NCBI GenBank assembly: GCA_048882505.1 | Contig: JBHLRO010000015.1 | Location: 64,391-94,706, forward strand | Source of the DNA: Candidatus Thorarchaeota archaeon | GTDB lineage: Archaea > Asgardarchaeota > Heimdallarchaeia > Hodarchaeales > Hodarchaeaceae | DNA: 30,316 nt | Reading direction: 5' to 3' | Shown: one piece after another, positions 1 to 30,316 of the stretch | How positions within the stretch are numbered: the first letter of the stretch is position 1 | Layout of the letters: every line of letters begins with the position of its first letter | Notes under the pieces: generated by a model | Database searches by the model: none | What the model saw: the letters and a program-made list of their open reading frames with translations, nothing else | What the model was told of the DNA's origin: nothing | Translations under genes and position numbers: made by a program

Positions 1-324
1 AATCAGCAAAAAGTTATTCTTGGCAGGGAGTTTGCCAAAAACCCTCGTTTGATTATTGCAAGTCAGCCTACGCGGGGTGTCGATATCGGAGTAACCGAAA
101 CTGTCAGGAATAGCTTATTGGCAATGAGGGATCATGGTTCGGGAATATTTCTTGTTTCGAGTGATTTAGATGAAATCCTCGCGCTTTCTGATTATTTATT
201 GATTATGTACGAAGGAAATATCGTAGGTAGAGGCCCGACGGACAAGTTTCCTACCTTACGCATATCAACATTAATGGCAACAGGAAAAGATATCGATGTT
301 GTGGATCAAGAACAAGTTGAATGA
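1..324 (+). CDS. Nucleoside/sugar ABC transporter ATP-binding protein, C-terminal part (5' truncated by window edge)
   Basis: Frame 1 is open from base 1: NQQKVILGREFAKNPRLIIASQPTRGVDIG...VSSDLDEILALSD. This is the degenerate second NBD of CUT2/NupA-type ATPases, and it lies directly upstream of the permease. Confidence 0.92.
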   Translation, partial: NQQKVILGREFAKNPRLIIASQPTRGVDIGVTETVRNSLLAMRDHGSGIFLVSSDLDEILALSDYLLIMYEGNIVGRGPTDKFPTLRISTLMATGKDIDVVDQEQVE

Positions 325-363
325 AAATAAGAATCCAGCCGGATTTTTTAAGGAGTTGATGAT

Positions 364-2952
364 TTGACTTTTAGTCTACGAACCAGTCTATTAAAAGCAC
401 AAAATCGAACGGAAGGACTCTTTATAACCTTGATCTCCTTCGGTTTGGCTCTTATAACGATGGTAATTATCCTTTTTTTATTTAGCCTAGCAAATATTCG
501 ATATAACATCAGTGAAATCATTAATAATGCATTTATTGGCATTATAATCGATGAAAGCGGGGCTATCAATTTTGCCAGTATATTTGATGCTTTCCGTTGG
601 AGTTTACCTCTGGTTCTGACTGGCCTGTCAGTCGCGATTGCGTTTCGTGCCGGAGAGTTTAATATAGGAGGACAAGGACAAATGATCGTAGGAGGGGCAT
701 GGTCAGGGATCTGGGCAGCAGCTCTGGTACCCAACATAGAATTTCTAAAATTCCTGGACACCCCGATTTTGATAATTCCATCGACTCTTCTAGTCGGTAT
801 TATAGCTGGGGCAATTTGGGGAGGTATCCCAGGCTTATTAAAAGCATATACGGGAGCTCATGAAGTTATTACTACAATATTGATGAATTATGTTGCTTTT
901 GAATTTATCTGGTTTTTAATAGGAAGCGATACTGCACCCTTTGTCGATAGGACCGTTGGAGGAGATGCTTACGGTCAAACAGGCCCAATCTCCCATTCAG
1001 CAATTATCTTTCCGATCGATTCCTCGATTAATACTTTCTTAAGTTGGACTATTCTTTTCGTCATATTAACAGTCATTGCGATGTTTTTTGTGCTTTGGAG
1101 GACCAATTTAGGGTTTAAAATTCGTGCAGTTGGCTTTAGTAGTACGGCGGCACTAGCTGCTGGAATAGATAGCAAAAAATTAACGTTTATAGCAATGGCG
1201 ATTGCAGGTGGCTTGGCAGGTCTGGCTGGCGCAATTGGAGTCATTGGAATTCCTCCTTATAGATATGTTTTCAGATCAGAGGGTACTGCAGGTTTTGATG
1301 GAATTGCTGTTTCATTAATTGGTCAAAATAACCCATTCCCAATCGTGTTAGCTGCAATCTTCTTTGGATTTTTGACTCAGGGTAAGATAAACCTGGATAT
1401 AAAAACTGATATGCCATCAGAATTAATAGATTCGTTACTAGCTGTTGTTATATTGTTTGTAGCAGCTCCCGTAATTGCTAGTGCGATATATAAAAGAATT
1501 GCAAAAGTCTATGAAGTTAGAAAGGTTAGGGACATCTTTAGAAGAGAAAATATTGAAAAATTGTCTGCTGATGCAATAAAATATACAACTGATCTAATTC
1601 AGCGTTATTGGCTCTTGGTAGTTTTTGGAATTCTTTTATTAACTATTTATCTGTTTAGAATAGATATTGGGGCGGTTCTTTCTTTATCTATTGTCTTGGG
1701 TCAATTTATGGTTGGTTTAATGCCAATGACCGCGTTATTTGTGCTTCTAATGCCGATTACCTATCTGGGTAGAAAGGTCTTAAATTCCAGAGAAAAACTT
1801 CGATCTGGCCAACCTCAGAGAAGACTTATCTTTATTGTTGGTATTATCCTCGCCCTTTTTGAATTATCTACCATTATTATATTTGCATTTGCCTTGGCCA
1901 CAGGGGTTTCAGCAGACATAATCGATTTTCATTTTGATGTACTGAGAACCCTAGTTTCTACACTGACATTTAAGAATATGTTGAGATTAGGTTTTCCGAT
2001 TATGTTTGCAGCAATGGCAGCCACCTTTAATGAACGATCAGGGGTAATTAACATCGGTCTTGAGGGAATTATGCTGTTTTCAGCGTGGGGTGGAGCATTT
2101 TTTACTTTTGCATCAGGCGGAGACCCTTATGCAGGAATATTTGGAGGGATACTCTTTGGTACAATACTGGGTCTTGTACATGCCATTTTTACAATAAGCT
2201 TTAAGGCAGAGCAGATCGTCACGGGTGTGGCGATTAATCTATTTGCTTTAGGAATAACTGACTTGCTTACATTTGTAATTTGGAATCAAAGAGGAGGTTC
2301 TCCTACATTACCCAAATTTCCAAATTTTCTCCTTTCTGATATTCCAATATTAGGCGATTTTTTAGGTTCCCTGCAATTACAAAACTTCTACGGAGTTATC
2401 CTCGTTGGCGATCTCGATCTCCTTCGACTGATCCCCGACCCTCTTGCAATAATAAACAATCAATCAGTATTCTTGCTGACAGGATTGCTATTGATACCCG
2501 TTTGTCACTTTCTTCTCTTTCACACAACCTTCGGTTTACGTCTGCGGGTAATTGGTGAAGAACCTCAATCTGCCGCAACAGCTGGAATTCCCGTGAGAAA
2601 GTACCAATACATAGCTGTCATTTTCTCAGCGTTCTTGGTTTCAATAGGAGGTATATTCTTACCAATAGGGGATCAAAGCTATTTTTCATCAAATATGTCT
2701 GGAGGAAAAGGGTTTATCGGACTAGCTGCTATGATTTTTGGAAAATGGACAGTTATTGGGAGTGTTCTCTCCAGTTTGTTCTTTGGATATTTCTTCAGTT
2801 TGGCTGTTCCCATAAAATTACTCGTTCCCACGGTACCGCAGGACTTTTTTGATGTTTTGCCTTTTATCATAGCCATATTCACCTTGGCTGGAGCTATTGG
2901 ACTGGCAAGACCTCCAAAATCGATTGGCAAGCCCTACGACCCACAAGAATAG
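364..2952 (+). CDS. Nucleoside ABC transporter permease, two BPD_transp_2 permeases fused (NupB/YufP-like + NupC/YufQ-like)
   Basis: 862 aa, highly hydrophobic. The first half has AFRAGEFNIGGQGQ and GFKIRAVG; the second half has ERSGVINIGLEG and GLRLRVIGEEP...GKGFIGLAAMIFGKW. TTG start after AAGGAG. Confidence 0.9.
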   Translation: MTFSLRTSLLKAQNRTEGLFITLISFGLALITMVIILFLFSLANIRYNISEIINNAFIGIIIDESGAINFASIFDAFRWSLPLVLTGLSVAIAFRAGEFNIGGQGQMIVGGAWSGIWAAALVPNIEFLKFLDTPILIIPSTLLVGIIAGAIWGGIPGLLKAYTGAHEVITTILMNYVAFEFIWFLIGSDTAPFVDRTVGGDAYGQTGPISHSAIIFPIDSSINTFLSWTILFVILTVIAMFFVLWRTNLGFKIRAVGFSSTAALAAGIDSKKLTFIAMAIAGGLAGLAGAIGVIGIPPYRYVFRSEGTAGFDGIAVSLIGQNNPFPIVLAAIFFGFLTQGKINLDIKTDMPSELIDSLLAVVILFVAAPVIASAIYKRIAKVYEVRKVRDIFRRENIEKLSADAIKYTTDLIQRYWLLVVFGILLLTIYLFRIDIGAVLSLSIVLGQFMVGLMPMTALFVLLMPITYLGRKVLNSREKLRSGQPQRRLIFIVGIILALFELSTIIIFAFALATGVSADIIDFHFDVLRTLVSTLTFKNMLRLGFPIMFAAMAATFNERSGVINIGLEGIMLFSAWGGAFFTFASGGDPYAGIFGGILFGTILGLVHAIFTISFKAEQIVTGVAINLFALGITDLLTFVIWNQRGGSPTLPKFPNFLLSDIPILGDFLGSLQLQNFYGVILVGDLDLLRLIPDPLAIINNQSVFLLTGLLLIPVCHFLLFHTTFGLRLRVIGEEPQSAATAGIPVRKYQYIAVIFSAFLVSIGGIFLPIGDQSYFSSNMSGGKGFIGLAAMIFGKWTVIGSVLSSLFFGYFFSLAVPIKLLVPTVPQDFFDVLPFIIAIFTLAGAIGLARPPKSIGKPYDPQE

Positions 2953-3024
2953 TAAAAATAATGTTTAGGGCTATTTCTTAACCAGTATTTTTCATAATAC
3001 TGGAATATCTTTTTCTCCATATAC

Positions 3025-3969
3025 TTAGAAGGGAATTGGACTATATCGTGCCCCAAACCCTTTGCAGATCTCGCTTCCTAGTTTGACTCCGAGTTCAACA
3101 GATTTTGGGATATCTCTTTCCAGGGTGGTATATCCAGTGATAAATCCAGCACAAAATCCATCCCCGGCTCCAGTGGTGTCTATAACTTTTATTTTAGGGG
3201 CTGTTATGTGGCCTTTCATATCTTTCGTGACATAATAACATCCGTTTTCTCCATCAGTAATTAATACCGTATGCAATTGGGGGGACTCCTTTATTAACTG
3301 TAAACCTACCTTGCTGCACTCAAATCCGACGGAATGTTGAACAAGCAAGTGGAATTCATCACGATTTCCGATTAAAATGTCCGTAAATGGCAGAATTCCT
3401 TTGATGATTTCATCCCTACAGTTTTCAACCGTTGTAAATGAAGCTAGATTAAATATTACTTCAGGAGACTTTTTTTCTTGTTGTTTAACATGTTGAAATA
3501 ATCTCATCATGGTACTTTTGACGGGGTCTTTTTCCAACGTATACGCTGAGGTATAAATTATACTGCTCTGGAGCATTTGCGTGAGGGGAAGATCTTTCCA
3601 AAGTAACTCGTTTTGTGATTCACCATTCAAAACGAAGGATCTTTCTCCGTTAGGTTCGATTATGGCTAAAATTGAAGCAGTGGGGTAATCTTGAGACTGT
3701 TTTAGAAAACAATTAACTCCTACCTGTTCTAAATCACTACGTAGAAACTCTCCCATGGGATCTTTTGCAATTACCCCAAGAAAGGAAACTGGTCTCCCTT
3801 TAACTGCAAGCCAATATGCCACATTGGCAGCATCTCCACCCCCACACATCACTAAATCTTGAGATTGTATACACCCCCCGATTTTTGTGGAAGTTTCTTC
3901 CAAAGTGGCCCGACTGATGAAAATATCTACAGATATGTGGCCTAAACAAAATATCCTGTCACTTAACAT
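3025..3969 (-). CDS. PfkB/ribokinase-family carbohydrate or nucleoside kinase
   Basis: GGDAANVA substrate-site motif and DTTGAGDGF PfkB signature; lies in the nucleoside cluster. Confidence 0.9.
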   Translation of the reverse strand: MLSDRIFCLGHISVDIFISRATLEETSTKIGGCIQSQDLVMCGGGDAANVAYWLAVKGRPVSFLGVIAKDPMGEFLRSDLEQVGVNCFLKQSQDYPTASILAIIEPNGERSFVLNGESQNELLWKDLPLTQMLQSSIIYTSAYTLEKDPVKSTMMRLFQHVKQQEKKSPEVIFNLASFTTVENCRDEIIKGILPFTDILIGNRDEFHLLVQHSVGFECSKVGLQLIKESPQLHTVLITDGENGCYYVTKDMKGHITAPKIKVIDTTGAGDGFCAGFITGYTTLERDIPKSVELGVKLGSEICKGFGARYSPIPF

Positions 3970-4065
3970 GATGAGTCACTGCCATGAACTCGTCAACCAA
4001 ATTTACTGAAAAGAATTTAGCTCGAATTTATAGATCATTTAAGTTCGATTAGGAACGCTCAATCA

Positions 4066-4824
4066 TTATTGATTAGGGGGATTATCCGACCAAAGCAATT
4101 CAATGGCAGCAATAGCACATTCGATAGACTTCTGAACCCCTTGTCGAAACTTATCATCAATTTCACTATTTACCCCCTCGTCTTTTTGTGTACCTTCCGC
4201 TAAATTTCCATCGACAACAAGAATTGATCCTGTTTTCACATTTTTGGCAATTCCAAAAACGAACAGGAGGGCTGACTCCATTTCAACGGTATTTGCTCCA
4301 CATTTTGCCCAAGTTTTGTATTGATCTTTGACTGTTGAGTAATAAATGTCGGTTGTCCATACAATTCCAGAATGAAAATCTGTCTTTAACTTCCTTGCAG
4401 AATGGGATAACCTCTCATAGATTTCAGGGGAGGCAACCGCCGGAAAAGCCAAAGGCGCAAAATTCAATGACGTTCCTTCGTCTCGGATCGCTGCATAAGG
4501 AATTACTACATCTCCAATCTTCATGTCCAGTTTCAGAGCTCCACATGATCCTATCCGTATAAATACTCGGCCTCCTGCTCGATATGCCTCCTCAAGTATT
4601 ATGGCTGTACTCGGCGAACCCATTCCTGTAGTAAGTACAGAGACCGAGACGTTAAAATTGGGTGTTTTACCTGTATACGATACTAAACCTCTGTTACTAG
4701 CCACTTTTTGGGATTCTTTTAGATTGGAAGCTATTATTGGCACACGATCTGGATTCCCACTTATAAGACAAAATTCACTCACCTCGGTTATCCTGAGGTG
4801 TGGTTGGATCTTGTTTTCCTTCAT
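4066..4824 (-). CDS. udp: Nucleoside phosphorylase (PNP_UDP_1 family, uridine phosphorylase-like)
   Basis: SGNPDRV, TTGMGSPSTAI, FIRIGSCG, AIRDEGTS and VEMES motifs. Substrate specificity is not certain. Confidence 0.88.
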   Translation of the reverse strand: MKENKIQPHLRITEVSEFCLISGNPDRVPIIASNLKESQKVASNRGLVSYTGKTPNFNVSVSVLTTGMGSPSTAIILEEAYRAGGRVFIRIGSCGALKLDMKIGDVVIPYAAIRDEGTSLNFAPLAFPAVASPEIYERLSHSARKLKTDFHSGIVWTTDIYYSTVKDQYKTWAKCGANTVEMESALLFVFGIAKNVKTGSILVVDGNLAEGTQKDEGVNSEIDDKFRQGVQKSIECAIAAIELLWSDNPPNQ

Positions 4825-4993
4825 TACTAAATCTACTCCTAAGTGAGCGTTTACGTCAATTATTCCGATTAAAGTATCGATTATAGAAATGATTACTGTA
4901 AAACATCCATATTGTCCATTATAACCTGAAAAACAAAACTGTAAATATCGATTGTCAATTCTTTATCTGCCTTGAAATTTAGGCGGCTAGTAT

Positions 4994-5698
4994 TTGGTTA
5001 TCAAATCTTCGTATCCTAAAGCGGTGTATCGTCAAATGATTCATTATAAGCCAATCATCTGGGTTGAAGGAATAATTGGTTCAGGAAAGAGTACTTTTAG
5101 CAAAATGCTCGCCGATGAACTAAATCTAAGATTAATCTCTGAACCCGTTGATGATGAATATCTTACGTTATTTTATAAGGAACCTGAGAGATGGGCATTC
5201 CCTATGCAGATTGACTTGCTTCATAAACGTTATTCCTTACAGAAACTAGCTGTTTATGAGGCAAGTCTTGCGGCTGTTGGTGAGAGTCCCTTCCAAGGTG
5301 TGGTACTGGATAGAGGCCTGCCTGGAGACCGAGTTTTTGCGAAACTGCATATGTTGGAAGGGAACATTTCCAAAGTTGAATGGAAAACATACTTACGCGC
5401 GTACGAGACAATGACATGCTCTTTAATTCCACCAAGTTTGATGATTTTTCTAGATGTTGAATCTACTACTGCTTTTAAACGAGTTTCTGATCGTGACAGA
5501 TCCTATGAACGTGCAGGGGTACCTTTGGAATATCTGGAGAAATTACAGCGTGGTTATTTTGACCTATTGAGTGAAATTGAGTCTGGACAACATTCCTGGA
5601 GCCGTGGGATGGAAATTAAGCGAATTCCTTGGAATATCGACCATCAACCTATCAAAGGTATTGCAGATGATTTACGGAAGCATTATGACTTGAAATAG
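4994..5698 (+). CDS. Deoxynucleoside kinase (dNK family; dAK/dGK/dCK-like)
   Basis: P-loop EGIIGSGKS, EPV, W...Q...RY, LDRGLPGDRVF and lid RVSDRDRSYE. The true start may be ATG at 5036. Confidence 0.88.
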   Translation: MVIKSSYPKAVYRQMIHYKPIIWVEGIIGSGKSTFSKMLADELNLRLISEPVDDEYLTLFYKEPERWAFPMQIDLLHKRYSLQKLAVYEASLAAVGESPFQGVVLDRGLPGDRVFAKLHMLEGNISKVEWKTYLRAYETMTCSLIPPSLMIFLDVESTTAFKRVSDRDRSYERAGVPLEYLEKLQRGYFDLLSEIESGQHSWSRGMEIKRIPWNIDHQPIKGIADDLRKHYDLK

Positions 5699-5746
5699 AC
5701 AAAAAAGCAGTTTTTAAGGAAATTACCATATTCAGAGAGAATTGGG

Positions 5747-6343
5747 TTGCCAGCTATTTATAGGCCCGGATATTTGGAAGCAATTTTTGGACCAATGAAG
5801 AGCGGAAAAAGCGAACAACTTATCAGATTCTTTAGGGAACTAAATTATTCGGAAATTAAAGGAGTGGCTTTTAAACCAAAAGTGGACATACGGGATAAAA
5901 AAATAGCTTCCCGTGCCTTCGATTTTGACTTAGATGCCATAATAATCAACGAATCACACCCAGAATTAATTTTCCAACATCTTGAGGGTTCTGATTACAA
6001 AATCATTGGGATTGATGAAGCCCAATTTTTCGACAATAGATTGGTCGATGTGGTTGACGACCTATTAAAAGCAAAGTATCATATTATAGTCAGCGGATTA
6101 ATGCTTAGCTTCAGAGGCGAGCCATTTGGTCCTATGCCTTGGATCGTTGGCAGAGCAAACAAGATCGTACGCTTGACAGCAATTTGTGATTACCCGGGAT
6201 GCAATCAAAGAGCGACACGAACACAAAGATTGATAAATGGCAAACCAGCTCAATATAATACCCCATTGGTACTCATTGAAGGTACAGTTTCGGGTGAAAC
6301 ACATGAAGCACGTTGTGTACTCCATCATGTCGTCCCAAAATGA
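5747..6343 (+). CDS. tdk: Thymidine kinase (TK1-like)
   Basis: GPMKSGKS P-loop, IGIDEAQFF Walker B, SFRGEPF, and Zn-site C...C...ARC. Confidence 0.95.
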   Translation: MPAIYRPGYLEAIFGPMKSGKSEQLIRFFRELNYSEIKGVAFKPKVDIRDKKIASRAFDFDLDAIIINESHPELIFQHLEGSDYKIIGIDEAQFFDNRLVDVVDDLLKAKYHIIVSGLMLSFRGEPFGPMPWIVGRANKIVRLTAICDYPGCNQRATRTQRLINGKPAQYNTPLVLIEGTVSGETHEARCVLHHVVPK

Positions 6344-6491
6344 TTTTATTCTGATTTTACCCATTTTTCTCGAATTTACGCTACCGCTCTCATATTAGTT
6401 TAACCTCCTGAAAAACGCCCAATTATGTGCTTGAATTTGCTTTGGGAGTTACTTGTGAAATATAATGAGACATATATCGGTTTAAATCAAA

Positions 6492-7889
6492 ATGTCAGCT
6501 AATAAGTTTCCCCAGTGGTTTGGTAGCTCTGGTATTCGCGGCAGCCTTGAGGATATTAGTCCAAAGCTTTGTTTTGATCTTGGAAAAGCGGTGGCTTTAA
6601 CGCTAAATAGCCAAAATCCCGTATATATTGCTTCTGACATTCGTTCTACATCAAGCTTGCTGAAAACTGCATTCATGAGTGGTTATTCCAGCTACTCTGG
6701 AGTGGTGATAGATATAGGTTTAACGACAACACCCGTTCTCTCGTATGTCTCGGCAAACTATGAAACGCTTGGAGTAATGGTTACAGCCTCTCACAATCCC
6801 CCCTCTGATAATGGATTCAAATTTTTCTTCAATGGACGAGAATGTGTTGAGGATTTCGAACGAAAAATAGAAGAAAAGCTTCATTTACGAGTCGAGAAAA
6901 AAAATTCTCCTCATCCAGCAGTTCCTTGGCATAGAGTGGGTACGATCTCTTTTAAAAGTAACGTTCGCTACATTGAGGAATACCTAAACTTGCTATCTAA
7001 TAAAGTTGAGATGGGTAATATCGAATATAGAATCATTCTAGATTGCGCAAATAACGTTCCGAGCCTTGTGTCCCCGTTTATGTTCCAAAAACTAGGTTTT
7101 ACTGGCGTAATTACAATCAATGAGGAATTTGATCCGTTGTTTACAAGTCGCCCAAGCGAACCTTCACCAGAAAATCTTGAATTATTGATAGAAACAGTAA
7201 AGGAAGAGAAAGCTGATATTGGCATAGCACATGATGGGGACGGAGACAGATTTGCCATAATCGATGAAAAAGGGAATTTTGTATCTTCAACCTCTCTCAT
7301 TTGTTTCTTTTTGGACAATTTAAGAGCTATTGGCTCAGACAGAAAAAAAGTAGTGTTGACAAGTGATTGTACAATGCAGGCTTTCGAAATCGCGAAAAAA
7401 AAGGGGGTAAAGGTCGTTACTAGCCCGATTGGAAAACTCAGAATCTATGCCAAAAATCAGGAAGCATATTTTCTGGCTGAACCCTATAAATTGATTTTCC
7501 CGGAAATAGGCAATTGGATAGACGGAATATTCCCTGTACTAAAACTTCTGGAGATGTCACATATGAAAAAGATTTCAGAGCAGATCAAGCCTTATGATAA
7601 ACGAAAAATCTTAAGAAAAGCCTTTAGACTACCAACCAAAGACAGACCCCGTATTAAAAACCTCTTAAATGAACTCCCTGATATCTGGGAAAGAAAGATT
7701 AAGGAAGTTTCGACTCAAGACGGGATAAAGATCTTCTTCAAGGATGATTCAAATCTATTAATACGATTCTCAGGAACCGAACCCAAGATAAAATTCTATA
7801 TCGAATCATCTCTAGATTCGCGGAACGAAAAAATACTCAAAGAAATAATTTCTGTATTTGGGTTGCCCCCTCCTGGCTTTGATTGTTAA
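6492..7889 (+). CDS. Alpha-D-phosphohexomutase superfamily enzyme, probable archaeal phosphopentomutase
   Basis: FGSSGIRG, TASHNP (phosphoserine), DGDGDRF and RFSGTEPK motifs. The sugar loop LAEPYKLIFPEIGNWID resembles the AEPWKL...GPWID loop I recall for Thermococcus phosphopentomutase. The gene is in a nucleoside context. Confidence 0.8.
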   Translation: MSANKFPQWFGSSGIRGSLEDISPKLCFDLGKAVALTLNSQNPVYIASDIRSTSSLLKTAFMSGYSSYSGVVIDIGLTTTPVLSYVSANYETLGVMVTASHNPPSDNGFKFFFNGRECVEDFERKIEEKLHLRVEKKNSPHPAVPWHRVGTISFKSNVRYIEEYLNLLSNKVEMGNIEYRIILDCANNVPSLVSPFMFQKLGFTGVITINEEFDPLFTSRPSEPSPENLELLIETVKEEKADIGIAHDGDGDRFAIIDEKGNFVSSTSLICFFLDNLRAIGSDRKKVVLTSDCTMQAFEIAKKKGVKVVTSPIGKLRIYAKNQEAYFLAEPYKLIFPEIGNWIDGIFPVLKLLEMSHMKKISEQIKPYDKRKILRKAFRLPTKDRPRIKNLLNELPDIWERKIKEVSTQDGIKIFFKDDSNLLIRFSGTEPKIKFYIESSLDSRNEKILKEIISVFGLPPPGFDC

Positions 7890-8053
7890 TCCTGGGAGGT
7901 AAAACTGTAGACACATTTTTTAAGGTGACAGAAAACTTATGCACTACCAAACAATGAATCCAAAACAGAATTAGGCCTTCAAGTACTGATTAACATTGAG
8001 TCTATCACCAAACTATTAAAGAATTCGACGAAAAAATCTCTGGGATTCACATT

Positions 8054-9163
8054 ATGATCGAAAGAACACCAATCCTAAGGCTGGAGAACCTGATCAAGAA
8101 ATTCGGAGAGGTGATTGCTGTCGATGACGTAAATTTGGATATTCATGATGGCGAAATTATCACTTTGCTTGGACCATCGGGTTGTGGTAAATCCACAACA
8201 TTACGGTCAATTGCAGGTCTGGAAAGAATTGATGGGGGAGACATTTACTTCAAAGGTAACCGAATCACCGATCTAGCTGTACGAAAAAGGGATATGGCCA
8301 TGGTTTTTCAATCTTACGCGTTATGGCCACATATGACCGTGCGAAAGAACGTTGAATTTGGAATGACAATCGGAGATCGTCGAGTTCCAAAAGAAGAGAG
8401 AGAGAATCGCGTTCTCGAATCATTAAGACTAGTCGACGCCAAAGAACTAATTGACCGAAAACCCTCAGAACTCTCAGGAGGTCAACAGCAACGAATTGCT
8501 GTCGCTCGAGCTATCGTGGTCAACCCCGCTATCTTGCTCCTTGATGAGCCGTTTTCAAACCTTGATGCCAAGCTACGGATTGAAACTCGATCTGAAATTC
8601 GTCAGCTCATTAAAAAAATTGGCCTAACTGCCATTTTTGTCACCCATGACCAAAGTGAAGCACTTTCTATCTCTGACCGGATTGCAATCATGAATAAAGG
8701 GCGAATCGAGCAGGTAGGTACCCCCTTGGAGATTTGGGGGTCTCCTCGAAATGCTTTTGTGGGAACTTTCATCGGAGAAGCCAATCTGATCGAATGCATG
8801 GTTAAGGAAATCGAGGAATCAAGCGCCTTGCTGTGTTTGGCAGGAAGTAATGGGGATGAATGCTTTAGATCGAACCAAATTAAAGCGTTGAAACCCAGAT
8901 CGAAAGCACAGGCCATCCTGCGCCCACAAATGCTCGAGATAAATCAAAAAAGGGCCCCCTCAGAGAATTCTATAACGGGGCGAGTAATTGAATCGATGTT
9001 TATGGGAACTCTTGAATATGTCAAGGTTGAATTGGCGAATAAAGCTGTGATTATCATTCACAGGAAGCTCATACGGGGTAATCCTCTCGGACCAAACGAA
9101 TCAGTCTTCATAGAAGTCGATCCCGACCAAGCTTTTGTGTACGGTGGGGAATATCAAACCTGA
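8054..9163 (+). CDS. ABC transporter ATP-binding protein (MalK/PotA/FbpC-like) with C-terminal TOBE region
   Basis: GPSGCGKS, VFQSYALWPHM, LSGGQQQR, LLLDEPFSNLD and VTHDQ motifs. Confidence 0.93.
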   Translation: MIERTPILRLENLIKKFGEVIAVDDVNLDIHDGEIITLLGPSGCGKSTTLRSIAGLERIDGGDIYFKGNRITDLAVRKRDMAMVFQSYALWPHMTVRKNVEFGMTIGDRRVPKEERENRVLESLRLVDAKELIDRKPSELSGGQQQRIAVARAIVVNPAILLLDEPFSNLDAKLRIETRSEIRQLIKKIGLTAIFVTHDQSEALSISDRIAIMNKGRIEQVGTPLEIWGSPRNAFVGTFIGEANLIECMVKEIEESSALLCLAGSNGDECFRSNQIKALKPRSKAQAILRPQMLEINQKRAPSENSITGRVIESMFMGTLEYVKVELANKAVIIIHRKLIRGNPLGPNESVFIEVDPDQAFVYGGEYQT

Positions 9164-9270
9164 GAAATCAACCTTGAATTCACATGGAAGAACCTTCATG
9201 GTTTCCCAAATGATGAGAACGACGGTCTTCCGAGGCTAAATTAGCCTATGAAGAAAGTTGCACTTGCTGA

Positions 9271-10203
9271 ATGAGCCGTTCTTTAATGTCATTAACGATA
9301 CTCAAGATCTTCAAACAATTGAAACCTATTGATTTTCGGGTTCTTTCTGTTGTAGAGATTTTAATGGCAAAATATGAGGCAGTCCCTGTAGAAGAAATCG
9401 GGGGATATCTGAATTACACCGAAAAACGGATTGCTTCTCAGTTAAATAGATTACGAAGGTTAAAACTACTGACATTGTCTCAACAACATTATTTAGGAAC
9501 GAGGTTAACCTTTAAGGGCTATGATGCCTTGGCCCTTAAAGCCTTGGTTGAACAGGGAGTACTCGCCCAGGTAGGACCAGAAATAGGAGCAGGAAAGGAA
9601 AGTAATATCTATTTGGCGGTGAATGACGATGGCCATGAATTTCTCGTCAAGTTTCATCGCCTTGGAAAACTGAATTTCCGGTTTACCAGAAAGGCTCGGC
9701 ATTTCATTGCAGATAAAGGCCATCTTTCCCCACTCTATCAAAGTCGATTATCGGCACAACGGGAATTCACGGCATTGTCACGGCTACACGAGGCTGGGGT
9801 TAAGGTTCCACGTCCAGTGGGTCATAATCGCCATGTTGTTGCCATGGAAAAGGTAATTGGGACTGACCTATATCGGATCAAGAAAGGGGAACTGGAACCT
9901 GAAGCCATTCAGGCACTGATTAACAATATCGTTGAAGAGGTAACCAAAGCAGTCAAGCTGGGATTTGTCCACGGAGATCTTAGTGAATATAACATCCGTT
10001 TAAATGAAGAGGGTTATCCTGTGTTATTCGATTGGCCACAATATGTGGAACCCACTTTCGACCAGGCTGAGACAATTCTTGAACGAGATATACAAGGAAT
10101 ATTCAGATATTTCACACGCAAATACCAGATTGAACTCTCGCTTCAATGGCGGGAAGTTTTGGCAAATCTAAAGACGGTGTTAATTCAATATGACGAATCA
10201 TAA
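9271..10203 (+). CDS. rio2: RIO2-family atypical Ser/Thr kinase with N-terminal winged helix
   Basis: Y.G.RLTFKGYDALAL, IGAGKESNIY, KFHRLG, SRLSAQREF, VHGDLSEYNI and FDWPQ motifs. Confidence 0.93.
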   Translation: MSRSLMSLTILKIFKQLKPIDFRVLSVVEILMAKYEAVPVEEIGGYLNYTEKRIASQLNRLRRLKLLTLSQQHYLGTRLTFKGYDALALKALVEQGVLAQVGPEIGAGKESNIYLAVNDDGHEFLVKFHRLGKLNFRFTRKARHFIADKGHLSPLYQSRLSAQREFTALSRLHEAGVKVPRPVGHNRHVVAMEKVIGTDLYRIKKGELEPEAIQALINNIVEEVTKAVKLGFVHGDLSEYNIRLNEEGYPVLFDWPQYVEPTFDQAETILERDIQGIFRYFTRKYQIELSLQWREVLANLKTVLIQYDES

Positions 10204-10295
10204 TCATAGGATGTAGGCTCACTATTCGAAAAGAATTTCAACGTGCAGATGAGATTCGGACAAGAATCGCTATTCATTTTCTTTCGTGATTTTTT

Positions 10296-12515
10296 TTGGA
10301 CCAGTCTTCACCCATTATCTTCGGTTTAGACATTTTAACGCACGGAAAGCGTGAAAGTAGGGAAAAAAAATCTTCCGTTTTTTCATTGGCTGTATTACAA
10401 AATCTACATCTTGAAATACATCCTAAATTAAGCAGACGCGCTTTGTTTTCTAAAATTATAGCCCTGAAGCCAGATTTCCTGGCAATGGACAATATTTTCG
10501 AACTATCCCCCAATGCCCAAGGTATTATTCGACTACTGGGAAAAATTCCGGCAACTACAACCTTGGTTCAGGTGACTGGGAATCCACGTACTGGTATGGA
10601 AAAACTCACCACGTTGGCAAGAAAAAATCACCTCAATAAGACATTAAGCTTTCATTTCAACTCTCGTAAATTAACCTCAGTAGAATCAGCGGAAGTTTGT
10701 GCCAGATTATGTCAAAGGCGTGTTGGTCACGAAATTGTGGCATTTGAAGAGGAAATCCGAATCGCTGTTTCCCGAAAGAAAAGTTCCAGACGAGGTGGCC
10801 AGAGTGCGCCCCGTTATGAACGGAATTCACGAATTGCGGTTACTCAGGCTGCGGGGGAAGTGGAAAGAATTTTACGTGATAAAAAGGCGTCCTGGGAACT
10901 CTTTGAGTACCCACAAAGACGCGTATACATTGTACAGGTAGAAAAACGGGATCTGGCTCAAATTCAGGCAGTTCTAAAATCCTTAACAACAGAGTTGGTT
11001 AAGGTCAAACTAGAACGTATCACGAAATCTACGTTGGATTTCAAACCCTTGGATGTTGCAGTAGCACCTGGCACGCGACCGCTGAGAAACGTGATTCTTG
11101 GGATTGATCCTGGCACTACTACAGGAATTGCGGTCATAGATCTAATGAAAGGGAGGGTATTATTTCTAGGTTCAAAACGTGAGTGTGGGATCTCAGAAAT
11201 CATTCGAGAGGCCTCAAAGCATGGTAAAATATCCTGTGTTGCGGCGGATGTGACCCCAGCTCCAGCTACAGTAGAGAAAGTGGCCCGAATGACAGGAGCG
11301 CGATTAATTATGCCTCCTAACCTCGCATCGGCTTCTCAAAAGCGCGAATATCTGCAAAGTTATCGAGATTTAACTGTTAATTATGGCCGGCTGAATAATC
11401 ACGAACGGGATGCCCTTTACGGGGCCTTACGCGCCTTTAATTCCTTGAAGGAACAATTAGGCAGAATCCAAAAAAGCATAGACGAATCAGCTCCGCATCT
11501 ATTGACAGAACTGCCCGAATTGCAACGTTTGGTATTGGCAGGAAATTCAGTTGCAGCTGCTATCGATGTTGTACAAGAAAAAATAAACACACGCGGGCCA
11601 CCTCTTGTGGAAACCAAGCAAGATGGCATTATTATCTCCCTACGACATGAAAACAGTCAATTACAGAACAAGATTGATGCCGTTTATGAGGAACTACATA
11701 AGCTTGATCAAGAAGTTACTTTTTGGCGGCAGAAGGCTCGTAAACTAACCACAGAGCTGAAGCGGATTCGGGGCGAGCAGGAACGGCGGCGACTTAAACG
11801 TTCAAAGGATATGCAAAAACTGATTTCTGAAGCAGTCAAAAGAGAAGTGGGGCGAATTCAGGAGGAAAACCTCAATATTCGTCGTCAACTCCGCCAAAAC
11901 AAGGTGGAAATGGGGAAACTACGCCAAATCAAAAATTTTTGGATGGAAGGACGTGAAATCCCTTTAAAGGTTCTAAAGACATTCTCAGATGACGCCATAC
12001 GCGAAACCATTAAAAAATTTGGAGTTAACGAAGGAGATATTGTTTTAGTTTTGGATCCAAGTGGTGGGGGGGCACAAACTGCTCAAAAAATTATCGATCT
12101 CGGAATTAGGGGGGTTCTTGTTCCTGAAGAAGCCTCCAAGTTTAGTGATCAGGCCTTAAGAGCCTTTGAGGATAACTGTATACCTTTTCTTCAACTTCCA
12201 TTGAGAAATTTCTCGAATAGAAACCTTGTATATGATCCACAGGATCCTGTTTTGGAATTACTGGTGTACGATGGCGTATATCTTACTGATATCGCCATCA
12301 AAGAGGAAATTCGCAAACGGGAATTAAAACTTCGAGAGAGATTACGCTTAAAACGCCTTGCAATGGCTACACCTAAATCATCCTTGCTCAATGAGACCAC
12401 AGAGGATAAAGATCTTGATATAGATCGTCTGTTAACCGAATTTAAGGATGATTATGAACGCCAACATGGTGAATCCAATGATATATCCTTGAAGGATAGC
12501 GAAGAAGAAGAATAA
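10296..12515 (+). CDS. DUF460 / COG2433-type archaeal RNase H-fold (RuvC/YqgF-like) protein with long coiled coil
   Basis: N-terminal IFGLDI...LAMDNIFEL and LVQVTG; central ILGIDPGTTTGIAVIDL, VAADVTPAP and HERDAL; coiled coil; C-terminal V.DPSGGG domain. Confidence 0.82.
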   Translation: MDQSSPIIFGLDILTHGKRESREKKSSVFSLAVLQNLHLEIHPKLSRRALFSKIIALKPDFLAMDNIFELSPNAQGIIRLLGKIPATTTLVQVTGNPRTGMEKLTTLARKNHLNKTLSFHFNSRKLTSVESAEVCARLCQRRVGHEIVAFEEEIRIAVSRKKSSRRGGQSAPRYERNSRIAVTQAAGEVERILRDKKASWELFEYPQRRVYIVQVEKRDLAQIQAVLKSLTTELVKVKLERITKSTLDFKPLDVAVAPGTRPLRNVILGIDPGTTTGIAVIDLMKGRVLFLGSKRECGISEIIREASKHGKISCVAADVTPAPATVEKVARMTGARLIMPPNLASASQKREYLQSYRDLTVNYGRLNNHERDALYGALRAFNSLKEQLGRIQKSIDESAPHLLTELPELQRLVLAGNSVAAAIDVVQEKINTRGPPLVETKQDGIIISLRHENSQLQNKIDAVYEELHKLDQEVTFWRQKARKLTTELKRIRGEQERRRLKRSKDMQKLISEAVKREVGRIQEENLNIRRQLRQNKVEMGKLRQIKNFWMEGREIPLKVLKTFSDDAIRETIKKFGVNEGDIVLVLDPSGGGAQTAQKIIDLGIRGVLVPEEASKFSDQALRAFEDNCIPFLQLPLRNFSNRNLVYDPQDPVLELLVYDGVYLTDIAIKEEIRKRELKLRERLRLKRLAMATPKSSLLNETTEDKDLDIDRLLTEFKDDYERQHGESNDISLKDSEEEE

Positions 12516-12603
12516 TCATAATTCGTAAGATATGGAGAGACAAAGCTTTTTAGAAGTTGAAAAATGAGGGTGAAAATAAATCAATAGCGGGAAGAAAAAC
12601 CAA

Positions 12604-12822
12604 ATGCCTCAACCATTAGCAGTATTGGAGAAAAATCTCGGGAAAACCATCACAGTGCGCCTTAAAAGCAACCATAATTTCACAGGACGTCTCAAGGTTA
12701 CCGACCAATATATGAATCTAATTTTGCAGGATTGTTCAGAAGTTCAAGACGGTAAGATGACGAAACGGTATGGAAAGGCATTCTTACGGGGGAACAATAT
12801 ATTATTCATAAAATTAGATTGA
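12604..12822 (+). CDS. Sm-like (Lsm) RNA-binding protein
   Basis: 72 aa: PLAVLEKNLGKTITVRLK...GRL...DQYMNLIL (Sm1) and FLRGNNILFI (Sm2). Confidence 0.95.
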   Translation: MPQPLAVLEKNLGKTITVRLKSNHNFTGRLKVTDQYMNLILQDCSEVQDGKMTKRYGKAFLRGNNILFIKLD

Positions 12823-13031
12823 CCATCGCCTGCTGGGCCTATTATTAGCTAATTTTGGACCCTTAAAGCATCAAAAAAGCAAATTATTTGAAATCATCGT
12901 CTAATACACTCACAATCTAGTTGGGGTCCTTGGCCCAGAACGACCTGTTTGGGTTTTTCCTTGTTATCCAATGATTTTAATTCATTGCCATTCACTGATT
13001 TACAATCGAAATTATGATAATTTATGAATTA

Positions 13032-14027
13032 TCATGATAATGACAGTGGCTTTACCCGTCTACGGATGTATTCTTGTCGGTCAAGGATGATTTCTTTGCC
13101 GAAATTACCTGTAACTCCCTTTCTCTCTATTAATAGTGAGGATAGACTTGATCCGAAGGCAATTGCGTCCAATTCATTATGATGAGACACATAATGGGCC
13201 ACGAACGAGTAAAGGAACACATCTCCAGCGCCCGTTTCATCACTAACCATAACATTCTTGTAGGCTGGAATTGAGTGGAAATTGAGATTTCCGGTATCCA
13301 GCGATCTAAATCCCAGTACCGCGCCTTTGGATCCTCGTGTCAAGAGAACAATTCTTGTAGAGGACTCGAGAATCTGTTGAATGGACTGAAGAAGATTATC
13401 TCCTTTTCCTAGGTGCTTGACTTCGATTTCTGAGATTTTCAAGCAATCGACGTGACGCAAGATTTCTGGTTCGAACCATTTTTGGAGGATAATCCGTCCT
13501 TCGGGAGTGAGGAAACGAAAACACCCTTGGGGGTCAAATGCGATAAAGCCTGTGTTTTTCCTCAAAAAACTAAAGATTTTTTCTGAACTAAATTCATGGT
13601 AAACAGATCCAATTACAACCGTCGGAGGAATGTCAAACTTCCACGGAAATTCCGTTGGATCGAATAACTGTGGGGGGTTCCTGAGATAGATCCTTCTCTC
13701 CGAGCTGTTCTTCAGATATTCCAAACGAAATTCAGGACAGGTGTCCCGTATTCTGAGGTTCTTCAATAATGGATTTACGCCGGAAATAGAACGTAAAAGA
13801 TCAATCGCTTTTTGACACGAGTACGCATATACTATTGGAGGGAATGCCCAGGGGAATAGTTGAGAGATGCGAAGACCCGTAATTAGGCTGAATGCAGGAG
13901 GTCCACCAATAGTGAACTTCCTTGGAAGCTGTCGGCTTTCAGAGAAGGAATGCTGATTGGCCTGCTGATGCAATACCGTATCTAATACTATTTGGCCAAT
14001 ACTAATAATCGGCGGAGTTAAGTTCAT
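13032..14027 (-). CDS. PfkB-family carbohydrate kinase (divergent archaeal subgroup)
   Basis: GGPPAF, AFDPQGCFR, LKISEIE, LTRGSKG and DETGAGDVF motifs. Confidence 0.85.
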   Translation of the reverse strand: MNLTPPIISIGQIVLDTVLHQQANQHSFSESRQLPRKFTIGGPPAFSLITGLRISQLFPWAFPPIVYAYSCQKAIDLLRSISGVNPLLKNLRIRDTCPEFRLEYLKNSSERRIYLRNPPQLFDPTEFPWKFDIPPTVVIGSVYHEFSSEKIFSFLRKNTGFIAFDPQGCFRFLTPEGRIILQKWFEPEILRHVDCLKISEIEVKHLGKGDNLLQSIQQILESSTRIVLLTRGSKGAVLGFRSLDTGNLNFHSIPAYKNVMVSDETGAGDVFLYSFVAHYVSHHNELDAIAFGSSLSSLLIERKGVTGNFGKEIILDRQEYIRRRVKPLSLS

Positions 14028-14114
14028 CGAGGGCCCTCACTTCTATGGCCCTTAAGATTATAATCCCGACTAAGGTAATAATTCATGTAAACTCGTAGAA
14101 CAGTGTTCATCCCA

Positions 14115-14275
14115 AGGTTCTTAATAAAGGAAGGTTTATTAAAACTTCATAAACGGGGACATTCTGAACAGTGATTGGGATCACTTCATAGAAAAAAGAC
14201 CAAGGGTTTTCATTCAATACCTGCGTATCGGTTTTTATGAAGGTGGAATAATGGCATTCGCGCTGACCGTTGAAC
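14115..14275 (+). repeat. Left copy of a diverged direct repeat (promoter-like box + leader + first 8 codons of the Roadblock gene)
   Basis: 14115-14143 matches 16201-16229 at 28/29; 14154-14175 matches 16240-16261 at 20/22 with identical spacing; 14251-14274 matches 16343-16366 at 20/24, and both encode MAFALTVE. Confidence 0.9.
14129..14143 (+). promoter_or_regulatory. Putative BRE/TATA promoter (copy 1)
   Basis: Purine-rich GGAAGG followed by TTTATTAAA, ~110 nt upstream of an SD-like GAAGGTGG and ATG 14251. Confidence 0.5.
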
Positions 14276-14337
14276 TTTCTAGCGTTATTCACAGAAAGCG
14301 CTTAAATAATCTAGATAATATGAGAAGTGTTGTCTAA
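14251..14337 (+). pseudogene. Truncated Roadblock/LC7 5' stub (MAFALTVE + 20 unrelated codons)
   Basis: First 8 codons are identical in amino acid sequence to 16343-16366, preceded by an SD-like motif. Homology stops abruptly after GAAC at 14275. Confidence 0.8.
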
Positions 14338-14424
14338 TTCTGGCACTAAAAACCCTGTTTTTTCGTTATTACTAGCCCTTAGAAGCAAACAGTTCTGTCA
14401 CACGATAGTCTTGGATTTGACATA

Positions 14425-15501
14425 TCATTCATGGTAAATCTGTATGACTTGACCATTCAGATTGTTTTCAATAAATATGAAAATACAAAAACACTCGTTT
14501 AGAGACTTCGGATAATAATTCAATATCTTCTCGTCATCTCTGTATTGAATTTTGACCAGTAGTCTCTGATTGTCATCAAAACATACAGTACATCGTTTTA
14601 TAACACGATCATGAAATATATCGAACCTTGTAGCATAAGCCTCTTCGACCTTTAAAAGAGTGTAAATCCATTGTTTAAGTACTTCATAGGAGTTTGTATT
14701 CGGGATTGGCATGAAATGCCCCAATGGTGCATAAACAGCGGGGAATCTTTTTTCAGCTCGATCGTCAAAAAAATGGTTCATCTTCCATTCGACTGTCGAT
14801 ATTTTCTCATGTCTCCAAAGAGGCCTCCCCGTATATTTTAAGGCCGTGTCTCTTTCTGGTCGTTTTTCTCCCAAGTGAAATAGCTGGCATAGGTGTTTAT
14901 AAGACCCCTTTAAAGACAAATCGGGAGACGGATGCTTCTTTTCAACCAAGGTAAGCCTCCCATCCGACCCATAGTTTAAATGACAATATAATGAATTTTC
15001 TATATCTGATCCTTGAAAGATTTGGAAATTGACATTTCCAATAAAATTATCCTGAATGATGCGACGGACTTCATCAATAGAATTCACGAAATCAACATAT
15101 GGTCTAATGATTTCAGGTATCACATATTCCTTCGATATCACCGAACGGTTAAACCTAGACTGCGTAGAATCTGGACTCCATGTTTTGTCAATCCAGTGGA
15201 CACCTGGTACCAGATCGAGGAGATAAGAGTCAGGAGATAGTTTTCTTCCCGATTGTAAAAGTTCCCAATACATCCCTTTTATGTAATAATCATATATACG
15301 GATCTTATCTAAAGTTTCACCTGGTATCATAGAGCTTGCGCCTTTAGGAGACTTAATTGTTAATGCAGAACAATAAGGCGGATTCTCTCCCGTAGCGTAA
15401 CTCTCTTCATACTGCTTCCTGAATTCTGCTAAGTACGCATCCGAAAACGTATCCAAATCAGGTTCCAGATAAAATTCTAAGAAAGAAAACTGTTTTGTCA
15501 T
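14425..15501 (-). CDS. Hypothetical protein (358 aa), possibly containing a central SCP2-like fold
   Basis: Long ORF with ATG start. The segment VNFQIF...YCHLNYGSDGRLTLVEKKHPSPDLSLKGSYKHLCQLFHLG loosely resembles the SCP2 PD.T(L/I).GS pattern. Confidence 0.7.
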   Translation of the reverse strand: MTKQFSFLEFYLEPDLDTFSDAYLAEFRKQYEESYATGENPPYCSALTIKSPKGASSMIPGETLDKIRIYDYYIKGMYWELLQSGRKLSPDSYLLDLVPGVHWIDKTWSPDSTQSRFNRSVISKEYVIPEIIRPYVDFVNSIDEVRRIIQDNFIGNVNFQIFQGSDIENSLYCHLNYGSDGRLTLVEKKHPSPDLSLKGSYKHLCQLFHLGEKRPERDTALKYTGRPLWRHEKISTVEWKMNHFFDDRAEKRFPAVYAPLGHFMPIPNTNSYEVLKQWIYTLLKVEEAYATRFDIFHDRVIKRCTVCFDDNQRLLVKIQYRDDEKILNYYPKSLNECFCIFIFIENNLNGQVIQIYHE

Positions 15502-15749
15502 TCTTCATTCCGGCATTAAAAAAGATATAAGTGTTTTTATAATAATGTGGCTGTTATACATATTGATTGCCCCTTATATAGGGTTTGTCGTGGGTGTAAT
15601 CGTGGTATTTTCTGCTTAAAATCCTCCAAACACCCCTTGACTCGTGTTTTTGGTGCATTTTAATGACTCGACCAGAGGATGAAGGGGAGCCGTCTGCGGG
15701 GTGAATCTGATTGGGATCTGTGATATAACCCTGGTTAGGAGTAGTCCTG

Positions 15750-15923
15750 TTAATTCTTGTGGAACCCTGCTACCATCACCACAAAAAACTTCTCATTTTG
15801 GATAAGTTTGAATAGGATGGCTGTTGAATCTTGGCCCGCGCCAAACGAAAGCAAGGTCAGTCCCTGTTCTGGTTCGGGGACGTTGACGAAATTGGAGAGT
15901 CGGGTTTGACGCTTAATGGCCAT
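15750..15923 (-). pseudogene. N-terminal fragment of a PP-loop (HUP / PAPS-reductase-like) protein
   Basis: ATG at 15923 after GGGGAG gives MAIKRQTRLSNF...LTLLSFGAGQDSTAILFKL (SxGxxDS PP-loop). The frame stops after 57 codons, far too short for the fold. Confidence 0.6.
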
Positions 15924-16200
15924 GGTCAGTTTCTCCCCAGAGGCCGTTCTTCGAGCTTCACCATGGACGGATCTGCCGCCTCTGTTTTCCCAATTCGAAG
16001 CTGATTGAATTTTCATGAAGGAAGGTATTCCACCAGGGAACCCTCGCGGGTATTTGGTGCCCTGAAACATCAGGGGATAGGTGTTCGAGTAGGATATAAG
16101 ATTTAATGTGGAAATTCTTCCTTAATTTCAAGGTAATTGGATGATATAGGTAATTGTCAAGATCCCACACGATTGCCAAGCGAAGGGACAACGGTTCCCT

Positions 16201-16367
16201 AGGTTCTTTATAAAGGAAGGTTTATTAAACACACCCACGCGGGAACATTCTGAACCGTGATGACAAACGCCTTACAGAAAATTTCCGTCCTGTAGGGTTT
16301 ATTTATCAAATAACAGCCTCTAAGGCGTCCAAGGGTGATTTAATGGCATTCGCTTTGACGGTCGAAC
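16201..16367 (+). repeat. Right copy of the diverged direct repeat (functional promoter/leader/start of the Roadblock gene)
   Basis: See left copy. Offset is 2086 bp at the upstream blocks and 2092 bp at the ATG. Confidence 0.9.
16215..16229 (+). promoter_or_regulatory. Putative BRE/TATA promoter (copy 2) of the Roadblock gene
   Basis: GGAAGG-TTTATTAAA, identical to copy 1; SD-like AGGGTGA before ATG 16343. Confidence 0.55.
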
Positions 16368-16777
16368 AGAAGAAGAAACTAATCAAGTTATTACAGGAAA
16401 TAGTCCGTTTTGCAGATCTAGAAGCTCTCGCACTTGTAACAAGAACTGGGATGAGTGTTGCGTTTTTCTCTGAAAAAGATGCAGATCCGGATCTTTTCTC
16501 AGCCTTATCTGCTGCGGTGCTGTCTACTGGTGGGATGGTCGTGGATAGGATGGAGCATGGCCAACTTTGGGAGGTGCTAGTTCGCGGTGAAAGCGGATAC
16601 ACTGTGTTGAGTTCTGCAGAAGATTTCATATTGATCGGAGCATCAAACGAGGCCCACTCGTTGGGGCTCGCAGTTCGGGTCCTTCGACGATACTCTCGTA
16701 AGATTCCCGAGATATTCAAAGAAGAGGAAAAGGACATTAGCTCCTTGGTCTCAGAATTGAAGGATTTACTATCTTAA
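16343..16777 (+). CDS. Roadblock/LC7 (MglB-like) domain protein
   Basis: EALALVTRTGMSVA...LFSALSAAVLSTGGMVVDRMEHGQLWEVLVRGESGYTVL...SLGLA is the typical Roadblock pattern. Confidence 0.9.
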   Translation: MAFALTVEQKKKLIKLLQEIVRFADLEALALVTRTGMSVAFFSEKDADPDLFSALSAAVLSTGGMVVDRMEHGQLWEVLVRGESGYTVLSSAEDFILIGASNEAHSLGLAVRVLRRYSRKIPEIFKEEEKDISSLVSELKDLLS

Positions 16778-16797
16778 AGAAAGCGGAACGACGTATA

Positions 16798-17463
16798 TTG
16801 GCTTCTCTTTTTTTCTTTTTATTTATTCTAGATCTAGCCTTTCTAACGATCATCAATTCAATTGATGGAGCTATCCTACTCATTCTGATTGTTCCTTGGA
16901 CATTTGCAATCTATGGGGTTCTTTGTTTTCCAGGCTTTCGATTTTCAAGAGCTGATATCCTCCATCATATGACAGGGAGGCTTTATTGGCTCGGAAAAGG
17001 GGCGTTCCAGTCTACATTAATTGCCGTTTTTAATCTTATGAGTGTTGGAATCTTGGTCTCCGACCAGCAGCTTGCGCAAGTCGATCGTTATCTCGGGGGC
17101 GTTACCTCCCTTCTCATCTTGCTTTTTTTACCTCTTCCAGGTTTTCTAATCCTTTCGCTCAAACAGGAAGATATGAAACGCGTTAGCGATCTCATATATC
17201 GAGAAATGACAGACCAAGGAGAGGTGCCCGCCTTTCTTGGGGTGATGGCTGAACTCTTAAGAACATCTGATAGATTTTCTGAGGTTTTTCGCTCACAACT
17301 CGATATTGTCCTCCAGGATTCGTCTCGGTTTCTCAAAGCGAATTTCCAAGCAATTTCACCATATTTTAGTCAGGATTTGGCATTTCATCTCAGTCTCGAA
17401 AATCTTGTCGTTCTCTTAACAAAAAAAGTCTTTGCTCCTGAAATCCGCTCTGAATTCGGTTGA
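16798..17463 (+). CDS. Hypothetical membrane protein (about 4 N-terminal TM helices + soluble C-terminal domain)
   Basis: Hydrophobic segments in aa 1-120; starts 20 bp after the Roadblock stop. Confidence 0.7.
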   Translation: MASLFFFLFILDLAFLTIINSIDGAILLILIVPWTFAIYGVLCFPGFRFSRADILHHMTGRLYWLGKGAFQSTLIAVFNLMSVGILVSDQQLAQVDRYLGGVTSLLILLFLPLPGFLILSLKQEDMKRVSDLIYREMTDQGEVPAFLGVMAELLRTSDRFSEVFRSQLDIVLQDSSRFLKANFQAISPYFSQDLAFHLSLENLVVLLTKKVFAPEIRSEFG

Positions 17464-17630
17464 GATTTCCCAGCTCGATGTGTTTGGTTTTTACGGCTAA
17501 AATTTAAAATTCAAGGCAAAGGTGGGGGGAAACAGTAGCAAGGAACGATTAAGTTTCACATCTAAATTTAGGAGTATTGAAAACCAGCTAAATTTTTAGA
17601 ATGGGTTCATTTAAACAGGGTGTAACCTTT

Positions 17631-17909
17631 ATGGGTAAAAAACGTAAATCCGGTGGAAGAAGTAAAGGTGGGAAAGGAAATCTCGGTAAGGTTCAGTGTT
17701 CCTCATGTGGGCGTCTAGTTCCGCGGGACAAAGCGAAACGAAAGACATCATACAAATCATTGGTTGATTTCTCGGTTGGGAAGGAACTACGCCAAAGCGG
17801 TACTCGTATAGCTCGTGTTCCCTACGTTCGATATTTCTGCGTTTCGTGTGCTATTCATAGACATCAGGTAAAGATCCGATCTGCTGATGAACGAAAGTCT
17901 GGTAGGTAA
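17631..17909 (+). CDS. rps26e: 30S ribosomal protein S26e (eS26)
   Basis: KKRKSGGRSKGGKG...VQCSSCGRLVPRDKA...YFCVSCAIHRHQVKIRS. Start placed at ATG 17631 by similarity to the family N-terminus. Confidence 0.95.
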   Translation: MGKKRKSGGRSKGGKGNLGKVQCSSCGRLVPRDKAKRKTSYKSLVDFSVGKELRQSGTRIARVPYVRYFCVSCAIHRHQVKIRSADERKSGR

Positions 17910-17963
17910 GCCAGCCATCCCAAAACAATTTTTAACATATCCAGAATTTACAAATTTTCGGGT

Positions 17964-17985
17964 GGAAAACCTCCGGTTTTCCTTT
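17964..17985 (+). terminator. Hairpin + T-run downstream of rps26e
   Basis: GGAAAACC-TCC-GGTTTTCC perfect 8-bp stem followed by TTT. Confidence 0.35.
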
Positions 17986-18063
17986 CAAGTCTTAGTTATT
18001 TCTGAGTTGAAGGAATCGAACTTTGGTTCTAGTTCCATCATAATGAAGTTTGTGGTTTATGAA

Positions 18064-18138
18064 GGGCTCGTGGCTCAGCATGGATAGAGCATCTGGCTTC
18101 GGACCAGAGGGTCGTGCGTTCAAATCGCACCGAGCCCG
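18064..18138 (+). tRNA. tRNA-Arg (anticodon TCG), intron-less, CCA not encoded
   Basis: Acceptor GGGCTCG/CGAGCCC, anticodon arm TCTGG-CTTCGGA-CCAGA, T arm GTGCG-TTCAAAT-CGCAC, discriminator G. Confidence 0.95.
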
Positions 18139-18155
18139 TTTTCAAATCACGCCAT

Positions 18156-19082
18156 ATGTCACCTCGTTCACATCTCAGTAAGGCTTTTGGAGCGAATTTC
18201 GTGTCACATAAGAAGCTTCTCTGGCTTGAACACACTCATCGATGCTGTGATTGTCCTTCGAACCATTTGAATTGCTTAAGTGCGAAAGAATGGACAAAAC
18301 ACATGATTGGGGTATGGGAATTCCGTTATGAGAAGCGAGACATACGTGATAAAAAGATACACCCTGCTAGCTTCCCGATTTCCCTTGCTAAGAAGATTAT
18401 CTCGACCTATTCACACATGGGCGAAGTAATACTGGATCCATTCAATGGTGTGGGTACAACGCTCGTAGCCGCAAAAGATCTCCAAAGACATGCCCTTGGA
18501 TTCGACCTCAATCCAGAATATTGTAGGATTGCCAGGGAACGTATTCAAACTCCAGTTCTCACAGATTTTTTTGAAGGTTCGGAGAATCAGCTCCGCTATG
18601 AAGTCATTAATGATGATGCAATGAATTTACTTGATTATATTCCTCCCAGGTCAATAGATTTGGTTGTAACCAGTCCACCGTATGCAAACATCCTTGACAA
18701 GGAACGTACTAACAAGAGTAAACATTCCACAAAGCGAAAAGATTCACGCTTAGGTATTAAGGAACAGTATAGTGACGATAATCATGACTTGGGTACTCAA
18801 ATCCCGGGGGTATTCATTGTTACGCTTCAAAAGATTTGTTCAAGGTTATTGGAAGTTCTTAAGCCGAAAAAGCGGTTGATCATTAATATTAGGGATGTGG
18901 TTCCTTTTTTCATTCAGCCAGCATTGGTCCCTTCTTTGGAAGAAGTAGGATTTAGTCTAAAGAATATTATAGTGTGGGATAAAAGACCACTCATTCAAAA
19001 TATGGGAATTTTTGGTTGGCCGTCCAATTTTATTGTGCTGAACAGTGCGTATGAATATATTTTCGAGTTTACTTCTCAATAG
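18156..19082 (+). CDS. Solitary N4-cytosine/N6-adenine DNA methyltransferase (permuted motif order)
   Basis: HPASFP, ILDPFNGVGTT (motif I), GFDLNPEY, VVTSPPY (motif IV) and NIIVWDK. Start moved downstream of the tRNA (ATG 18156 or GTG 18201). Confidence 0.85.
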   Translation: MSPRSHLSKAFGANFVSHKKLLWLEHTHRCCDCPSNHLNCLSAKEWTKHMIGVWEFRYEKRDIRDKKIHPASFPISLAKKIISTYSHMGEVILDPFNGVGTTLVAAKDLQRHALGFDLNPEYCRIARERIQTPVLTDFFEGSENQLRYEVINDDAMNLLDYIPPRSIDLVVTSPPYANILDKERTNKSKHSTKRKDSRLGIKEQYSDDNHDLGTQIPGVFIVTLQKICSRLLEVLKPKKRLIINIRDVVPFFIQPALVPSLEEVGFSLKNIIVWDKRPLIQNMGIFGWPSNFIVLNSAYEYIFEFTSQ

Positions 19083-19104
19083 AATCTAGATTAGAAAGCA
19101 TGAT

Positions 19105-19155
19105 AGAAAAAGAAATCGAGCTGGCCGAAGGTGGGCTGAAGAGCTTCCTCGGCTC
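19105..19155 (-). terminator. Hairpin + U-tract immediately after the EF-2 stop
   Basis: Minus strand GAGCCGAGG...CCTTCGGCCAGCTC followed by GATTTCTTTTTCT. Confidence 0.4.
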
Positions 19156-21590
19156 TACAATTTGTCGTAATAGTCTTCTGGCTTTGGTGGGAGTGGATTG
19201 TGGAATCCTTTTCGCTTTCTAGTCTCTAATACGTATTTCCTAGCTAAGCTACCCCCTTGCTCTTCATCCTTGGTCGGATCGCCCGGGATCTTTTCCCATC
19301 TGGCAAAGACCATCTGGGAAAAAGCAAAGCCTGATGTTTCTGATCTTAGTTCAGTGGTGATACCAAAAGATTCGGTGACCGGTACTTCAGCAATGATAAC
19401 ATTGAGAGGGGTTCCTTCGCGCTTTTTGGTGTCAATGACCCGTCCACGGCGCTTTGTAAGAACTTTGTACACATTACCAAGGTATTGTTCCGGAACCTGA
19501 ACCTGAACTTTGTAAATTGGTTCCAATAAAATCGGCTCCGCCATTAACATCGCCCCAAAACAAGCGCGCCGACTCACGGGCATAACCTGCCCTGCTCCAC
19601 GATGAACCGGATCTTCGTGGAGCTTGACATCCTCGAGCATAAATTGAATACCATAGAACGGTTCTCCGCAGAGAGGCCCTTCTTTTGCAGCCCATCTAAA
19701 TCCTTGGACAATATAGTCCTTAACCTCACGTAAATATTGTACTCCTTTTGTACTATCAATGTAAAAGTTTGGGGAATCTTCCTCGGGACCCATTCCCCAC
19801 ACCTTACGCCCGATTTTGGAATCCCAACCCGCTTCATCTCGTAAGATGCGACCCATATCACGGCGGTCTGTGTACTGTCCAATCGTTTTGTTCTCTATCA
19901 ATCTGATAACTTTGGAATCTAATGGAGCTGCTCTGACCCACAATCGGTTGTGTTTATTAGGTGATTTTGCTAATGCCTGCATATAAGATTCTGATTGCAC
20001 TGATTCTCGGAAAACCACGATAGGATCAGATTGAGTTACCTCAATTTTCTGTAAATCTTGAAGATCCTTGACTGCGATTTCCAGATGTAATTCTCCGGTT
20101 CCTGAAACTAAAAATTCCCCTGTTTCTTCATTAACCTTAGTACGGAGTGAGGGATCGACTAGTTCCAATAATTGAAGTCCTTCTGCGAGTTTGGGAAGTT
20201 CGCTAGGTGATTTTGCTTCAATTGCAATTGTTACCACTGGCTCTACAGCATAAGAAAGAGCGTTAAAGGGTTGAACCAACTCGTTAGTAGTTATTGTACT
20301 ACTGGCGGTTGCTCCACGAAGACCTTGTAAAGCTACAATATTTCCGGCCGGAATAGCGTCAACTTTTTCAGGTTTAGCCCCCATTAACATGGAAACTTGC
20401 TGAATATTCGTAACGAATGTGCGTTCTTTACTTCCCAACTGATATCCTGGTAGAAGTGCTGTAATCTTTTGGCCTGCCCTGACAGTTCCAGAAAAAATAC
20501 GTCCCATAGCAATGATACGTTTAGCTCGGCCTGGAATCATTTTTGAAATTGAAATCATTACAGGAGCATCTTTATCACATTCAAGTAGTCCCTTAGCCTC
20601 TTTACTCTCCATATCACCTTCCCAAAAGCTTTTGAATCGATATTCCTGGGCTTTTTTGGGAGACGGACAAAATTGAATAACCATATCAAGAACTGCTTTT
20701 TCTACTGGTAGCCATTTCTCTAAAAGGGCTTTAGCTATGCGTTTTGGGCTTTCTAAGTACACAGATTCGTCTACCTTTAGAGTGAGCTGATCAGCAACCT
20801 TTTTAAGTGCGTCTATATCCTTTGCTTCTGCTTTTTCGTAGATTTCATATGCAGGTTTGAGAACTCCGTTAACAAAGTTTGTCTTCGTCCAGAGGTTCTT
20901 TATCAATGTATCAAGTGGTTGGCCTGTTTTTTCATGCCATATATTGGCCAATGCGGGGATAGTAAGTCCGAACCGGTGAATGGCAGAACCAAAAGCCACG
21001 GTCCCCTCTCGAGGATCGACCCTCCAAGCTTTTTTATACTCTTTAGGAGCGTAGGTTTCAATCAGGGTATTAAATTCCTTGATAATCTTCTTAAATTGTT
21101 CATAGGCATCGTCTGGACTCATACGCATTTCAGTGATCAAACGATCGACCTTGTTGATGATCAATACTGGTCGAACCCGTTCTATCAATGCCTGCCTAGT
21201 GACAACCTCCGTCTGGACCATCACCCCTTCAACGGCATCTACGACCACCAAGGCCCCGTCTACCACGCGCAATGCTGAAGTTACCTCACCCGAAAAGTCA
21301 ACATGACCGGGAGTGTCCTGGAGATTAATTAGATATGTTTCACCAGCAAAATCATGAACTAGAGAAATTCCCGTAGTCTTGATAGTAATACCTCGTTCTT
21401 GTTCATCCTCTCGTGTGTCGGTGGCCCGAGCTTCTCCTGCTACCTTTTCCGCCAAGAGGCCACTTGCGGCTAGTAGGGAATCAGTCAAGGTACTCTTCCC
21501 ATGGTCAATATGAGCGATAACTCCTAGATTTCTGACCAGGTTTTGGTTATAAAGCAGTTTTTGGGCTGCTTCAATGGTAAATTTTGGCAA
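19155..21590 (-). CDS. fusA: Translation elongation factor 2 (aEF-2, eukaryote-like)
   Basis: AHIDHGKSTL, ERGITI, DTPGHVDF, NKVDR, GTGELHLE, KSPNKHN and diphthamide loop HEDPVHRGAGQ; ends YYDKL; TTG start after GGGTG. Confidence 0.98.
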   Translation of the reverse strand: MPKFTIEAAQKLLYNQNLVRNLGVIAHIDHGKSTLTDSLLAASGLLAEKVAGEARATDTREDEQERGITIKTTGISLVHDFAGETYLINLQDTPGHVDFSGEVTSALRVVDGALVVVDAVEGVMVQTEVVTRQALIERVRPVLIINKVDRLITEMRMSPDDAYEQFKKIIKEFNTLIETYAPKEYKKAWRVDPREGTVAFGSAIHRFGLTIPALANIWHEKTGQPLDTLIKNLWTKTNFVNGVLKPAYEIYEKAEAKDIDALKKVADQLTLKVDESVYLESPKRIAKALLEKWLPVEKAVLDMVIQFCPSPKKAQEYRFKSFWEGDMESKEAKGLLECDKDAPVMISISKMIPGRAKRIIAMGRIFSGTVRAGQKITALLPGYQLGSKERTFVTNIQQVSMLMGAKPEKVDAIPAGNIVALQGLRGATASSTITTNELVQPFNALSYAVEPVVTIAIEAKSPSELPKLAEGLQLLELVDPSLRTKVNEETGEFLVSGTGELHLEIAVKDLQDLQKIEVTQSDPIVVFRESVQSESYMQALAKSPNKHNRLWVRAAPLDSKVIRLIENKTIGQYTDRRDMGRILRDEAGWDSKIGRKVWGMGPEEDSPNFYIDSTKGVQYLREVKDYIVQGFRWAAKEGPLCGEPFYGIQFMLEDVKLHEDPVHRGAGQVMPVSRRACFGAMLMAEPILLEPIYKVQVQVPEQYLGNVYKVLTKRRGRVIDTKKREGTPLNVIIAEVPVTESFGITTELRSETSGFAFSQMVFARWEKIPGDPTKDEEQGGSLARKYVLETRKRKGFHNPLPPKPEDYYDKL

Positions 21591-21860
21591 TGATTACACC
21601 CTATTTAAAGAAAGCATGTTAAAGATGATTATTTCCGTTTTGTCTTTGCAATACATGAATTCTTATTAAAATAATCCTATCTGGTCGTTTTTAGCTATCT
21701 TTTTTAAAAAAAGTTGATAATCGTAGGCTTAATTGCTTTTGTCAGAATAAAGGATATTATTACTATCAAAAATCCGATTTTAACGACGGATGGTTTTATT
21801 GAATGGGTGATTCGTCTTTAAACTCTCAATAAAACCATAAGCATCCTGGAGGTATCCTTA

Positions 21861-22094
21861 ATTCTCGATAAGGAAAAGATAAATCAAATTCTGATTGAAT
21901 TTCAGAATATTTTAAAAAAATATAGACCTAATGCTCAGGAATTACAGTTGATCAACACTAAGATATCTCAGATGACAGCAAGAAATATCGAGAGGCAATA
22001 TGCCCAAAAACCGTTATCGACAAAACAAAAACAAGTGAAACATCCCCAAAAGCCGCAAAAATCAAAAAAGTGGCATAAGATTAAGATAGATTGA
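21861..22094 (+). CDS. Small basic hypothetical protein (77 aa), probable ATT start; absent from the ORF track
   Basis: Stop-free frame 21822-22094; GGAGGT at 21848-21853 lies 7 nt before in-frame ATT. Product MLDKEKINQILIEFQNILKKYRPNAQELQLINTKISQMTARNIERQYAQK...KWHKIKID. Confidence 0.55.
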   Translation: MLDKEKINQILIEFQNILKKYRPNAQELQLINTKISQMTARNIERQYAQKPLSTKQKQVKHPQKPQKSKKWHKIKID

Positions 22095-22123
22095 TGGGCT
22101 CTCCCTTCCGCACATGGTACGGG

Positions 22124-22723
22124 TCAGTCGGTTGATTTTTCCACCGCGGGTTTTGTTAAATCATTCAATAGATTCATAATCGGTATAATTTTGCCCCTAT
22201 GATTTGCAAAAACGATGGACATATCCCAATTTGTTCCAAAAGTAACACCGCAGAGAATGGATTGGAAACCAACCTCGTCACATTCTTCAAACATGCTTTC
22301 CTGATTTGGCGAGAAATTATATTGAAATGGTGTCCACATCTGTGACGTTGTTCGTGATTTAACTTCGATCGTAAATCCCTGTATGCGAAGTATGGAATCA
22401 TCACTTTGCAAAAATCGAGGCAAGCCTTCATTCATATAGAACCAAGATGTGAGGAGGTCTTTTACAGATCTTTGAAGTGTCATATTTTCAGTAATCGGGC
22501 CTAAACCGAAGAAATCCATGGTTTGTTGGTACTTCCGAAGAAAGTCGACCTTTCGTCCCTTAATGCTTGCATCGTCTAAGAATCGGAGGACGTCTTTCGG
22601 ACGAAGAACCAGTAACGGGAACTGCTGGCTGATAAAGTATCGAACAAACTCCTCTGCTATTAATCCCCTAAGAACTGAGTTTTTTCCTGTCAAAATATTG
22701 TATGAAGAAGCCAGCAAAATCAC
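22124..22723 (-). CDS. Hypothetical PD-(D/E)XK nuclease-superfamily protein
   Basis: AEEFV (E), TMDFFG (D), FTIEVKSR (ExK) and FSPNQ are in the order of the restriction-endonuclease-like core. Confidence 0.6.
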   Translation of the reverse strand: MILLASSYNILTGKNSVLRGLIAEEFVRYFISQQFPLLVLRPKDVLRFLDDASIKGRKVDFLRKYQQTMDFFGLGPITENMTLQRSVKDLLTSWFYMNEGLPRFLQSDDSILRIQGFTIEVKSRTTSQMWTPFQYNFSPNQESMFEECDEVGFQSILCGVTFGTNWDMSIVFANHRGKIIPIMNLLNDLTKPAVEKSTD

Positions 22724-22747
22724 CCCGGAGTTGAAACGAAATACACG

Positions 22748-23575
22748 CTAAAGAAGGGTCACTGTACCATTTGAAAGGGCCATTTCTTGAGATTCAGGAG
22801 TTTTTAAGATTAAGTGACCATACTTACTGAGTCCAATAGCAGTTCCTTTATATTCTTGATCTCGAGTAAGAACTTGAATCTTCATACCGAGAATATTGGG
22901 AAATCCTTTCCATGCATCAAGAAGGGCCTGAACACCATGGATCTTTAATTCATCAATACTAGCCACAATTTTCTTAATGATCTTCGCCAACAATTCATCG
23001 AGAGGGATTTCGCGTTTAAGTTCCTCTAATGTTGAAGTAATACGATCCCGAAGTGATCGTGAATATTGATTTAAGTGGGTGTTGACGTTCAGGCCAAATC
23101 CGATGATCAGATAATTTAAGGAAAACTGCGTTACACTACTTTCAACGATAATTCCCCCCAATTTTCTATGACTGCCAGTAACCAGAAGATCATTGGGCCA
23201 TTTAAGAAGGGGAGTAATTTCAAATTTCTGCAAAGCTCGCGCAATTCCCACCGCAGCTATTAATGGTACCAATCCAATATATCGTAGTTCGATCTCCGGC
23301 TTGATTGCCAAAGAGGCCCATAGACCCCCGCGCGGGGATTCCCAGAAATCATCCTTATAACCTTTACCGGCAGTTTGAGTCGCTGCCACGATAGCAACTC
23401 CTATTTGGGCTTGTTTTTCCACGAATCTTTTTGCAAGTCTGTTTGTCGAGCCGATTTCATCGAAATAGAAGATGGTATGACATAAATCTACTCCGATTCT
23501 ATCCGTTTTCACTGGATCAGGCAATATTACACATCTTCCGACCAAAGATCTTTGGAAACGGGCGAATTTAATCAA
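22748..23575 (-). CDS. birA: Biotin--[acetyl-CoA carboxylase] ligase (class I BPL, no HTH)
   Basis: EIGSTN, QTAGKG...WESPRGGLWAS, KWPNDL, RKLGGII and IGFGLNVN motifs, plus a C-terminal SH3-like region. Confidence 0.92.
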   Translation of the reverse strand: MIKFARFQRSLVGRCVILPDPVKTDRIGVDLCHTIFYFDEIGSTNRLAKRFVEKQAQIGVAIVAATQTAGKGYKDDFWESPRGGLWASLAIKPEIELRYIGLVPLIAAVGIARALQKFEITPLLKWPNDLLVTGSHRKLGGIIVESSVTQFSLNYLIIGFGLNVNTHLNQYSRSLRDRITSTLEELKREIPLDELLAKIIKKIVASIDELKIHGVQALLDAWKGFPNILGMKIQVLTRDQEYKGTAIGLSKYGHLILKTPESQEMALSNGTVTLL

Positions 23576-24034
23576 CTACTCACGAAAAAACCGTTTAATA
23601 CGATTTGCAACAATGATAAACGTACCAATCAAGGTGAAAGCGAGAAAATATGCGGAAAAAAAGCGTTGGAATGGGGAGAGGGCACTAATTTCTGGAGGAA
23701 AAAAGGGTTCCGTTAGAAAGAATAATAGAAAGCCTCCAAAAAAGAGGAGCATAAAGAGTATGGTGAGGGATAGGACGCGTTGTAACGTAGGAGGCGCGGC
23801 AGATGGCTGAATCCACCAATCTTCTGAAATTGTGCAAACGATCGTAGTAATCACGATGGATCCGCCAAGGATACTCCCCGTCATTGCAATAAAATAGGTA
23901 CTAAATTCAAGGTTGAGAATTAATAACGCGAAAAGCGAAAGGGGGATTTGAGCGACCAAGGTTAATCCGAAAACTACAAGGATCAGGCCAATACCATCTA
24001 ACCGAGACCATGAAAACTGAACAACGGAGGTCAT
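23576..24034 (-). CDS. Hypothetical membrane protein (about 4 TM)
   Basis: Four hydrophobic stretches; abuts the birA start and lies 17 bp from the PDCD5 stop. Confidence 0.75.
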   Translation of the reverse strand: MTSVVQFSWSRLDGIGLILVVFGLTLVAQIPLSLFALLILNLEFSTYFIAMTGSILGGSIVITTIVCTISEDWWIQPSAAPPTLQRVLSLTILFMLLFFGGFLLFFLTEPFFPPEISALSPFQRFFSAYFLAFTLIGTFIIVANRIKRFFRE

Positions 24035-24051
24035 ATTATGCGTTACCTTAC

Positions 24052-24399
24052 CTACCGTCGTTTAAATGTAATTTTACTTTCGCGTTTGGTTTGGGTTAGT
24101 TGCTGCAATAGCTGTTTCAGCTGCGTATCATTTATTTTCTCTGAAAGCCTTCTTGTCTGGGCCAAAGTAATCAATTGGTTTTCTAGGGCTGTTGCTTCGG
24201 AAGGACGGGCTAGTTTAATACGAGCTAACCGCTCACGAGCAGCATTTGTTAAGATCCCCTTTAGGATCATCTGACGTTGTTGTTCTATTTGGCGCTGTTG
24301 TTCTTCCTGTTGTGCTTGGGCCACTTGCTCATTCTGGAGCTGAGCTAGACGTTTCTTTCTGAGGGCCTCTAATTCAGGATCTTCTTCCGACAACTTCAT
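24052..24399 (-). CDS. PDCD5-like DNA-binding protein / prefoldin partner (COG2118)
   Basis: DPELEALRKKRLAQLQ...ILTNAARERLARIKLARP...LENQLITLAQ...KINDTQLKQLL. Start likely ATG 24399 (or TTG 24393), not 24471. Confidence 0.93.
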   Translation of the reverse strand: MKLSEEDPELEALRKKRLAQLQNEQVAQAQQEEQQRQIEQQRQMILKGILTNAARERLARIKLARPSEATALENQLITLAQTRRLSEKINDTQLKQLLQQLTQTKRESKITFKRR

Positions 24400-24518
24400 A
24401 CCAACCTTTGAGGTTGTCTCTCTATCTTGATTTTGTTCAAATAGAGAGATATTTGCGTGCTTTTTTCTCATTATATGGATTATAATTTGCCAAATTAAAA
24501 TCTTAAGAAATGGATTCG

Positions 24519-24968
24519 CTAATACTTCTCGAGTTCGGGGATCTGTTTTTTCACTTGGAAAGCAATATTATCTACAAAGGACCGTCCCTCTGGAGACATG
24601 ACTCGTCCCTTATAGCCCGCTCGTGTTGTGACATACCCAGCTTTTTCTAATTGATGAATTGCGTGCCTAATCACTGCACCAGAACCGCTATACGTTTTTT
24701 CTGGCTTACCTCCCCTATTTCGCCTTCCTCCGTACATCTTCCGTAAATGTAAAACACCAATGGGTTCGTGAAGATATATCTTCCTTAATACTGAAGCGAC
24801 ACGGATGTACCACCAATCTCCCCTATTTTCTGGGGCATTTTGCCTCGAAACACTTAATTTAACAAACGGTGCCCATTCTGGGGGCTTGAAAACATCCTCA
24901 TTTTGCTTTAATTCGGCCGACATTGCTTCAATCAGTAACTTGCTAGGAATCATATTAGCTGTAACCAT
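24519..24968 (-). CDS. rps19e: 30S ribosomal protein S19e (eS19)
   Basis: PPEWAPFVK...WWYIRVASVLRKIY...YGGRRNRG...GSGAVIRHAIHQLEKAG...GRVMSPEG. Confidence 0.97.
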   Translation of the reverse strand: MVTANMIPSKLLIEAMSAELKQNEDVFKPPEWAPFVKLSVSRQNAPENRGDWWYIRVASVLRKIYLHEPIGVLHLRKMYGGRRNRGGKPEKTYSGSGAVIRHAIHQLEKAGYVTTRAGYKGRVMSPEGRSFVDNIAFQVKKQIPELEKY

Positions 24969-25166
24969 AATTGCTTCTCCAAATAGGATAGAATTCCTTA
25001 ACTCGAATTTTAAACCCGTTAGAGGAATCTGGTGTGGCTTTTTTAGTTGTTGTGCATCCTTCTCTTACATAAACAAGACACAAAAATCTAAGATTTTCTC
25101 AAGGATTCGTATAAGAAATCCAGAAACGGACGTAACCCAGACTCTATCTATGTCGAGGAATTTGGT

Positions 25167-26357
25167 GTGCCTCTTAAACAAAGAAAACGCATGATTTATC
25201 TATTCCTCTGTTTATTCTTCAGCTTTAGTTTTATGGTGGAAAGTTCGTCAGCCAATCCGAAAACAGATTACACTGGAATAGTGGTTGTTTTTGACGAGGC
25301 CCATGGCCAGTTATTCAATCGGTCTTTATATAGTCAGGCACTGGCCGCTCTCACCGATTTGGGGATAAGAATTGTTTTTAACACTCAACCAATTAATGAA
25401 ACATCGTTAGAAGGTACCGATCTGTTTATCTCAACCAATCCTACGGAAAGGTTCTCTACCACTGAATTTTTTTACATACAAGAGTTTCTTCTTTCCGGCA
25501 AGTCTGCACTCTTACTAGCTAATCCTTTAAATGAAGAAAACGATTCACTTACAGGGCGCGGGGATATACTAAATGGAATCCTACGAAGAGCCCAAATTGA
25601 GGCGGTAATTGGGTTTTGGACTTATTCGGAGGATGTTGGTATCGTAAAGCGGACTGATAGAGTTCTAAATGATTTTAACAATGCAGGCATGGCAACTCAC
25701 CTGGTTATTGAGGTGAATTCCTCCTCTCACGAACTTTTGGGTTTTGATAACTCCAATGTTACCACCCTAATTACAACCAGCTGCTCAGTTGGCAATGATG
25801 GTGAAATCCTAATATCTGCATCCTCTGAGGCTTACGCTGAAACCGTTCTAGGCCCCCCACATTCGTATTCAACTGAGATTACGTTATTTGCTTCTGCGGG
25901 AGAACAGATCGAAGAGGGAAAAGCGATTGTTGGTGGTTCAAGTCTAATGTTTAGTGATCTTTATGATCCAGTCCTGGACACTACATGGTACTCTAGTGCG
26001 GATAATTCTGTTTTTTGGAAAAATCTTGTCAAATGGCTTGTACAAAAGGAAGATGTATTAACAAGTCCTACTCCTCAATTTACCGACGAAATGCTTGCTT
26101 ATTTACTCATTATTGCGGCATTTGGAGTCGTATTTGCCCTTGGTGGGAGTAGCTTGTTCTTGGTTGGATCAGGGAGAAAGCCAGATCTGGTTAAATCAGA
26201 TGAAATTATCCCTCTTATTACAAAAAGAAGTCCTACCGCTACCTCTGATAATCAGCCAACTAGTGAAACACAGCAAACATCCAAAGCATCGAAGAGGGAA
26301 AGGAGACTTAAACAAATAAAAAAGCCTCCCGCTCGTTCACGAGGAAAGAAGAAGTAG
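25167..26357 (+). CDS. Secreted, membrane-anchored DUF4350/GldG-like (class I glutamine-amidotransferase-like fold) protein
   Basis: N-terminal signal-like segment, VVVFDEAHGQ, ADNSVFWKNLVKWL, C-terminal TM helix and basic tail. Confidence 0.65.
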   Translation: MPLKQRKRMIYLFLCLFFSFSFMVESSSANPKTDYTGIVVVFDEAHGQLFNRSLYSQALAALTDLGIRIVFNTQPINETSLEGTDLFISTNPTERFSTTEFFYIQEFLLSGKSALLLANPLNEENDSLTGRGDILNGILRRAQIEAVIGFWTYSEDVGIVKRTDRVLNDFNNAGMATHLVIEVNSSSHELLGFDNSNVTTLITTSCSVGNDGEILISASSEAYAETVLGPPHSYSTEITLFASAGEQIEEGKAIVGGSSLMFSDLYDPVLDTTWYSSADNSVFWKNLVKWLVQKEDVLTSPTPQFTDEMLAYLLIIAAFGVVFALGGSSLFLVGSGRKPDLVKSDEIIPLITKRSPTATSDNQPTSETQQTSKASKRERRLKQIKKPPARSRGKKK

Positions 26358-26367
26358 GTGTATATAA

Positions 26368-26616
26368 TTGGGTCGTAAACGCAAACGTATCGTCCGTACG
26401 AGACCAATCCCAACCCTCCCCACAGTTTTTAATTGCCCTCTCTGCGGAACAACAAATTCTATCCAAATTGATATTAATCGAAAAAACCAAATCGCTCTAA
26501 TTTCATGTGGCAAGTGCAAAACCAACGCATCAAGGCCGGTTCGTCCAATCGAAGAAAGAGTTGACGTATATGGCGATTGGTTGGATGAATTATTCTCTGC
26601 AGATGCAGAAAAATAA
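26368..26616 (+). CDS. elf1: Transcription elongation factor Elf1-like Zn ribbon
   Basis: MGRKRKR...LPTVFNCPLC...ISCGKC...VDVYGDWLD; TTG start after AGGTG. Confidence 0.93.
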   Translation: MGRKRKRIVRTRPIPTLPTVFNCPLCGTTNSIQIDINRKNQIALISCGKCKTNASRPVRPIEERVDVYGDWLDELFSADAEK

Positions 26617-26705
26617 GTTCATTTGTAGGACGTCAGTTAGAGGATAAGCGGTAATTCCTCTCTATTCTCGATAGGTTACATTAGATTGAAAAATTCCCGA
26701 GAGAA

Positions 26706-27353
26706 TTGAGGTTTATGGAACAAGAGACCAAACGAAAGGTAATTCATATCGCTATGGGCTTTTTAAGTCTTTTACTCGGTATTTTTCCCCGATGGATATC
26801 CATACTTTGTGTGCTGATTGCCTTGTTTTTTGTGGGAATAATTGCACGGCCATCTGTTTGGAAAACAGGATTTGACGCCATGGCATCACGGTTGGAAGAC
26901 CAGGACAGCGGTTCTCTTCATGGACCAATCCTCTATGTCCTGATGGTTTTGCTTTCCGTAATATTTTTAGATTTACGAGTAGCTGCTGCCGTTTTTGTCA
27001 TCATGGCTTTTGGAGATGGACTGGCCAATGTTGTGGGAACGAGATATGGAGTCCACAGGTTTGAACAATTGAATGGAAAGAGTTTTGAAGGTTTCATAAC
27101 ATTCCTGGCCTCCGCATTTATCTGCAGTGTGTTTATCGTTTCTTGGGTTTCCATGAATCCTGCTGTCAACCCCTGGATTACCTTGTTCGAGATACGATCT
27201 ATTGAGCAACTTCCCCTTGAGCAGATTGTTATAAGTTGTTTTCAAACATCTTTCGTTTGTGCAATCATTGAACTAACAACTGGAAATTTCGTAAATGATA
27301 ATATCTCGGTTCCTGTAATTGCAGGAGCCCTTTTAACCTTTCTGTTGAAGTAA
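26706..27353 (+). CDS. Dolichol/phytol kinase-like membrane protein (SEC59/DGK1/VTE5, cytidylyltransferase family)
   Basis: RKVIHI, FGDGLANVVGTRYG, GKSFEG and DNISVP motifs. Start probably ATG 26715. Confidence 0.88.
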   Translation: MRFMEQETKRKVIHIAMGFLSLLLGIFPRWISILCVLIALFFVGIIARPSVWKTGFDAMASRLEDQDSGSLHGPILYVLMVLLSVIFLDLRVAAAVFVIMAFGDGLANVVGTRYGVHRFEQLNGKSFEGFITFLASAFICSVFIVSWVSMNPAVNPWITLFEIRSIEQLPLEQIVISCFQTSFVCAIIELTTGNFVNDNISVPVIAGALLTFLLK

Positions 27354-27357
27354 GATT

Positions 27358-27945
27358 ATGATTCCCTTTTCTTATATCCCTATCAGTGGACGTCCAAATG
27401 CCGGAAAGACTTCTCTGATTAATTTCCTTACCAAATCAAAGAGACCTGTAGGAAAACGACCAGGTACAACCAAACGGATTAATTCCATCCCATTGGTTGA
27501 AGATCTATACTTGGTCGACCTTCCAGGGTTTGGGCGAATCGAAAGGCGATCCAAAGAGACAGAAGAGAGGGTAAAGGACCAAATCGTGCAATACTTTGAT
27601 GATTCTACGCGTAGATTAGCTATTGCGATCCATATTATTGATATTTCAACCTTTCATCTAGTCGTTGAAAATTTGGAGAAAAAAGGAATAATCCCCATCG
27701 ACATCGAGATGATTCGTTTTGTTGCCGAATTCTCCAAATTTCCGCCACTCGTCATTTTTAACAAGATCGACAAAGTGAAGAAGAGCTTGATCGATTCTAA
27801 CAGACAATTGCTTAAATCGTATCAGCTTCCTCCCATGCGGCTGTTCTTACTATCCCTCAAAACGAAAGAAGGTTGCCAGATTTTTCGTAATACCCTGAAA
27901 AATTTTGTTATTGCAAGATATGGACAAAAATACAGCCATTGGTAA
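27358..27945 (+). CDS. engB: GTP-binding protein EngB/YihA (archaeal type)
   Basis: GRPNAGKTS, PGTT, DLPGFG, IIPID and NKID motifs. Confidence 0.9.
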   Translation: MIPFSYIPISGRPNAGKTSLINFLTKSKRPVGKRPGTTKRINSIPLVEDLYLVDLPGFGRIERRSKETEERVKDQIVQYFDDSTRRLAIAIHIIDISTFHLVVENLEKKGIIPIDIEMIRFVAEFSKFPPLVIFNKIDKVKKSLIDSNRQLLKSYQLPPMRLFLLSLKTKEGCQIFRNTLKNFVIARYGQKYSHW

Positions 27946-28117
27946 CAATATGTATCTGATAACAAGAATTCAAGACCATTTAACGAGAGAAAATGTAATA
28001 ATTGTTTAGGCCCCAACATTGAAGGTGAGGAAAAAGTTTGGATATAGTTGCAACTATTTAAGAAAGCTGTGTCAATATTAAGTATAAGGAGAGGATTTTG
28101 CATTTGGTGAGCATCCA

Positions 28118-30271
28118 TTGAGTAATATTGAAGAGTTGGTTCAAAAGATCGCTCAGAAATCAGGTTTATCTAGAGCGGAAATTCTCCAAAAGATTGAACA
28201 CAAAAAGGAGGATTTAGGATTCTTTGTTAATGATATCGCTGCAGCGTATATCATTGCTAAGGATATGAACATTGAGCTTGAGAGGCCAGAGCTCACTAAA
28301 AAATCGACTCTCACAGTAGGAAGACTCAAAAGAATGGAACCCGGACTATCCGGGGTGAATCTCACAGGAAGAGTATTACGGATCTATAAACCTATTGAAT
28401 TCGTGAGAGAAGGAAATAAGAATATTTTGGCACCATTTCTTTTCCATGATGGGACTGGTCAAATTCGAACTATCCTTTGGGGGAACAAGGCCCGTCTTAT
28501 AACAGAAAAGCAGGTGGAAAGAGGGTCTATCATTAAAATTCGCCAAGGATACACAAAATTAGGACGAAGTGGTGATTTAGAGCTCCACGTTGGTGATCGC
28601 GGTTCACTTGATATTGAAACGGAAGTCGACCTTTCCAATCTTCCCAATCCCGAGGATGAGGTCCTCAACATCGATATTCTTGATGAAGAAACGGCCGAAG
28701 CCGACGTTCGTGCTGTTGTTCATAAGATCGGAAACCTAGTTACTTTTGATCGGAAAGATGGCTCTCAAGGTAGAGTAACTAACTTGTTTCTTAAAGGAGA
28801 TCAAACTGTTCGAAGAATGGTTTTCTGGGATGATCGAGCTGAGGAACCATTTAATTTTACGCGGGGAGATGAGCTGCTTATCCAAGCAGGTTCTGTTAAG
28901 CTAGATCGTGAAGGTAAACCTGAGATCGTAGCGACACGGAGTACTAATATTACAAAGATTGGCCATCAGGTTCTTCCTGATTTGGAGGATCGTACAACTA
29001 CTGCACATATAGCTACACAAGAAGTGGTACAAAAAAAGATTGCCAAAATTAATTCCGACGATAGTGTGATAGCGGTACTAGTCCGAAAAGGACCTTCTGA
29101 CGAGACTGTTCGAAACTTTACGCGTAAAGACGGATCCCCAGGATCAGTTAAACGGGCAATCGTCTTTGATGAGACCGGATCAACAACTTTGGTGCTTTGG
29201 GACGAAACAATCGATGCATTTAATCAGGTGACGGACTCTACTATCGAACTTACAAAAGTAAGGGTAACAGTGTCACGATACAATACACTTGAACTTCATA
29301 CCGTGAACGATACGGAATTTCTCCCTCAGGAAGCGTCCCAGATCCCTCAAGATCCTCCTATTCAAGATATTGAAAACCTCAATCCTCAACAAGGTCTGGC
29401 CAGTATTCAGGGAATAATTCAAGGAATTTCCGATCCTCGTGAATTTACTCGAACTGATGGCTCAGCAGGTCGGGTAATCTCAATGACTATCGAAGATACG
29501 ACAGGTACTTGTCAAATTGTCGCATGGGGGGACTCTGTGGAAAAATTGGTTGATATGAAAGAAAAAGACCTCAAATATGTCAAGATTTTCTTTGGTCGCG
29601 TTCGTCAAGGAAATGATGATAATATAGAGCTCCATTTAACTTCCCAAACGCACGTCCGTCCCTCTTCTCGTATCCCCGCTCTGCTACGCCAAATTAAAAT
29701 CCGTGAGTTTGAAGATGCTCAGCCCACACGGCCATCCATCGATTATGAAAAAATTCAGCTCTCCGAACTCTCCGAACAAGATGACGCTCGGGCAATCGAA
29801 GTTTTTGGTAAACTAATTCGGGTTTTCCAACAAATCCCGTATTATCGGGCGTGCCCCAAGTGCCGGAAAAAGGTACTTGAAACAGGACAGGAATCTGGCT
29901 GGGAATGTAGTACCCATGGAAGTGTCGAACCACAGATTATCATGCGTCTCTCTGGCATTGTGGACGATGGAACAGGGACAATAAGGGTTACCTTCTTTGG
30001 ACGTTCTGGAGAACGATTAAGCTCGATTTCTGCACCTCAGATAAGGACAATGCTGGAAAAAGGTCTTTCTGACGAAGATATCTTTGATTCGGTTCAATCG
30101 GAAGTTGAAGGGATTAATATCATGGTTCGCGGCAGAATTCGACTCCAGGCGCGCGAAGTGCAAGGCGAAACTATCCAGAACCAAACCCTTATGGCTAATT
30201 CCGTCTTCCTTCCTGAACCACAGAAACTTGCCTATGAAATGATTAATAGTTTCCAAGATGAAACTGCCTAA
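28118..30271 (+). CDS. rpa: Replication protein A (multi-OB-fold ssDNA-binding protein with C-terminal Zn finger)
   Basis: N-terminal helical domain, repeated OB folds (F.R.DGS.G.V...D.TG...W), CPKC...CSTH Zn site and DDGTGTIRVTFFG. Confidence 0.92.
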   Translation: MSNIEELVQKIAQKSGLSRAEILQKIEHKKEDLGFFVNDIAAAYIIAKDMNIELERPELTKKSTLTVGRLKRMEPGLSGVNLTGRVLRIYKPIEFVREGNKNILAPFLFHDGTGQIRTILWGNKARLITEKQVERGSIIKIRQGYTKLGRSGDLELHVGDRGSLDIETEVDLSNLPNPEDEVLNIDILDEETAEADVRAVVHKIGNLVTFDRKDGSQGRVTNLFLKGDQTVRRMVFWDDRAEEPFNFTRGDELLIQAGSVKLDREGKPEIVATRSTNITKIGHQVLPDLEDRTTTAHIATQEVVQKKIAKINSDDSVIAVLVRKGPSDETVRNFTRKDGSPGSVKRAIVFDETGSTTLVLWDETIDAFNQVTDSTIELTKVRVTVSRYNTLELHTVNDTEFLPQEASQIPQDPPIQDIENLNPQQGLASIQGIIQGISDPREFTRTDGSAGRVISMTIEDTTGTCQIVAWGDSVEKLVDMKEKDLKYVKIFFGRVRQGNDDNIELHLTSQTHVRPSSRIPALLRQIKIREFEDAQPTRPSIDYEKIQLSELSEQDDARAIEVFGKLIRVFQQIPYYRACPKCRKKVLETGQESGWECSTHGSVEPQIIMRLSGIVDDGTGTIRVTFFGRSGERLSSISAPQIRTMLEKGLSDEDIFDSVQSEVEGINIMVRGRIRLQAREVQGETIQNQTLMANSVFLPEPQKLAYEMINSFQDETA

Positions 30272-30316
30272 CAACAGGTCTAAGCCCACATGATGAGGAA
30301 AATAGGGACGGCGAGA

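Follow-up and report, generated by a model that had tools for sequence, protein, structure and literature searches.

An insert at codon 8/9 of a Roadblock gene in a Hodarchaeales archaeon strands the native gene start and supplies a foreign one

The locus lies in a window of 30,316 nucleotides (the whole stretch of DNA that was analysed), and all coordinates follow the numbering of that window; the genome under study is denoted G000 and its nearest sequenced relative G016. Between a pfkB-family kinase gene and a Roadblock/LC7 gene, two diverged copies of the Roadblock promoter, leader and gene start bracket 1.9 kb of DNA, with the following features.

13032..14027, minus strand: pfkB-family kinase gene (PF00294), native neighbour on the left, oriented divergently from Roadblock in every relative
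14110..14275, plus strand: left (L) copy, a stub that retains the native promoter block, the leader and gene nt 1-25 of Roadblock
14121..14142: palindrome of 8-6-8 form, TTAATAAA-GGAAGG-TTTATTAA, within block 1
14276..16195, minus strand: cargo, with no counterpart in the pfkB-Roadblock interval of any relative
14348..14363: oligo-T tract on both strands, AAAAACCCTGTTTTTT, separating the L stub from the 3' end of orf358
14425..15501, minus strand: orf358, an accessory gene that is intact and belongs to a very rare family
15502..15775, minus strand: conserved non-coding element upstream of orf358
15750-16070, minus strand: orf106, 106 codons, without homologues
15776..16195: orphan DNA, including part of the 106-codon ORF
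16196..16390, plus strand: right (R) copy, comprising the foreign promoter block, leader and Roadblock codons 1-16, the present working 5' end
16343..16777, plus strand: Roadblock/LC7 gene (PF03259), 144 aa
16391..16428, plus strand: switch stretch of 38 bp, identical in G000 and G016, in which the transition from foreign to native sequence is located

The repeats proper (L 14110-14275, R 16196-16367) are direct, collinear and diverged, with 111 of 165 positions identical (67%). The original prediction had described three matching blocks, all of which are present, although the real repeat is somewhat longer at approximately 166 bp. Block 1 (14115-14143 versus 16201-16229) matches at 28/29 positions and block 2 (14154-14175 versus 16240-16261) at 20/22, with a 39-bp offset from block 1 in both copies, while the two starts (14251-14275 and 16343-16367) both encode MAFALTVE and differ at four positions, all synonymous (Nei-Gojobori sd=4, nd=0). 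The left start breaks off in an ORF of 28 codons (14251-14337), and the right one runs on as the intact 144-aa Roadblock/LC7 protein. The spacing from L to R is 2086 bp at blocks 1 and 2 and 2092 bp at the starts; the R leader is 6 nt longer than the L leader and has a different SD context, GGGTGATTTA. Only one other match to the left 201 bp was found in the whole 4.3-Mb genome (E=1e-11 over the first 66 bp, with the start block collinear), and the L/R repeat is thus not a chance resemblance. The palindrome in block 1, of which the right half, AAGGTTTA(A/T), shows genus-wide conservation upstream of Roadblock, has the appearance of putative back-to-back TATA boxes, which would form a bidirectional promoter for pfkB (leftward) and Roadblock (rightward). 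The oligo-T tract is likewise a putative two-way archaeal terminator. Folding of L-type and R-type leaders was no better than that of shuffled sequences (z = 0.16, -1.05, 0.25), and an Rfam search of 14000-16500 gave no match.

The Roadblock protein matches PF03259 over residues 16-99 (30.5 bits, against a gathering threshold of 23), and is 99% identical at the amino acid level to that of G016 and 95-97% identical to those of the 19 other same-genus genomes that hold the orthologue. This genus-wide identity of 95-99% compares with only 30-48% for its neighbours. The pfkB product is 92% identical to its G016 counterpart at the amino acid level.

The cargo was found only in G000 by a genus DNA search, is absent from 20 same-genus genomes, and has a GC content of 39.9% compared with 42.2% for the flanks. 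Four relatives of orf358 (P0003-P0006) were identified among 5.8e9 and 1.8e9 proteins searched. A further paralogue, 55% identical, is located on contig C23 of the same genome and provides the only translated similarity of the cargo within that genome. No relatives were found in viral contig and genome contig sets, orf358 is absent from 82 other genomes of the class, and searches of Pfam, PHROG and NCBIfam returned no match. The AlphaFold2 model (pLDDT 59.8) gave weak SCP2-like Foldseek matches for residues ~125-292 (E 5e-3 to 1e-2), a lead to a possible fold rather than an assignment. An Ntn hydrolase (C45/CBAH) was also suggested, by a language-model score of 0.93 with few shared features; this was rejected, as Cys44, the candidate N-terminal cysteine, lacks conservation across the five members of the family. 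Upstream of orf358, the region 15480-15800 (~320 nt) aligns to the DNA upstream of the C23 paralogue with 86% mean column identity, the wider orf358/C23 DNA match, mostly coding, being at 69%. No reading frame in the upstream element is conserved relative to C23, and the element has no match in Rfam. The orphan DNA beyond it has no match elsewhere in the genome, either as DNA or translated. A motif in orf106, LSFGAGQDSTAIL, appeared PP-loop-like by eye and was discarded, there being no Pfam match even at E<=10. A remnant of pfkB upstream of R was looked for and not found. Similarly, no integrase, transposase, other mobility gene or remnant of one was detected in any ORF of 14276-16195 (Pfam, PHROG, NCBIfam), and no terminal inverted repeats occur at 14276/16195. 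An insertion sequence or transposon was rejected on these grounds, and also because the flanking repeat, at 166 bp and 67% identity, is not a short exact duplication.

Comparison with relatives establishes which of the two copies is native. In all 20 same-genus genomes with this Roadblock orthologue, pfkB(-), Roadblock(+) and a TM protein gene are adjacent and the insert is absent, with a pfkB-Roadblock gap of 165-490 bp and orf358 in none of them. These are empty sites, and the insertion at codon 8/9 of Roadblock that had been proposed from the sequence is therefore real. G016 positions 1-1525 align to window 12750-14275 and positions 1360-3432 to 16196-18274, such that a single 166-bp segment of G016 matches both copies. 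L is identical to this segment at 158/166 positions and R at 114/165, identifying L as the displaced native start and R as foreign. L also lies 223 bp from the pfkB start, exactly the spacing of the Roadblock start in G016. The flanks are 90-97% identical to G016 as far as 14275 on the left and 93-96% identical from ~16400 onward on the right. The insert thus supplies a replacement promoter, leader and N-terminus, as anticipated, with R in frame with the native body of the gene. The synonymous-only divergence had been taken to mean that both starts were once functional, which holds, but in different lineages.

At the left boundary, native sequence runs as far as 14275, beyond which there is no significant similarity to Roadblock. 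The 13 nt that immediately follow on the cargo side do match G016 Roadblock nt +153-166 with one indel, as only 0.14% of random 13-mers do; the stub may therefore once have been longer, as Campbell-type or att-type integration predicts. Under a model in which the stub derives by extensive deletion from a complete Roadblock gene, the collinear-island alignment was no better than those of random segments. L and R have only GAAC in common at the inner end of the repeat. The longest identical runs, of 20 and 13 bp, lie in the promoter block and at the ATG, and around both runs L is native-type on both sides and R foreign-type on both sides.

The foreign tract does not end with the repeat. Between G000 and G016, 14 differences fall in gene nt 12-48 versus 20 in the remaining 387 nt (Fisher p=1.7e-6), and beyond the repeat, gene nt 26-48 alone differ at 9/23 positions (p=5e-6); elsewhere dS between the two genomes is 0.22-0.24. 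Divergence stops at nt 48, and G016 next differs at nt 87, such that the tract overruns the repeat end by at least 23 bp into Roadblock. This is not as expected from a crossover at an att core located at the repeat end. The 38-bp switch region (16391-16428) that follows is present as a single copy, not two, and is a likely site of homologous crossover. The nt 26-48 patch corresponds to a Lys/Leu codon run that is variable among lineages, an observation that, like the 13-nt match at the left junction, counts against the capture model described below.

Three other loci in G000 share the same architecture, in which a gene end is duplicated around a single-gene insert of 1.8-2.0 kb, and G016 has the empty site at each. 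The detached stub is closer to G016 in two of the three, and in the third both copies are about equally close. Across the four loci there are four different targets and unrelated cargo, and no shared termini were found among the four inserts. One of the three other loci (case 3) contains a 36-bp identical core, followed by diverged gene-end sequence; this arrangement looks att-like and likewise speaks against capture. In a related metagenomic lineage (J; L065) the same Roadblock start has a tandem version of 60 bp, the downstream copy of which has an R-type SD context, GGTGATTTAATGGC. An older structure of common origin or a hotspot may be indicated, which a one-off event would leave unexplained. 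Blocks 1 and 2 of R are shared only with the G000/G016/J clade, and the R spacers and leader diverge more from L than the orthologous J-lineage ones do. The donor locus was not found by scans of metagenome contigs, with a 26-mer specific to the Roadblock gene of the clade and with a degenerate pattern for R-type starts, nor by a genus DNA search and protein searches.

We consider it probable that the locus arose by homology-anchored capture of DNA from a relative, in which a crossover within the Roadblock coding sequence and a non-homologous joint at codon 9 displaced the native promoter and start. Recombination with the locus of a related lineage, listed in the original prediction as an alternative, is indeed the best fit to the data. 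The capture would have occurred after the split from G016 and would comprise approximately 2.1 kb (14276 to ~16390) from a donor that belongs to the same Hodarchaeales clade and is more distantly related than G016. The imported DNA would have consisted of orf358, the conserved upstream element and the donor Roadblock promoter, leader and first 16 codons. At its right end, homologous recombination within the conserved Roadblock coding sequence (16391-16428) is envisaged. The donor promoter and leader, ~65-70% identical to the native ones, were probably too diverged to pair and so probably entered with the cargo as heterologous DNA. At the left end, a non-homologous joint would have formed after nt 25 of the native gene, with a native loss of ~23-61 nt, leaving the native promoter, leader and 8 codons stranded as a stub beside pfkB. 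Such an outcome fits homology-facilitated illegitimate recombination (HFIR), but would be equally expected from one-ended break repair on a homeologous template followed by end joining. In a close variant, a small circle would integrate by a single homologous crossover, with a later deletion in the stub. As the insert brought its own promoter, leader and first 16 codons, the Roadblock gene is chimeric DNA while its protein is unchanged. Roadblock would now be under a different promoter copy and 5' leader, and its expression may have changed. The old promoter block probably still serves pfkB, and would also fire into the 28-codon stub, convergent with orf358.

The original prediction favoured a different origin, namely a self-mobile integrative element that has since decayed, and this is not borne out. 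Its most explicit form is a site-specific element of the e14/phage-21-icd kind, with its own integrase and a replacement promoter and 5' end in the attP arm, which later lost the integrase, the att core and the stub from nt 26 onward by deletion. Several observations are in line with such an element: the gene-restoring architecture is present (the working copy is element-borne, the native end displaced, the differences synonymous only), relatives have empty sites, the 13-nt match at the junction fits a once-longer stub, and the case 3 core occurs elsewhere in the genome. Against it, the cargo contains no recognisable integrase, transposase or remnant of one, no identical core is found at the inner end of the repeat, the switch region occurs once only, the foreign tract runs past the repeat, and an extra deletion is needed. 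The four loci also differ in target and cargo and lack common ends, and the Asgard integrative elements described are located at tRNA genes and much larger (PMC8813620). A decayed gene-restoring element of this kind is unsupported and in our view unlikely. A further idea, prompted by the four loci of this genome and the 60-bp duplication in the J lineage, is that ~2-kb single-gene cassettes, landing at conserved gene ends with a replacement end, form a regular gene-acquisition route in these Hodarchaeales, moved by an unrecognised trans recombinase or as small circles via short homology. We regard this as a speculative and rather unlikely extension; if true, the promoters of core eukaryote-signature genes would be swappable between lineages as a side effect.

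It is highly unlikely that the structure reflects an ancient tandem duplication in place, covering either the promoter and 5' end or the entire gene, followed by divergence, gain of cargo between the copies and loss of one copy from G016, in other words decay of a paralogue. The J lineage does lend this some weight, as an L-type stub there is followed 60 bp downstream by an R-type-like start, placing both types in two lineages, and in a third lineage a predicted 43-aa ORF lies immediately upstream of Roadblock. However, G016 is L-type through nt 21 and differs from R at 9 of 23 positions in nt 26-48, and thus cannot be derived from a G000-like structure by a single deletion between the repeats. 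The working R copy is diverged while the useless L copy is 95% conserved, the reverse of decay; none of the 20 genus genomes has a full-length tandem Roadblock paralogue at the left position; the deleted full-length-gene model of the stub is not significant; and at least four events are needed versus one or two. Least probable of all is an assembly chimera, in which the assembler fused sequence from two strains or species present together, yielding a structure that exists in no cell. The short-read scaffold assembly does contain runs of 100 N bordered by 77-bp overlaps, conservation of the Roadblock coding sequence could permit a strain switch in the graph at the right boundary, and the J-lineage assembly breaks inside Roadblock with a 113-bp overlap between two contigs. 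Nevertheless, there are no Ns in the region, and 14275/14276 joins G000-type native sequence to unique cargo without a repeated k-mer. A de Bruijn assembler is unable to invent such a junction, which must therefore exist in some genome with a G000-type left flank. Like structures also occur at the three other loci, and the 60-bp version comes from an independent assembly.

The locus is an instructive recombination scar, as opposed to a new kind of mobile element or a new molecular machine. The Hodarchaeales are the Asgard order discussed as closest to eukaryotes, and homology-anchored capture would make this a cleanly polarised case of recent gene flow between diverged lineages of that order. 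The empty site is kept in the sister species and the native sequence is kept beside the insert. Recombination anchored in a conserved gene would here have imported an accessory gene and replaced the promoter and 5' leader of a core gene at once, leaving the protein untouched. The three further loci suggest that gene gain by this route is common in this genome, and the four together offer concrete junctions that are traceable in population metagenomes.

Archaeal integrative elements at tRNA genes include the SSV-type and pNOB8-type. As with these elements, and with the Asgard integrative elements HeimV1 and aloposons (PMC8813620), direct target repeats flank lineage-specific DNA in an archaeal chromosome. 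The tRNA target, tyrosine recombinases and exact att repeats of those elements are all absent here, as are the giant genes carried by aloposons (PMC8813620). Another parallel is provided by e14/phage 21 in E. coli, where icd is accompanied by the icdC pseudogene (PMC13626634, citing Hill et al. 1989). There the insert carries the end of the interrupted gene and keeps the gene intact, the native end forms a far-side stub, and the two copies differ mostly by silent changes, as is the case here. Features of e14 are an integrase, an identical att core, SOS-inducible excision, a replaced 3' end and a size of 15 kb. In contrast, the present locus lacks both an integrase and a core at the end of the repeat, the replaced part is the promoter plus 5' end, and the insert measures 2.1 kb and holds a single gene.

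A further close match is HFIR with displacement of a gene end (PMC5361080, PMC3240628), known from Acinetobacter, S. pneumoniae and E. coli, from V. cholerae T6SS effector-immunity arrays and from rhs C-terminal displacement (PMC3240628, PMC5361080). A single homologous anchor lies in a conserved gene and the remainder enters by a non-homologous joint, at which HFIR would be expected to show 3-10 bp of microhomology between donor and recipient. At the Roadblock locus, one boundary lies within homologous sequence (the tract ends between gene nt 48 and 87) and the other, at 14275, is non-homologous with a small recipient loss (nt 26 to 48-86 replaced). As in the displacement systems, the displaced end of the resident gene persists as an orphan fragment, no integrase takes part and several loci are hit. 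Unlike those cases, in which a variable 3' toxin domain is displaced, it is the 5' end and promoter that are displaced here, and the host is an Asgard archaeon. The donor promoter and leader are moreover homologous to the native ones, though probably too diverged to pair, which gives the locus its look of a duplication.

At the Roadblock locus an insertion has replaced native sequence and swapped the promoter; the event is real and well polarised. The three collinear blocks on which the original prediction was based, the third being the paired MAFALTVE starts, were all confirmed:

14115-14143 and 16201-16229: block 1, 28/29 identical
14154-14175 and 16240-16261: block 2, 20/22 identical, offset from block 1 by 39 bp in both copies
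14251-14275 and 16343-16367: Roadblock starts, both encoding MAFALTVE, with 4 differences, all synonymous

The full repeat spans ~166 bp (14110-14275 versus 16196-16367; 111/165 identical), and the right copy (R) is the single partner of the left copy (L) in the 4.3-Mb assembly (E=1e-11). The left ORF reaches a stop after 28 codons; the right ORF encodes a 144-aa Roadblock/LC7 protein (PF03259). The names carried by its homologues assign the genome to Hodarchaeales/Heimdallarchaeota. In this neighbourhood the genes run in the order LSm protein, pfkB kinase (13032-14027, minus strand), Roadblock (plus strand), a 221-aa membrane protein, ribosomal protein S26e, DNA methyltransferase and EF-2.

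Comparison of the pfkB-Roadblock interval in relatives, as had been proposed, revealed an empty site in 20/20 genomes. This Roadblock orthologue occurs in 20 of 21 same-genus genomes (95-99% aa identity); in all 20 it has pfkB and the membrane protein gene as its immediate neighbours, with a pfkB-Roadblock gap of 165-490 bp, and none carries the accessory gene orf358 in that interval. A Logan contig from a further lineage likewise keeps this gene order. Across the genus (20 species) the Roadblock protein keeps 95-99% identity, against only 30-48% for its neighbours pfkB and the 221-aa membrane protein once the sister species is set aside; constraint on this Roadblock paralogue is exceptional. 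In G016, the nearest sequenced relative (pfkB 92% aa identical), the Roadblock ATG is located 223 bp from the pfkB ATG, exactly the place of the L ATG. Positions 1-1525 of the G016 locus align to 12750-14275 and positions 1360-3432 to 16196-18274; a single 166-bp G016 segment therefore matches both L and R. The question of which copy lies closer to a relative was settled in favour of L, with 158/166 positions identical to G016 compared with 114/165 for R. The flanks match G016 at 90-97% as far as 14275 and at 93-96% from about 16400 on. L is native; R is not sister-like.

The divergence extends into the gene. The source genome and G016 differ at 14 positions within Roadblock nt 12-48, with the next difference at nt 87; the remaining 387 nt hold 20 differences, with a dS of 0.24 (0.22 for pfkB). 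The clustering is significant (Fisher p = 1.7e-6), also for nt 26-48 alone, past the end of the L/R repeat (9/23 differ, p = 5e-6), and therefore places the foreign tract from 14276 to at least 16390. The switch to G016-like sequence falls within a 38-bp run identical in both genomes (16391-16428). The event was more than a simple insertion, since about 23-61 nt of the native gene were replaced. The diverged patch is a Lys/Leu codon run that varies among lineages, and is for that reason taken as strong evidence, not proof. R has blocks 1 and 2 in common only with the clade formed by the source genome, G016 and a related lineage (J; JGI metagenome 3300041085); elsewhere in the genus the upstream region is another one, in which only AAGGTTTA(A/T) is kept. 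The R spacers and leader are further from L than the orthologous J lineage sequences are. These clade-limited blocks and the greater divergence, together with the L-type sequence of G016, indicate that R stems from a more deeply branching member of this clade and arrived after the split from G016.

A tandem start was also found in the J lineage (pfkB 68% aa identical to that of the window):

L065 (reverse complement), about 3000-3260, continued in L066: J lineage tandem start

These two contigs are assigned to one genome because they overlap by 113 identical bp; the assembly breaks inside Roadblock. The first unit has an L-type promoter and leader and, over 43 nt leading up to and into the ATG, is identical to G016; its start reads MAFALTVEPKKA-stop. 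At 21 nt past this stop lies GGTGATTTA-ATG, an unusual SD context as in R, and the second start (MAFALTVEQKKK...) runs on into full Roadblock. The two starts lie 60 bp from each other; 6/25 nt differ between them, all synonymously. This may reflect an older structure common to both lineages, an independent second exchange or a recombination hotspot. Logan contigs of ERR10503087 and ERR10503260 represent a further lineage, with pfkB 64% aa identical; there an ORF of 43 aa is called that ends 10 nt before the Roadblock ATG and could be another stub.

The DNA between L and R comprises:

14276-14424: 3' flank of orf358, with an oligo-T tract, both strands, at 14348-14363
14425-15501, minus strand: orf358, intact
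15502-15775, minus strand (aligned span 15480-15800): conserved stretch upstream of orf358; paralogous stretch at L052:10650-10933
15776-16195: orphan DNA

The orf358 family has 4 other members in the protein sets searched, and a further 82 genomes of the class have none. Its fold is uncertain (model pLDDT 59.8, weak SCP2-like matches). A second copy in the source genome (55% aa identical) lies in an island lacking from G016. This ~10-kb island (C23:32400-43129, L052) also encodes a 1394-aa beta-propeller/Ig protein, a 929-aa protein and a rhodanese, with the orf358 paralogue at the contig end; in a Logan contig, a fragment of the 929-aa protein adjoins an orf358 homologue. The ~320-nt upstream stretches of the two copies share 86% mean column identity, compared with 69% for the wider, mostly coding match. 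No conserved reading frame or Rfam match was found there, and the stretch may be a structured leader or small RNA, two sequences being too few for covariation. The insert yielded no integrase, transposase, PHROG or NCBIfam match. The first 13 nt past the left junction (14276-14288, TTTCTAGCGTTAT) match G016 Roadblock nt +153-166 with one indel, as do only 0.14% of random genomic 13-mers; modelling the stub as a decayed full-length Roadblock gene was not significant.

The Roadblock protein is predicted to be unchanged; its gene would now be transcribed from the R promoter copy and translated through another leader. In R the SD context reads GGGTGATTTA, and the leader lacks the 43-nt element of L-type leaders (ACCTGCGTATCRGTTTTTATGAAGGTGGAATAATGGCATTCGC; window 14208-14263, G016 locus L013 about 1458-1512, and L065). 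This element is unaltered between G016 and J, a far more distant lineage, and the window's L copy departs from it at one position. Within it, the TAA of a 4-codon mini-ORF, ATGAAGGTGGAATAA, overlaps the start codon of Roadblock, and ACCUG/AAGGU pairing could mask the SD. An 8-6-8 palindrome (TTAATAAA GGAAGG TTTATTAA; 14121-14142 and 16207-16228) lies in block 1, the most conserved block in L and R alike, at the place expected of a divergent pfkB/Roadblock promoter; its right half is conserved genus-wide. It may represent back-to-back, outward-facing TATA boxes rather than a recombinase site. If so, L would still drive pfkB, plus a 28-codon stub transcript that converges on orf358 and runs into the oligo-T tract, and from R transcription would proceed rightward through Roadblock and possibly leftward along the cargo strand.

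Comparison of the source genome with itself for nearby diverged direct repeats, which detects only events that leave a duplication, so that the frequency of duplication-free insertions is outside its reach, provided three loci for examination; C3:32144-33801, C11:117274-119478, C37:2594-5514 and C52:5050-7675 were left out.

C2:361621-361746 / 363525-363650: case 1, last ~125 bp of an aldehyde dehydrogenase gene; cargo, 550-aa HTH + LAGLIDADG protein
C2:117968-118036 / 119864-119932: case 2, end of a Hel308-like helicase gene; cargo, 492-aa PMT_2-like membrane protein
C6:96793-96852 / 98827-98886: case 3, end of an MFS transporter gene; cargo, 522-aa NosD/beta-helix protein

In each, a 3' gene end is doubled and diverged around a 1.8-2.0-kb single-gene insert, and G016 has one cargo-free copy (3/3). 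The detached stub is nearer G016 in case 1 (105/125 vs 92/125) and case 3 (53/59 vs 48/59); in case 2 the copies are about equally near (48/68 vs 46/68). No termini common to these cargoes or the Roadblock cargo were found. Two inserts are markedly AT-richer than their flanks. In cases 1 and 2 the flanks close to the insert differ from G016 more than the surrounding region does, suggesting that longer tracts were imported. In case 3, 24 diverged bp follow an identical core of 36 bp, a pattern that would also fit an att-like or Campbell-type event.

For the Roadblock insert, a homology-anchored family of mechanisms is the probable explanation. A relative's DNA would have been captured through one crossover in conserved Roadblock coding sequence, with a non-homologous joint at codon 9; the donor promoter and leader, probably too diverged to pair, would have been carried in as heterologous DNA. 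One homologous anchor plus a non-homologous joint is the signature of homology-facilitated illegitimate recombination, or gene-end 'displacement' (PMC3240628, PMC5361080). A break repaired by copying a homeologous template followed by end joining would give an equal product, as would a small circle integrated by single crossover, if the deletion in the stub came later. Of the readings in the original prediction, recombination with a related lineage's locus, offered there as an alternative, fits best.

Old in-situ duplication is improbable: G016 follows L as far as nt 21 and departs from R in nt 26-48, and no deletion between the copies yields it. The working copy is diverged and the useless one 95% conserved, the reverse of paralogue decay, and none of the 20 genomes with adjacent pfkB-Roadblock has the full-length tandem paralogue at the left that would have pointed to such decay. 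Even less credible is an assembly chimera. The assembly consists of scaffolds built from short reads, in which 77-bp overlaps flank runs of 100 N, and the right boundary lies in conserved sequence, where a strain switch is possible in principle, though the structure would remain regardless; the region, however, contains no Ns, and the left junction joins native DNA and unique cargo that have no k-mer in common, which a de Bruijn assembler cannot create. Exact 77-bp duplicates by 100-N runs (C4:20016, C9:123817, C12:109846, C20:64456, C31:12391, C45:5084) are assembler scaffold gaps, not biology.

A decayed site-specific element, the reading first proposed, is unlikely: its replacement promoter, leader and N-terminus are present, but neither integrase nor identical core was found. 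Gene-restoring e14/icd integration (PMC13626634) has the same outward architecture, yet is defined by an integrase, an identical core at the crossover and both copies ending at that core, all three absent at Roadblock. The homology-anchored mechanism favoured here is ordinary in kind; what is unusual is that a 5' end and promoter were replaced, in an Asgard host, with recurrence within the genome.
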